A stretch of 63,792 nt of DNA, the filler included, from Diploschistes diacapsis (taxonomy: Eukaryota): NCBI GenBank assembly GCA_023645945.1. It is 16 parts of 16 records of this genome, joined end to end, with 100 filler letters (N's around TTAATTAATTAA, not from the genome) between each part and the next. Parts side by side here need not be neighbours in the genome. Positions count along the whole stretch, not along the records: positions 48,483 to 50,955 come from JALAIB010002191.1; 15 more parts are not named here. One strand, 5' to 3'. The notes below the pieces were generated by a model that was not told the origin of the DNA, made no database searches, and saw only the letters and a list, made by a program, of their open reading frames with translations. Shown here in pieces: positions 1 through 63,792 of the stretch; position 1 is the first letter of the stretch, and every line of letters starts with the position of its first letter. The position numbers and the translations under genes were made by a program.

Positions 1-361
1 GCCCAGAAGGAGATAGACGACTACCGGAGCAAAAAGGACGAGGAGTTCAAGAAGTTCGAGTCGGAGGTGCGTCTTGTCCCCCCCCTCCCCCACCTCGTCA
101 CTGGGTGCCCCGACTCGCTATCCTTTCCCGCCCACATTCAGCGATATTAGCAGCACCGTGTGGCTGACGCAGTGGTGGCGTCCGTTATAGCACACGAGCG
201 GCAACAAAAAGGCGGAGCAGGATGCCAGCAAGGACGCCGAGGGCAAGCTGAGCGAGATCAAGACCATAGGTTCAAAGTCGGGCGACAAGGTCGTGGAGGA
301 GCTACTAAGGCTGGTTACGGAGGTGAAGCCGGAGGTACCGCAGCAGCGCGTGAGCGGGTAG
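1..361 (+). CDS. VMA10: V-ATPase subunit G, 5'-partial (exons 1-66, 191-361)
   Basis: Spliced translation AQKEIDDYRSKKDEEFKKFESE|HTSGNKKAEQDASKDAEGKLSEIK...VTEVKPEVP; GT..CTGAC..TAG intron 67-190. Confidence 0.9.
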
Positions 362-640
362 GATACTATGAGCAGAGAAGGCTGTGCGGGCAACTTAGAG
401 ATGTTATAATACAAGGGCTTCTAACATATTGAACTTCCACTGGCTGGCACGCTTTATTGGAGCCAGAGCGAAACGCTGTACTTTACGGACGACCAAAGCA
501 ATTATTCAAGATTAAGTATCAACTACCTAGACCAAAAGCCTGTTACACAACCCCGTTTACGGATCAAAGCAGCTCTCCCAATACTCCAGACATCAACATC
601 TCGCATTACATGCCAAACGCGAGGACCCAACCCAAACTAA

Positions 641-3065
641 TTATGACAGCTTGGGCGTGTCTGCTTCCGCAAACTTCCGAGACATCGCCGTCGTGTTCAC
701 CAAGATGGCAGCGCATATGCCGTCTATGGGGTTGGTGGCCTGCGTGGTATACCCCGGCTGCATGCGGAAGCAATTGTTGCCAGCAGGGGCGTTGCCAGCA
801 TACCTGACACCGACGCAAGGCTAGTGAAGTTGTTAGTCAACGGGTTCCGTTGTATCGAACCAAGGAGCATGCATGGACGTACTTGGTTTCCACTGTCACC
901 TGCTCCAGTGGCCGGTACATAGGCATCGCAGCTTTCGAGACAGTCCTCCAGGCTCGGCGCGAAGTACGAGCCCGGCTCGTCGGTGTACAGGATCTCTACA
1001 CAGAAGCTTAGCGGCCGTTCACTGTTCCCCATGAGTCTTGCATCACTCACCAGTGTCGCACTCGATCTGGTAGCTGATGTTGTTGCTGTCCGTGTAGGTC
1101 TGACCATTCTCGGATGGACACGGACACGGCAGGGCCGACACGGTAGATGCGGTGGCCCCTGTCGTTGCCGTAGCTGAGCCTGTACCACTACCGGCACCGG
1201 CCGACGATGAGGAGGCGCCGCCGGTTCCCGTACTGCTCGTACCGCTCGTACTACTTGTACTGCTCGTACTGCTCGTATTACTTGTACTGCTCGTACTGCT
1301 CGTACTGCTCGCACCAACGCCACCGGAAGCGCTGCTCGAGCCAGCTCCTGATCCGCCAACGGACTGTGCAGTCGCCGTGGTCGACGTGCTTTGGCCTGCT
1401 GTTGTGGTACCTCCGCCCGCAGCTGTCGTAGCGGTGTTACCTCCGGCCATGGTCGAAGCTATCGTGCCTGTAGATCTAATATCCAACCGTTAGATGCCAC
1501 TACAAGTACACTGGGGTAAAACCTACACGCTCTGCGATGAGGCTAGGTTACCAACTCGCACCGCGCCGTTTCCGTACGGATCACCGCCATTTCTAGTCTC
1601 GGAGACGGCATAGTGCTGGAAGCATCAGCTTCGGTTAGCCCACAAAGCATAATCCAAGGCGAAGAGGACTAATAAAATGACTCACTCGATAGCAGTTGTC
1701 AAACGCAGGGTCGTTGGGGTCATATGTAGTATAAGACACTGCAACACAGGGTTGGTTGTAGCTAACGCCGTAACCAGTGTTCGGAACCCAAGAGTCGCAA
1801 GCGGCGATGCAGCCCTCAAAACTGTCCGTCACAAGGGACGGCAGATCGTTGTACAGGTAAGTAATACCACACTGGATGTAGTATACAATATTGTACCCGT
1901 CAGGGTACATATAGTAGGTGTTGTTTGCAATCTGGTAGAAGAGAAGTCAGAGAGAAGCACAATCGTTGGGAGGGTTTTGCCTACGTACCGGGCAGGGTGT
2001 CACAGGCTCGTAAGATGTATAAGTCGGTGTTGCGGATGTTGATGTGGAAGTGCCTTCCGCAGCCCCGGTGCCGGTGGGCTGGCCCGTTGCTTCAGCGTTT
2101 GTTGAAACGACGGACACCGAGAGTGAGGGCGAGAGACTGTAGTTTGCAAGTTTTGCACTGTCAAATGGCGAAGTGCCATACACAACTTGCTGAACGCCGT
2201 ATTTCCTGAAGCAATTGGCACCGCTAACTATCTCATCGGTGAATGTGACCGCAACGCATCCTTGGCCGCCATAGATAGGGTCATCTTCGGGCGGGACATA
2301 TCGATCACAAGAAGTGATGCAATCCGCAAGCGAAGAAGCATTAGTTGCTGGAAGATCATCGTAATAAATATTGCTGTTGCAGACAAGTTGCCATACGGAA
2401 CCGTCGCTCGCCGTGTACGACTCAGCAAGCGGGGCCGGACAGGGAGTCCTGCCAGTGGCCTGCGCAGCAGTGCTAGATGAAGCTGCAGGCGACCCTGTTG
2501 AGGTTGTTGAACCGGCTGTTACCGAAGAGCCCGTAGAGGGTTCTGTCGAGGTTATGACTCCCGGAGAACTCGCAGACGATTTTGTTGAGGTTGTCGTGAC
2601 TAATGAACCTGCAGGGTTTGTCATGGTGTAAGTGGTGACTGGGGATGCGGGCGACGTTGGCGTGATTTCCGTAGTCTCGGAACTCACGATCACGCTGCCC
2701 GCGGAGTTCGTGGTGGTCGTTAGGTAAGTAGAAGTAACCGGTGGAAGAGATCCGAGCGTTGTTGATGGCCCCAATGGCTCAGTGATCAACGTACTTCCCG
2801 GTATCACTACAGTGTTTCCAGCAGAATCTGTGGTAGTGTGTGTATAGAACGATGCAGAAAGGGCCTCGGTCGTCGATGTTAAGAAATAAGAGCCCGCCGA
2901 ATCTGCGGTGCTATACTGCATTACAGTCTCGCTGAGACTCTGAAAGGGTCCCAGAGCAGGGCAAGTGCCTGTGGCTATTCGGATTGTGACGGTCGATTGT
3001 GCTGCATGGCTGATTTGGATCAACCCCAAAACCGCCGCGGTAGCTTGTGGTAAAGACAGAAACAT
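641..3065 (-). CDS. Secreted Ser/Thr-rich protein with three 6-Cys PAN/apple-like modules (multi-exon)
   Basis: Signal-peptide-like MFLSLPQATAAVLGLIQISHA; three repeats of CP..Y..C...DL...S.E.CI.SCD.Y...C.AV...NC.R separated by S/T/G linkers; last spliced exon ends ADTPKLS-TAA at 641-643. Confidence 0.75.
1229..1310. repeat. 9-bp coding minisatellite (GTACTGCTC)n encoding Ser-Thr-Ser repeats
   Basis: About 9 imperfect tandem copies read directly. Confidence 0.85.
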
Positions 3066-4084
3066 CTTTCCGTACGTATGAAGAGCAGCACAGAGTATAA
3101 AGGCAATATTCTGTGTTGAAAAGTAAAGAATGCCGCCACGAGAGGCGTAGTTGGATCTGCAGAGTTTTCAAAAGAAACAATGTACAAATACGAGGAAGAA
3201 GTCTTGATGGCCATTCTTTTCATAAGACGCAGAACAGGGAGATTCATTTCCAGCTGGAATGGTAAACACACGTTTTTTACGAACCGGCAGAAGTAAAGGA
3301 ATGCAGAGAGCGTAGCATGCAGGGATAGGCAGGACTCAGCAATAACTTGATCTTACAGCCATCAAAACATATAAACTCCTAGCCTCGTAGTGAATACCAA
3401 CAACTAGACAACAATGAGGAGGGCAGTTCGGGACATTTCGAGCTTCGGCTGGAAGCTTTCATAGGGCCACCTCCAAAATCCGGAATTGCATTTTAGGAGA
3501 GCGTCACTTACAAGACTTCTTCTTATTATGTTCAGTTCCAGTACTGACGCCTCTCCATTCTTCCTTTATTAGAGATCCATAAATCTGGACCATGTGTTGT
3601 CCAGGTAGTACAAGCATGTAGCACTCCTCAACATCCTCATAGTATCTGGCGTTTCAAACAGAGACTGATCTTAGATATACAATGTAGCCTTGTAAACTCA
3701 TTGAATGAAGGTAGCTTGAAAGAGTGCGCACTTCAAAGATGGAAAATGGTGAGAGCTATGGGAAAACCCTACTTAATAAGTCATCTCCTTCCATTTGATA
3801 CTCGCCACCGAGAACTCTGAACATCTTGGCCCACAGAACTATCGCCATAAGGAATTGCGAGGGCAGCTCGCAGGTCACGTAGACCAGCTCTCCAACTGTA
3901 GATATAAATCCATTCCAAAACAATCTCATAGAGAAAACAGATTGATGGTGTAAAAATTTGTGATAGCCTAGGCTTCACCGGATTCATTTAGCTGGGATTG
4001 GTTACAAGAAGTAAATTTAATAATAAGAAGTAGAATGCCAGTAAGAGACACAAGGAATGCAAAACTCCAGGATGGCAAAAAGCA

Positions 4085-4165
4085 AGTGACTACTCGGATT
4101 TGAACCGAGGACCATTCGATAAACAGTAACTGCAGTCGAACGTTCTACCCCTAAACTATAGTCAC
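4085..4165 (-). tRNA. tRNA-Cys(GCA) with a 9-nt intron
   Basis: Acceptor stem GTGACTA/TAGTCAC; D arm; anticodon stem TTCGA/TCGAA with CT-GCA-G[ttactgttt]A; T arm CTCGG-TTCAAAT-CCGAG; downstream T5 Pol III terminator. Confidence 0.93.
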
Positions 4166-4323
4166 TTTTTGTGAAAAACTTGGAATTTACGATATATAAA
4201 CCAACACATCTATCTGTTACTCTCAATTAGGTATTAGGTATGCAATGTTATGATTTTCGAATGCAAGCACCCGCCTACTTTGTCTAGTTTGGCATTAAAA
4301 GAGACGCCCAAACCAAACTTACA

Positions 4324-5148
4324 ATGGTGTCGGACCAGATGCATCCAGAGGCCGGGGGTTTCTTTGCTTTGGCCTCTCCACCTCTATCTACTCCTTCTGT
4401 GACTGCTTCCCTGCTGCCCCGGCCACGGGCGACAGCTCTGAAAGCAGGTAGCTCAAAAGAGAGTGCCACAAGGAATTACGTTGACGGCAAGCTCTTGGAG
4501 ATATCAGGTCGCTATGAGCGTCGCTTCGAGACCTCCGAAACCAGCCATACACAGGCTGGGGCCGCTGGATACAAAAGCTTCGCCGACTTGGCAAGAGATC
4601 TAGATAGCGTCATAGATATCATTTGGGTTTCTGGAACTCGTAAGTCAGATTGAAATATTCCTACCCCCGCTGGGTATTTATAGGCCAAAGCCAGTTTGCA
4701 GATTCCTTTTCTCCTGAACATTGCGTTGGCCGTAACGGATTACATGAGTTCATTTGATTTCGTCCCAAAGGCCACGATCCCACTACTCCAGAAGCTTGAC
4801 TGTGCCTTTTCATCGTTGATGCACGGCCAGGACGTCACGACGGGAGATCCTCTGCCTGGATTTGAGAGCGGCAGAAGGATAACAGTAACTGAGAAAATAA
4901 GACTACAGGGCCTCGTGGAGAGGACTCGGGTCCAGCTCGTAGACATTGCAAAGCGGGGAGGAGTTGAGGAGTACTCCAGCAACATGGACTATGAGGCCAC
5001 AACCACTGCAGACGAAAGTGAAGCTACTGAAGGTGGCCTCAGCCATTATTCCTATCCTGCAGCAGGAGAGGTGGATTTAGACGTCGCAAGGGCTTATGAA
5101 AGAACTCTTGCGGATCTAAGTGACTCCCTGGACTCAGGCTTCGGCTAA
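4324..5148 (+). CDS. Tfb6-family (TFIIH-associated) protein; intron 4640-4690
   Basis: LPRPRATALKAGSSKE, IIWVSGTP|SLQIPFLLNIA and TEKIRLQGLVERTR motifs recalled from fungal Tfb6-like proteins. Confidence 0.65.
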
Positions 5149-5392
5149 TTGAGTTGGTTATGAACTACACTGTAGGTCTTGGGCTTTCTTAGGTAGAAGT
5201 TGCCTAACAGGAAAGGAGAAAGAGCTCACATGCCGTAAACCTTTCATAACTCCACTGACAATGTCCTGATATGTCTTGTTTTCTTCTTAACAAAAGGCCA
5301 ATTCGACCAAGCATCCAAATGAAATGAAGTTGTAATACTCAGCTTCTTCCCCCTCAAAACTGTGGAGCATCTTCTCAATAGACAACTTAGCA

Positions 5393-7255
5393 ATGCCTTC
5401 TTATCTTGGTGGCTCGCTTCGAATATCCCTTTCCCATGCTGACCTTCAAAGAAGCCTCACAGAGAACCCTCTACGACGCGTTGGGAAGGAGGTCCGAGAC
5501 AATCTACAGAGCGTTAGCGACGAGTTCAACAATAATGGCATCCGATTACAAGAGTTGCCTATTCCATCAGACGAGGACAGTATGTCGTTGCGCTTTCTTG
5601 GGCACCTGAAGAACATGCCCTTCTACATGATGAAAGCTGGTGAAAGGCTTTACCAGGAGAGGCACCCGATCGTCAACAGTATAGAGGTTGCTTCAGCCAG
5701 TAAGGCTGGAAGGCCAGCGGCTGCACCCTCGACAGCTACAAGCTCAAGTGCACCGGCCTCTAAACGGGACGTAACAAGTCGAACCCATGAAAGACGAGCG
5801 CTTTGTCTCTCTATCACTTTACTACCAGGCTCTTTTATACCGCAACCTTCCGGTGTTGTCTCCTCGGATGGCAAACCACCACTTCAGGACGTCAAGGTTG
5901 ATGTTTTCATGAACGGAATACGCTCTGCATGCAATCTCTTTCCAGCAAGGGCGCTGTCGTCAAAGGGCTCTCATCAGTTCACGGAAACATTTCACGGGCA
6001 TAGGACGGATATCGCCGTAGAGAAGCCGTGGATCATGGTCCCTACAGGCCAGGATGCCGACGGAAATCTGCGTGAGAACAAGCGAATAAAGGTAAGTAGC
6101 GCAGACGAACGGCTAGCGGCTATCAACAATATTCTTCAGTCTAATCCCGAAGTCCTAAAGACGGATGACCAAGGGCAGCTGACCATCCTTGGCGAGTATT
6201 TTCAATCTTTGGCCAAGGTAAAGCTGCCTCAAGACATCCGAGTTGGTGGCAGGGCCAGGTTTGGCGTCATTGATGTCGTGGTCACTTCTGGCTGGGGGAA
6301 GAAGGATGATCCTTCCAACAAATATCTCGTGAAACCCCTGTCGGCGCGCCTCAGTCGAACGCACTGGGTCTCTCTTTCGAACCCCAGAACAGTCGCCAAG
6401 GACCAACGAAGGGCTATACCAGCCATTAAATGCAACATTAAGAGCGTTAAGCCTGGCAAGAATACTCAGAACTCCCCCCCGAATTGCTCTCACGGAGCTA
6501 CCCAAGATCTTGAGCAGCCTATACCAAGTAGACTCAAGCGGAAAGCTCACTTTGACCCTATCGAGTCGATCCATACGCCGCAGATCACCGCCACACCGGA
6601 TCACACTCCATCGAACGATTCATTGTCACCAGAAACATATGCTGATCTGTTTGACTCCCCTTTAGTAGCAAAACGTCGTCGAATGGTGAGCGTGACCATC
6701 CCCCCCAGTCCCTCACATGCGCGCACCGTGGCTCAGTCTTCTGCGCCGCAATCAGAATCCCAGCAAAGCTTCAGCCAGCCGACCAGCCTGATGTCTACGA
6801 GATCCCGCGGGGCGAGAACCAGCAAAATCACCGAGTCGAAGCCCGTCTGTCTAACCACGACAACCAGTGCTCCTTCCCAGAAAAGCAAGGTAGCCGTCCT
6901 CAAGCTTCCCCTCGGACGTCTGAAAGCTCTAACGTCCCCGTCATCGGCTGCGTCAAAGTCCCAGTTACCAGGAAGAACATTTTCGAACCAAACCGGCGGC
7001 TCTTCTCAAGCACGGGATTCTCTTCGCGAGAAGACCGGCGAAACGCCACCCACTGCTGCACCGACAGGCCAGGACCGTGCTGCTGTTGATCCTCGTCTGG
7101 CCCAAACGCTGGAGGCTCTTCAGGCCCAGGTCAACGAGGATTGCATCATCGCCTACGATCCGAAGGGGCTGAGGCAAGTTCGTAAAGAGAGAAGCGGATG
7201 GTTCAAGGAGAGCGGTGTGATTCTGGGGGTGAGATATATCCTGGTGCCGACCTAG
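5393..7255 (+). CDS. Intronless 620-aa hypothetical protein
   Basis: Long uninterrupted ORF with ordered segments (DVKVDVFMNG, FGVIDVVVTSG, RQVRKERSGWFKESGVILGVRY) around a S/P-rich linker. Confidence 0.75.
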   Translation: MPSYLGGSLRISLSHADLQRSLTENPLRRVGKEVRDNLQSVSDEFNNNGIRLQELPIPSDEDSMSLRFLGHLKNMPFYMMKAGERLYQERHPIVNSIEVASASKAGRPAAAPSTATSSSAPASKRDVTSRTHERRALCLSITLLPGSFIPQPSGVVSSDGKPPLQDVKVDVFMNGIRSACNLFPARALSSKGSHQFTETFHGHRTDIAVEKPWIMVPTGQDADGNLRENKRIKVSSADERLAAINNILQSNPEVLKTDDQGQLTILGEYFQSLAKVKLPQDIRVGGRARFGVIDVVVTSGWGKKDDPSNKYLVKPLSARLSRTHWVSLSNPRTVAKDQRRAIPAIKCNIKSVKPGKNTQNSPPNCSHGATQDLEQPIPSRLKRKAHFDPIESIHTPQITATPDHTPSNDSLSPETYADLFDSPLVAKRRRMVSVTIPPSPSHARTVAQSSAPQSESQQSFSQPTSLMSTRSRGARTSKITESKPVCLTTTTSAPSQKSKVAVLKLPLGRLKALTSPSSAASKSQLPGRTFSNQTGGSSQARDSLREKTGETPPTAAPTGQDRAAVDPRLAQTLEALQAQVNEDCIIAYDPKGLRQVRKERSGWFKESGVILGVRYILVPT

Positions 7256-7682
7256 GGTAGTTTACCAGAAAAAATCCGAGGCGGATGTTGCTTGATTTCA
7301 TGGAAAAGTCTTTGGCATCAATACCCCAGGAAAAGGGAACTGTGCTGGGCTTGTCGGAGATCGCTGCCAACTACAAAGCATCACGAGGGTTTTACACCTT
7401 GTCCGGGGGCCTGAGATGTTCGCAGCTAACCGGGAATCTAGAAGGATCACTAAGGTCCGGGGCTACCAAATCAAAAGATGGCTTCATTGGCTCCGTTGAA
7501 GGGAAAAAAACAATAGAAGAATTGAAAGTCTTCGTAAAGCATTTTTTGTCCATCCCTTATGCCTCTATGTTGACCACTTCCACAATCACTAATGGGCGCT
7601 TTGGCTACCTCCCATGCATGCAGTCCATGTATCGTGCGTGGGTTCATATGTTACATGGAGCAGGGTTCTTTATCCCATTACC

Positions 7683-9346
7683 TCAAACGTCCCCACTGCC
7701 TTTCTCACCAATGCTAGTTGCCGGCCCTGAAGGAGCAGACATCTGCTCATACTCGCTCCTCGGTCCGTCGGCCGGGGCAAGGTCCTCCGCCATGGCGTCT
7801 TCGTAGCTTGGCGGCGGCTCGTCCGAGAACTCCGGTGGCAGGCCGGAGCCGTCAGGAAACTGGGCGTTTTGCGCAGATGCCACAGGCGGACCCGAGCTCT
7901 GGGATGCAGGGATGCCTGTCGAAGTTGGCCGAACTTGCGCCGGTTTCCGGGGAGCCGATGCGCTCTGGGCCGTTTCATTTCTTCTCCTCGCCTCGTTGAC
8001 GAGGGCCTCGGGGGGTTTGTTCCCGGAGTATACCCGTACTGGCATGCGGAGCGGCTGGATGGTCAGTTCGGGCTAGAAGGTTGTTAACGGGCTGGCTACT
8101 ACGAGCGTGAAAGGTTGCCGTCCCCCCCCTACGTACTTTCATGTTGCCTGGGGTCCCATATTGGAGACCGAGGCTGATCTCGAGCTCGTAATAGCGAGAG
8201 ATGTTACATGTCTCGAATGTTGGGCTGACGGTGTTAGGAAGCGGTCTGGAACTCCACATTTTGCTGTCGAGCTCTACATCTTTGTTCGCGGGGGTATTAG
8301 CATTGCCTATTGGCGTTTGCATGTTCGCTGCGCTGAAAATAACCCAGCTCGATTTTTCGATGCGGTCCAGTTCATGCGCCTTGATCTTAGTGTAACCTAT
8401 AAGGATAATTTGGAAGGTCTTGACGTAAACAATCTCGTTGGTATCGTTAAGTTTGCGCACAAGAATTCTTAGGGGCAGCGGTTTGTCACAAGTAACGATT
8501 GCAGGATCAGGAAGTCTTCCATCTATGCTAATCGTAGGGGGAGGTCCAGAAGGGCTCAAAGAAGTCTTGCCGAACATGCCCGTCGTTTGCTTGGCCAATA
8601 GCGCTGGGGCGAATTGGTGCTGCCGCCGAGCATAGGATTCTCTCCTATTCGGAGCAGCTCTAGGGGGCTCGAGGGGCAAGAATTTAAAGCTAACCTCCTT
8701 TAACAGGGTAAGCTTTGCTGCGTCACTGATATGGTAGCTTACCGTCCGATAATTCTCCTTGTAGAACGCAGCTCTCTGCGCCGTGACCTTCAGGTAGTAT
8801 CGAATCTCTGCCTCTCCCGGAAACACTGAAAGGGTTGGCGGCAGAGGACGCTTTATATGCCGATTGAAGTCCTGACCCATAGCCATGATTGAATTGATAG
8901 GGGCGCATGCATTGTTAAAGGGAATCTGAAATTATCAGGAACAAGATCCTATGTCTTTGGTGGGAATAGTACCTTGAAATGAAAAGGAAATTCATGCTGC
9001 CCTGGAGACAACGTAAAGCTGGCTCCCTGTGGACTTGCTTGTACCAATCCGGGTGTTGGAAACACCGTGAGCGTCTTATATAGCAACTATAGGACAATTA
9101 GTTCGACAATGACAACGGCCCAGATGATACTTGATTCCCGACTTTATGGCACTCCAGCTCAACTTCATAGTCGCGTCTTCTTCCTTGATTTGGAGATGCA
9201 AGCTTCGTTCTGCTCTCGCATTCAAGTTTTACTACTATTGCGGAGAAAGCCTCTTCTCTCTGTATTGACAAGACAGCCTTGCCAGATATGATGTCCAGGT
9301 TTGTGTAAACCGAGTTGGCATTGCTGAGTTGAATGTGTACTGCCAT
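7683..9346 (-). CDS. Alpha-arrestin domain protein (multi-exon)
   Basis: N-term YTNLDIISGKAVL..IVVKLECESRT; LPPTL..AEIRYYLKVT; SPTFETCNISRYYELEI; C-terminal PPSY Rsp5-binding motif. Confidence 0.85.
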
Positions 9347-10301
9347 ATCTGCTGCTCTGCCCTGTTCACTCCTTTGACTTTGTAGTCCCCTGCCCGCGGC
9401 TCCTGGAACATCGAAGCACAGACTATCAAGGGGCGATAAACATCAGAATGCTTGTCGTGTTGGCAAAGGCGATCCTTCGCAAATAGGTATCGCAAAGGGA
9501 AAGAGCTGTCTATAAAGCATGTCAATGCAGAGCCGGTCATGACCCGCAGTTGGAAACGACCAACAGTAGTGCAGTATCTGTTCCATCTGTTATTTACTCC
9601 AGAGTGCCGATATGCAGTTACCGGGCCTTGTACGGTTCTTTCACCCAGGCAAGGCAGATTCAGATCATGGTGACGAATTCAGCAGCTCAGCCACAAACTA
9701 TTGTAAAAACCTTCTGACTTGAATCTCATCCGTCAGGGAGGCGGTACTTCTTAGGAAGACTAAGTCTACTCTACATATAGTCTAAATTAATCGTCTGCTA
9801 ATTCGCGTTTTCAACTCTTTCTAGCACCCACTCACCGTCTCTAAAAAGCAGCCCACCTACTACCTTGATGGTTAGTCGGAGTCTCGTCGAAGCAAGCACA
9901 CTCCTCTGGGCTCAAATTTGCTGTGTCCTATGTATTTCCAGACGTAAGTGGTGGAGTGGACTCGATACTCCCGGCAACATGATACTCTGGGGGAATCTAC
10001 AGGAACGAGTGACGCCCCTCAACATACGAGCGGCGTCGCTCGAGGTGACTATATGGAGTCTATCATGCAGCAACAGCAGGTGCCGGCGAGCCTCTTCATT
10101 GAGGGAATGGGTCTGCTCCAATATTCATGGAGAGCGCTTTCCTGACTCCAACTCCGGATCTTATCAAGGTAATTGATCAGGTTTCCTGTGCATGATTACC
10201 ACTTGGAGCTTTTTTAATTTGTTCATTCGGACTTGATTACTTTTCATTTTTTTGGCTGTGTAAACCACCTTGCCATTACAACATTATCGGCAGGTATTTA
10301 T

Positions 10302-13300
10302 CATGTCTCTCTACTCGCTCAGTGGTGCAACAACCAGTAAGGTATATCCCGACCCTTCCGATTCGCGAACTTTCCTGTCATTCGATCAGGAAAACCTCAA
10401 CGCGTCAAGGCCATCATTCAACTATGGACAGGAGTACCGGGTGCTTGAGGACTCTCGCAGGAGTCTGAGGACGCTGTCGCCTGCTCCTCTACGTGTGAGA
10501 AACGAGAATGTCCAAGTTCGACCAGCTTCTGCCTTTGAGCTTGAATGCGGGCCATTAGAACGGCTTGCCGTTAAGAGAGACACGGAGCCTACTAGACGAT
10601 TTTCCTCCCGGACTTCATCTAGTACAAGAAGCACCTCGCAAGGATTCGTGCCAAGGCTGTCGCTTCCACCACTAGATGATCCTGTCATTACAAAGGCCAT
10701 TGAAAGCTCGATCAAACACGCAAGATCGGTATCTCTAAGTGCTACTGCGGAGGATCCAGAAACGAATCAGAGGCGGCCGTTTCGCCGTTGGATTGAGTCG
10801 TTGAATAGATCTATGAATGGACGAAAAGCAGTGCAGCCAAGAGAGAATCGATGGCCCTTGGATGAATTTGATGATGAACCCCACCCGAACGAGGCGCAAA
10901 AACCACTACCAGCGCCGACCAATCATCGAAAGTCAATCTCGTGGGCTTCAGGCTCCAGCGCGTTTGTAACAGCTGTTCGATCCGCGAGGCAAAGTCTCTC
11001 AACCTTGAGTGAAACACCGTTACACCGGCATGGAAGGTCAAGCTCCATGCGGACGAGCACCAAAGGTAGTTATCAAACTAGCAGTCAGTACCGTCCCTCG
11101 ACTGATGACGGTGCACGGCCGGGATCATCTATAGATGAAGCATCTGAGGAGAGACCATTCAAGCGAAGGCAAATCTTAGATGAGCTACTCGACTCTGAAG
11201 AGAGCTATCTATCGGACCTTAAGACGCTCTTGAGTGTAGGTTGGTCCGAGTAACGGTGAGTTGTCCACTTACATTGATTTTTCAGGTTTACAGCACGATG
11301 CAAGACTCGACGCCAGAATTATCAAGGAGCAACATGTCACAAATCCAGAATACCGTGAATGAGATTTTTGTCCTCCACAGGGAATTGCTCTGTAGGTTGC
11401 GGCCGCTTATACAGGAACTTCGTCCGCTTCATATTAGAAAACCGAGGAAACCACTTCAACGTAAGGGAAGGCGCACAAACGGAAGTCACAGTATGGACGT
11501 GAAAATTCCCAAAGACACTTCATGGTTGGTGAATGTGCGCGACTCCTTAGAAGTCACATGGAAATACACGAAGCGAGGGTTTCAACTCACTGCAGGTCCA
11601 CGGGAAGCGGCTTACGCCGCTACTGCGTTCGAAGTCTTGGTCGGCCCAAATTGCGTTCCCCTGAACGATGCTAGATTGCTAACGTTTATCTAGCTGGGTC
11701 GATTCTTCATTTACAAAAGCTACGGCGCAACATATGAGACTATGCTTCAGGACATGACCAAAGCAGCGAAGAATATTCCAAACTGGAACTTATATCAACG
11801 CGGGTTCGAGACATTGGCCAATACGATAGCTCCTGAGAAATTTCGAGCCCTGGGGAGTAAAAAGGGGTTGGCCTTGGAAGACCTGTTAATCAAAGTGTGT
11901 TTGAATATCGCATTCGATGGTGTCCAGCTGATCTATTTCAGCCCATTCAACGGATCTGCAAATACCCTCTTCTGTTTGCTGATCTTCTTAAGCACACGCC
12001 TACGGTTGATGATCCCGAGGCGCACCTGAGAATAGAAAAGGTGCTTTTCCGGCTCCGGGAGACTGCTGCTGAAATCAACAAGGTCACAAACGACAAGCCA
12101 ACGCAAGATCTTATTCAACGTTCGTGGAAGTTGCAGGACATGTTGATCTTCGAAGATGCCGTAAGTGCAACAAACTTACTTCCATTTCCTTGCTTGAGCT
12201 AAGAAGGCTTCCTTCAGATAATGGCTCGGTACATCTTGCGCTCCCTAGGCCATACGGTCCTTTGCGGAGCCCTACACGTGGCATATCAATCGAGAAGATC
12301 CGTGCTAGGAGAATACATGCTGTGCGCGTTATTCAGATCATCCCTGCTTCTTGCATGCCCACACAGATCTGGGAACGGCAAAGGTTTCCAGGTCGTAGCC
12401 AATGTATATCTAGCGGATACCAGGATAGAAAGCACTGACAATGGACGAGGTATGGCAGAGGCGTAACTTTAAGAAGAGAGCTAACTTCCTACCAGGTTTG
12501 CAATGTCACACTGCTCCGTATTCTTGGAAGTTACTCTTCGAAACAGACTCACAGCTATACGAGCTGATTTTCAGCGCATGCAGTAACAAGGAGCAGGAGC
12601 AATGGGAGTCACATCTGCAGAGTCTCTCCACATCTCAGTGTCAGGAATCAGTTGACAAGCAGATAATTACTCCAGAGCGCTTTTCCATGCTCTCGCTAGA
12701 CATCAAGGCGGTTGGCAGAGTCCTAGGACATCCAGGATCTTTGGTAAGACGGCTATCAATGCAGCGTGCAGCCACCGTGGGGTCCCGGCCAGGCCTCTGC
12801 CAAGTCATTATTAAAAATACAGTCTCCTCGAGAGACCAAGGCGAGGCTTCCAAAGCCGATCGCAGTGGCGCTATAGGCCGATCACAGTCTGTGGTCTCGA
12901 CGACCAACCGCGTTACCATCCTAGCGCCTAGGCGTGCTGAACGAGTCCGAATCGAACAGGATATGGCAGATGTCTGGAGCAAGGAGCTGTTACCATACCC
13001 TGGCATGGGTTTGCAGCATCTCGAGCAACACATTCGAGCATCCGCAAGTTCTGTTCTGCGCAAGCTGAGTCGGTCGAGTCTTGCAGCCTCTCTGGGCAAG
13101 CGATCTGCCAGCCAACTCCATGAAGGATTGCAGCATGCGAGACCCACCTTGGATGCACGGAAAGAGAGCTTGGCGGAAGCTCGCACACCTTATGGCCTTT
13201 TGCCTGTTATCGAGTCACCCATCGGAAGTGTCAAGGGGAGCGAAAGCTGCGAGTTCCGGAAGTCGGTCCAGAATCCTGACGCAAAAGGGGCGTTGAAGAG

Positions 13301-13460
13301 GAGCGCGTCGACCTTCAGCAAGATCAAGAAACGTGTCTCCGAAGCAGGCGTTGCGGTAGTGTCGAGGGAGAGTGGCCACGATACTGCCGGCAAAGATGAC
13401 TCGCTGTCGGCAAGGGGCAGATGGAGCATTCCCAAGCTGCCTTCCGGTCTCACTTCGTAG
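10302..13460 (+). CDS. Rho guanine nucleotide exchange factor (DH-PH), multi-exon; start uncertain
   Basis: DH motifs RRQILDELLDSEESYLSDLK and LEDLLIK|PIQRICKYPLLFADLLKHTP; PH-like LCGALHV and YELIFSACS..EQEQW. Confidence 0.85.
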
Positions 13461-13929
13461 GACATGCACAGGGAAAAGCACAAAGATAGAATACAGCTTG
13501 TATTAACAATATTACTTTGTTTGGCGGTCGAGAACCCATCTTCTTAACGATCGGTATCCATAAACCTTTCGTGATTAGAAAAGCAATTGTGCTGATGAGA
13601 TGATATATGCATATAGTATATAGTAGTGACCAGCGCTTTGCTTGCGGCCTTTTGTTCCTGGCAGCTACGTCATTGCGATGGAGCCCCGCTACAGGTAGTT
13701 AGACTTGTATCCATTCACCTCAGTTGATGGGCAGAACATAGTAGTACTCAGGTTTACTAAGAAAAGGAGAGTCGCTAGAGCTTGGAACACAGGTCAACTA
13801 ATCTTTCAAGCACATCAAGGTAGATGATCCATACTACGGCCCTGAGGGTTTGTGAGCTGACTTCCAATCTAGTCTCAATTCCTCAACAACCCCCACCTTT
13901 TGCCTAGCCAGGGCCATCTTGACTTCACC

Positions 13930-14403
13930 ATGCCTCGTGGAAACGCTTCTCAGTGCAAGGTCCACTACCAAGGAAAGGACGATGATTTCATCATTCTCGT
14001 TGACGATGCCGGGTCTGTACAGAAATGGAAAGGCGACCGCTCCATCCCGCTTGCCCAGGTAGTAAGCGGCTTCAAGATCTTTGTTACCCATAAGTGAGCG
14101 AACTCTGCTGGCCCCAACGACCCAGTGAACCACGTGTGATACGAAGGCTAATGCATTCACATTCGATGATAGACATGGAGCTCAAGGCGTTCTGGATACG
14201 GCGAGCAAGTCGACATTGGAGAATGAGTTTGGTACGCACAACGACGATGAGTGTATGATCAAAATTCTGGAGAACGGCTCGATCCAAGAGACAGAGGTCC
14301 GTCAACCTGCTTCAGAGCATGATACAAACTGACCTAAGATACATAGACCAGCGAACGCCAGGGCACAAAGAACGAAAGTCAAGGCCCACGGGTTGCTCAC
14401 TAG
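13930..14403 (+). CDS. RTC3: SBDS/SDO1 N-terminal domain protein (Rtc3), 3 exons
   Basis: KWKGDRSIPLAQVVSGFKIFVTHK|HGAQGVLDTASKSTLENEFGT..KILENG. Confidence 0.85.
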
Positions 14404-14928
14404 ATGTGTTGAACTACCTACGCACAGACAATAGTCTACTTACCTTTTGTGGTGCATGCATTCTTCAGCCTCTTCGGGTGGACATTTATCAGTGTTTGAG
14501 TGTTTTGAGGGTCCCATAGGCGGTTGATACGGAGATGGGAGAATTTCTAATCAGATCGCTAGGCGTAAGTAATGAATTTTAATCCTCATCCTGGCTATCT
14601 TTAGATTTGTACCATCCTGCGAACTTGGAGAGGAGTAGATAGACTCATCACCCTATGATCAACCTCGTTGCGCCCCGGAACTCTTTCAGAGTCCAAAATT
14701 TTGTTTCACCCAGTCCATCATTGTGAAGGGCTGTTCATATTCCAGTTTGAGGAGCACCCTCGGCTAAACCCTTCCCCGCCTCATGCACCGTAAACATTGG
14801 AGCAAGCATCCAACCAACTTCTCAGGCCCATTCATTCTATTTCAAACCCCAAAGCATCAAAAATTTCAAAGGGCTGATTCGGGGGTTTGACGATACTTAT
14901 TCCTGGACACATCCATGTAGACGCCATC

Positions 14929-15828
14929 ATGGGCCTGAGGATGGATATACATGCGCCTTCCGTTGCTTCCGCCACCCAAGGCCCTTCAAATGGGGCAGGC
15001 GAAGAGTCCAAGTCGGTTTTAGATCTCATCAAGGAGAAGGATGAAGTAGAAGCCGAGCTCACCGCACTGGGGGGCGTTCTGGAATCTGTAAGCCCCTCAG
15101 CTGCTCCTGGCCCTACTACGCCCAATAAAATCCAGTTTCTACAGAGAGAGCTGACTGCTATAGCATGGCGTGAATATGGACACAAGTCTTATCACACATG
15201 ACGGTTTTCCCAGGGATGACTTGGATATCGCTCAGAGTATGCTTCTCGAGTATTGATAGTTATTTGCGCGTTGACAGTCACTTCATAGTACGGACCACAA
15301 GGGTTCGCATCATCCGGCTACGGAACGACTACAAGTCCCTCATGTCCCGGATAGAGACAGGTTTGCATGAGCACTTTGCAAAGTCCAAAGAACATGAGAT
15401 ACCTTTGGAACCTTTACAATCTACACCGGCTACTAGAGGATCCGAGCGAGATACGGGAGCCGCTTCGAGACAGGCCGACGAAGAAGCCGGTGCTGCCTTC
15501 GCGAAAGTGAACAGCGTCGTTACAGGCAGTCCAGCGGATCAAGCCGGCCTCAAAGCCGGTGACGAGGTCCGACTCTTTGGCGATGTGAATTGGTTAAACC
15601 ACGAGAAGCTTGCTAGGGTTGCAAGAACAGTGCAGAGGAACGAAGGGGTACGTTAACGATCTGCACTCCTTTGAAGGCCGGTAGCTAATGAAGAGGCAGT
15701 CACCCATTAGGGTCAGGGTAACACGCAGGATTGCGCGTGGATCTTCGGAAGAGCACGATCTGGAGCTGATCCCGCGCTCCAATTGGGGGGGTCGCGGCAT
15801 GTTGGGCTGCCACTTACTCCCAATATAG
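14929..15828 (+). CDS. NAS2: Proteasome assembly chaperone Nas2/p27 (N-domain + PDZ)
   Basis: DGFPRDDLDI, VRTTRVRIIRLRNDYK, FAKVNSVVTGSPADQAGLKAGD, WGGRGMLGCHLLPI. Confidence 0.9.
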
Positions 15829-16426
15829 TCTCGACATCGTGTACTCCGAAGGCCTGAAAGATAAATATCTAGCCATGGGTTGGTCTTGTTGTTGGGACGC
15901 TGCAGCACTGTTCCCGGGCGTTGAGCTTGGCCACAAGGACGATGCCATTGTGAAAAGATCACGAATGTGCGTTCACGCACGATTGGACGGGCTTCCCATC
16001 AGGCGATGGTCAGGCTCAGTATATACATTAATGCATGAATTTTTACTGTTACCTGTACCATATCTTGCAAGGTTTCTGCATAGAATTGGAGGTAATGTCT
16101 GCCTACATTCTTCTGAAGGTTTTGCAGGTGTACTTGTGATGTGTTAATGACTCAACAAGCGTGACAGGCCTTTGTAAGGTCTGCCAAGCCTTCCTTAAAA
16201 TTCACCTCCCACTTTCACTTTTTGCCGAAACAAACATCATTGCCTTCTTATTACTACTTGAGCCTCCGCTATCCAGCTTGCGACATTCTCAATTCATCAA
16301 ATTCGTAAGTATACTCCTCGACTGCACTTTGTGCTTAAGCGCCAGCCACCCCACTGATCACCCAGCGGCCTCCTCCTAGTCTATCGATAAGCCCCACCAC
16401 CACAACAAAGGATCAGAAGCTTCATC

Positions 16427-17328
<902 letters not shown>

Positions 17329-17719
17329 GTCTGTTTCCGGGGGTTTTTATTTTGTGACGACCGGGTGGAAAAGTTCACACGACACACAAACGAACGAACC
17401 GATGGTTCTCTCGGAGCAGTGTAGCTTAGCGCTGACGGTCCGGGGCGAGCCAGTTGAGAGGGAAGGAATGAACAAGAACACAGCATTTTTTTGTTAGGTT
17501 GTGAGAATCCAAATTAGTAGTTTAGATAAGATTCGTATTTTGCTCGTCCTGGCCTGCTTAGGGCGGGCAGGCATTCGCAGCAGCTTGCGTAAAGAATCAC
17601 ATGGAAGCAACGGCTCAACCGCCCATGTAAATCATTGCATTTTACTCGTAGGTTTTGGCCGCCAAGTCAATGGTCCAGCGTCACGGTCCTTTGTATCTGC
17701 TACCATACCCTACCCTACT

Positions 17720-19596
17720 TTATGCTACAGCAAGCGGATCCTGGCCCTGTTCCAACTGGCTCTTGCCCAGCATCCTGCCCTGGCCCATCAAAACCTTGCA
17801 CTTGGCCATGACGGGGTCCATGGCCATTGTCGCCACAGCCACCACCGTGTCGCCCTTGGTGTAGTACGCCGCGAAGGAGCCCTCGTCCGGGTTGCCCTTG
17901 ATGACCACGTCGTCGTACCCCTTGTGCGTCTGCCCGCAGTACCGCAGCTGCGCGCCCAAGGCGGACCAGAAGACGGGGATGAAGTGCTTCGGCGGCGCGC
18001 CGCCCGGCTTCGCGAGCGTCCGACCCACGGACCGCCCCGCGTTCTGCGCCACGTTCCAGTGCTCGATGCGCACCAGGGTCCCGTCGCCGCCGGGGCCGTG
18101 GTACGGGTAGCTGGCTATGTCGCCTATGGCGTAGACCCCCTCCAGTCCCTGGACGGCAAAGGACTCGTCCGTCTTGACGGAGCCGTCCTTCTCGAGCTCG
18201 ATCTTGGAGGACTTTAGGTACTCGGTGGCCGGGGCAACCCCAACTCCGAGCACGACAAGGTCGGCTTCCAGCACCGTGCCGTCTTTCAAGTGCACCGCGC
18301 CGACAGAGCTGGAGTCTTCGGATGAAGGCGTAGCCTTGTCGACACTCGCGCCCATCTTGAATTTCACGCCATTCTTCTCGAGGTTCTTGCGGAAGACAGA
18401 GCCGATCTTGGGACCCATGACTGTCTCGATGGGTTCGTTCTCCATGCCAACGATCGTTACACTGTTCTCCTTGGACAAGCAATTGCCGACCTCCATGCCG
18501 ATGAAGCTGCTGCCGACGACGACGATCTTTTTGCCTTTGTTCTCGCCGACGGCGCTGAGGATCGCTTGCGCATCGTGCACTTTGCGCAGGACAAAGACAT
18601 TTTTGAGATTCTTGAAGCCGGGAAGGGGAAGTCTCTTGGGGGTTCCACCTGTTGCGAGAATAAGCTCGGTGTAGGGGTACGATTTGCCCGAAGCCGTGGA
18701 AATGCTTTTGCCGCTGAAGTCGACGGAGGTGACTTCGTCTTTTACGATCTTGATAGAGGACTCGTCGTACCATGCCTGCGGCCGAAGTAGGACCTGATTT
18801 ACGTCGGGTATCAGAGCCTTGGAGAGCTTGGTTCGGTCTATGGGTAGGTTTTCGTCTTGGGTGATGATGGTCACCGGAGCCTTGGAGCCGTTTTCTCTAA
18901 GAGATTGGACGAAGCCCATTGTGCCGCTCCCACTATCCCAGATTCAGTAAGCAAAGCCGTAGGATGATCGGACGCATTCGCAGCTCACCCGCCGACGACT
19001 ACAATCTCCTCCTGCCCTTGAGCTTTACATGCCAGATCCGGCTTCCTTCTGCTGGCCTTGATCGTGGATTCGTCACCCTTTACGTAGACGGCGCCATCCT
19101 TCTCGAAGACCTCGTACTTTGCCAACGCATCGAGGGCGGGGGCATCTTCGACATCACCCGTCCCGAGGTCAAAGCAGGCTTGAAACAAGTCAGGTTGCTG
19201 TTCCCAGAATCACTATGGGTTGAGAAGGAGATAAAACGCCGTAGACATAAAGAAAAGCGAGGGTGCCATACCGCCGTGCCAAGCACATGTGATCTTTCCC
19301 TCAGAAAGTACACCCTTGCTTAAAGGAGCGCCGTAGTGAGTGCAGTTGGAGCTCGTGGCGTGAATCTTGCCGCCGCTGTTGGCAAGCAGAACCTTTCCAC
19401 CCTCAACACCCTCTAATTCAACCGTCTTCATCTCGCCATCTTTCAGACTGAGCGATGACAGCTCCTTCACTTTAAATTCTTGCGCCATGTTCCTGAATGA
19501 CCGACTGAAGCGAGCCGATTGTAATATGCTCAAGGAAGGATTAATTGATATGAAGAATTGACAGGCTCGTGGGTATGTGAGCAAGCGTAGAGGCAT
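17720..19596 (-). CDS. AIF-like flavoprotein: Rieske [2Fe-2S] + pyridine nucleotide-disulfide oxidoreductase (second in-frame ATG at 19488)
   Basis: Rieske CTHYGAPL..CAWHGACF; GGGSG FAD motif; LILATGG; GSSFIGME; YAIGDIA; RIEHWNVA; PVFWS. Confidence 0.92.
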
Positions 19597-19860
19597 TGGC
19601 TGAGGGGTTCAGGTGCACAGTGTAAGGGCTCCATGGATATATGCATGCACTGTATACTAGCTCCTACAGACAATGTTTCTTACCGAGTTAAGGTTGTCCA
19701 ATAGAAGGGTAGATGATTGCCTCTGCAGCATCTAGGAGAGCTCGATTGTTAGCACGAGCTAGCTCTTTGGTCGAAGAATCACGGTGAAGGCGAGCAACTG
19801 GGGGACAGACGCTAACATCTGAACCAGGGTAGGTGCTGTTTTCACAACTGCTTCTAGTTA

Positions 19861-20056
19861 ACGTGTTCCACCAGGAAACGGGTTACAACACGAATCGGGT
19901 TACAATGCCTGCACCTTCGTAAAATGGATTTCTTAACATTTTCACCTTTCGTACGATAATTTTGTGGGGCCCAAAAGCTCGCTTAAAACCATCTAGCGTA
20001 TCTACATTATAATGAGTAACCCGCTTCGGTGTAACCCGTTTCCTGGTGGAACACGT
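19861..20056. mobile_element. Intact 196-bp MITE, pogo/Fot1 (Tc1-mariner) type
   Basis: Perfect 27-bp TIR ACGTGTTCCACCAGGAAACGGGTTACA; TA on both flanks; no ORF. Confidence 0.93.
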
Positions 20057-20176
20057 TAACTATGATATATGATTACGTATTCAAGCTACACCGACTTCAA
20101 CATAGGTATCCTTTGTTAGTTTGCGTACTTGCCAATTCTGTCGCGATCCTCTAGAGATCTTCCACTATTTTGAGGA

Positions 20177-21731
20177 ATGACCTCTCCCTATACTCGTTTA
20201 TGCACACACTGCTGCCATCGCTCAACGAGCATCGTTTCCATCCATTCGGCATCTCTTACATCGAGACAATTTTCCTCCAGCGCCAAAGCCCGTAATACTC
20301 CTGATCCGCGGACCGGACCTTCGAGCAGAACCATCGAAGATGACTACGCTGCCATTCGCGAAAGCTACAGTGCGTAGATCTCTGTACAGCACAGCGCCTA
20401 TAAACCCAAGCTTACCATCGCTAGAAACCCCTCGGAACCCAGTTGTCTTGGCCCACGGCCTCCTGGGCTTTGACGAATTGCACCTAGTCGGCAACTATCT
20501 CCCCGGCGTCCAATACTGGAGAGGCATCAAGGAAGCACTGGATGCCAATGGCATTGAAGTCATTACCACTTCGGTGCCGCCGTCCGGGTCGATCGAGAAC
20601 AGAGCAGAGATGCTGCGGCGAAGCATCAAGGAGAAGGCATCTGGACGGAGTGTGAACATTGTCGCGTAAGGCGGTCGATCAGCTCTTCCTACCTTGGCTG
20701 ATATTCTTTAAGGCATAGCATGGTTGGTCTTGATCTGAGCCCTCTGTGCCCTATGCGCTAACAGATCGAGGGGTAATTGGACATCTCGCCTTTCATTCAA
20801 CGTGCACTGATACGCAACCAGGGGACTGGACTCTAGGTTCATGGTCAGCCAATTGCAGCCGCCAGATGTGGACGTTCTCTCCTTAACTACGATTGCAACG
20901 CCGCATCGAGGTACTTGCCCTACTTCGTTCGATCTGTTCGCGCGGCTCACAGCTCCAGGATCTTCGTTCGCCGATTATGTGTTCAATGAGATAGGCTGTA
21001 AGTTTTCCAGGGCATTTACAGCACCTATGCTTAAACCCCCAAGTAAAGAATGTCCCAAGAGTCTACAAGGCCGCCGAGCGCCTTGGCTTGGAAACGGGCG
21101 CTTTTAGCCAATTGACCAAGGATTACATGAGGGAGACCTTCAATCCCAAGACGCCAGACAGGCCAGGTATCCGGTAAAATAACCTGCCCCGTTGCGGGCC
21201 AGTTTTCGAAACTAACAGGAAGGGCGTGAAGATACTTTTCCTATGGGGCTTCCTGTAATCCGCACCTCCTGTCTGTGTTCCGTCCATCCCATCGCATCAT
21301 CGAGAAAGAGGAAGGGCCGAACGACGGTCTAGTCAGTGTGGAAAGCAGCATGTGGGGCGACTACAAGGGCACTTTGGAAGGCGTCAGCCATTTGGATCTT
21401 ATTGTGCGTATTCTTGGTTCCTTGTGGCTACGTGTCGTCGTTTCCGTGAGCAGAGTGTCACCCTGCAAACTTACTTGAAAACCTGAGCTACCGTGTTGAC
21501 TCCTTTGTCTAGAATTGGACGAATCGACTACGATGGCTCATTTGGGAAATGGCGGGAGAGAGAAGAAAGTATGTTTGTAGTCCCACCAAGGAGTCGGTAG
21601 CTGACCTTCGGCAAGCTTCAACGCGATAGCATTCTATCTGCATATCTCTGGTACGTACTGCGCCTTCTTCTTCCACCTGTCGCCTCCAACTCATTCACGC
21701 CTTAGATATGCTTGCCAAAGAAGGGTTCTGA
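20177..21731 (+). CDS. TGL2-like triacylglycerol lipase, intron-rich with micro-exons
   Basis: PVVLAHGLLGFD, YWRGI, A|HSM|G|GLDSR, LTTIATPHRGS, NDGLVSV.S..WG.Y.GTL..VSHLDLI|NW, FNAIAFYL, DMLAKEGF. Confidence 0.9.
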
Positions 21732-21922
21732 CTATGTGCCTCTCACCTTCCCAGGTGAGAGCGTGGACCCGTTGAAAGCGATCGAACCGCGCAAAAATGA
21801 CCCAACAGCGTTTGTGACAACGACATCGGCAAGCAGAAAGGGAGCGCAGTACAGGTTGCTAAGCAAAAAGCCTCTCAAGTCAAGGCCTCGAGATTGCCAG
21901 CGATGTTCCTCTCCCTCTCATT

Positions 21923-22534
21923 TCACCAGCCCACATGCCCTTTTCGACAGTGTCTTCGCCTCGAAACCGAGCTCCCCTCGGAGCTTACCGTTGTGATACT
22001 TCCAGCGCTCCGACGATGGCTGCGGCAGTCATCTTCGCTGTCACTGCCAAAGATGGTGTTTCCCGATGGCTGGGGCTTGTGCTTCGTGTGATACTTTTCC
22101 TTGGGTCTGATCACTTTATATGCAGTTCCGCCATCCGATTCATCGTCTGGTCCCGGAGGTGGTTCTTCCGCATCCTTGAGCGATTGTCCCTCGTGGCCGG
22201 CCTCCCTGACTTGGAGCGGGGTAATAGGAATGTCGCCGTGGTCGTCTTGATCATGATCATGATGCTCGAAGGGCTGGAAAGGCGGCTGTGGATAACCATT
22301 TCTGGCCAGAAGCCCTCGCTGCTGATGATAGGACAGAGAGCTCCACAGCGGGTGCTCCCAGGGATGTCTATAGCATGAAACTTGCGGCTGTGGGTAGACG
22401 AGTCGCCAGTCGTCGGACTCGGTGGTTGTCTTTGATCTGATGAAGTTCAGCCGCTTGTGCCTGGGTTCCCCATCATATCGTGGCCTCCGCTCTCGGATCT
22501 CAATCTCTCCTATAAGCTTAGGTAGAAGCCCCAT
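21923..22534 (-). CDS. Hypothetical 203-aa low-complexity protein
   Basis: ATG-initiated ORF in good context (GACATGG); no recognisable domain. Confidence 0.45.
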   Translation of the reverse strand: MGLLPKLIGEIEIRERRPRYDGEPRHKRLNFIRSKTTTESDDWRLVYPQPQVSCYRHPWEHPLWSSLSYHQQRGLLARNGYPQPPFQPFEHHDHDQDDHGDIPITPLQVREAGHEGQSLKDAEEPPPGPDDESDGGTAYKVIRPKEKYHTKHKPQPSGNTIFGSDSEDDCRSHRRSAGSITTVSSEGSSVSRRRHCRKGHVGW

Positions 22535-23340
22535 GTCGCTGTTGCTGAGCGGTGCTGTGCGAGAAGACTGTATAGAAGTTGATTGGATCGGGAGCTGGAC
22601 CTATGCTTTCCTCGATTGATAGCGAAAGAAGCTTGTTGGAGGACCAGGCAGTACAAGTAGCCAGTGACATGAAAGAAGGACGCAGGCCGGGTGAATTTAA
22701 ACTACTCATGGCCTGTACTTGGGTGCATGATGATGGAGCGCCATGGAAAGCCGTGTTTGCTCATTGAAGTGCCTTGGGGAAAAGCGCCGGCGCTAGATGG
22801 GATTGAGTCAAGCCTGCGTAGTAGCCTAGAGTTGCCTGAATGAACCTGTCCAGAAGATTTTCCGGCTCGCGCCGGGGCTCTCTTTCATTGTTCAATACCC
22901 CGGGTGGTTTGTTTTCAGTGCAGGCAGAAAACAGATACTCAGCCAAAAGTTAAAATCTTTAGGCTTTTTTGCAACGCTGACCATGATCGAGAACAGTGGC
23001 TTGACTTTCTTGCCGAGTACCGAGTCCCTTTGGACACTCCACTGCCACCCTGATTAGCTCCCCCGACATAGGCGCCGCCAAGGCGCATTTACTCAATCGC
23101 TGCTTTTCTCTTAACATGGGGGCTCGGATAGTTTGAGCGGCCGAAGAAAGGCATAGTAGTGTTGATCTTGAAGGTTATCAGGCTTTGTCCTCACGGCATT
23201 TCCCGACCGACCGAAAAGTTGACTTGGTGACAAGTACATACACGGCGAACAAACACGGTGGAGTGGACGCGCGCTTTTTGTGCGTAAAGTATCAAGCGAC
23301 ACGCGGGTATAGGGAAAGGTCATTACTTAAAAAGAAGTCG

Positions 23341-23362
23341 TGACCCTAGTAACCGAACACGT
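23341..23362. mobile_element. Isolated ACGTGTT-type TIR remnant
   Basis: Reverse complement reads ACGTGTTCGGTTACTAGGGTC and shares CCTAGTAACCGA with the end at 29371-29430. Confidence 0.5.
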
Positions 23363-23783
23363 GATATAATAACAAAATTATGATCATAAATATACAAAGT
23401 GAACTATCTCCAATTATGATTATTTGAAACTTTATATTTTAGATAACAATATCAGCATAGGAAAGCTAGCTATTATTCTCACCTATTCTCGAAATGATGC
23501 CAAGACACTAAGACAATTAATTCTAGTAGCTTTTACAACGTACTATTTAATAATAATTTCTTGTGTGCGTTTTGTTCATCGAATTCCCGAGAACTTGCCC
23601 TCCCTTTTACATGCACGACGGAATTAGCGGAATCAGCCCCACCTAGAGCTTAGATGAATTGGAGCTCTGCCACCCTGTAAAGTCCGCTCATATTCGACAG
23701 GATAGTTTTCAACATATCCTGTCTCTGGTCTCTTTTGCCACCGCAGCCTCGTAAAGGCTAAAAACGCTTTACTATATCACACC

Positions 23784-24683
23784 ATGTCCTCTATGCGCAA
23801 CGCGGTGCAGCGCCGCTCTCATAAGGAACGAGCACAGCCCAAGGAGAGAGAGAGATTGGGTATTCTCGAGAAGCACAAAGTATGAATAGATCGCCGCTTT
23901 GTGACGACAAGAACTTATACTAAACGTGCCAAGGACTACTCTCTCCGTTCTGCCGACTACAATGAGAAAAGGAACCGCCTTAAGCGCTTTCGGAGTTTGG
24001 CCGCTGAGCGTAACCCTGATGAATTTCATTTCGCGATGATGAGCAGTAAAACGAGGAACGGCGGGCAGAAGGTCGCTGAGCGAGGTAACCAGGTTCTAAG
24101 TCAAGACGCCGTCCGGTTGTTGAAGACTCAAGATGCTGGGTATCTGCGGACAATGGCCCAGAGGACAAGAAGAATGAGAGAGCGACTGGAGCAGGCAATC
24201 CTATTAGACGAGGACTACCATTTATCCGGCGTTCGTGGCACCCCAGAAGGAATTCGACATTCGAGTCATATCGTCTTCGAGGATACAAAAACAGCCCAGG
24301 AGAAATGGGGCTTAAGCCAAAACCGGAAGTCGGAAGAGCAGCCTCCATTCAATTCCTCTGAAAGTTCTCATGTGCTGAGTGACAATTCCTTACATCGCGC
24401 CGAAGCTAAAGTTGTGCGGGGAGGCCAGCTTTACGAAAATTCTACGCCACTGCCGTCAACCCAAACCCCTTCAGATCATCAAGCAGCAAAGAAAACTCGT
24501 AAACGGCGCAAGCGGAATTCTGAAGCAAAGCAAAACATTTTGAAAGCCTTGAAGAAACGTGAAGGTGATCTCAGAGCAGCAGAGCAAGAACTTGATGCAC
24601 AAAGGGCCAGGCTGGATCACAGGCACAGTACAATGACTGCAAGAAGCGGTGTCAAATTCAGGGTTAGGCAAAGGAAAAGATAG
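23784..24683 (+). CDS. UTP11: U3 snoRNA-associated protein 11 (intron 23880-23933)
   Basis: [56 protein letters not shown]-terminal RQRKR. Confidence 0.95.
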
Positions 24684-25102
24684 CTTACAGCTTTGGGATC
24701 ATTTCTTAGATTTAGAAAAGGTCTGCTTATGTACTATCTTATTATGATTAGAGTTCAGGAAATTCTCGAGGAACGATTCATGTTTTTTTCATGTGAGAAG
24801 ACACTGCGGTGGGAAACATCATCTGGGCGGCCCACTGGTTCTCTCGGATAGCCTCCCGAGCCTCCCTTTTGACTTGGGTGCCAGCTTGCTACCGCCTGAG
24901 GATACGCGGAGACGGTCGAATCTTTTTATATTTTAATTTCACCACTATCGGACCTTACGTCTTATTATTCTAATTTAAATTTTATGACCGTTTATAAAGA
25001 CTATTATAATGATCGATAATATCGTTATATGAGACGCCAGCGCAGGAAAGGGCACTACATTATTAAAGATTAAACCTAATCTAAAATGTTGTGATTTAGG
25101 TA

Positions 25103-25127
25103 ACGTGTTTCACGGTCAGCTCGGCCA
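25103..25127 (+). mobile_element. pogo/Fot1-like TIR start at contig end
   Basis: TA|ACGTGTTTCACGG.. matching the ends at 42923 and 50478. Confidence 0.65.
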
Positions 25128-25227
25128 NNNNNNNNNNNNNNNNNNNNNNNNNNNNNNNNNNNNNNNNNNNNTTAATTAATTAANNNNNNNNNNNNNNNNN
25201 NNNNNNNNNNNNNNNNNNNNNNNNNNN
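25128..25227. other. Artificial contig linker (first of 15; others start at 27727, 30320, 32911, 35498, 38078, 40658, 43233, 45808, 48383, 50956, 53525, 56093, 58660, 61227)
   Basis: Identical 100-nt N44-TTAATTAATTAA-N44 blocks giving stops in all six frames; flanking contigs decrease in length. Confidence 0.98.
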
Positions 25228-26682
25228 GGATCAGGTGGGGGAATTGGTGGAGGAGGAGGTGGTGGTATCCTTGGTGGTCTCGGAAGTAGGGCAAGGAGCA
25301 GTAACGCACCTGGTATTAAGGAAGAAGGAATCGGGAGAGAAAGAAAGGGGAAAGGAAGGGGGACGGGCACGAAGGAGGAGGAAGCTGATGAGATGAATGT
25401 TTATGATGGAGATATGGACGAGTACGATGGAATCGATGTAGACTTTATTGATGATGTGGATCTCGTGAACGACGAAGAGATGGCTGCCGGCATGTCAAGA
25501 CCTTCTGGCAGCAGCAGAAATGACGGTTTCGCTGGTTGGGGTTTGAATCCGGTCCGCCTGAGAAGGGAAGAGCATATCAAAAGGGCAGCTGGCGTGAACA
25601 CGGATGCAAGCTCTGCGACTTCGGCTCAGATCCGTCAGAAAGCAAAAGAGGCTGGTGTTGATGCTAGTGAAGTCACAGTGGTTGCAGATGAGGGATCCGC
25701 CGCTCCTAAGATCAAGGCAGTGAAGAGTAAAGGCAAAGCAAGAGACGTTGAGTTTGTGCGGGATGAGAAGAAATGGCAAGGCGTATTCACTGACGAGGAT
25801 GTTGTGGAGCCAAAAATCAAACAGGAGGATGCGGATGATGTTCACATGGCCGATGTTCCTTCTATCACAGCTACTGGACAAACTGCAGTCTCACCTCCTT
25901 CGACTCCACCCATTGACAAGGAAATGCCACCGCCACCAGTTCCCCAAAAAGAAGCTAAGCCCAAGAGGCGCAGACAATCATGGCAACATTTCAATAAACC
26001 AGTACTGCAGACACAAGAAGATTACGCGGAATGGGAACGCTACAAAGAGGACATGGCGAACCTAGCAGAAGAGCTCAGTATATCGAAAATAGAGCCCATC
26101 AAAGACGCAGACGGAGGCACTGACATTACTGAAGCAGATCCGGTAGACCGACGACAGGACCTTGTCTACCTCTTTCAGCTTCCACCTATACTTCCTAATC
26201 TCGTGACGCCATCACAGGCTACGCAACTCGATGAATCTAAAACACAAGATCCCACTGGATATGATGGGCAGCCTGGCGCTAATATTCAACCGGACGGAAT
26301 TCGTTCAGCTGGAAACCCACAACAGTTGGGGAAAGCCAATGCATCTAGGCCGGACACTAGCCAAACAAAGATCAAACAAGAAGAAGATACTAAGGACCCA
26401 AATCTGACAAACGTTTCTGGTCCACGCCTTGACATCAGCGCTGCAACAGAGGAGGACTTTGTTGGACCCGTGGGAACCCTGACTGTGTACGAATCCGGTG
26501 TGACGGCGCTCGACTGGGGAGGAGTGGAATTTGAGCTAGGTATCGGCGTCGGATCGCACCTGCAGGAGGTGGTGATTCTCGATGATGGGGAGGTGAAAGG
26601 GGAGGCGAACGCGATGAGCGAGGTTTCTGCAAACTTCGTGGTCACTCCTGGATGGGAGAGCCTTTTTGCTGCAAAGAAATAA
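25228..26682 (+). CDS. RPC53: RNA polymerase III subunit RPC4/RPC53, 5'-partial
   Basis: PVRLRREEH; VYLFQLPPILPNL; VGTLTVYESG..LDWGG; FVVTPGW C-terminal Rpc4 domain. Confidence 0.8.
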   Translation, partial: GSGGGIGGGGGGGILGGLGSRARSSNAPGIKEEGIGRERKGKGRGTGTKEEEADEMNVYDGDMDEYDGIDVDFIDDVDLVNDEEMAAGMSRPSGSSRNDGFAGWGLNPVRLRREEHIKRAAGVNTDASSATSAQIRQKAKEAGVDASEVTVVADEGSAAPKIKAVKSKGKARDVEFVRDEKKWQGVFTDEDVVEPKIKQEDADDVHMADVPSITATGQTAVSPPSTPPIDKEMPPPPVPQKEAKPKRRRQSWQHFNKPVLQTQEDYAEWERYKEDMANLAEELSISKIEPIKDADGGTDITEADPVDRRQDLVYLFQLPPILPNLVTPSQATQLDESKTQDPTGYDGQPGANIQPDGIRSAGNPQQLGKANASRPDTSQTKIKQEEDTKDPNLTNVSGPRLDISAATEEDFVGPVGTLTVYESGVTALDWGGVEFELGIGVGSHLQEVVILDDGEVKGEANAMSEVSANFVVTPGWESLFAAKK

Positions 26683-26999
26683 GTGGGTGTAGGGATTGAG
26701 TGCTTTGATGATGGGAATGGCCTGGATATTTACAAAAAGAAGGGACCTCAGCGTGATCAAAGACTTTGTTGTTGAGTATGCACGGAGAAGATAGGGTGGA
26801 AGACGATAGCATGCTTGTTTGAAAAAGTGATACCCATAGATTTTATTTACAAGATCGAGGCATGTGCAGCTCAGATATCTTCTTGGAGCCACAACAACCT
26901 AGGCGCTTTCATTAAGCATGTCGATTATCTCCTCTCTGCCAATGCACGAGCCTATGCGTGCTCGCCATGACCTTCCAAAATCGGCCCCTCACTCCTCAT

Positions 27000-27726
27000 C
27001 TACCTTAAGCTCATCATCCCCCCGTCCCCAAACTCCCTCTGAATCGTACCCTCGTACCACCACATCTCCCTCAACCACGCCCTCGCACCCTGCCCCTCTT
27101 CCGCCACAAACTTGACAAGCACAGCCCCGCGCACGCTTGCCGCCGTCCACAACACTCCATCCTCCTTCTCCCGCAACACCCGCCTCTCCCTCCACCTGGA
27201 CCTCTCCCGCCCTTCCTCACCCACAGCCGCACTACCGGCAGCACCACCCTTCACGGCATCCGCATCATTCCCCCAGTCCCTGGCCCCAATCCTCGGGAGT
27301 GCCCCAAACTCCTCGATGAAGAACTCCCCAAGCGCCCGAAAGACGGGACCAACAAGCATCACGCTGCCGAACACGCCGACGTTCTCGCGCCGCAGACTCG
27401 CCTGGCCGACGCCGTTCGGACCATCAGCCAAGATGACGGAGTCGCGGAGCATAAGCACGCGTCTCGTACCCTGTCCCGGAGGCTTAGAGCCAGGTGTGGC
27501 CGGCACAGCGCCGCCCCTTCCCGATCCCGACGCACTACCCGACGCGGTAGCGGCATCGAATTCCCGCCACACCTCATTCCGGCCCCTCCAGCTACCAGCC
27601 ATCCAGCTCTCGCCTCGCGCACGGCGGCCCTCGACCGTCCAGTCCAGCACGCACAGGGACGCCGTGGCGGAGGCGAGCGTGAAGATCTGTGTTTGCGCGT
27701 AGTGCGAGGCGGTGAAGGGCTGGGTG
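27000..27726 (-). CDS. ureD: Urease accessory protein UreD, 5'-partial
   Basis: PFTASHYAQTQIF..SLCVLDWTVEGRRARGESW..GRNEVW..LMLRDSVIL..VFGSVMLVGP. Confidence 0.88.
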
Positions 27727-27826
27727 NNNNNNNNNNNNNNNNNNNNNNNNNNNNNNNNNNNNNNNNNNNNTTAATTAATTAANNNNNNNNNNNNNNNNNN
27801 NNNNNNNNNNNNNNNNNNNNNNNNNN

Positions 27827-28046
27827 AATAAATATACTAAAATTTACCGGAACCATAATAGACGGCGTTATATATCTAATATCGTTTAAGTTAAACGAGC
27901 CAAGGTTCAGTTCGTTTAGCTAAATTATCAAAACGGAAGTTCAGTTCGTTTAGAGGTCACGTGACCAACGTTACCGTGAGCGACCTAGATACAAGGATTG
28001 GCTGGGACGTGCCAGGTGCTACCACATAGCTACCTGGATCGTAACA
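27827..28046 (-). mobile_element. Partial LTR related to Gypsy family A
   Basis: Shared terminus GGCTGGGACGTG...GGATCGTAACA. Confidence 0.7.
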
Positions 28047-29370
28047 GGCCATTCCCGATACTAAGAACGATAATAAAATAAATTCGGGACGAACTTTAAA
28101 AATAAGAATGATATAAGGAACTAGACATATCGTCGATATATTATTAACGCGTCGTTAATATATTATTAACTCGTCGCGATACGTTAAGATTAATCGAGTT
28201 CTTAATGTGATTAGCGTTTTCCACTTATTACATTATTTAGTCTGCGAGATCGCGGTACTTTAACTTTTCTTCTTTACAGTAGTTTTAGTTAATGAAGATA
28301 CATTCTCACACGGGCTTTGTTGCTTTGCATAGGTGATTATTATCGCTCGTTACACCCACTGCTGCAATCTCCCCAATATTCTTCACTCCAGACTTGACAT
28401 CCTGGATTATATCTTAATTATTAGCTATTTTCGGCGCTGCGATCGGTATTCTAGCATCAACAAAAAAATCTTCGACTTAGGTTAACAGGTTAACAAAATA
28501 TAGATAATAAGGTATGCGTGGTAGCACCACTGGGGTATTATTGTTATATCAGGACACTGTGTCGCAATACTTAAAGTATCATTTAGGACCAATATTTTAT
28601 GTCACTGGTTTCTTCCGAAGTAGAAGCTTTACAGCCAATGGTCGTGTACGAAATATGCTAGGATAATCCAGTTCCACCTGGCACAATCAATCATTCTTCA
28701 TAATTTCGATAATTTATTTATAATATCGTCGTGAATGCAGTTAAGCCGATATGTTAAATAATTATCTATTTTCGAAAAAGGGAATACAAAGGACGATATC
28801 TAAGAGGGAATTCCTTTTTTTTAAAAATAAAAAACTGATAAATTTCAACGTTTCTATTTTAGATGATATTAGCGCCGGTAAAAGCAGTGTTGATAATTTA
28901 ACTAATAATTTAGCAGCGTTTTAGTTCCCTCTCGTTTCGAAAATATTTTCTAACGTTATTGTTGGAAGTGGTGGAAGTTCCTAATGTTGAAAGTGGAAGT
29001 GGGGTGACTAAATAGGCAAGTAATGACTAGGGAAATAACTGCTGAATACAATAATAATGCTTTATTATTGTAGGAGGTAATGAATGAAGATAAAGATGGC
29101 GTTAATAAAGATGAGAAGTGAGAGGTCTTTTATAGACACGTTTCACCTAAATAACGCCTAGTGATTAATAATACATGCAATCTCCGATATAATGTTGGAT
29201 TTATAATCCAACATTATTCGCCCCATAATCCAACATACTAGTGGATCTAATTTTCCTCTATATTAAATCCATGGTTCAAGTATTATTAAATCATTAATCC
29301 AATATTTAGATTAATGACCTAATGGTCTAGACCATCTGCAATCTCACCTTGTAATCCATAACTACTAATA

Positions 29371-30175
29371 GGATGTTTGACTAACGGGTTGCCCCTAGTA
29401 ACCGAACGGACCCTAGTAACCGAGCATCCATAAGCGCTTCTTACACCCAAAATGCCCTCCCCTTTTTCATCCATTGTAAGCTCCATATATATTTTTATTT
29501 TTTGCTAATTTAAACCTAGACATTCTCGATGATGCAAATGTTTTCATCGAGGCGACAACTTGATCCCCCTCGCTGTCGCTTCACGAAATTGCTCGGCGCA
29601 ACGGCGTCCCCCTTTCCTCTTTTCACGACAAGCTTGATAACCGTTCTGGAAAATCTACTAACCACGAATCGCAGTAGTTTTTAATTATTAAGTAAAAGAG
29701 TGTTCTCGTGAGATATATAAACGTTTATAAACCGGAGGATTCTTTATCTCTATCGTAATGCTTAAAAATTTAACGGCGGAGATCTAAAGTGTATTCGAGC
29801 CGGATAATTAGCGTCAGCTAGGCCGTAACTGGCCGCAACGTTTTTTGAAAAGGTATTTAAAGCTGAATATAGCCTGAAATAACTTTCTTTTAAGCAAGAA
29901 AGCCGACGCCGCGGCGTTAGAAATCCTGCTCTCGTTTTTAGAGCGTCTTTAGGAATTTCGCGTCCAGTATGACGTTGCTTCTAAGAAGATTTAAAATATA
30001 GACGAGAAAGGGATCCAGCTCGGCGCTAAAAAACGTACGAAAGTCGTCGTACGTATCCTTTATCTCTAAATCGATCGACGGCGTTTAATCGCGGATAATC
30101 GCGATCCGGCGACGATAATCGAGACGATCTTAATTAGAAAAGAATGGCTTTCCTTTTTAATTATTTTTAAAAATA
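29371..30175 (+). mobile_element. RIP-degraded pogo/Fot1 DNA transposon (terminal repeat, HTH and start of DDE)
   Basis: Duplicated CCTAGTAACCGA; pseudo-translation SLHEIARRNGVP, LGRNWPQRFLKR, I*NIDEKGIQLG, TIIETI. Confidence 0.8.
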
Positions 30176-30319
30176 ACGTATATGCATAGCGAGCGGACAC
30201 TCATAGCGAGCGGATATCCTTCTTTTAATTTTACGAACTTAGAACTTTTGTATTAATTTTCTACGCGTACGACTATGGAATCATTTTTAATTAAAAATAG
30301 AATTATAATAGTATTTGAG
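30176..30319 (+). mobile_element. Second ACGT-ended TIR element nested in the transposase
   Basis: TA|ACGT followed by a duplicated CATAGCGAGCGGA motif. Confidence 0.6.
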
Positions 30320-30419
30320 NNNNNNNNNNNNNNNNNNNNNNNNNNNNNNNNNNNNNNNNNNNNTTAATTAATTAANNNNNNNNNNNNNNNNNNNNNNNNN
30401 NNNNNNNNNNNNNNNNNNN

Positions 30420-31851
30420 TCTAAAATCATAAATAGATTTATCCGAGTTAGAACCATCAGCTAACGATAGAACATATATAGAACATACAGCTTCGGATGC
30501 GAACCTATTTATAATAAATATATACCCTGCGACACGAAGCCAGATAACCGCACAACCGAAACGAGTACCTAATATAAAGATATAAATACCTGTAAGAGCT
30601 AAAAAGATATATACACCTACGACAAAGATACCTAAGATAAATAAAAGTAGCATTCCGCGAGACATATTTGCAGCTCAGAATGACCTGAATGATAAAAGGC
30701 ATCCTTCGGAAAGAGCATTAATTCCAGCAACCACGCCGGCCTTAGACACAGACCGACGAGATCAAGTACTTATCAACGGACCAACATTAACATTTAAAGT
30801 TCACGATGTGGCATTTATTTAATATACTCAAGATACATAATTACGAGAATAATAATATAAACGTCGTAAGATTACTAAACTAATTAGACCACGCTTAGAA
30901 ATAATAAACGTTAAAGACGCATTAATTATAATTAAAATTATTATGAAGGAAATTTACGATAAACGTTATAAAACCTATTTTATAAAAATTAAAGATTTTA
31001 CGATATTACGTTTATATCGAAAATATAATTTATTTATCGTAATTAATATTAAGCTTTTCGTTTAACTTATTAGATCTTTTAAGATCTTAAAACGTATTAA
31101 TAAATTAATTTATAAATTATAACTATCGGATTATTATTATATTCACGATATTATTAATATTACGCATCTCGAACCGGTATCAGACCCAGTTAATAACCTT
31201 TATTACCGATAACCTTTACCGCCACTATTTATAACGATCGGGATCGACGAGAAATACGAAATAACATGATTATTAATTAAACGCCGGATACGTAAAGAAC
31301 GTAAATAAAATACGTAATATTTGATTCGATAATTAAGATATAATATATAGATGGTCGAGCGAGAATTGTAACGATATTTAATAGACCGGATCGCCGAGTT
31401 CGAAGCGAGATATAATACCGCCGTGGATACAAAATTATAAGAGGTATAAGATTAGGGCTATGTCTACGATAAGAAAATGGTCTTAATGATGGAGCAAAAT
31501 TGCTTTAGGGATAAGAGAAAGGAGAGTAATATCGGATGTTTTGTTAGGATGTTTTGGGGCCAAAGTTCAAGGGTTTGTCTTGTTACTTTGGTATTTGTTA
31601 TGGATATGGCTTATGGGGGCATCCACCCACTTAGCAGCTATTGTAGTAGCTATAAGGACTCGCTGCCCACCTAGCTTTTAGCAATCTATCTTCTACACAC
31701 ACTACAATTTGACTATAAACTGACAAAGTCTTTAATATATCATAATAGCTTCTTCGACGATATTTATATTTTCTCGCTAATATAGAATCCCGTCCAACGT
31801 ATTAAATATTTAGTTTTCTATTCTCTATCTTTTCTGAATCTTCTATTAGCC
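30420..31851 (+). mobile_element. RIP-degraded Ty3/Gypsy 3' end: integrase, chromodomain and probable 3' LTR from ~31445
   Basis: Pseudo-translation YDKRYK..FKILKRI.KL.YKL.L...IHDIINITHLEP..EKYEI..L..KR..YLIR; followed by a TATA-containing LTR-like segment. Confidence 0.75.
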
Positions 31852-32163
31852 TGTAAGGAACGATATGCAGTAGTGTGATAGATATGGTCATAGTATTCAT
31901 GAACTAATCTCTAGAGAAAAAAAGAGTTTTCTTTTTGAAAACTTCTTTTATGTGGGCCTGCGGCCTTGGGGCGGCATTCAGATTAAGATCCTCCGCTTAT
32001 TCGAAAAATTATTATAAACATTTATTATAGTTACTTTCTTTTTTTTTAGTTCTAAACTTTTAAAGCCGCTGTTCGCGTTATTAATCTTTTTTCGTAAAGA
32101 TCTCGATATTCTTCCGCTAATTTTATATAAAAAACGAGTAAGGATTCGCCGTTAAACGGGAAG
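31852..32163. mobile_element. LTR-like family B fragment, truncated at the TRIM
   Basis: Begins TGTAAG; aligns in reverse complement to 53170-53483 (e.g. ATAGTATTCATGAACTAATCTCTAGAGAA). Confidence 0.65.
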
Positions 32164-32768
32164 TGTAACAGCGGGGGTAGTGACTAATAGGTAGCAACTA
32201 TTCCACTGAGCCAAAAGACTGAACACAATGCTTTCAGGAACCCCGAAGCACTGTTTCCCTATTATATTATATATGGATGCGTGGCTGTGGCAGTAGGGGG
32301 ATCTGAACCCCGGTACGCACATTACGGGCGTTATAATTATCTTTTTTTCCAATAATGTTAGCTTTTAATATCTATTACGTTTCATATAGCGCCACGAGTA
32401 TATTGGATATTTTAAATCGTTTTTAATATTTACGTCATGGACTTAGAGGCGGGGTTATTTAGCCGTATGTAAAATTAACCGCATGTTTTATATAACGACG
32501 ATTTCGTAGGGTTCGTACGTTTAATCGTAGTATAACAAATTCGATGTATTATTTACGCTCGTGTTCGAATTAACGATCTAAGGAATGAAAGCATAACTAT
32601 AACAGCGGGGGTAGTGCTTAATAGGTAGCGCTATCTTACTGAACCAATAAACTAAATATAATACTTTCAGGAACCCCGAAGCACTGTTTCCCTATTATAC
32701 TATATATAGGTGCGTGGCTGTGGCAGCAGTGGGACCTGAACCCCGGTGCGCACACTACATGCGTTACA
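32164..32768 (-). mobile_element. TRIM-like miniature LTR element, copy 1 (LTRs 32164-32334 and 32598-32768)
   Basis: Two ~170-bp direct repeats with TGTAAC..GTTACA-type ends (inner ends RIP-altered) around a ~263-bp non-coding core; colinear with 49027-49633. Confidence 0.9.
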
Positions 32769-33284
32769 GCTGCGTTATGACTGATTTTGAAAGATAAAAT
32801 AATACGTGTTTTCGAGTCGTTATTTTCAATTCGCTTTTAAAAATTTACTGCTGACATAATCAATGAGCACTTTTCGGGTATGATAGATGATTGAGCTAAT
32901 AGTAATATTTNNNNNNNNNNNNNNNNNNNNNNNNNNNNNNNNNNNNNNNNNNNNTTAATTAATTAANNNNNNNNNNNNNNNNNNNNNNNNNNNNNNNNNN
33001 NNNNNNNNNNCCCCTTTTTTTTTCTCTTCTTTACGTGAGGAGGAGCGGGTGGGGTGCATGTGCCGCAGTATTTTGCTGGAAAAGAGCGAACCGATCCCGC
33101 TTTCTATAGCCGACTTTCTTCCCCCGAGGCAAAGGGGAGAGTGTGTGTGTCAAAGACTCTAAATAAACTCCGAGGCTTTTGGTATCGCGATCCCGGTCGA
33201 GGAGCTCGAGCATCCTTTTTGCCTTCCAAACATGCGTACTGTACTACAGGAGTTCGGAACCTTCCACGGAGTGACATGCACAAA

Positions 33285-33316
33285 TACCGCCATACCGCCA
33301 TACCGCCATACCGCCA
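33285..33316. repeat. (TACCGCCA)x4 tandem repeat
   Basis: Read directly. Confidence 0.85.
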
Positions 33317-34438
33317 CAAAGATCCGGAAGTTTGTCTCCAGGGGGGGGAAGAGATCCTGCATGGCAGTGCACGCACGACAGAAGGCAGCAACATTCAAGC
33401 AGGGAAGAATCAACTTGTTGCCTAGCGGAGCTTAAACCTAGCCTGGTGTCCATGCTATGGGTACATGATCGATCGCTCCGATTGCACGCCACCCTCCTTG
33501 TCCTGTCACGCATGGCCGTCAACTTCGCTTGATCCGTTGCGCTGTATACGAAAAGACCGCCCCACCGTTCCATGGATATATTGTCGACCGAAAGAAGCTG
33601 AGCGAAGAAAACACTTTCAAGCAAACCCAAAAACCCCCGCCCCCCCACGCGGTACCGTATCGAATCCCAAACATAGCAAACGAGTTTCGTCTCATGTTCC
33701 CATATGTGCAGCATCGCGGCGACCATGAAAGCGCCAGCCCCCCAGTTATCTCTTCACAATAAACGTTTTGGCGGCGTCGATTCTCATTCGTGGCCACTCG
33801 TGCCCCAATCACAAACCCAAAACACCCCCCCAACATAGAATTATCAGACGAGCTTTATCCCGATTGCAAGATCCACGCTCCCGTGCTTTCCCACACATGG
33901 TATCAAACCGAATTCTTCACAAGCACCAACCGTGTATCCCAAACTATGCAGCAAACAACAGTAGCACATGTACACATCCAGCCAGCACATCCATAACATG
34001 ACGGTTCGTGACGAATAGAAAACTCCAGAGTGCCCCTTTGCACCATGAAATGCCGCTGCATCATCATCATCAATATCAAGAGGCGTTTTAATTATTTTTC
34101 TGCTTCCAAAATGACTCCCAACCGCAAACTCTACCAATTGCAAAGTGGGTATTTTGTCTTGGGTAAATAGGATTGGGTAGAGCAATAAACTGACACAGGG
34201 TCAAAAGTTATACAAGGGCAAAGAATCGAATCGATCGATGCAGGTTCGCGAATCCAGTCCAGCGGCGTTGGTATCCTGATAGTTGTCCAAGGTGTCGGTC
34301 CGGAAGAGATTTCAAGGTTCAAGAGGGGGGCCCCCCACCGATAAATGATAGAATGACGATGCAGCAGCAGACACACATGCAAAAAAAAAAAAAGAACTTG
34401 AAGGAGATTCGTCACGAAATGGCAATGTCATGGACATG

Positions 34439-35086
34439 TTACCAGGCGCGGCACAAGTAGGTCTGCTGCTGCATCCTGGCGGGCGAGATGGACTGAGGAG
34501 GCGAGGAGACTCGTTGCATCGTCGCAGGATCGACGATCGGGATGGCGCTTCGGGTTCGAAGAGCCGAGGGTTGGTGGATCTTCATCGAGTGCTGAGATGG
34601 TTGGGCATGAGGGTGATGGTTGTATTGGTTCGGCTGGTAGGCCTGGGCCAGAGGAAACGGTGGAGAGGTTTGAGAAGCAGGATGAGCAGATAGCTGAGTG
34701 GGACTGGAGGCTGGAGAGCCCGAAGCGAGCGAAGATCTATCGGATGAAGCCGAAGAAATTGACGAGATCTGACGGAACATGTTAACTTGTGCTTCGTCTC
34801 CCACCAAAGCGTGTTTACTCACATCATCCTCGGTCAACAGACCCGGGCAGAACTCGAGATCATCGTCGATCTCAAAACCCTTGGACAGATCGAACTTCTG
34901 GCGGAAAGCGTTGAAAGTAGGAGCATCGGTGAGCTCCTTCATGCCCTTGACTCCCCGAAACTGGCGCTGTGAGTTCTGGGAGGAGACACGAGGAGCTCTC
35001 CTTGACCGGCCGCCATGATGGTTGTTGTGCGAGCCGATGTGTGAAAGTGCCGTCAATTGGTGTTGTTGCTGGTAGTAGCTTGCCAT
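34439..35086 (-). CDS. Conserved-looking fungal hypothetical protein (one intron)
   Basis: GGRSRRAPR..QFRGVKGMKEL..FRQKFD..FEIDDDLEFCPGLLTEDD|..SDRSSLASGSP..RSAIPIVDP. Confidence 0.75.
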   Translation of the reverse strand: MASYYQQQHQLTALSHIGSHNNHHGGRSRRAPRVSSQNSQRQFRGVKGMKELTDAPTFNAFRQKFDLSKGFEIDDDLEFCPGLLTEDDVSKHALVGDEAQVNMFRQISSISSASSDRSSLASGSPASSPTQLSAHPASQTSPPFPLAQAYQPNQYNHHPHAQPSQHSMKIHQPSALRTRSAIPIVDPATMQRVSSPPQSISPARMQQQTYLCRAW

Positions 35087-35887
35087 GACTGCACCAAATC
35101 TTTGAGAGGGTTGAGGCAGGTCGATGGACGGACGGAGCAAGGTTTGGTGTAGAATGGAAGCTGGAGAAGTAGGATTACGGATGCGGATGCGAATGCGAAT
35201 GCGGATACGGATGCGGCACCAAAACAAAGAGGTCACTGGGCCTTTGCCGCAAGCGTGCGAGGCAGACTTGGTTTGTAAGTAACTTGCACCTAGAATGTGC
35301 AAATGAAGTAGAGTTGTTGTATATATGTTCGATAGAGAATTAAATTATGTGGAAACACAATATTTCAAAGTCGATGATGATGAGTCGGAATGGAATGGGA
35401 GGAAGGAAAATTGAATTGGAGAGCTGAAATTTAGAGTGATGAGTAAAGTAAGTAAATGAGAGCAGGAGCAAGCAGCGGGAGGGGGAAGGGAGAGAGGNNN
35501 NNNNNNNNNNNNNNNNNNNNNNNNNNNNNNNNNNNNNNNNNTTAATTAATTAANNNNNNNNNNNNNNNNNNNNNNNNNNNNNNNNNNNNNNNNNNNNATT
35601 ATTCGCTTTTGTATATTTAATCGAATCGATTTGATGATATTATCATCGTATAGTTTTTATCTTGTTTAATCATTCAATGTCGCAGTGCTTTCGCCGTTGA
35701 AAAGCGCGTTAGCGTAAAAGACGGATTATATTACTCGATTAGATAAATCGCGTATAATACGATCGGAATAAGTCGAATTATTTTTGATAGCTCGGAATCG
35801 AGCTATTACGAGTCGAAACGTTTAAATAAATTTTATAAATATTAAATTATAATTTATTAATTCTATAACCGTGTTTAATAAACTTTT

Positions 35888-38077
35888 TGTTTGGCAACGT
35901 AATGGATATATTGAAGTCTAGAGGTCTTATCCTATGAAGATATCCTACTGCGCAGACTTTTATACCCTACGGGATCCGTTAAGCTTTATTGCTAATATTA
36001 CTTCCGATCGGTTTAATTAGAGTTCTAGGAGGTTTAACTGAATTGAACCTCGGAGTTCAGCTGAACTGAATTTCCGACTGGAATTTAGTCGAATTTTTAG
36101 CTATGCTTTCTGTCTGTTTGCTTAATATTCCTTTATAGGCGGAATCGTTTAGTATGTTTATATAATTTAATTGGATACTTTTTGGATTAGGCCGAGTTTT
36201 TTGATGAAGGCGTCGTGTTTCGAGTAGTTTAGTGGTTTCGTAAGCTCGTTAATAATTATTTTATCGGTAGGAACATAAGATATCTTAATACGTTTTTATT
36301 TTAATAAGATTTCGTACGTGATGATAAGTAATGTCGACGTGTTTTAAACGATCGTTGATTTTCGCGTGTTTTATTAGGTTTAGGGAATTAATATTATCAC
36401 CGAGTAGATTAATAGTATATAAAGATGGTTTATAAGGCCTGTTTAGCGGTGTGAGATAAACTAATATATTTAGCTTTTGTAGTTAATTTTGAAACTGAGT
36501 TCTGCTTTTTATTTATTTAAGATATTAGTCTATCGCATAGCTGGAAGATATGTTTATACGTAAACTTTTCGATCTGATTTATCTTTTTTATAATTTGTAT
36601 CGGAATATCCCCGTAATTTCGAAAGTTCAGGTTCAGTATCGAACTAAATTTTAATATTTTTTATTTTTCGAATGTAGCGGAATAATTTCTTTAAAGTATG
36701 TAAATGATGGGTGTATGGGTTAGTTATGTACTAACTTAACTTTTTAATAGCAAATGCGATGTTTGGTCTCGTATAGACCGTTAAGTATATGATATTATTA
36801 ATAATCTTTTAATATTGTATTTTGTTGGTTGTTTTAAAGGATTTCTTGTCTGGTTTAATGCCGTTATATTTATTAAGCACTATCTTTTGGTCTTTGTGAA
36901 CCAAGAGCTTTCGATCTCGTAAAATGAAGACGTATAAATAAGTATTAGATCGGACGGCGTCGATTTTGAATTAACGTCGTTTATTATTTCCTGTTTATTT
37001 GTTATAAGCGCCATATTATTTATTAATGTTTTTATTAACAAGAAATATTAGATATTTCGTTATCGTTTATTAATAACGGAATTCGTGTTATATAACTTTT
37101 TAATATTTTGAACGTTTATAATTATTAAAGCGTCGTTTATGTCGTTTATTGTTTAAGAATTTTATATGTTAGACGTTATTAACGTGGCGTTAATTAATAT
37201 TATATACGTAATCGGAATATTAATGACGTATATAACGCTCGTTATTAACGTAATAAACTTTAATATATTCGGTTTAGTAGATCTAGGTTTAGATTTAGGT
37301 TTAATACTTTTTTTAAAAATCTTAACCCGCAAGAACCTTTTTATTAACCGTCGGTCACCATTATTTGGCTCGGGTTGATCATATAGAGTGGGAGTAGGGG
37401 CCTTTAGGGTGCTGTGATCCTTAATAGGAGTAGATGATGAAGATTTAGTATGGTTTAGCTGAACTTTTGTTTTTATTTTTGATACGTTTTTGGCGTGCGT
37501 AATTAACACGTCGTTAACGTGGGTAATTGATTCGTCGTTGACGTGGGTAATTGACCCGTCGTTGACACCTTTAATACCAAATATTAAATCGTTAGTATTG
37601 ATATATCCGATTATTATATCTAGTTTCGTTCTATTCATCAATTTATTTTATCGTTTAGGTAACGATTTAAGATTTACGTAATTATAGCTTCTTAATTCTT
37701 AGATACGGATATTATTTATTAACGGCTTTTCGTCTAATTAATATTCGATAGGCGTCGCGACTGAACCGTTTAGTTTAAATTTTATTATTATTTTATTTCG
37801 GATATGATATTGGGCCAATACTGCTTCGTTTTAGAAAGCGTATCTTTGTTTCGTTTCTTTAAGTATGACACGGATGTTCATCTCGGTAGTTTGTTATCGA
37901 AACGTACCGCTTTTAATTGTTTATCGTTTTAGAATTCTGTATTTATTTTTTAGAGTTGTAAAATACGAATAACATCCTTTCGAATTTTATAAAGAATAGA
38001 TTAGTTTTTTCGCGAGTAATTATCGATAATCTTTATAAAATATAAATTTAGGATATTTTACTTATACTTAATTAAGA
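35888..38077 (-). mobile_element. RIP-degraded Ty1/Copia element (integrase tail to RNase H, PPT, 3' LTR ~35888-36128)
   Basis: RNase H end YVPTDK..NELTKPL..KHDAFIKKLGL; integrase-like YWP..TPIE..KP..KL..R..IIIGY; LTR similar to 46100-46319 and 50132-50322. Confidence 0.8.
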
Positions 38078-38998
38078 NNNNNNNNNNNNNNNNNNNNNNN
38101 NNNNNNNNNNNNNNNNNNNNNTTAATTAATTAANNNNNNNNNNNNNNNNNNNNNNNNNNNNNNNNNNNNNNNNNNNNGTAAGGAAAATAGGGGGAGAACA
38201 CTGATGCCCATGATCTGATATGGGTTTTGCACTGCATACACTCTACTGTACTTCACCACTGGTGCAGATGTTGCAAAGCTGCCATCTTCACCTGTTGTTC
38301 ACGACTCCCGTCACAGGAGTCCCGTGTCACGTCCTGCTCCAGCTTCTGCAGCTGTTGAACCTGCCTGTCGTAAAGATGGCCGTAAATCTCGAGAGTTTCT
38401 AGGTTTCTGGTCTGTATTTGTAAGCCTTCGACTCTATCTTCAGTCATCAAAAATGTTAAAACCAACTCTTCGATTCTGCTCAGGATATGCCAAGCGTGCG
38501 CCTCGCTGACAGGGTCTCTCTCGCTGTTTTTCAAACCCTCCAGTTGGACGATTACTAATTTGAAATGATGCAGCAAATCTTGGTAGCACGTGGGCATCGT
38601 CAACTCGAAATTCCAGTGGATGCAGTGTTTCGTTAGAGTGCTGTAGAGCTACAGTACCCTATGTGCAGAAACAGTGGTGGTTATGTCATCTTGGGCTATC
38701 AGTGCCAAAAATAGAAAATAATCTATGAGTCATTCTGTAGGCATCAGGCCCTGCCTCTGCAGGATCAAGCATAGACATCTGTGCATTCAGTGCTTGACAT
38801 TGCAACTTCTGCTACACATGACTGTAGCTTCTGTGTGTAGACTGCCATTAGTCAGCACATAGACTTCTGTGGCTCAGGCCTTGCAGAACACCCTTCTGGC
38901 AATCTGTGACTTCCGTCAGATAAAACTCCCATCCACGGGAAGGTTTCTAGCCGTTTTCGAAAAATGGGCGAAAGTGCTGCCCATTTAAGGGTGGAAAG

Positions 38999-39650
38999 CA
39001 GGCAGGGGGTCTAGTGGGGGCGGGCCTTATTACCCATACCTCCCTTGAGTATCAGCACATCACGTAAAACGATTACTCATTAACACCTTAAAACCTCAAC
39101 TCAGATACTCTCCTCAGATCCTGATTCTAGCATAACCTCTATTCTTTCTACAAAGTCTTGTAAAGGTGTTAAGGTACTCAGCAGTACAGCCCTTAAGTAC
39201 TGCAGGAGCAAACTCTGAGTCTTGAGTAGATTAACCTGAGAGCGGTAACTGCCTAGGGTTCTGAAAGATGCACGTAAAAGGTGTAGGGTATGAGCACTTA
39301 ACGGCAGGCGTTACAGGGGGGCTGACTTGTAGGTTTATGGCAGAACCCCCCTTCCCTGTTTCGGCAGCCCCAAAACCCTAAACCTTGACGGAAATGAGTA
39401 ATACATAGGAATCTCACACATGGTCAGTAGTCAGACAGGTAAATATATATATTTGTCTGACCGACCAATGACCCTTTGTTAGACTTTTATGTATTGCTAT
39501 GTTTCGTCACGGTTTAGGGTTTCGAGGCTTCGGATCTGAGCAGAGTCTTGAGTCAAGGTGTTGACGAGTAAGCGTCATTACGTCATACTATGAGCAATAC
39601 GCACCCACTGTCACCGATCCTGTTTTGGGGTGGCCGAACCCCCTGCCATC
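38999..39650. repeat. Nested imperfect inverted repeats (foldback structure)
   Basis: Palindrome ~39360-39535 centred on AAATATATATATTT; ~39049-39121 is inversely similar to ~39532-39600. Confidence 0.75.
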
Positions 39651-40188
39651 CCCCAGAATCTGCCATAGTTGCACTGGGCCTGGGTTATACACGAATTTTC
39701 ATTTTCAAATCCGTATAATACTGCGTAGATCTACGTGTAGACATATAATGCGGTGTATATCGCCGATTCTACGGATTCTGCCGTCCTGGTGAAATTGAGC
39801 ATATACAGCCTCTACGAGGCGTATGTGTGCGTATACAGATATGTATACGCTTGTTACTCCAATACATCGTCAAATGAAGTTGGAATCAGCTTATTATGTT
39901 GTATTATGTTCCTTTTCACAGAGACGTTGCCACGATGGCAAGGCTATGTACCAGTATGTTTCAGATGAGAGTCAGCTATCCGGCCTCATTACTTGCTGAA
40001 AGCTTGCTATCACACAGTTTGCACAGCAGATGAACCCCAGTCATTGCATCAGAATCTTGGCACGTGTACACACTAAATCACAGTAATTCCACCACCGTGC
40101 AATGCCTTTAGTGCCTTTCAAAGCCTTCTCAAGGCGTTTTGCAAGCCCAGTAGAACGTTTCTCAGCTTTACTACTGGCAGTATGTAAG

Positions 40189-40657
40189 AACTGAGTGAAG
40201 ACCCTCTGCACCTGTGCTGCTTTCTCAGCCAGCAAATTCAGCCTTGCTTGTTTCTCCAATCACACCTGTGGCTTTTGTACTGCATTTCGCTCTGCTGTCA
40301 TTCAGCATTGGTGCACAGCACCTGAGTCCAGAACTGAGTGAAGACCCTCTTCACCTGTGCTGCTTTCTCAGCCAGCAAATTCAGCCTTGCTCGTTTCTCC
40401 AATCACACCTGTGGCTTTTGTACTGCATTTCGCTCTGCTGTCATTCAGCATTGGTGCACAACACCTGAGTCCAGAACTGAGTGTAGAGCCTCTGCACCTT
40501 TGCTGCATTCTGAGCCAGCAATTTCAGCCTTGCTACAAACCCTGAGTGAAGACCCTCTGCACCTGTGCTGCTTTCTCAGCCAGCAATTTCAGCCTTGCTC
40601 GTAACTCCAATCACACCTGTGGCTTTTGTACTGCATTTCGCTCTGCTGTCATTCATC
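40189..40657. repeat. 143-bp tandem repeat (two full copies plus partial copies, running into the gap)
   Basis: Units start at 40189, 40332, 40475 (short) and ~40541. Confidence 0.92.
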
Positions 40658-40757
40658 NNNNNNNNNNNNNNNNNNNNNNNNNNNNNNNNNNNNNNNNNNN
40701 NTTAATTAATTAANNNNNNNNNNNNNNNNNNNNNNNNNNNNNNNNNNNNNNNNNNNN

Positions 40758-40960
40758 TATCGAAGGTCCCTCGAGCGATATTTTAACTGCCTTATCGTTT
40801 ATTATAATAAACGCGACCGTTGAGCCGGTAACGACTTCTACTCGCCGTTCACGAGAATGAACGCGATTAATAAGCGAGTCACGTGATCGACGTTATTATA
40901 ATTAAATTATATACAATAAGTGGCTGGGACGTGACGAGGTAAGAACCTCGGATTGTAACA
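40758..40960 (-). mobile_element. Partial LTR related to Gypsy family A
   Basis: TCACGTGA..TATATACA..GGCTGGGACGTG..GGATTGTAACA terminus. Confidence 0.65.
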
Positions 40961-41485
40961 CTGGATTCCTTTTAAAACCCAGGGAAGGTTTTACGGCAAA
41001 TACTAGTAACTTATATAAAGGATATTAAGGTAACCCAGCTTCAGCTAGCAAATGCAATGGAATTCAATTAAATGCTATTCAATTAAACAATAGACTTAAA
41101 TCATAGTTTAAATATTTAATATTAACCCTAATCGCAAAATCTAAAACAACGTATATGCTTGTTAAATATTTTAAATAAATATTTTTGTTATAAATCTTAC
41201 ATAACATAATTTAAAAGATTAATTATAAAATAATTTTAATCACGTAATCCAACCATAGTTAGAGTTGTACAGGTTTTTAAGAAAAAATCATTAGCACACG
41301 GGTCAACATTACTTTAAAATCTTAAACTTATCTTTAAGTATATTGCATTTCAATCTATAAATATCATATTATATGACCCGCACGCAATCGTAACTATCTT
41401 GTTCTTGTTTCATTATGTTGAGCAGTAGGACGCCATGTTAACTATACATCCTTCCATACACACTGTATCCCCCTTGTTGATCCTC

Positions 41486-42767
41486 TTATCCATTGGTGGC
41501 AGCATTGCGCTCTGCGGTCGTCTTCAAATCCAGACCTGAATCTTTCATCTGGCCCTCCTGCGACTCAGCGAGTAGTTTCCGGCTTCCATCCTTAAGCTGC
41601 CAGGTATTTGTATGTACACCTGTGCGGACTAGTTGCGCAACAAGCTCTAGCGTCTGCTTCAGATACGCCTCAGGCTGCTTGAGCCTCTCTTTGAGAGAGT
41701 TCAAAGACCAAAACTGGTACTCTTTGAAGCAGACCACAATCATATCCATCAATTCATTTTGAGGAATCCTGCTTGTCTTGTTCTCCTGGTTTTTGAACTT
41801 CATGGGCGCGGTTGTTTTCTATGAAGTTTAGAAGGCAAAGTTGTTCTGAACCGCGTATTGACTTACGATAAAATTGCTCAAGCTTCCTGTGGAAGGAGAT
41901 ATAGCAGGATCGAAAACATTATTTGCTGAGGACGTTCCATGTCCCGAAATTAAAAGTGTTTCCCGCAACGGTTTTGATTCTTTAATATTTCTCTCGCCCA
42001 TGACTTGCCGAAAATCGTCATTTTCCACAGGAAGGCAGCAGACTTCAGTCTTGACTTTGCCCGCAAGAGCTGTTTTCTCTATGGAAACGAGATAAGCATA
42101 ATTGGTGCAAGGCGAAATCATGGATGTCAGATGCTTACTTGGGATGGCCTTTCGGTACAGCTTCTTCGCTCTATCAGTCTTTAGGATCCCCGCTCGTGCC
42201 CGATCCTGTAGCGGACCCCTAGGTTGCGCCTGAGAGAAGGGTAAGGTGGAATTATCTTGAGCGGGTTTGGAGAAAGTCCTCAACCGACTGCTGTAACCCG
42301 GTAGATCTTTCTCTGTGAACACAAAGGTATTGGCAGAGGATTTATTCGTGACCTGTAGGTTGTATTCTTTGGGAACACATTGTGTAAGGGTATTGTTGCA
42401 GGATAGCATGAGGCTCATCTACCAAGCCATTGATCAGCGGAAAGAAAAGACAACTCGTCAGCAAACTTGCCGCTTCAGGACTCTCTAGAGAACCCTCCAC
42501 GCGAATGGTTCCAATTTTTACATCCTGCTCATCATCCGAATCTGACCAAGTCTTCCATAGATATTGGGGTAGTCTGGCCAGGAAAATGTTTGAGGAATAA
42601 TTTGTAAAGTCAAGGTCTCCAGCATCTTCATACAGATCCTCGTCCATCTGCTCGCCAAGTGAGCCAGGGACAATATCTAAATTACTCTGGTTCAATGAAG
42701 TTGTGCGAGACTGAAGACCATCATCTTCCATTTCCATGATAGACTGCCCAGCTTTAACTATTGTCAT
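41486..42767 (-). CDS. TFG2: TFIIF beta subunit (multi-exon; first intron GC-AG)
   Basis: EDLYEDAGDLDF, IFLARLPQYLWKTW, VPKEYNL, NTFVFTEKDLPGY, RIPQNELMD..FKEYQFWSL..LKQPEAYLKQTL. Confidence 0.93.
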
Positions 42768-42922
42768 GACTGAGCAAATCCAAAATATCCTTGATAGCGT
42801 TTGTGTGATATTTCATTGTTGACAGATAATATACACAAGGAACTCTGAGACGATATAAAGCATGATTTTGCTATGGATATAACCTGTTAAGTCCGAAAGG
42901 CTTAGTAGTAGATTTTTAATTA

Positions 42923-43232
42923 ACGTGTTTGACGGGGATTCCGGCCACCCCCAGATTCCGGCCACTTTTGCCAAGAAATATTTTAAATCTTCAATAATTC
43001 TTCGAAATTAATCGTTATTTATTTTTTTTCAAAATATTACTTTTTAATCAATTATCTATTATATGTAGAAAGTGCACATTGATTACGTCATCAGTTAACT
43101 TTTTTAAGCGAATTAAGAATGAAGACTCGAAAAAACGGATTTTTGAATCTTTTAAAATCTGCTGTAACCAAGCAAAAAATATTTGTTTTTGAATAGATCA
43201 TTACGAGTGGTTTTATGCGTAAAGTTTAATAA
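42923..43232 (+). mobile_element. Left end of a pogo/Fot1-like element, ~155 bp upstream of the TFG2 ATG
   Basis: TA|ACGTGTTTGACGGGGATTCCGGCCAC with a duplicated ATTCCGGCCAC; closely similar to 50478 onward. Confidence 0.8.
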
Positions 43233-43332
43233 NNNNNNNNNNNNNNNNNNNNNNNNNNNNNNNNNNNNNNNNNNNNTTAATTAATTAANNNNNNNNNNNN
43301 NNNNNNNNNNNNNNNNNNNNNNNNNNNNNNNN

Positions 43333-43595
43333 AGGATAGGGAGACGGCTTCTGCTTCCGTCGGAAGGGGCAGGGAGCATGGCGCGTCCTGGGGCTGCGGT
43401 GGGGTGGAAGGGAAGCAGGGGAAAGAGGGCGAAGCTCCTCCGCTGACGCGGGTGATGGCTATCGGGCCCACGACGAGCCGGTTTCTGGTGGAGGAGTTTG
43501 GCTTCGAGGTTGATGCGCAGGCCGAGAAGCCGAGCGCGGAAGGCGTGAGGGATGGGATAATAGCTTTAAAGGGTAGGAGAAGGGGGGTAGGTTGA
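43333..43595 (+). CDS. HEM4: Uroporphyrinogen-III synthase C-terminus, partial
   Basis: VMAIGPTTSRFLVEEFGFEVDAQAEKPSAEGV (HemD/UROS C-terminal motif). Confidence 0.8.
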
Positions 43596-43866
43596 GATCG
43601 GGACGCTGAAAAAATGGCACGCCCGGTGAGATTTTTGCTACTAATTATCGTTTGATCTAGCTTCAATAAAAACATCATTCAAATCAGGCACGTCGCCTAA
43701 GAATTTTGAAAATCCTTCCGTTGTCCGAGGTACGCCCGACTGCACTCACGCGCAAAGCCCCTCGATCCAATATTTGTTCCATCTTGCATCCAGTTGCTCC
43801 TATTCTTCCGTGGCTGATTTGTGTTCTCTGGTAAAGACAAGGGAACTGCTTCAGAACAGCGCTCGT

Positions 43867-45078
<1,212 letters not shown>

Positions 45079-46099
45079 GGTTGAACGAGTAAAACTGATG
45101 AGCTCTTAGTATGCAAGTAGAGAATCAACGCCTTTGGTGGTATGCAGCGCAATAGGTAATATCAGATCCGAGCTTGAAGATTGTTCCTTGCGGGTTTCCC
45201 TTGACCTTAAGACGGAGTCAAATGGGGACTGTCAGACTGTGAAATGCCGCAACGTCAATCTAGTATTGCAAATTTTGCAATTCCGGTATCGGCCAAGAAT
45301 ATAAGTATGTGATCGCTTGTGCTCGCTGGTCGTGTTGAGAAGAAGTCTCGGAGATGATGTGGGCTCGAGAGGGGTAGATGCGAGAGAATGGAGTGGCCAA
45401 TAGACTATTAAAGTCCTTGTTCGAGTAGAAGAAATTAGACAGATCGTCGTTCCTGTACTTGCGAAGTCAGCATCCTGTTTCGGCACCAGGTGCGAGATGC
45501 TCAGCTTGCATAGCCCTCAATGGTCTAAAAATGGACAGGATATCAGGAACGTGTACCTGCGTCTTACCCTAGTCCATGGGTACGCAAGCGGCATCTCTGC
45601 GAGGAACTTCATCGCTGGACTTACCTAGGTATTGAATGGCCGTATCCTTGAGGATGACTCTGGACCAGCGAGTCGGCAGTGTAATCGAAGAGGCGATGCT
45701 TGATCAAAAGCTCTGTGAAGAGATGAGCGGTGACCTTTTTGTTCGTGAAGGGAAGAGGTGATGGTGGGGAGGGGGGAAAGGAAGCAGTGGGCGGCATTAC
45801 CTAGCGCNNNNNNNNNNNNNNNNNNNNNNNNNNNNNNNNNNNNNNNNNNNNTTAATTAATTAANNNNNNNNNNNNNNNNNNNNNNNNNNNNNNNNNNNNN
45901 NNNNNNNATTTATAATAAATTTTTAAGGATTATAATAATTATAAATGTTTTAAAAGATTAAAACGAATAGTATTTAATAACATAAAAAAAGATATAGATT
46001 CCTACGGAAAAAATATAAGATTATATACGATAACATTATGATTTACCGAAATATGGATATAAAAATATTACGAATATTATTAAAACTATTTAACGAAAC

Positions 46100-46462
46100 T
46101 TTTGGGCAACGCATGTATTGAAGTCTAGATATCTAGAGATCTAACTAGAAGGAATAGTCTACATGTAAATTCTTATACCAATAGGATCCATTAAGCCCTA
46201 TAGACTTGCACTACTCCCGATTAGGATTAGCAAGAATCCCAGTAGGTTCAACCGAACTGAACCTGAACCTGAGGTTCAGTTAAACTTCCCAGCCATGTAT
46301 TCTACCTGCCTGCTTAATACTCCTCCACGGGCGGAACTATCGGCATGTTCATCTGATCCAGCTAGATGCCTTCTATATTAGTTTAAGTTCTTTAACGAAC
46401 ATGTCGTGTTTGACGTAATTTAATAATTTCGTTAATCCGTCGGTAATTATTTTGTTTATAAG
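46100..46462 (-). mobile_element. Copia 3' end (RNase H tail, PPT, LTR 46100-46319) interrupted by a Gypsy element
   Basis: ITDGLTK..KHDMFVKEL, then PPT GGAGGAG and TATTAAGCAGG (RIP form of TGTTGAGCAGG). Confidence 0.8.
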
Positions 46463-48382
46463 TGTTATGATCTCTATCTATACAAGGTATACACGAGTAG
46501 GATCAAGGTGGGTTTGGTCTCTGTTAGAAGAGGAGTGTGGTAGGAGAAGAAGATAGAGCAGTTATAGGTCTTAGACTGTCTTTAGAAAAAAAGTTTTCTA
46601 ATAATAGAAATAACGAATATAGATTGATCCCGAATAATAATTAAGGATATTTATAAAAATAAACACGCCTTAAACTTATGGAAGTTATGACGACGTTTTT
46701 ATATAAATCCCGTATTATTAGGTATTAGATGCCAGCCGGTTAGCGTTGCTTATCTAATAATCGCTAGATACTAGACGCTAGATAGCTGTTAGTTATCGTC
46801 TGTTAATTACGTGACCCGCGCTACCGCGATTAGTTTATATATAAAGAAGCTGGGACGTGTCAAGTAAATTATTCCGTAGTTACTTGGATCGTAATATTAT
46901 CCCTTTTTTTTAGCATTATCGGCCCGATGATTCGCCGAAGGGTCAAATATAAATATTAAATAAAAGAGAATCCCAAGTCGTGGAACAACGATGTCTTTTT
47001 TAACTCTTCGTAACCACCGTCTAGCCGACCATATCTGCCGATTTGGATTTCTTGATTCTTTTTTTTATCAAGATTGTTTTCGATTGGGTAAGGATTGTTA
47101 TAAAATATCTTTAAAATCCATCAAGTGCGTAGAATGTGTTAAGATTAATAAGAAGTATGTTAACGTTTCTTGGGATTTTATCGATCGTTTTCATTTAAAT
47201 ATACTTCGTTAGTTATAAGAAGAAGAAGAACGCGGCGAACGCTTACTTTCATAAATAATAGAAAGTTAAGTAAAGCGTCGTCGTCTTCGAAAAACTTTAG
47301 AACGCATTTAGAAACGAACGGAGGATAAGATATTCTATATATCGGAAGAAATTGTAAAAGAGGACGTTACTCGCGAAGCCGCCGGTGACTTATCGGAGGG
47401 CGAACGGCTGGACGTTGTTTCTAATGTTGCTTTCGAGGAGTCTCTTCGGTAATTTGCCTTAATATTTTCTTTTGAGATAAACTGGGAATTAGGAGATGAT
47501 GCGCTGCCGCTGGCGTAAAAGGAAGCCAACGTTTTGTCGAGTTAGTTCGTAAGTTCTGCCCGATTCTTTTTAAATTCCTTTAATTTATTTCCGTAGTTAT
47601 TTAGGTTTTCTAGTAATTTTCACGTATTTTGGTTCTCCGGGTATCCTTTTTATTTAACTAGGAACCCCCCGGGGCCACTATGTAGAATCTTCTTAACTTC
47701 GTATTCGTTTTTATTGTTAGGTTCGAAGTAAAAGGTTTCTTGTAATAGTATGTCTGGATATATTAATTCAAGATATTAGAAATAAAACATTAGGTAGATT
47801 TTAACGTCCTTTAATAACTTAAATCGATAATTAACTCGTTTAGTTTCGTTCGGTATGACGAGTTATTTATCGATAAAGAAGGGTCCGATTTTGACGTGAT
47901 CTAGTTTCTTAAAGGGTTTACGTGTCTTAAAATTATCCGTATATAAATAAACCTTATTTTCTTTTTTTAGTTAAGGATTCTTTCTTGAGATTCTAAGTCT
48001 CCTAATATTATTCAGTATCTCGTTATTAAATAATTATATATTTTAAATTTTTTTAACTTCTTTATATTTATTATTAAAGTAGTATTCGGCGTTTAATAAC
48101 AATTCAATCTAATTATTTATATTCTAATTAACGTAATACCGTAAGTACTATTCGAAAATCTAATTCATTTTTTTTATCTAACCGTTTGTTTATAGGTAAT
48201 AAACGTTTAAATACTTCAGCTTCGTGCCGAACGCTTTTATCATAGTTTTCTAATATCCTGAGATAAAGAGCTTGTTTTTATCGCTAATGATTTCTTTTAG
48301 ATATTTATGAATTTTTACAACTCGATCTATCTATATATAATGTAACTGTTTTACGTTGTAATTTTCTTTGAAAGATATATAA
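46463..48382 (-). mobile_element. RIP-degraded chromovirus (Gypsy family A): integrase, chromodomain, antisense ORF, PPT, 3' LTR 46463-46896
   Basis: Chromodomain YEVKKILHSGPGGFLVK*KGYPENQNT*K.LENL at ~47575-47705; PPT AAAAAAAAGGGATAA abuts the LTR. Confidence 0.88.
46991..47546 (+). pseudogene. Antisense ORF of the Gypsy element: Zn2Cys6-like cluster + coiled coil, RIP-damaged
   Basis: (Y)QDC-FRLGKD-C-YKISLKSIK-CVEC-VKINKK-(Y), with both Y as TAT (RIP of TGT); then an E/R-rich helix. Confidence 0.7.
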
Positions 48383-48482
48383 NNNNNNNNNNNNNNNNNN
48401 NNNNNNNNNNNNNNNNNNNNNNNNNNTTAATTAATTAANNNNNNNNNNNNNNNNNNNNNNNNNNNNNNNNNNNNNNNNNNNN

Positions 48483-50131
48483 CGTTACTATTACGAGAGA
48501 CAAAAGCCTTAATCTTTTTTATTACTCTTCTATATCTCGGCGTAATAATTGTTTATTAAATAATTATATTCCGGCGTTCAGTTTAGGTTAAAAGGCGAAT
48601 ATAGATGCATCTTTTTGCGTAAATGTTCACGCCGTTATTAAATATATCGCTAAAGATGCTAGCAAAGCTAAAAAGAAGTTTAAAGCCTATTTTAAACTTT
48701 TAAAAGACGTTATCAACGGGGGCCGGCTAAATTAACTGAATCTTTTACTTTCGGCTGCATCGAAGCTGCTGAATGGTTTACTTATCGAAAGAGATTGGTC
48801 GATATAAGAGGTTTCTTATATTCTTTTAGATCTGAAGCTGGTGCAGTGCTCACGTTAATTCATTTATCTAAATATAAGATTTCTTAAACTTGCCACTTTT
48901 AATATAGAAATTCAGGAAAATTTAATAAAAAAGAAAGGATCTTCTTTAATAAAGAAATATAATAAACGTTATATTTAACGTTATCGTCGAAACGAAGATC
49001 TCGTTTAATTTAATCTATAAGATTTCTGTAACAGCGGGGGTATTGCCTAATAGGTAGCGTTATCCCACTGAGCCAAAAGACTAACCACAATGCTTTCAGT
49101 AACCCCGAAAGCACTGTTTCCCTATTACACTATATGTAGGTGCGCAGCTGTGACAGCGGGGGACCCTGTACCCCGTGCAACCATTCACGGGTGTTACAGC
49201 TATCTCTTTTTTTATAGTGCTGGCCTCTAGTACCTATCACGTCTCATATAACGTTTCGGGTATGTTAAATACTCTCAACCGTTTTTAATCTTTACGTTAT
49301 AGATTTAGAGGCGCAGATTGGTTAACCGTATATAAAGCGATTATGGCTTATTTATATATAATGAGCCCCGTAGAACCGTCCGATCCGTAACGTAATAAAT
49401 TCGGTATACGCGATGTTTAGCCTCGTGCTCGAACCAACGATTTAAGGATTAAAAGTATAACTGTAACAGCGGGGGTAATGCCTAATAAGTAACGCTATCT
49501 TATTAAGCTAAAAGATTAACTATAATGCTTTTAGGAACCCCGAAAGCACTATTTCCCTATTACACTATATATTGGTGCGCAGCTGTGGCAGCGGGGGACC
49601 CTGTACCCCGTGCGCCCACTCACGGGTTTTACAATTTCGCTCGATCGTTCGTTTAACGAAATAAAAAGATTGTAAAAATTACACGTTTAATTGAACGTAT
49701 CGTCAGTATATTTTCGTTATATAACTCTAACTTTATTAACGATAATTATAAAAAATTTTATCGATCTAAATTTATGCTTCACCATCTTTTTTAACAAAGT
49801 CCTAAAGAATTAATAGTAACTAAATGTAAAACTGAACTTCCGAGTTACGAATACGCGTATCGTTAATATATTGCGCATTTTCGTCATTCGAGAAATCCAC
49901 TGGACCTATTTAATAATGACGATAAAAGAATTAAAGATAACTTCAAAAAAACGGATATCCAATTTAATCCAGAAATTCAACCGGATTTTATCGATCTCAT
50001 TAATCGAACGAGACGTAATAATAACGACCTCGACGATAAAATTACAGATCTAGATACCCGGCCTAAAGATATAATGTATAATTAATATAAAAATTAATTA
50101 TTATTATAATAAATATTTAAAAACCGTTAAT
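48483..50131 (+). mobile_element. RIP-degraded Helitron Rep/helicase fragment hosting the TRIM and a solo LTR
   Basis: RNN.LLNNYIP..LG*KANID..C..AVIKYIAK.ASKA..ERDWS.*EV..ILL..L..CSR; after the TRIM YKKFYRSKFMLHH. Confidence 0.75.
49027..49633 (-). mobile_element. Complete 607-bp TRIM-like element, copy 2 (LTRs 49027-49198 and 49462-49633)
   Basis: TG..CA LTRs; exact 5-bp TSD ATTTC (49022-49026 and 49634-49638); PPT AAAAAAAGAGATAGC on the minus strand. Confidence 0.95.
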
Positions 50132-50322
50132 TGTTGAGCAGGCAGGCAGAATGCATGGCTGGGAAGTTCAGCTGAACCTACTGGTTTTCCTGCTAATCCT
50201 AATCGGGGGTAGTGCAAGTCTGTAGGGCTTAGTGGATCCTATTGGTATAAGAGCTTGCATGTAGATTATTCCTTCTGGTAAGACCTCTAGATATCTAGAC
50301 TCAATACATGCGTTGCCCAAAA
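50132..50322 (+). mobile_element. Copia solo LTR with TTAAT TSD
   Basis: TGTTGAGCAGG...GTTGCCCAAAA flanked by TTAAT on both sides; matches the LTR at 46100-46319. Confidence 0.85.
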
Positions 50323-50477
50323 TTAATTTTAATAAAGTATTAAAACGGGCTTTACCCAAGATTCAGATTCTGGTTCAGCCTAAACTTCTTTAATCTTTTT
50401 AACGATTAGCTTTCGACGTTATTATCGAACACTTCGGTCGCGTTTTCAACGGCGATACACCTAAACAGCTATTAATA

Positions 50478-50955
50478 ACGTGTTTCACGGGGATTCCGGC
50501 CACCCCCATATTCCGGCCACTTTTGTAAAGAAATAAGTTCAATCTTCCAAAATTCTTCGAAACTAATCGTTATTTTTTTTTCTTTTCACAATAGTACTTT
50601 TGAATCAATTATGTATCATATATAAAAAGTGCACATTGATTGCGTCATCAGTTAATATTTTTAAGCGAATTAAAAATAACGACTCAAAAGGGTGGAATTT
50701 TGAATCTTTTAAAATCTGCTTAAACCAAGCAAAAAGTATTATATTAAAATGATCTATTATGAGCTGCTTTATGCGTAGACTTCATTAAAAGTATAAAAAT
50801 AATATTTCTTCCACGTTATACAGTCGTTGTGTGGCTTTATTCTTCAAAATCCGAAAGATTTTAAATAATTTGGCCATACAATGGCTAGTTTTCGCTTAAT
50901 TTAAATTTTCTAAAATGACTGAAAAATGATAAAAAAGGTCACACAACTACAGTAT
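50478..50955 (+). mobile_element. pogo/Fot1-like element left end (same family as 42923)
   Basis: TA|ACGTGTTTCACGGGGATTCCGGCCAC; colinear with 42923-43232. Confidence 0.8.
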
Positions 50956-51055
50956 NNNNNNNNNNNNNNNNNNNNNNNNNNNNNNNNNNNNNNNNNNNNT
51001 TAATTAATTAANNNNNNNNNNNNNNNNNNNNNNNNNNNNNNNNNNNNNNNNNNNN

Positions 51056-52193
51056 AATTATAGGAATAAAATAAGAGAATATTATAAACTTATTTAATTT
51101 AAAAGGATAGGAGTTTTATTCTTTAAAGATTAATTTAACTGAACCGGCGACATTACGGTTAATTTTAATAATTCTGGATCGAATTCCGAAGGTATATCTT
51201 TTTAAGTGTTCGCGTACGTTTCGGACGACTTTAAATCTAATTTCTCCGTTAAATATCTCGCTTGCGCGTCCGCACGATCTTTCGTTAATTTAAAAATCTT
51301 TCGGTTACGGTGAATGCGACGTTTACGTTAGAAACGACGATCTTTAATTTCACGAAGTTGTTTTTTTAATTTCTTTTCTTGTTTATTATTCTCGTCAATA
51401 AGCTTTTTATTCTTTTCGATCTTATTTCTTTTAGAAAGGATAGTACGTTTAATTATTTCCTATATAATAGAAACATAATCCTTCTTATTAGACTTAATAT
51501 AGCGAATATATTTTATCGAGATAGAAGGCATCTTAATATAGTCGTGAAAGAATAAATAATGGTTATAAAATAATGTATTCAGGAAACCCCGAAGACGAAT
51601 GATAAAACTTAGGCGTTTCTTTTATATCGAAGATAAAGAAGATATCGTTGTTCCACGATTTAAGATTTTTTTTTATTTAGTATTTATATTAATCCTTCGG
51701 TGCTTATCGGGCCGACAAGATTAAAGGAAAGAAATAATATTACGATCTAAAATACTAATCGATAGTATTTAATACGTAACAACTAGTCGGGCATTTCCCA
51801 ACCATTTCTTATATATAGTCCAATTAAGGTAACACGGGTCACGTAATAAATAAAAAGTCTAAAAGACCATTCTACCCGATTATAAATAAAAAAAAAGAAC
51901 GATAATTTTATTTATTTATTCATTTACTTCATTAAAAAAATTATTAGTTATATAAAAACGTCGTTATAATCTTTATAAATCTAAGACGTGTTTACTTTCA
52001 TAAATATTTCTAATTCTTACTCGGGATCAATCTATATTCGTTACTTTTATTCTTAAAGAGCCTTCTTTCTAAAGACAGTCCAAGCCTATAACTACTCTAC
52101 CTTCTTCTCCTGCTTGCACTCCTCTTCTAACAGAAACCAAACCCACCTTGATCAATACCTCGTGTCTACCTTGTAGAGATAGAGATCATAACA
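51056..52193 (+). mobile_element. Gypsy family A 3' end: antisense ORF remnant (minus strand, start ~51645), PPT 51723-51737, LTR 51738-52193
   Basis: LTR homologous to 46463-46896; upstream GTCGGCCCGATAAGCACCGAAGG and TCGTGGAACAACGAT shared with the other copy. Confidence 0.85.
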
Positions 52194-53104
52194 ATCAATC
52201 GGATTTGTTTTTTAAATCTCGTGAAGTTTTTAAACATTCCGTAGTTATTTTCTTGGTCTTTTAAGTATGCGTCGAGGTGGGGTTTTATTTATATTAATAC
52301 GCGGTCACGTATGAATTTTGCGGCGAAGACGGTTCGTTTTTTTTATTCGTTTATGATATACGGGTTTTAATAAAAGTATATTGAAAGTTAAAGTATCTAG
52401 TATTTTAGTTTTTTTCGGTTTTTATGGAACGTTATTGGCTTCATAACTTTTATAATGGGTTTTTTATACGATTTATTTTCGTCGGGTTTATTGTTATTTC
52501 CGAGATCGTCGCTTTTAATTTCCGCGATATCCGTTATTGAGATATCGGTTTTATTTGGTGGCGTTGTTGCCCTAGGTGCTCGAGATAGTACGGATTTAAT
52601 TATCGGTGGCGATCGCCCGGTTATATTATTTAAGATATTTATTTTTGAGGGTGTTTAAGTGTTATGATTTTTATCTTTATAATATAAACACGAGATATTC
52701 ATTAAGGTAAGTTTGGTCTCGTTTAGAAGAGGAGTGTAAGTAGGAAAAAAAGGTAGAATAGTTATAGATCTTAGATTATCTTTGAAAAGAATGTTTTATA
52801 ATAATAGAAGTAACGAATATAGATTGATCCCGAGTAATGATTAAGAATGTTTATGAAAGTAAATACGTTAGGATTTATAGAAGTTATGGCGACGTTTTTA
52901 TGTATAAATCAGAATATTCGCGGTTTTGATAAACGCAGCGAGCGTTAACGCTGGTATTAGTTAAAACGATCGCCCGCGTAAATACCAGCGATAGCTGTTG
53001 TCACTTTTAGCGCTCATATGATCTGTACCACGCTGATTGGTCTATATACAAGGAATGGCTGGGAAGCGCTGTTGCGTGCCAAGCGCGATGCTTGGATCGT
53101 AACA
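52194..53104 (-). mobile_element. Gypsy family A 5' LTR (52660-53104) and gag fragment, interrupted by the oppositely oriented relative
   Basis: LTR TGTTACGATCC..CATAACA; gag-like KP.TFH.NRKKL..IL.L..YF..KRTVFAAKFIRDR..IKPHLDAYL. Confidence 0.8.
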
Positions 53105-53483
53105 GTTTTACGCGTTAAAGAACCGATATCGGCCCGTATATCAATTAATCGGAATCGTGTCAATAAATTTCTCGTTTTACGGCGAATACGTGTTCGTTAT
53201 TTTTCCGCGGGGTTAACGGAAATACATCGGGATTTTTATAAAAGTTTTTAAATAAACGTGAATAACGGCTCTAAAGGTTTAAAACTAAAAAAAAAAGAAA
53301 TAATTATAATAGATAATTATAATAATCCTCCGGGCGAACGAAAGAACTCAATTTTAGCGCCGGGCTAAGGCCGTAAGTCTATATAAGAGAAGTTTTTATA
53401 GAGGGATATCCTCTTTTCTTCTCTAGAGATTAGTTCATGAATACTATAACCATTACTAACACTACTGCATTTCATCCTTTACA
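53105..53483. mobile_element. LTR-like family B fragment
   Basis: Reverse-complement match to 31852-32160; ends ..CCTTTACA. Confidence 0.65.
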
Positions 53484-53935
53484 TAATATTTAATCTTCTT
53501 CGGGGATCTTTATCTCGATTATGCNNNNNNNNNNNNNNNNNNNNNNNNNNNNNNNNNNNNNNNNNNNNTTAATTAATTAANNNNNNNNNNNNNNNNNNNN
53601 NNNNNNNNNNNNNNNNNNNNNNNNGGGGATTGGAGGGCTGTTTCGAATAATGAGAGATTTTATGGAAGAGAGGAGAGAGTATCGCAGTGTGAAGTGGGCA
53701 GTTGCTGTGTTAGGAGATGAGTTAGGTCTACCTATCGTGAAGAGAATGAGGGAAGCCCCACGTCACATGGAAGGGGTGCCCAAACAAAAAACCGCCGGAG
53801 CGATCCAACCGTCCAATTTTCATACGAAGGCTGCTGTCCCTGACTTTTCCAGCACCGCTTACTTTAGAGCGCTGGCGCTGTCTCAATTACTTACGACACC
53901 TACTCCATCCGTTCACGGTCAGTAACTGAGTGAAG

Positions 53936-55570
53936 ATGAGCACCGTCTACAACGTCGAGCCGCCGCCCACGGCAAAAGTCCTCCTCCAGACTACTTCCGG
54001 CGATATCGAGCTTGAGCTTTTTGCAAAGCAGACTCCGCTTACCTCGCGCAACTTTCTTCAACTCTGCATCGACGGCTACTACAATGGCACGATATTCCAT
54101 CGTTTGGTCCCAGGGTTCGTCATTCAAGGCGGTGATCCAACTGGTACCGGTGAAGGAGGCGAGGCAATCTACGATGGCGGCACGTTCGCAGACGAGTTCC
54201 ATAACCGCCTGCGCTTCAATCGGCGCGGTTTGCTTGGAATGGCCAACACAGGCCGGAAAGACGATAATGGAAGCCAATTCTTCTTGACCCTGGGTAAGGC
54301 GGAAGAACTGACAGGGAAGAATACAATGTTTGGTAGAGTCGTGGGAGATACAATCTACAATGTCATGAGGATGGGGGACGCGGAGCTAGAGGAACTCGAG
54401 GGAAGCGAGAGGCCGCTTTATCCAGCTAAGGTCACCAGGGCGGAGATCTTGGTGAACCCTTTTGAGGATATGGTTCAGAGAAAGGTGACACCAAAGGCTA
54501 TGCCGACGGCGCAGTACCATGTCAAGAAGAAGGCAAAGAAAAAAGGCGGTAAAGCGTTGCTGAGCTTCGAAGATGATGAAGGCGAGGACGCTGAGCAACT
54601 CACCCCGAAAAAGGCGAAGTTTAATCCGAAGCTCGTTGCGCGTACTAACGGCAAGGATAACACTACTGGACAGGGTGTGAATGGGTCGAGGAACGGAGAA
54701 GGGCATAATCATCGTGCATATGAGCTTCCAACATCCATGGATCACAGCAAGTCAAAGACCCCAAGGACAACGCGACGGCGGGATTCTTCTGAATCTCCGA
54801 AACCTACAGTCAGACCGAACATGAGTCCAGAAACTCAATTACCTTTACCTGATCAGGAAAAGGCCTCCAGAAGCCCTCCTTCTTCTCCGGAGTCAGCAGA
54901 CATGAGCAAGATGTCATCCCTGCTTGACAAGACAAACGCCCAAATTGCACAGCTTAAGGCGTCAATGAAGCGAAACGTGCAAATGGCAGCCACAGATACT
55001 GGGCGTAAGAAGTCTGTGCTGGAGCAGCTGGTCCCTGAGAACGCAAAGAGAGGCCGCAAAAGGAAGCAAGCGGGTGCTCAAAACGAGGCACAAACTTTAG
55101 AGATGTTAGACGCTTTTAGGGCTAGGCTTGGGCAGACACCAGCCTCAACGGATCGGCCTGATCAACTCGAGAATGACAATATCGCCACTGAAGGTATTCC
55201 AGAGAAGGACGATAATGGGGTTGCAGACGAGAATGAGGAGGCCCAGCTCTGCGATCTACACTTTATTGCCAATTGTCAATCTTGTCAGTCATGGAACAAA
55301 CAGGAAGGCGAAGCTGCAGAAGATGATGATGCGGACGACAAGGGCTGGATGTCTCATTCCTTGAACTTCAAGAAAGATCGCCTCGGAAAAGATCTGAATT
55401 GGAAGAAGAGGAACGAGGAAGAGCTTGTCGTCATCGACCCAAGAGAGAAAGCTAAAGGTATTAAGGAGGAGCAGAGAGCTAGAAAGCAGGGCCACGGAAG
55501 CAGCAGAGCCTGGGACAGGGGCCGAGAGCGTGGTCAACCAACTGAAAAGATGGCAGGAGAACGAGGCTGA
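53936..55570 (+). CDS. CWC27: Spliceosomal cyclophilin Cwc27
   Basis: MSTVYNVEPPPTAKV; FHRLVPGFVIQGGDPTGTGEGG; FNRRGLLGMAN; NGSQFFLTL; CDLHFIANCQSC; WMSHSLNF; VVIDPREK. Confidence 0.95.
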   Translation: MSTVYNVEPPPTAKVLLQTTSGDIELELFAKQTPLTSRNFLQLCIDGYYNGTIFHRLVPGFVIQGGDPTGTGEGGEAIYDGGTFADEFHNRLRFNRRGLLGMANTGRKDDNGSQFFLTLGKAEELTGKNTMFGRVVGDTIYNVMRMGDAELEELEGSERPLYPAKVTRAEILVNPFEDMVQRKVTPKAMPTAQYHVKKKAKKKGGKALLSFEDDEGEDAEQLTPKKAKFNPKLVARTNGKDNTTGQGVNGSRNGEGHNHRAYELPTSMDHSKSKTPRTTRRRDSSESPKPTVRPNMSPETQLPLPDQEKASRSPPSSPESADMSKMSSLLDKTNAQIAQLKASMKRNVQMAATDTGRKKSVLEQLVPENAKRGRKRKQAGAQNEAQTLEMLDAFRARLGQTPASTDRPDQLENDNIATEGIPEKDDNGVADENEEAQLCDLHFIANCQSCQSWNKQEGEAAEDDDADDKGWMSHSLNFKKDRLGKDLNWKKRNEEELVVIDPREKAKGIKEEQRARKQGHGSSRAWDRGRERGQPTEKMAGERG

Positions 55571-55867
55571 TGAATAGTGCAAACCCCAATACTTACATTT
55601 ATACCTCGAGGCAGCATCTGCTGCCTCCATACAACGAAAAGCCTTTCAAACAGATGTGTAAGGGTGCAACTCTATGTCTGCTAGTAGGAACGTATTAGAG
55701 TGTTGAATTCAGCTAGCACCTGAGTTTGCTTTAAGTCTGAGTTGTAGTGTGGAAGTATTTCTGTATTCTCTGAGGTAGACGTGAACTTCTGGATGATTTT
55801 ATGTTATTTTCATTTTAACGTATCATCGACCCTGATTGGTCGATTAATTGGACCGATAAATTATATA

Positions 55868-56092
55868 ACGTGTTTCATAAGTCATCCGCCCACACAAGTC
55901 ATCCGCTCACTTACCCTTTTTCTACATGTTTTTAATTTTATAACATAACCAATTCATGCTATAATTAAAAATTTTCCATTCAATTAGCACCACAGCGTTG
56001 TGAGTATGTACGGGTAGTATATTCGTATGAATTATATAAACTATATCGTGATAAAGAACGCGTATTTTTTACGAAAGAGTATTATATTTTTC
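55868..56092 (+). mobile_element. pogo/Fot1-like element left end (different family)
   Basis: TA|ACGTGTTTCAT with a duplicated AAGTCATCCGC. Confidence 0.7.
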
Positions 56093-56192
56093 NNNNNNNN
56101 NNNNNNNNNNNNNNNNNNNNNNNNNNNNNNNNNNNNTTAATTAATTAANNNNNNNNNNNNNNNNNNNNNNNNNNNNNNNNNNNNNNNNNNNN

Positions 56193-58659
56193 TTATTATA
56201 TAGACGATATTATTATAAAACGATATTTATAGTTATGTCGATCTTTTAGCGGCAAAAATAAGATAACTAAAAAGCCGTGATAAGGATATAAAAGAGATTT
56301 TTGTTAGAATGGAACGTCGGAAAAGCTAGATGATCGATTTACGTTATAAAGATACTTATACGAAAGTCCATTTCTTTTATATTAAAGATCTTGTATTATT
56401 CTATAACAATAAATATTAAAAAGATTATTCTATATCTCGAAAGTTGAACTTTTGGTAACTCGGTCCTTACCGAATAATCTATATAGATTAAACGAAATCA
56501 GTTTTTAAGCTTACGGAACTAGATAGAACTAACCTTGCTAAAACCTTTATAGACAGAAGGTTGAAGGCCTTTATTATTGATCTTAAAGAAGATATAGTAG
56601 TACCGGATTCTAGAATGACGGTCGAAGAGGATAAAGATAGATCTATAAAAGAAGTATCGAAAGAACACACTAACGAGGATCCTAAAAATAAAGTTCCTTT
56701 AAATCCCCTAAGAAAGTACATACTTATAAGAAGGAACTTCGCGGTAATAGTATAAAAGATGGGACTTTCTAATGATAGGGGGGAGAGAAAGGTCTAATCT
56801 AATTAAACTCTTAATAAACCCCTTTAAAAACTTTAGAAAAATAATTTCCTTTATAAATTTTTCATTTTGCTTTGAAATTCTGCTTAATAAGAACCTTCAT
56901 TTTGCTTTAAAGTTTTGTTTGATTCTGTCATCTCGTCTAGTTTTGAAATTTCACCGAGCTCTAATATACCAATCACCTTCAGTCGTATATATTAATCAAA
57001 TATTAAGAAGCTTTAACTTGCACTGATCACATTCAGAAAGAATATAGCATATCTAGATCCACCACCCCCGAAGATCGCAGGAGGTCGACGTACTAAAAAC
57101 TGCCGGTTAATCCACGATATCTGAGTACATTAATTAATATAGCAATGGAGACAATATCAGAAGACAGAAAGTTAATAAAACTGCCGGAAACCCTAGCAAA
57201 CCCATAATAATACACGATTCCAATTGTGATAGAAGATAATAAAAGTTTTAATACGATCAGTGGATTTATAAGATATGTGAAGTAGTAACTTGAGGAAGAA
57301 CAGTACGCCTTGTTCTGTAAGGTAAAAAGGAAGATAACGGCAGCTATTATATTAACTGTAGATTACCTAGGGATTATAATAATAGAGATAGAGGAAAAGC
57401 AAATATATAAGGCGATAGGGATATCGGAAAGGGATTATAAGGAAGAATGGTCTATTATAAAAACGTTGATACAGACCTTTCGATAGAAGTTGATACGAGT
57501 TAATCATATTATTGAACGAGTAAACGCCTAATAAGGCCAGGTTCTTGCTGTCTTTATATACCTTAATGGTATGTACGGCACCATAGAGTTATATATAAAA
57601 ACAATAAGTGTGTTTATTACTATCGTTAACGGATATTTCGACTTAACGCGTAATCTATTAATATAATTTATGGCCAAAAAATTATGTAACAGTGCCGTCG
57701 AAATATATAAATCAAGAGTCTTGATAGCTACAGACATCTCTAAGGTAACCTAATAAGTAAAAAAGATTTTAGAATCTAAAAAAAAAAAAGAAGCCTTGAT
57801 AGTTAAACAAACGAATTTGATTAATAAAAAGATAAAAATAGATGTCATTGACCTTAAAGTTATTAATCTGGGTGTGTCTAAATACTCGATTATACCTATT
57901 GATCTAAACAAGTCGTCTAAGCAACTATTGATCACGTCGCCTTAATCTTTAATTTCATCGGAAGTGAGAAATACTCCTGTTAAAAGAAAGGATAGTAAAG
58001 AAGTAGGATAAAAAGAACTGAGAGTGCAAGAGTAACACGGGACCCTAAAAGCCTCTGATGACCAGAGTGTTTTTAGTGAAGAATCGTTTTTTACTGTACA
58101 GTCACCGAAGTCGTCTGCGGCAACTACGGTTTTAAAGAACAGAACATTCATTATCTCTAATAAAGAATAGAACTATGGCTACAGGCTTGAAAGTAAGCTG
58201 TATAAGATTATTATTATAAGAGATCTGTCTTCTTTTTCAATCTTTATCTTTTGGAATAGGTTTTCGTTTACTGGTTATGATAAAAGCATATGTTTCTTAT
58301 ATCTGCGCGCGCTGTGCGGAGCCTTTAGTCTGAAGAATCGTAATAGAGATAGAGTAGCTTTAATAGAAAGATTAATTTTAATATACGAGAATGAAGGCAA
58401 ACTCGGCGAACTTAAGACAGGCAAAGATATCTATCAATTATTTCGTAAGGACAGCCGATCTATTAGATTCTCGGATAAGTTAAGTAATTATAGATTTTTT
58501 AACCTAGTTCTATAGGTATAATTTCTTAATTATAACGAAATATTAAGATACTTTATTATTGAAATAAACGAAGCTGGCTTAAATCTTAAGATATAATAGA
58601 ACTAAAACAAGAACGGAAACATTATTATTAACGATATTTTCGATTAAATCTTTAAATCG
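56193..58659 (+). mobile_element. RIP-degraded Gypsy-like retroelement relic (integrase tail, purine tract, LTR-like segment, further degraded ORF)
   Basis: DLVL.YN..RKL.F.*LGPYRI..FKLTELD.T..RRLKAF; downstream assignment uncertain. Confidence 0.55.
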
Positions 58660-58759
58660 NNNNNNNNNNNNNNNNNNNNNNNNNNNNNNNNNNNNNNNNN
58701 NNNTTAATTAATTAANNNNNNNNNNNNNNNNNNNNNNNNNNNNNNNNNNNNNNNNNNNN

Positions 58760-60819
58760 GGGGAGTTGGTGGTGTTGTTTGGGTTGGGGGAGGAGGTGGT
58801 TGTTAGGGTGGGAAGAATGGAGAGGGCTGTTATTAGGGTGTGGGTATCGAGGAGCATCTGATGATTGTCAGAAGGGGCGCATCGTTGCAGGAGATCGGGG
58901 GACAGAGATAGAAGGGAAAGTACCTGTTCGGCGCCAATCTCAGAGACAGGCTTGCATTGGCCAATGTTGGCGGTGTAGGAAGTCGCGATCAATTCGACAA
59001 GGTTGTCGCAGAAGGCGCGGGCGTATTGCTGTTTGTGGAGGAGGCTAATGATTTCTCTGGCTCGTTCCCTAACGCGCCGGAGGAGCTCCGCAACATACGT
59101 GCTCTGGTCACCCGTCGCTTGCATCTTGGACCAGGCTGTGTTGCGCATTTCACGCCAGCTGGGCTCGAGATCCACTTCCACTTTCCGTACTAGACTTCGA
59201 ATCGTGGCACTGGCAATGCCCATGAATGCGTCAGCTTGACTTTGCAAGTCGACATTCTCCCTGAATTGCTCATCAATACGGCCTTTGATTCGTTCCTCAA
59301 GCTGCGTCGAAGTGTTGTAGCAATAGTCTGCGGTATTTAAAACGAGTATAATGTCCTGCACGGACGGCAATCGAGAAGTTGTAGCCCCTGTGGGTCCTTC
59401 ACTAATGTAGCATAAAAGGACTTGCTGTGCATACTGATCGAGGTACTTGCCAAAGACTCTGGACAATTCGACTAGACGTGCCCCTGTTGAAAGTTTGGCG
59501 CATTGAGCGAAAGTCTGGCGATAGAATGCAAAGAGCTCTGTCGAGGACGCAATGACCGTTTGGGAATTGAATTCCTCATCAGGTGGATGAGGAGGCTGTG
59601 AGCGGTATTTTGGCAACAGTGTGGATAATTGCTTGTCCTGAGCTTCAACCCATACGCTCAGGTATGGTTCAAATGCTTCAGATATGGCATGGCTGAATGG
59701 AGGCGAATTTACGTCGCTCGATATTGTATCCATAGACATTCGAGAAGTATTCATGAATTTCCTCTCAAGACCGTGCTCAAATTCCAGTGTTTCCTGTAAA
59801 CATGATAGAAGGAGATTGATGTCCAACGTCTGCCCGTCGCTGCGGCGTACTGCCTTCGCAAGGATCGTTTTATAATCGTCTCTTGTACCCTCGCAGAACG
59901 CGTTTGCCAGTGCCTCATCTACGTGCCAATACGTGGGAAATATTGCGGCGTGCTGCTCATCGTATGTCTTGATCATACGCTTGAACCAGGAATACCGCCT
60001 CGAAATGTTGTCCAGCGAGCTAGCTTCATCACTACCCTTGAAGACCTGACGATACTCGCGCAGTTGCGTGTTACAGTACCACGTTATCAAACGAGATCTA
60101 GCAGGATCCCCAAGTGCGTCCATGACCAAGCATGCCTCGGACAGCATGCCACGCTTCTGCGCTACTTCGCCCTTTGCAAAAGTAAGCTCGAAATCCTCAC
60201 AGACTTGCTCTAGCAGCTCTCTCTGCACATCAGAGACATTCCTGCTTAGCGTAGCAATCTGATCTATCGAACGGTATGTCTTGAAATGAGCCATCAGCTG
60301 AATAACAGCTTGCAATAACTGGGCGCATTCTCGATACTGTCGGGAACTGCTCAGACCTTGTAACTGCTCATAGGCCGTTGTGAGCATCTGAAGCCTCTTC
60401 AGTGCTGTCATAGAGAGTGTAAGATTCTTTTTCGTATTGTCCAGCCTCTTGATCTCTGCCGTCATCTCTGTAATGGCTTGCTCTGTCTGCATTGCACGCT
60501 CTTGGACACCCTCAATCTTCCTGAAAAGCTCTGCGAGGTCCTGTTTGGCCGCTTGAATTTTCTTGACGCTATCGACATTGGAGACGGATTGGCAGCGGAC
60601 GAGATCCGTGATCTCAATATCGAGGTCATCTTGATATATTCGTAGTGAATTTGACGTTTTCGAAATGGAAGATAGTGTGGATGGGTGGGAGAAAATGACA
60701 TTGAGGTGGTCTATGGGGTCATAATCGGCTGCAGATTGGTCAACTCACTTTCTTGTTAGCTTCAGGAACGAAACATTCCTACCAGCATCTAAGGAGCTTG
60801 CAGGTTCGACTTTGGACAT
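58760..60819 (-). CDS. VPS53: GARP complex subunit Vps53, 3'-partial
   Basis: DYDPIDHLNVIFSHP; TEQAITEMTAEIKRLDNTKKNLTLSMTALKRLQMLTTAYEQL; SLDNISRRYSWFKR; AEQMLLD. Confidence 0.95.
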
Positions 60820-61326
60820 GGGGACTCAGCGGTTGACCTGCGATAGCTGAGGATATCCTGGGCGCAACTAGAAGAATTGTAACATTGCATAAACAGAAAA
60901 CTTTAATCTTCCTCAACCTCCTATATTAATGAAAGAACTCTGATGCCGCTCTCAAAGATGGGCAATATCAAAAGTGAACCGTTAAGACAAGGATCGTCAA
61001 TCAGGCACAGAGGGCAGCGATGTTGGTTGTGTTGCGGGTCGAGTTCCCCGCCGAATTCATCGGCAAGTCTTATTCTACCTACTGTACACATAAATTACAT
61101 AATAAGTATTATGATTCTTAAGATACTTTTTTAGTTATATTAATTTATATGTAGTTATAAGTATTTATAAAATTAACGCTCTTTTTAGTTATATTTATTT
61201 ATTTTTTATTATTTTTGATCTTAATANNNNNNNNNNNNNNNNNNNNNNNNNNNNNNNNNNNNNNNNNNNNTTAATTAATTAANNNNNNNNNNNNNNNNNN
61301 NNNNNNNNNNNNNNNNNNNNNNNNNN

Positions 61327-63792
61327 AGCAGCGAACGCACGAAAGATACTCGATTTCTTAAAATAATCGTTTATATTAAGAAACTCGGCGTAATAATTAA
61401 TGAACGAGATTATCCGTTTTATTATTACGTCGCTTACGTCTTTACGGATCGCGATAATTATATTATAAATTATATAATCTCGCGTTATTTTTTTTTTTAT
61501 ATCGATATTACGCGTAATAAATCTCGATTTAATATCGTCGTTACGTTAATAACGATAACGATATTACGTAATATTTTTAAACGTTTTATTAAACGTTTAA
61601 AAATTATTTACGTATAATTAAAACGCGTTAAAATCCGTTACGATTATTTATAAAATATTCGCGACGATAAAAAGACGCGTTTTTCACGTCGGGAAGTTTA
61701 TAAGGAAATTATAAAGCTTTCTCGTAATAAATAACGACGATAAAGAAAAACGAAGGCGAACGGGCGCGGCGAGGACAAGTAAGATAAAAACGATAAGAAG
61801 AACGGAAGGAAAAACGAAGAAAAAAATAACATCTTTACGACTTAGAGCAGCGGCGAGGGTATCGTAAAATATACGGTCTTTAAGACCCAACTCGTCGTCG
61901 TTATCGGCATCGGCGACCACGTCAAACATGGCCGCATCGGCGGTAAGAAACGCAGGGCGAGCAGGAGGCGCAAAGCGAGTAAACAAGAAAGCATCCATTA
62001 TATCTAAAAAATAATTAGAAAGATAAGATTAAAAACAATAAAAAAAGCATATAAATCGCGTAAAAAGTAAATAAATGTGGCTAAGAAGAGGGATAACTCC
62101 ATAAATACTTATGGCTGCAAATAAATTTAAATGATTAAAAAAGTATCTATAGAACTATGATACTCATCTTGTAATTTATGTATACAGTAGGCAGAATAGC
62201 ACTTACCCAACGGTAGCAAACCCATGGCTCGTGCGTTCGGTCTGGAGCTTCTTAATAAGCCTGCGGTGCGAGGCACTTACCCCGAGCTCTAGCAACTAGA
62301 TTAGGGTAGTCGAAAACTAACACTACAATTTAGCCTGTATCGCTACCCTTAGCCATACAGGGTGAAAAGTTGCTTGCTATGAACTCAGTCATCTGAAATC
62401 TCTACAACGTATCCCAAGTGCTCTCAACAGTCTTGAAGCAATCCGCAATGCAAAGGCTCCGCTAATAGGACGACGTGACTACGCTATACGATACACCTGT
62501 CCTCGAATATCTAATGAGCGGTCGCTATGAAAATCTCAACGAGCACCCGTATTGATCCTCAAGCTCATCCTCATAATCGAGACGGGGCCACTGCGGCACA
62601 GACCGTTCCCTCTACCGTCGAGTCGGGCGTAGCTGGAGAACTCTGCAGAGCTGGAAGACAAGGTGTCAAAGGACGCTGACGGACGAAAAACGGAGGTGGT
62701 CAGCTCGAGGCGCGAAGTTCTAGCACGGCTTTAAGTGCTGATATGTAAAATCTCGAGCTGAACCGCTGAACCGTAGAGACAATAGAGAGGTTTGGCACCC
62801 CTGTCGCTGCGGTTGCGTTGTGGCGCTACGGGCTTCCCAGATAGGCTTAGGGTAGTTTTTAGTAGCTTAATGAAAGCTAGTCCCAATTAAATAAGATATT
62901 AAATGCTATTATTTTCTTAATAAATTTTTTTCTTTTCTACGTAATTATTAAGGTTTAAAATACGGTTATTTTATTTTTATAAATGCCTATTTCGAGGCGC
63001 CGTAAGGCCCTTATTATTTTTATATATTTATTATATTTATAAAACTAACGCGAGGTTTTACGCCGTTTTTTTCGTTCTTTTTTTTTATATTTTTTCTTTA
63101 ATTTCGATTTTAATAATAAACGTATATGGCCTACATTTAATCTTAAAATTTATTTTAAATTTTTTTTTTTTCTTTTTTTCCTTTTAATGATCTATATATT
63201 AACTTATATATAGATTTATAAAAGCAGAAATTCGCCGCCTTATTCTTTTATTACGAAAACTTCTTTCGATTCTTTTCCGTTTTCGTTATATCGCCTTTCC
63301 CGAAAAGAAATTCTATTTCCTTTACCTTCGCCTCGCCTTTTCTACGCCCTTTTATCGTCTTTTTGCCGTGTTTAGGCGGAATCGGACCTAGCTTTCTACT
63401 ATATTTTCGGATATAATAAAGATTTTTTACGACGCCTTCGGCCCTTTTCTAAAATGGAATCCCCGTTTCTACACGCGAGATCGACTCGCTACGTATATAA
63501 ATAATTTAAAAAGAATTAAAAGCGAAAAAAGGATCTAGAATTAAATGAACGAGACGTTTAAATCGATTTACCGTCCGTTACAGAACCAAAAGCGCTAATA
63601 TTCTAAATATAAAAAATTTCATTACTTTAAATACTAGGATATCGTAACGCTAGATAACCTCGTGGCGAGCTTAACTAAACCTTAATCTAAATCTAAGGGA
63701 AATTAATTTATTTAAATAGCTTCTAAAATTAAAAACGAGCTCCATAAAATTCGTATAATTCTTTTAATAAAACCTAAATTAACCGACGGTAG
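61327..63792. other. Heavily RIP-mutated repeat-derived DNA with a less-mutated core (~62100-62880); family not identified
   Basis: Strong TpA excess, loss of CpA/TpG and retained CpG; no recognisable domain. Confidence 0.5.

Follow-up and report, generated by a model that had tools for sequence, protein, structure and literature searches.

The Ty3/gypsy retrotransposon Boty of the fungus Botrytis has a chromodomain and, between pol and the 3' LTR, an extra gene in antisense orientation, brtn, as set out in the accessible portions of the accounts that cite it (PMC8365987, PMC7264820, PMC4227169, PMC5987419). In plants, the Ty3/gypsy elements RIRE2, Grande, Retand and PvRetro13 harbor antisense extra ORFs (aORF-3R) between pol and the 3' LTR, which the accessible sections of a review describe as conserved within families and of unknown function (PMC7264820); the available part of a further account places Retand in a non-chromovirus lineage (PMC11963269). 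A survey of the literature on zinc-cluster or antisense ORFs in fungal Gypsy elements, with subscription journals thinly covered, returned nothing relevant except brtn.

The stretch of DNA analyzed here (the window; 63,792 nucleotides) comes from the assembly of a lichen fungus and joins 16 contigs, with spacers of 44 N, TTAATTAATTAA and another 44 N between them. Positions 45908-48382 correspond to a contig of 2,475 bp that carries an antisense frame together with the end of a pol gene, and because the window concatenates 16 contigs the true context of this frame is limited to those 2,475 bp. The apparent interval of 6.2 kb between putative LTRs of the window is an artefact of the joined contigs. 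The contig holds the following features:

46991..47545, plus strand: antisense accessory gene (aORF), a pseudogene of 185 codons with 7 internal stops, recognized from phmmer relatives and alignment.
47066..47158, plus strand: six-Cys Zn2Cys6-like motif, the outer two Cys now TAT (Tyr), from translation and alignment.
47174..47350, plus strand: counterpart of the family's long helix (or coiled coil), about residues 62-120, from the AlphaFold model of relative P0016, the dimer interface and alignment.
47542..48381, minus strand: RIP-damaged C-terminus of pol, made up of the end of the integrase core, an SH3-like domain and the chromodomain, from translation, Pfam and tblastn.
46464..46896, minus strand: 3' LTR of 433 bp, from a conserved boundary motif, two-LTR elements and the second copy.
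46897..46911, minus strand: polypurine tract, reading AAAAAAAAGGGATAA on the minus strand and AGGGGAGGGGGATAG in intact relatives.
46915..46931, minus strand: remnant of a conserved hairpin that, read in the sense of the element RNA, immediately precedes the polypurine tract, from folding of relatives.
46946..46966, plus strand: A/T-rich TATA-like stretch that precedes the ATG by 25-45 nt and may serve the antisense gene as core promoter, from alignment.

The frame opens with an ATG at 46991, which lies 94 nt from the LTR (the initial annotation had estimated ~95 bp), and its first 73 codons are open until a TAG at 47210. That annotation ran the frame from 46991 to 47546; the start stands, but the end, placed here at 47545, is reached only by passing through the stops, each of them TAA or TAG. 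Residues 26, 29, 36, 46, 49 and 56 are Y, C, C, C, C and Y (codons TAT, TGT, TGT, TGC, TGT and TAT, in that order) and form the pattern Y-x2-C-x6-C-x9-C-x2-C-x6-Y, with the x2/x6/x9/x2/x6 spacing as first described. The two outer Tyr had been read as former Cys. Relatives P0002, P0003 and P0004 indeed have Cys at both positions, and P0001 has it at the sixth; the attribution of TGT to TAT to RIP is also upheld, TpG to TpA being a RIP-type change. In a six-frame translation, the whole window has a single instance of the pattern [CY]x2Cx6Cx5-12Cx2Cx6-8[CY]. When compared with Pfam Zn_clus, the window frame gave no match at E<=10.

On the minus strand, integrase and chromodomain (47545-48381) run toward the polypurine tract and LTR, an arrangement proposed at the outset and confirmed by translation and by tblastn with an intact pol (E=3e-33). 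The chromodomain is located at about 47566-47664 (minus strand; Pfam Chromo E=0.0033, under the Pfam cutoff), pol extends past the end of the contig, and its stop (47542-47544) overlaps the stop of the aORF (47543-47545). The 3' LTR starts on the minus strand with TATTACG, the RIP form of TGTTACG, and ends with ...CATAACA. The motif at its boundary, TCGTAACA/C-TATCC (boundary at the slash), is kept in related loci, the identity of LTR copies stops exactly at ...GTAACA in three full-length two-LTR elements, and the left end of the LTR matches the end of a second LTR copy at 52193. An alternative boundary at 46987 (TGTTCC, 72% match to the second copy) was rejected, given that related loci and two-LTR elements place it at 46896.

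Two smaller features occupy the region between LTR and frame. In relatives the hairpin has a stem of 6-8 bp of variable sequence and a GAGGAC loop; the stem forms in at least 13 of 18 sequences, with stem sequences that differ, and is degraded in both window copies. The TATA-like stretch aligns with a motif, (T)ATAAGC, that is kept in relatives. Since this conserved motif falls in the spacer of 50-105 nt that separates LTR and ATG, the promoter of the antisense gene may lie there instead of in the LTR, which makes the proposed expression from the 3' LTR uncertain.

The antisense gene recurs on a different contig of the window, in a copy more degraded than the first:

51056..51737, minus strand: second copy of the antisense gene, from comparison with the first copy.
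51723-51737, plus strand: polypurine tract of the second copy, AAAGGAAAGAAATAA, directly before its 3' LTR.
51738..52193, plus strand: 3' LTR of the second copy, from its 72% identity to 46463-47010 and the polypurine tract.

Here the element is on the plus strand and the position of the start codon reads ATA. The frame IKYIRYIKSNKKDY of this copy corresponds to IKCVECVKINKKY of the first.

The contig at 45908-48382 has RIP indices of 1.15/0.58, compared to 0.82/1.19 in host contigs. Contigs aligned to the stretch, in rows that lie outside the two Tyr codons, revealed many diverged element copies, and in two runs transitions accounted for almost all differences among copies. Because of the seven internal TAA/TAG stops and the RIP-type base composition, the window copy of the element is dead and RIP-mutated. 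Its antisense gene is a pseudogene from which the protein cannot be made. Taken alone, the window is ordinary, another RIP-killed repeat copy in a lichen-fungus assembly. One contig (run X2) seemed to skip 47004-47641, as would a form of the element devoid of the antisense gene; with a side of 23 letters, this candidate was too weak and was set aside.

The frame is part of a genuine protein family. A phmmer search recovered 36 relatives at E<=1e-3, four at E<=1e-10 and the best at E=3.4e-25. Conservation across 39 members is complete or nearly complete for the six Cys, for an SW..LD.TR motif and for a seventh Cys, located in the helix; of the six, Cys4 and Cys5 never vary and Cys6 hardly does, and all six Cys are invariant in 15 of 15 full-length loci. 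The spacing in family alignments A2 and A4 is C-x2-C-x6-C-x7-12-C-x2-C-x6-C. The segment between Cys2 and Cys3 has the consensus F-x-x-G-x-x, free of basic residues; Arg and Lys precede Cys4 and also occupy places from Cys5 to Cys6 (K-C-S-E-C-V-R-x-G-R-P-C). The protein of intact elements is ~165-180 aa long and its tail, with consensus EDCPAADAxVGLSPAxW, is acidic and hydrophobic. Named family members belong to Dothideomycetes and a lichen fungus, none to Leotiomycetes; the names include the dung fungus Sporormia fimetaria and Hortaea werneckii. The clusters of relatives carry almost no names (9 of 10 are nameless and the tenth is a "hypothetical protein"), and matches in the ESM Atlas were unnamed Ascomycota clusters only.

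Related loci (25, from many different metagenome samples) place these genes in their element. Note that the locus search worked from the closer alignment set A3, and the 25 loci consequently represent mainly one subfamily. In all 24 evaluable loci (the 25th stops 76 nt past the match) the antisense gene is convergent with a chromodomain-ended Ty3/gypsy pol; whether homologues are always antisense beside Gypsy 3' LTRs was a check that the initial annotation had proposed. Pols of these loci match Pfam RVT_1, RNase H, integrase, SH3_Tf2-1 and Chromo, with E from 1e-10 to 1e-39, and gag is found past the LTR. Three full-length two-LTR elements have the order 5'LTR-gag-pol-(antisense gene)-3'LTR, and LTRs of related elements end in TGTT...AACA. 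The start of the antisense gene is separated from the 3' LTR by 50-105 nt, and its 3' end reaches 4-201 nt into that of pol; its frame is open in 17 of the 25 loci. The attributes of a chromovirus (a pol with RT, RNase H, integrase and chromodomain, a zinc-knuckle gag, TG...CA LTRs and a polypurine tract) are thus present in related loci, and the window copy retains only the integrase C-terminus and the chromodomain, both degraded. The gene agrees with additional antisense ORFs in two respects: it sits opposite pol, in the gap that separates the pol stop from the polypurine tract or 3' LTR, and it is conserved as coding sequence.

In our view the stretch is probably a RIP-inactivated conserved accessory gene of an ascomycete Ty3/gypsy chromovirus lineage, the product of which we infer to be a dimeric DNA-binding regulator. 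The structural side of this reading starts from the AlphaFold model of relative P0016 (pLDDT 85.4), in which a short N-terminal helix precedes the Cys domain, two short helices of that domain come after the CxxC pairs, and a helix of ~55 residues spans positions 62-117. Family alignment and model agree with the original description of six Cys in Zn2Cys6 spacing followed by a long helix. Solved Zn2Cys6 domains consist of two helix-strand halves around two metal ions. In a Foldseek search of the PDB, such DNA-binding domains made up 12 of the 13 top matches and 15 of the 20 at the head of the listing, with no match at E<=0.001 (best E 0.44). VIA-align superposed the Cys domain on Ppr1 with an rmsd of 1.4 Å (35 aa, 31% identity), on Pho7 with 1.8 Å (36 aa), on Leu3 with 2.1 Å (37 aa) and on Cd2-Gal4 with 1.8 Å (33 of 33 residues), at Z 2.4-3.0, the Z-scores against zinc-cluster chains (2.1-4.0) being in the chance range for small domains. 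A wider structural search of the PDB returned generic coiled coils only, aligned to the long helix (Z about 6.6), and the Cys domain modelled alone was poor (pLDDT 56.7).

Zn_clus was the Pfam family matched most often (15 of 39 members at E<=1), and its gathering score of 21 bits was reached by 0 of 39, the best member (P0007) having 18.7 bits and E=0.0019. Weak matches to DUF3716 came from 3 of the 39. When PDB sequences were searched with a profile, no match was significant, the best Zn2Cys6 match being Pho7 at E=1.4. The Cys themselves follow the Zn_clus arrangement CX2CX6CX5-12CX2CX6-8C. In Gal4-type proteins, basic residues between Cys2 and Cys3 contact DNA at CGG triplets, as seen in Gal4 and Ppr1 structures; the family has F-x-x-G-x-x in their place. 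Of the initial label "Zn2Cys6-like", the spacing and the long helix hold; membership in the family is putative, with Zn_clus under its gathering score and structural matches of low Z.

As in zinc-cluster factors, the head is followed by a coiled coil predicted to dimerize (helix 62-117). The homodimer model passed its controls, with an ipSAE of 0.51 against 0.02 for the best control, contact agreement between runs of at least 81% and partner pLDDT of at least 79; among proteins of solved structure, 21 of 30 pairs and 0 of 23 single chains attained the mark applied. The interface comprises residues 59-107 in an antiparallel arrangement. Coils of Gal4 and Put3 are parallel. The modelled antiparallel dimer would place the two heads about 80 Å apart, unlike the parallel dimers of Gal4 type.

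Part of this evidence would also suit a zinc protein encoded by the element that serves as adaptor or chaperone for element RNA, Gag, integrase or a host factor (e.g., a silencing component), with the helix as scaffold. We regard this alternative as rather unlikely. The Zn_clus score under threshold, the lack of basic residues between Cys2 and Cys3 and the departure of the antiparallel dimer from known Zn2Cys6 factors are in line with it, as is the statement, in the accessible part of the review, that function is unknown for all described antisense ORFs at this position (PMC7264820). However, every one of the best structural matches is a DNA-binding zinc cluster, and the succession of zinc head, coiled coil and acidic tail, deduced from alignment and model, is the order of a transcription activator.

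Selection bears on a second alternative, in which the protein is secondary and what matters is the antisense RNA, complementary to the 3' end of the genomic RNA and acting by way of dsRNA, small RNAs or interference with transcription. The convergent overlap with pol speaks for it, and the entire transcript would pair with genomic RNA. We nevertheless find it distinctly improbable. Values of dN/dS, a check the initial annotation had proposed, were obtained with the Nei-Gojobori method for the part not overlapping pol (15 loci, 105 pairs, 66 usable) and ranged from 0.05 to 0.30, with a median of 0.18 and that maximum of 0.30. The antisense gene is under purifying selection in intact elements. 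These low values outside pol, the open frames and the invariant Cys and Trp indicate that selection acts on the protein, although RNA and protein roles are not exclusive. Convergence in every evaluable locus, frames open in most loci and the dN/dS range together substantiate the original claim of a retrotransposon gene antisense between chromodomain and 3' LTR.

A host transcription-factor gene or fragment, adjoining one element or once captured by it, is a very improbable source of the frame. Fungal host factors typically have Zn2Cys6 spacing, but the identical position and orientation relative to pol and LTR in every one of the 24 evaluable loci, which come from many different samples, argues against this origin, as does the failure of all 39 members to reach the Pfam threshold of the host family; a host gene may have been captured anciently, when the lineage arose. 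That the frame is open by chance, in DNA that is AT-rich and mutated by RIP, or owes its conservation solely to cis elements or the opposite strand, is scarcely credible: an ATG ORF of at least 73 codons appears in 10% of the randomized contigs, which makes ORF length by itself unremarkable, and the window copy is interrupted by its seven stops, but the Cys pattern occurs in 0 of 3000 second-order Markov versions, and the 36 protein relatives, the open ORFs in 17 of 25 loci and the frame-specific purifying selection past the pol stop refute this explanation as far as computation goes.

With a conserved accessory gene for a DNA-binding regulator as the preferred reading, a mechanism can be outlined. 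A small promoter with the TATA-like motif ATAAGC, sited where the 3' LTR borders the interior of the element, would drive transcription of the antisense gene in convergence with pol. Each chain of the protein would bind two zinc ions, and chains would pair through the helix. The dimer would act as a DNA-binding regulator, most likely of LTR-driven transcription of the element or of its integration, and the acidic tail could be the activation or partner-binding part.

HBZ of HTLV-1 is a bZIP factor that is antisense-encoded and transcribed from the 3' LTR. A bolder version of the regulator reading, which we advance only tentatively, is that the lineage, a widespread one, encodes a Gal4-like antisense transcription factor, a counterpart of HBZ in concept. 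Its antiparallel dimer, with a head at each end, would attach to LTR sites of the element or connect two separate DNA sites, and would then turn transcription of the element or of neighboring host genes on or off. As a permuted and so far unrecognized branch of the Zn2Cys6 fold, the family could also include brtn. The combination of zinc-cluster-like head, dimerizing helix and acidic tail provides a testable hypothesis, a transposon-encoded DNA-binding regulator. If true, fungal retrotransposons carry their own transcription factor, which bears on escape from silencing or its tuning and on the rewiring of host genes by insertions.

The likeness to HBZ would lie in a retroelement gene antisense by the 3' LTR that encodes a small dimerizing protein of transcription-factor type; host, element and fold are unrelated, and the comparison is one of analogy only. 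With Zn(II)2Cys6 factors (Gal4, Ppr1, Put3, Leu3, Hap1, Pho7; PF00172) the antisense protein shares the Cys spacing and, in its models, the short helices after the CxxC pairs and a dimerizing helix, and its modelled head superposes on theirs at 1.4-2.1 Å over 33-37 residues. In contrast to these factors, it falls under the Pfam threshold, has its basic residues in the second half of the domain and not in the first, measures ~170 aa without the middle homology region, is modelled as an antiparallel dimer, and is encoded on a mobile element. Antisense ORFs of plant elements agree in position and orientation and in being conserved within families; their hosts are plants, and the sections of the review at hand mention no zinc-cluster-like domain (PMC7264820).

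The closest known case is brtn of Boty, which also belongs to a fungal chromodomain Ty3/gypsy element and is also an antisense gene in the interval between pol and the 3' LTR. The citing accounts, in their accessible parts, assign no domain to BRTN; the two are compared here by position and orientation. The name BRTN was absent among the 22, 73 and 10 matches of word-indexed sequence searches, whose word filter could miss it. The host of Boty is Botrytis, whereas the named members of the present family, as listed above, lie outside Leotiomycetes. The present analysis defines a family of such antisense genes by a strict tie to one element lineage, by clear purifying selection and by the fold assigned from its models.

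The window is a concatenation of 16 contigs rather than a single locus, as its spacers and steadily falling piece lengths reveal. The first contig (25,127 bp) is followed by 15 others in falling order from 2499 to 2466 bp (about 2.47 kb each from position 25128 onward), joined by 15 spacers (25128-61326) composed of 44 N, TTAATTAATTAA and 44 N. Features that seem to cross a spacer are artefacts; a 'LTR pair' spaced by 6.2 kb in a repeat search of the window was rejected as a product of contig joining. The antisense gene lies within a single contig of 2,475 bp (45908-48382). Of the words sampled from the stretch, a fraction of 0.91 was found in X1, a lichen metagenome run, and 0.10 in X2, an 'organism A' run; none of the runs listed for the stretch was an RNA run.

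The antisense frame starts with an ATG at 46991 on the plus strand, is open for its first 73 codons, and reads through to 185 codons (46991-47545) if seven internal stop codons, each either TAA or TAG, are ignored. Residues 26, 29, 36, 46, 49 and 56 are Y/C/C/C/C/Y (spacing x2, x6, x9, x2, x6), with both Tyr codons being TAT, exactly the pattern that the initial annotation had described. Six-frame translation of the entire window yielded a single occurrence of a relaxed form of the Cys pattern, and 3000 randomized contig versions yielded none, although 10% of them contained an ATG ORF of at least 73 codons. The signal is therefore the Cys motif and not ORF length. On the minus strand (48381 to 47545), the integrase end, an SH3-like part and a chromodomain are interrupted by stops. 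The pol assignment made earlier was borne out by tblastn with an intact related pol (E=3e-33), with the Pfam Chromo match (E=0.0033) falling under its cutoff. The stop codons of the two convergent frames overlap (pol, 47542-47544; antisense frame, 47543-47545).

A phmmer search of 1.84 billion representatives, using the frame read through its stops (X at stops) as query, recovered 36 proteins at E<=1e-3 (best 3.4e-25; four at E<=1e-10), which were 85-263 aa long except for one duplicated form of 407 aa. The family pattern is C-x2-C-x6-C-x7-12-C-x2-C-x6-C, followed C-terminally by SW..LD.TR and then an extended heptad-like stretch that includes a nearly invariant Cys; members of the main subfamily have an acidic tail around EDCPAADAxVGLSPAxW. 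The earlier proposal that the outer Tyr residues were formerly Cys agrees with the closest relatives, since P0002, P0003 and P0004 carry Cys at both places and P0001 at the sixth. Members that appear RIP-mutated (P0008, P0011 and P0026) show Tyr in place of other Cys residues of the motif, and five of the seven window stops align with Gln or Arg of P0001, as read from the alignment. Overall, the initial observation holds, and related sequences support the central part of its reading. Members with a name are limited to 'hypothetical proteins' from Elsinoe australis, Sporormia fimetaria, Hortaea werneckii, Ascochyta lentis and a Flavoplaca lichen MAG; the ESM Atlas holds Ascomycota clusters without names (210, 122 and 90 members). 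NCBI lists one member, P0105, under a Thermoplasmatales archaeon MAG; its source is most likely a fungal contig that was binned with an archaeal genome by mistake. In P0033, the 407-aa form, the second half of the Cys domain and the coiled coil are present twice in near-identical copies, either by tandem duplication or as an assembly artefact.

Scanning JGI/ENA metagenome contigs with the alignment of closer relatives provided 25 related loci. Alignment of their upstream regions established a conserved order: the LTR end (...TCGTAACA), the complement of the polypurine tract (CTATCCCCCTCC), a hairpin, a TATA-like (T)ATAAGC and the ATG. LTR-copy identity ends exactly at ...GTAACA in three full-length two-LTR elements. 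These two sources set the first two boundaries below, and they rule out an alternative LTR end at 46987.

46464-46896, 3' LTR of the window copy
46897-46911, polypurine tract (complement)
46915-46931, degraded remains of the hairpin, given in the element's RNA sense; in related loci L001-L023 (e.g., L008:140-165) the hairpin precedes the polypurine tract by 5-10 nt

In the window, 94 nt separate the ATG from the LTR end, close to the 95 bp first estimated; in 16 related loci the gap ranges from 50 to 105 nt. The hairpin stem (6-8 bp) varies in sequence by element (GCGAUG/CAUCGC, GCACUG/CAGUGC, GAUUCG/CGAAUC and others), and its loop is constant (GAGGAC). These compensatory stem changes suggest a structured cis element beside the plus-strand primer site, or else a palindromic site in the promoter of the antisense gene.

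The C-terminal part of a pol was found directly downstream of the gene on the opposite strand in 24 of the 25 loci; the remaining locus stops 76 nt past the match and is too short to judge. The pol ORFs of related loci contain RVT_1, RNase H, Integrase_H2C2, rve, SH3_Tf2-1 and Chromo (Pfam), and the next minus-strand ORF, past about 0.4-0.5 kb, encodes Retrotrans_gag and a zinc knuckle. Seventeen loci have an open, full-length antisense ORF, one has an open ORF cut by a contig end, and in seven loci of low GC it is broken. In 11 loci and in the window, the 3' ends of the antisense ORF and pol overlap by 4-201 nt. Nei-Gojobori dN/dS was computed outside this overlap for 15 distinct intact loci (L006 and L010, identical to others, and the partial L020 were dropped); 39 of the 105 pairs had saturated dS, and the 66 usable pairs showed a median of 0.18 (range 0.05-0.30). 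Consequently, it is the protein that is conserved, and this conservation does not derive from pol or from cis elements. The family is very probably a conserved, element-encoded protein gene.

The copies in the window are dead, as indicated by RIP-type composition, transitions and a degraded second copy. The antisense-gene contig has a TpA/ApT of 1.15 and a (CpA+TpG)/(ApC+GpT) of 0.58; these indices are 0.82/1.19 and 0.71/1.22 in two gene-bearing contigs of the window. Differences among the many copies in X1 and X2 are almost exclusively transitions (in X1, A>G 178, C>T 169, G>A 185 and T>C 166, with 2-12 of each transversion). The second copy (contig 51056-53524) is more degraded, with IKYIRYIKSNKKDY where the first has IKCVECVKINKKY. 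The window copy is a RIP-killed relic. The window contains other repeats. A GC-rich unit of about 173 bp occurs twice within AT-rich DNA (49026-49198 and 49461-49633; 87% identical, 435 bp apart), and with its inverted ends (CTGTAACA...TGTTACAG) resembles a miniature inverted-repeat element spared by RIP. A separate family (46100-46317 and 50134-50322; inverted, about 90% identical, on two contigs) is free of RIP degradation and very abundant in X1 (depth up to 1e5). An extra LTR fragment of the element's own family (52651-52910; 81% identical to 46459-46709) is oriented opposite to the adjoining LTR (51738-52193), which suggests nested or adjacent insertions.

AlphaFold modeling from 39 sequences, with family member P0016 first, gave a mean pLDDT of 85.4 and predicted a helix (3-18), the Cys domain (20-60) with two short helices that each follow a CxxC pair, a second helix (62-117) and a less confident tail. 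Foldseek found no match in the PDB at E<=0.001 (best, Pho7, E 0.44), and 12 of the 13 top ranks were Zn2Cys6 DNA-binding domains (Pho7, Put3, Leu3, Gal4, Ppr1, AlcR, Hap1). VIA-align superposed the Cys domain on those chains at 1.4-2.1 Å over 33-37 residues (22-31% identity, Z 2.4-3.0) and reached Z 4.0 on Put3 with the helix included; in a domain this small, such Z values do not settle the matter. No significant match came from searching PDB sequences with a profile. Pfam Zn_clus was the commonest family match (15 of 39 members at E<=1; best 18.7 bits), and none of the 39 reached its cutoff of 21 bits. Furthermore, the Pro-Cys signature lies in the half of the domain that precedes the linker and the basic residues in the half that follows, the reverse of the order in Gal4. 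Given the sub-cutoff matches, the non-decisive structural matches and the reversed halves, we describe the domain as Zn2Cys6-like without assigning it to the family; of the signature first proposed, the six-Cys spacing stands in relatives.

A dimer model of two copies (residues 1-125) with four zinc ions scored an ipSAE of 0.51, compared to 0.02 for the best of three controls, with at least 81% of contacts agreeing between runs and a partner pLDDT of at least 79. Of proteins solved as pairs, 21 of 30 reached the same mark, and of those solved as single chains, 0 of 23; both figures are subject to the caveats that the tool attaches to eukaryotes and to a riding ligand. Modeled contacts (76 with 93-97, 86 with 86, and 69 with 101) define an antiparallel pair over residues 59-107, a geometry that would put the conserved helix Cys (position 110) near the conserved C-V-x-x-S-W (57-62) of the partner.

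Our favored reading, advanced tentatively, is that the protein is a DNA-binding regulator. Transcription would proceed from a spacer promoter or the LTR edge, convergent to pol; each chain would hold two zinc ions, and the homodimer would bind DNA and regulate its own element, the acidic-hydrophobic tail serving as a putative activation or partner-binding part. Alternatively, the protein may be a zinc adaptor that does not bind DNA. A second rival would have the antisense transcript act at the RNA level, which could coexist with a role for the protein.

Our literature search, in a library with few subscription journals, found no paper in which a fungal LTR element is tied to a zinc-cluster domain. 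According to passages in PMC7264820, PMC8365987, PMC4227169 and PMC5987419, plant Gypsy elements have extra ORFs in antisense orientation between pol and the 3' LTR, and so does Boty, an element of Botrytis and Sclerotinia whose antisense gene is named brtn. No family match bore the name BRTN in protein searches filtered by word, a filter that makes this weak evidence. The likeness of brtn to the antisense gene is one of position and orientation. Since this kind of feature is already known, the antisense gene constitutes a new, or newly characterized, member, to which our analysis adds a family definition, a selection test and a fold hypothesis.

Follow-up and report, generated by a model that had tools for sequence, protein, structure and literature searches.

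A miniature non-coding LTR element with RIP-mutated copies and a candidate Tf1-type self-priming site in a lichen-type ascomycete

How an LTR element that encodes no protein, and that carries no tRNA site of the usual type next to its LTR, might have primed its own reverse transcription is the question raised by a 607-bp sequence in Diploschistes diacapsis. The sequence and a second, diverged copy were studied in a window of 63,792 nucleotides, the whole stretch of DNA that was analysed. Published work defines TRIMs as elements of less than 1 kb that lack proteins and possess two LTRs, a PBS and a polypurine tract (PPT; PMC10886601). The explanation favoured here, at a probability of roughly 0.55, is that the two sequences are now dead copies, mutated by RIP, of a TRIM-type non-autonomous LTR element that is read on the minus strand and would have been primed by Tf1-type self-priming. 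Evidence that the element is a discrete unit of a known kind comes from its structure, from its empty sites and from a comparison of the two copies, while the case for self-priming depends on a short complementarity between the LTR and the PBS position.

The window opens with a contig of 25,127 bp, after which come 15 contigs of 2,466-2,499 bp, and the 100-nt joins between contigs are N runs flanking TTAATTAATTAA. A 45-copy direct-repeat family detected in the window proved to be these joining spacers. The two copies of the element lie on separate small contigs of the concatenated window, copy 1 in the contig at 48483-50955 and copy 2 in the contig at 30420-32910, each with 34% GC. The closest named relative of a 620-aa ORF on the 25-kb contig comes from the lichen-forming ascomycete Thelotrema lepadinum (41% identity). 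Most words of the copy-1 contig were found in a run from a lichen metagenome (X1; share 0.57), and small shares occurred in a run assigned to a named organism (X2) and in one from a rock metagenome (X3); none of the runs listed as matches was an RNA run. The composite RIP index was positive (0.22 to 0.63) in 8 of the 16 contigs, all of which have a GC content of at most 0.36; it ranged from -0.36 to -0.84 in the remaining 8, where GC is at least 0.39. Because of the T. lepadinum homologue, the lichen-metagenome run and the RIP indices, the host is read as fungal and RIP-affected, namely a lichen-type ascomycete. RIP in lichen fungi has been reported before.

The earlier note on this DNA had described a 607-bp element with TG..CA LTRs of about 172 bp, a core of about 263 bp that lacks an ORF, and an ATTTC TSD, and all of these parts are present where it had placed them (Table 1). 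Copy 1 extends over 49027-49633. No ATG ORF of at least 25 aa lies inside its core, and the only two ORFs of that length in the copy, of 46 and 43 aa, both start in the LTRs. Pfam scans of the copy-1 contig in all six frames gave no families, and ARAGORN and Rfam recorded no tRNA or other RNA family on the element (E up to 1 for tRNA). Elsewhere on the same contig, outside the element, there are two weak Rfam matches, to miRNA and snoRNA models, far below their gathering scores. An apparent likeness to the LTR that reached into the left flank (48952-49026) is put down to a low-penalty alignment extension. A length below 1 kb, direct terminal repeats with TG..CA ends, the lack of coding sequence, a PPT, and a TSD combined with insertion as a unit fit an element of the TRIM type.

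Table 1. Positions of the parts of the two copies in the window; dots in the strand column mark features that have no orientation.
Feature	Position	Strand	Remarks
Copy 2: LTR (3' LTR if read minus)	32164..32335	-	Carries ATGCTTTCA at 32228-32236 (plus strand)
Copy 2: non-coding core	32336..32597	-	PPT candidate 32336-32353; TGAAAGCAT at PBS position 32586-32594 (plus strand)
Copy 2: LTR (5' LTR in minus-strand reading)	32598..32768	-	Motif ATACTTTCA at 32661-32669
Copy 1: TSD ATTTC, left	49022..49026	.	Empty-site joints share exactly 5 letters
Copy 1: LTR (3' LTR if read minus)	49027..49198	-	TG..CA ends; less RIP-mutated of the pair
Copy 1: Pol III box A consensus in LTR, exact (TGGCTCAGTGG)	49065..49075	-	Same match in copy 2 at 32203-32213
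Copy 1: putative self-primer, proposed R start in LTR	49090..49098	-	Plus strand ATGCTTTCA
Copy 1: PPT candidate abutting 3' LTR	49199..49216	-	14/18 purines, longest run 11
Copy 1: non-coding core, 263 bp	49199..49461	-	ORF scan; comparison with copy 2
Copy 1: PBS position	49450..49458	-	Plus strand TAAAAGTAT; 3 nt from LTR
Copy 1: LTR (5' LTR in minus-strand reading)	49462..49633	-	LTR pair alignment
Copy 1: site homologous to self-primer, other LTR	49526-49534	-	ATGCTTTTA
Copy 1: TSD ATTTC, right	49634..49638	.	Empty-site joints

The discreteness of the element was established by sites that lack it. Contigs of runs X1, X2 and X3 were aligned to the copy-1 contig at a likeness of at least 80%; a fourth run, X4, yielded no aligned contigs, and one contig in each of the other three contained a joint from 49021 to 49634, which skips 612 bases (607 + 5) and at which 5 letters are shared. 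The X1 record 2 (602 nt) spans 48629-49021 and 49634-49842, with 92 other letters; this paralog of the flanking repeat has diverged, is free of the element and has a single ATTTC. These paralogous empty sites imply that the 607 bp were inserted as one unit into a pre-existing repeat and that 5 bp were duplicated; the element is thus discrete and was once mobile. In addition, 35 X2 contigs diverge at 49027 into unlike sequence (agreement 0.45), which indicates many further insertion sites. The family is multi-copy.

The second copy that the earlier note had placed at 32164-32768 was also recovered. It is 605 bp long, and an alignment of the two copies over 614 columns gave 75.9% identity; the differences comprise 103 transitions and 55 transversions, besides 12 gap columns. 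Both copies have the same LTR-core-LTR layout, and their cores are conserved at the ends and poorly so in the middle; as in copy 1, no ATG ORF of at least 25 aa was found inside the core. The earlier note had looked to a shared core and independent TSDs among the copies as marks of a family, and this expectation was borne out in part: the layout is shared and copy 1 has a TSD, but the letters flanking copy 2 (GGAAG and GCTGC) form none. A paralog of the left flank of copy 2 lies at 53483-53169, and its match ends at the start of the LTR, while paralogs of the right flank lie at 50716-50590 and 43159-43032, with matches that begin directly after the LTR end. Because the two flanks belong to different repeat families, copy 2 must have arisen by recombination between two insertions or else be a chimeric join made in assembly. 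In both cases its two LTR termini are confirmed as element boundaries.

The differences among the LTRs are those of RIP-decayed sequence. The copy 1 LTRs (172/172 bp) are 87% alike, with 150 identical positions, 17 transitions, 5 transversions and no gaps, and the copy 2 LTRs (172/171 bp) are 85% alike, with 146 identical positions, 21 transitions, 4 transversions and one gap. This predominance of transitions within each copy is what RIP acting after insertion would give. Comparisons of LTRs between the copies contain 13-16 transversions per LTR, which reflect an older divergence of the family. C>T or G>A changes account for 56 of 86 LTR differences, and 23 of those 56 are at CpA or TpG, counted against a reference that takes C and G as ancestral in mixed columns, so that the direction of mutation is assumed by construction. 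The alignments of LTRs and cores also bear out the RIP-type transitions that the earlier note had recognised at the motif discussed below.

The region next to the LTR in which a primer would be expected to bind does not resemble that of canonical TRIMs. The earlier note had proposed a comparison of the PBS with tRNA 3' ends; no TGG-type site was found within 22 nt of the LTR in any of the four combinations of copy and orientation, and the one tRNA-like gene in the window gave longest matches of merely 4-6 nt to the PBS region. On the minus strand of copy 2, 3 nt past the LTR, the sequence reads ATGCTTTCA, an exact 9-nt complement of the TGAAAGCAT that two LTRs contain, those at 32164-32335 and 49027-49198. 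All three occurrences of these motifs coincide with the sites given in the earlier note (Table 1). At the PBS position of copy 1, TAAAAGTAT is two RIP-type transitions away from TGAAAGCAT. Because the deviations from the motif are RIP-type transitions, the ancestral sequence of the family probably had the 9-bp match. The LTR motif was said to lie about 30-35 nt downstream of a TATA-like run; its location downstream of the run was upheld, and the spacing to its start was found to be 37-39 nt in three of the four LTRs, the TATA of the fourth being degenerate.

Variants of both sites were seen in run X2. The LTR variant motif reads ATGCCATCA (loose-end consensus of 31 contigs, agreement 0.89, median loose length 11), and the PBS side reads TAATAATAT (16 contigs, agreement 0.8) or TGATAATAT (one contig), all loose-end consensuses having median lengths of 11-22 nt and the LTR and PBS contigs being unlinked. 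A T>A change at position 6 of the LTR motif is matched by A>T at position 4 of the PBS side, so that the pair is kept, and RIP does not make transversions. A second LTR change in X2 (T>C) is without a visible partner change; its partner G could have reverted to A by RIP. The matching transversions in these unlinked contigs are best regarded as a lead, an apparent compensatory change.

A Tf1-type mechanism can be outlined on the basis of this arrangement. The element would be composed of the 5' LTR, a 3-nt spacer, the PBS position, a non-coding leader or core of about 240 nt, the PPT and the 3' LTR. Transcription would start within the LTR at TGAAAGCAT, about 37-39 nt after the TATA-like run, and the 5' end of the RNA would fold back on the complementary ATGCTTTCA, 3 nt past the LTR. 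The RNase H of a helper would then cut the RNA and yield the primer. Because the element encodes no protein, reverse transcriptase and integrase must have been supplied in trans by an autonomous LTR element, and insertion left the 5-bp duplication. The self-priming mode itself may have been inherited from a Tf1/sushi-type chromovirus that was the ancestor or the helper. Self-priming of the Tf1 type, which the earlier note had also proposed, is plausible: the absence of a tRNA site and the rarity of the 9-nt complement speak for it, and its exactness in a single pairing speaks against it. As the best explanation for the missing tRNA site, it stands at roughly even odds.

Remnants of chromovirus 3' ends, decayed by RIP, occur in the window. 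A remnant resembling the SH3 domain of a Tf2-like integrase (SH3_Tf2-1) occupies ~31045-31180 of the plus strand (E 8.6e-5; 23 bits against a cut-off of 30), outside the element, and is the only Pfam match in the copy-2 contig. Six-frame Pfam scans of four further AT-rich contigs (24 frames) returned 0 families at E <=0.001. A chromodomain (Chromo) remnant, which occupies ~47554-47886 of the minus strand (E 7.9e-4; 19.7 bits against a cut-off of 25.1), was first spotted by eye in the output of these scans and then weakly confirmed. Chromoviruses were thus present in the genome and are candidate helpers at most. The earlier note had called the element a parasite of fungal chromoviruses; their remains do occur in the window, yet none shares its LTR. 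Neither the SH3 nor the chromodomain remnant has LTR or core sequence in common with the element, and the window contains no autonomous element with the same LTR ends or PBS.

The alternative that carries most weight accepts the same TRIM-type element and attributes the 9-nt complement to chance in AT-rich, RIP-mutated sequence, with priming by other means, for example by a fragment from inside a tRNA or by a primer that can no longer be recognised; it is a real possibility, though one held at clearly less than even odds. The match is short and exact in one of six LTR/PBS comparisons, the other five reaching the chance level of 5-6 nt. The PBS side of copy 2 pairs with its own adjacent LTR over 6 exact nt, or 9 with one G.U pair; the adjacent (5') LTR of either copy provides 6 exact nt, and the PBS side of copy 1 matches 5 nt of its own 3' LTR. 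In the minimum free energy fold of the copy-2 RNA, begun at the hypothesised start, the 5' end and the PBS are paired, in that of copy 1 they are not, and the stability of the four folds is no better than that of shuffled sequences (z -0.16 to -0.88), a weak result because the fold start was chosen by hypothesis. The covariation seen in X2, which comes from unlinked contigs, is likewise compatible with coincidence. Against chance, mononucleotide shuffling of the LTR, repeated 2000 times, gave a 9-nt complement in just 5 cases, a frequency that becomes a chance level nearer 0.01-0.02 once two orientations and several comparisons are allowed for. The match is also situated exactly at the PBS position, its partner is at a plausible spacing from the TATA-like run, a TGG-type site is missing, and X2 displays a matching transversion at both sides.

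Other alternatives concern the direction, the transcription and the reality of the element. The minus-strand PPT reported in the earlier note is confirmed as a run of 11 purines before the LTR in both copies (14 of 18 positions), and the TATA-like run at LTR position 61-63 of the minus strand leaves a U3 of about 100 nt and an R-U5 of about 72 nt. The plus-strand interval 49147-49198, which would be the 5' U3 if the element is read minus, shows the lowest conservation when the four LTRs are compared and is the shallowest part of the LTR at 80% likeness. An element of the plus strand, in which the purine-rich AAGGAATGAAAGCATAAC before the right-hand LTR would serve as PPT and the core would begin with an unconventional, T-rich PBS, is improbable. 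Its candidate PPT does have 13-14 purines in 18, and the palindromic TATA-like run fits both strands, but the longest purine run is 5-6 nt as opposed to 11 on the other strand, R-U5 would measure merely ~30 nt, the PBS position has no TGG and a longest complement of 6 nt (chance level), the plus strand contains T7 and T5 runs, and the 9-nt complement is left unexplained. The minus-strand reading is therefore the better supported on present sequence comparisons. Transcription by Pol III, as in a Helenus- or TRIMp3-like TRIM with box A in the LTR and a box-B-like site in the leader, is suggested by the exact box A that each copy carries in one of its LTRs, on the minus strand; box A matches number 3 in the window where 0.65 are expected, and one of 100 shuffles reaches 3, but two of the three are homologous and count as one event. 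Box A begins 23 nt past the proposed RNA start, GGTTCGAGCAC follows it 75 nt downstream on the same strand, and published work attributes tRNA-like LTRs and 5-bp TSDs to the fungal Helenus TRIMs. This reading is nevertheless given little credence: ARAGORN and Rfam detect nothing tRNA-like in the element, the box-B-like pattern with one mismatch occurs at the chance level (11 against 10.89 expected) and, unlike in Helenus, lies in the core outside the LTR, and PMC10886601 places Helenus in Pucciniales and some Agaricomycetes, not in ascomycetes. A hybrid of Tf1-like self-priming with a Pol III-type promoter, made up of the TATA-like run, box A and the box-B-like site in the leader, is an equally long shot. 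If true, it would join the transcription of TRIMp3 (Cassandra/Helenus) to tRNA-independent priming and could account for the very high LTR depth in lichen and rock metagenomes. That no discrete mobile unit exists, the sequence being a chimera of the metagenome assembly or debris of tandem LTRs, is scarcely credible. The window is indeed built of metagenome-type contigs of about 2.5 kb, and copy 2, lacking a TSD and flanked by two repeat families, could stem from a chimeric join or ectopic recombination. An artefact is excluded for copy 1 by its exact TSD with precise empty sites in three runs and by an exact-match 572-nt X1 contig (record 5; depth 31.1) that bridges core, LTR and flank, and the same LTR-core-LTR plan in two copies also argues against debris.

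The favoured reading, a self-priming TRIM-type element, places the family within known kinds, since both fungal TRIMs and Tf1-type self-priming have been published. The earlier note had stated that TRIMs are described mainly from plants and some animals, which understates the literature: fungal TRIMs have been reported (PMC10886601, PMC6934838), including Helenus, a group with 5-bp TSDs and tRNA-like LTRs (PMC10886601), TRIMs serve as markers in fungi (PMC6934838), and several surveys of fungal TEs mention them. Like other TRIMs, the present element is shorter than 1 kb, has short LTRs (172 bp here), a non-coding core, a PPT and a 5-bp TSD, is multi-copy and would depend on a helper; canonical TRIMs have a PBS for the 3' end of a tRNA, whereas the PBS position here has no TGG-type site and complements the element's own LTR. 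Helenus and other TRIMp3 elements share with it a fungal host, a 5-bp TSD and a box A in the LTR, but Helenus has tRNA-derived boxes A and B in the LTR and a tRNA-type PBS, whereas box A alone is found in the LTR of this element.

On the side of priming, published accounts of Tf1 describe an 11-nt pairing for which the RNA start and the RNase H cut have been mapped, and those of Tf2 and Tj1 describe priming like that of Tf1 (PMC5341516, PMC4600332). The plant lineages Tcn1 and TAR are predicted to self-prime (PMC6317226). Tf1 and Tf2 of Schizosaccharomyces pombe, Tj1 of S. japonicus and the Tf1/sushi group resemble the present element in their fungal host and, putatively, in a PBS that directly follows the 5' LTR and complements a stretch of the LTR which could be the RNA 5' end. 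They differ in that Tf1/sushi elements are autonomous, about 5 kb long and code for Ty3/gypsy chromovirus proteins, whereas the present element is non-coding, and in that Tf1 pairs 11 nt, as compared with the 9 nt deduced here from DNA. A search for published reports of a self-priming TRIM found none, and PMC6934838 cites self-priming merely as a comparison. Fungal TRIMs gain a family from a lichen fungus and, if self-priming is true, tRNA-independent priming persists in miniature non-autonomous derivatives.

The abundance of the family is distributed unevenly along the element, and the depths reported here are summed contig depths, which do not equal copy number and to which other organisms may contribute. 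Over 49064-49146 the summed depth is 53,554 in X1 and 299,252 in X2, and throughout 49027-49146 it is far above that of the core, which in its middle (49313-49395) has depths of 130 and 2,778, respectively; for comparison, the unique exact-match contig of X1 has a depth of 31.1. On a cautious reading, LTR-like sequence exceeds the core in abundance by one to two orders of magnitude, an excess that fits many solo LTRs, an LTR common to other elements, or both. Scans with two LTR patterns in a metagenome contig collection, and with one pattern each in genome and viral contig collections, returned 0 matches. The drop in depth at 49147-49198 had raised the idea of an abundant unit of only 120 bp, which was rejected because the letters between the joints show the region to be present, diverged and similar to copy 2. 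Such short and very deep LTRs fragment metagenome assemblies of lichen fungi into contigs of about 2.5 kb, and they are useful markers of RIP activity and repeat history in the mycobiont. Within the core, X2 depth is 8,207 and 20,287 at the two ends as against 2,778 in the middle, and 17 X2 contigs keep the last 77 bp of the core and differ beyond it, as would be expected if the element were a deletion derivative in which a longer element's cis-acting ends have been retained.

The LTRs of the TRIM, a RIP-decayed non-coding LTR retroelement, contain a 14-nt direct repeat of their own terminus, seen at 49027-49040 and 49147-49160 (TGTAACAGCGGGGG and TGTGACAGCGGGGG, respectively) and likewise present in the other TRIM LTRs. 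Because the terminus is repeated internally, the end sequence of U5 appears again ~40-52 nt into U3 on the minus strand, the strand on which these LTR parts are probably read. This internal repeat may be a trace of the LTR's origin.

The window holds other repeats besides the TRIM. A very abundant short repeat occurs in two contigs, at 50134-50322 and 46100-46317, its two copies being ~90% alike, and its summed depth in the lichen metagenome run X1 (summed contig depth, which is not a copy number) reaches ~63,600, equalling the level of the TRIM LTR. Other copies of this repeat reach further upstream, as shown by loose ends at 50132/50134. The members of a third repeat family (50472-50788, 42916-43232, and 32783-32910) are 76-84% alike among sites, and TRIM copy 2 is flanked on its right by a member of this family. 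Its bin at 50475-50557 is very deep in both X1 and X2, the latter being the run of a named organism.

One contig of 25 kb and 15 contigs of ~2.47-2.5 kb, joined end to end, make up the window. A candidate direct-repeat family of 45 copies, spaced at ~2.58 kb, was rejected, as it corresponds to the contig spacers and is not biological. The tRNA-Ser-like gene listed with these spacers and with the chromovirus remains in the table below might be a pseudo-tRNA, or ARAGORN may have mis-called it.

Features located in the window, with their positions and strands
Feature	Position	Strand	Remark
tRNA-Ser-like gene, 83 nt, unusual anticodon ACT	4084-4166	-	sole ARAGORN call within the window
15 spacers, 100 nt each, N/TTAATTAATTAA	25128-61326, e.g., 27727-27826		between contigs
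Tf2-like integrase SH3, RIP-decayed 3' end of chromovirus-type Ty3/gypsy element	~31045-31180	+	under Pfam cut-off
Chromodomain, RIP-decayed 3' end of chromovirus-type Ty3/gypsy element	47554-47886	-	under Pfam cut-off

Inverted repeats of 245 bp (51949-52193 and 52660-52904), which are 80% alike and lie within an AT-rich contig, may represent the termini of a DNA transposon or foldback element that has decayed; their sequence is also matched at 46459-46709 in another contig. A tandem array at 40187-40680, located in a contig of normal GC, comprises 2.4 copies of a 143-bp unit with 95% matches, together with a 65-bp sub-repeat.
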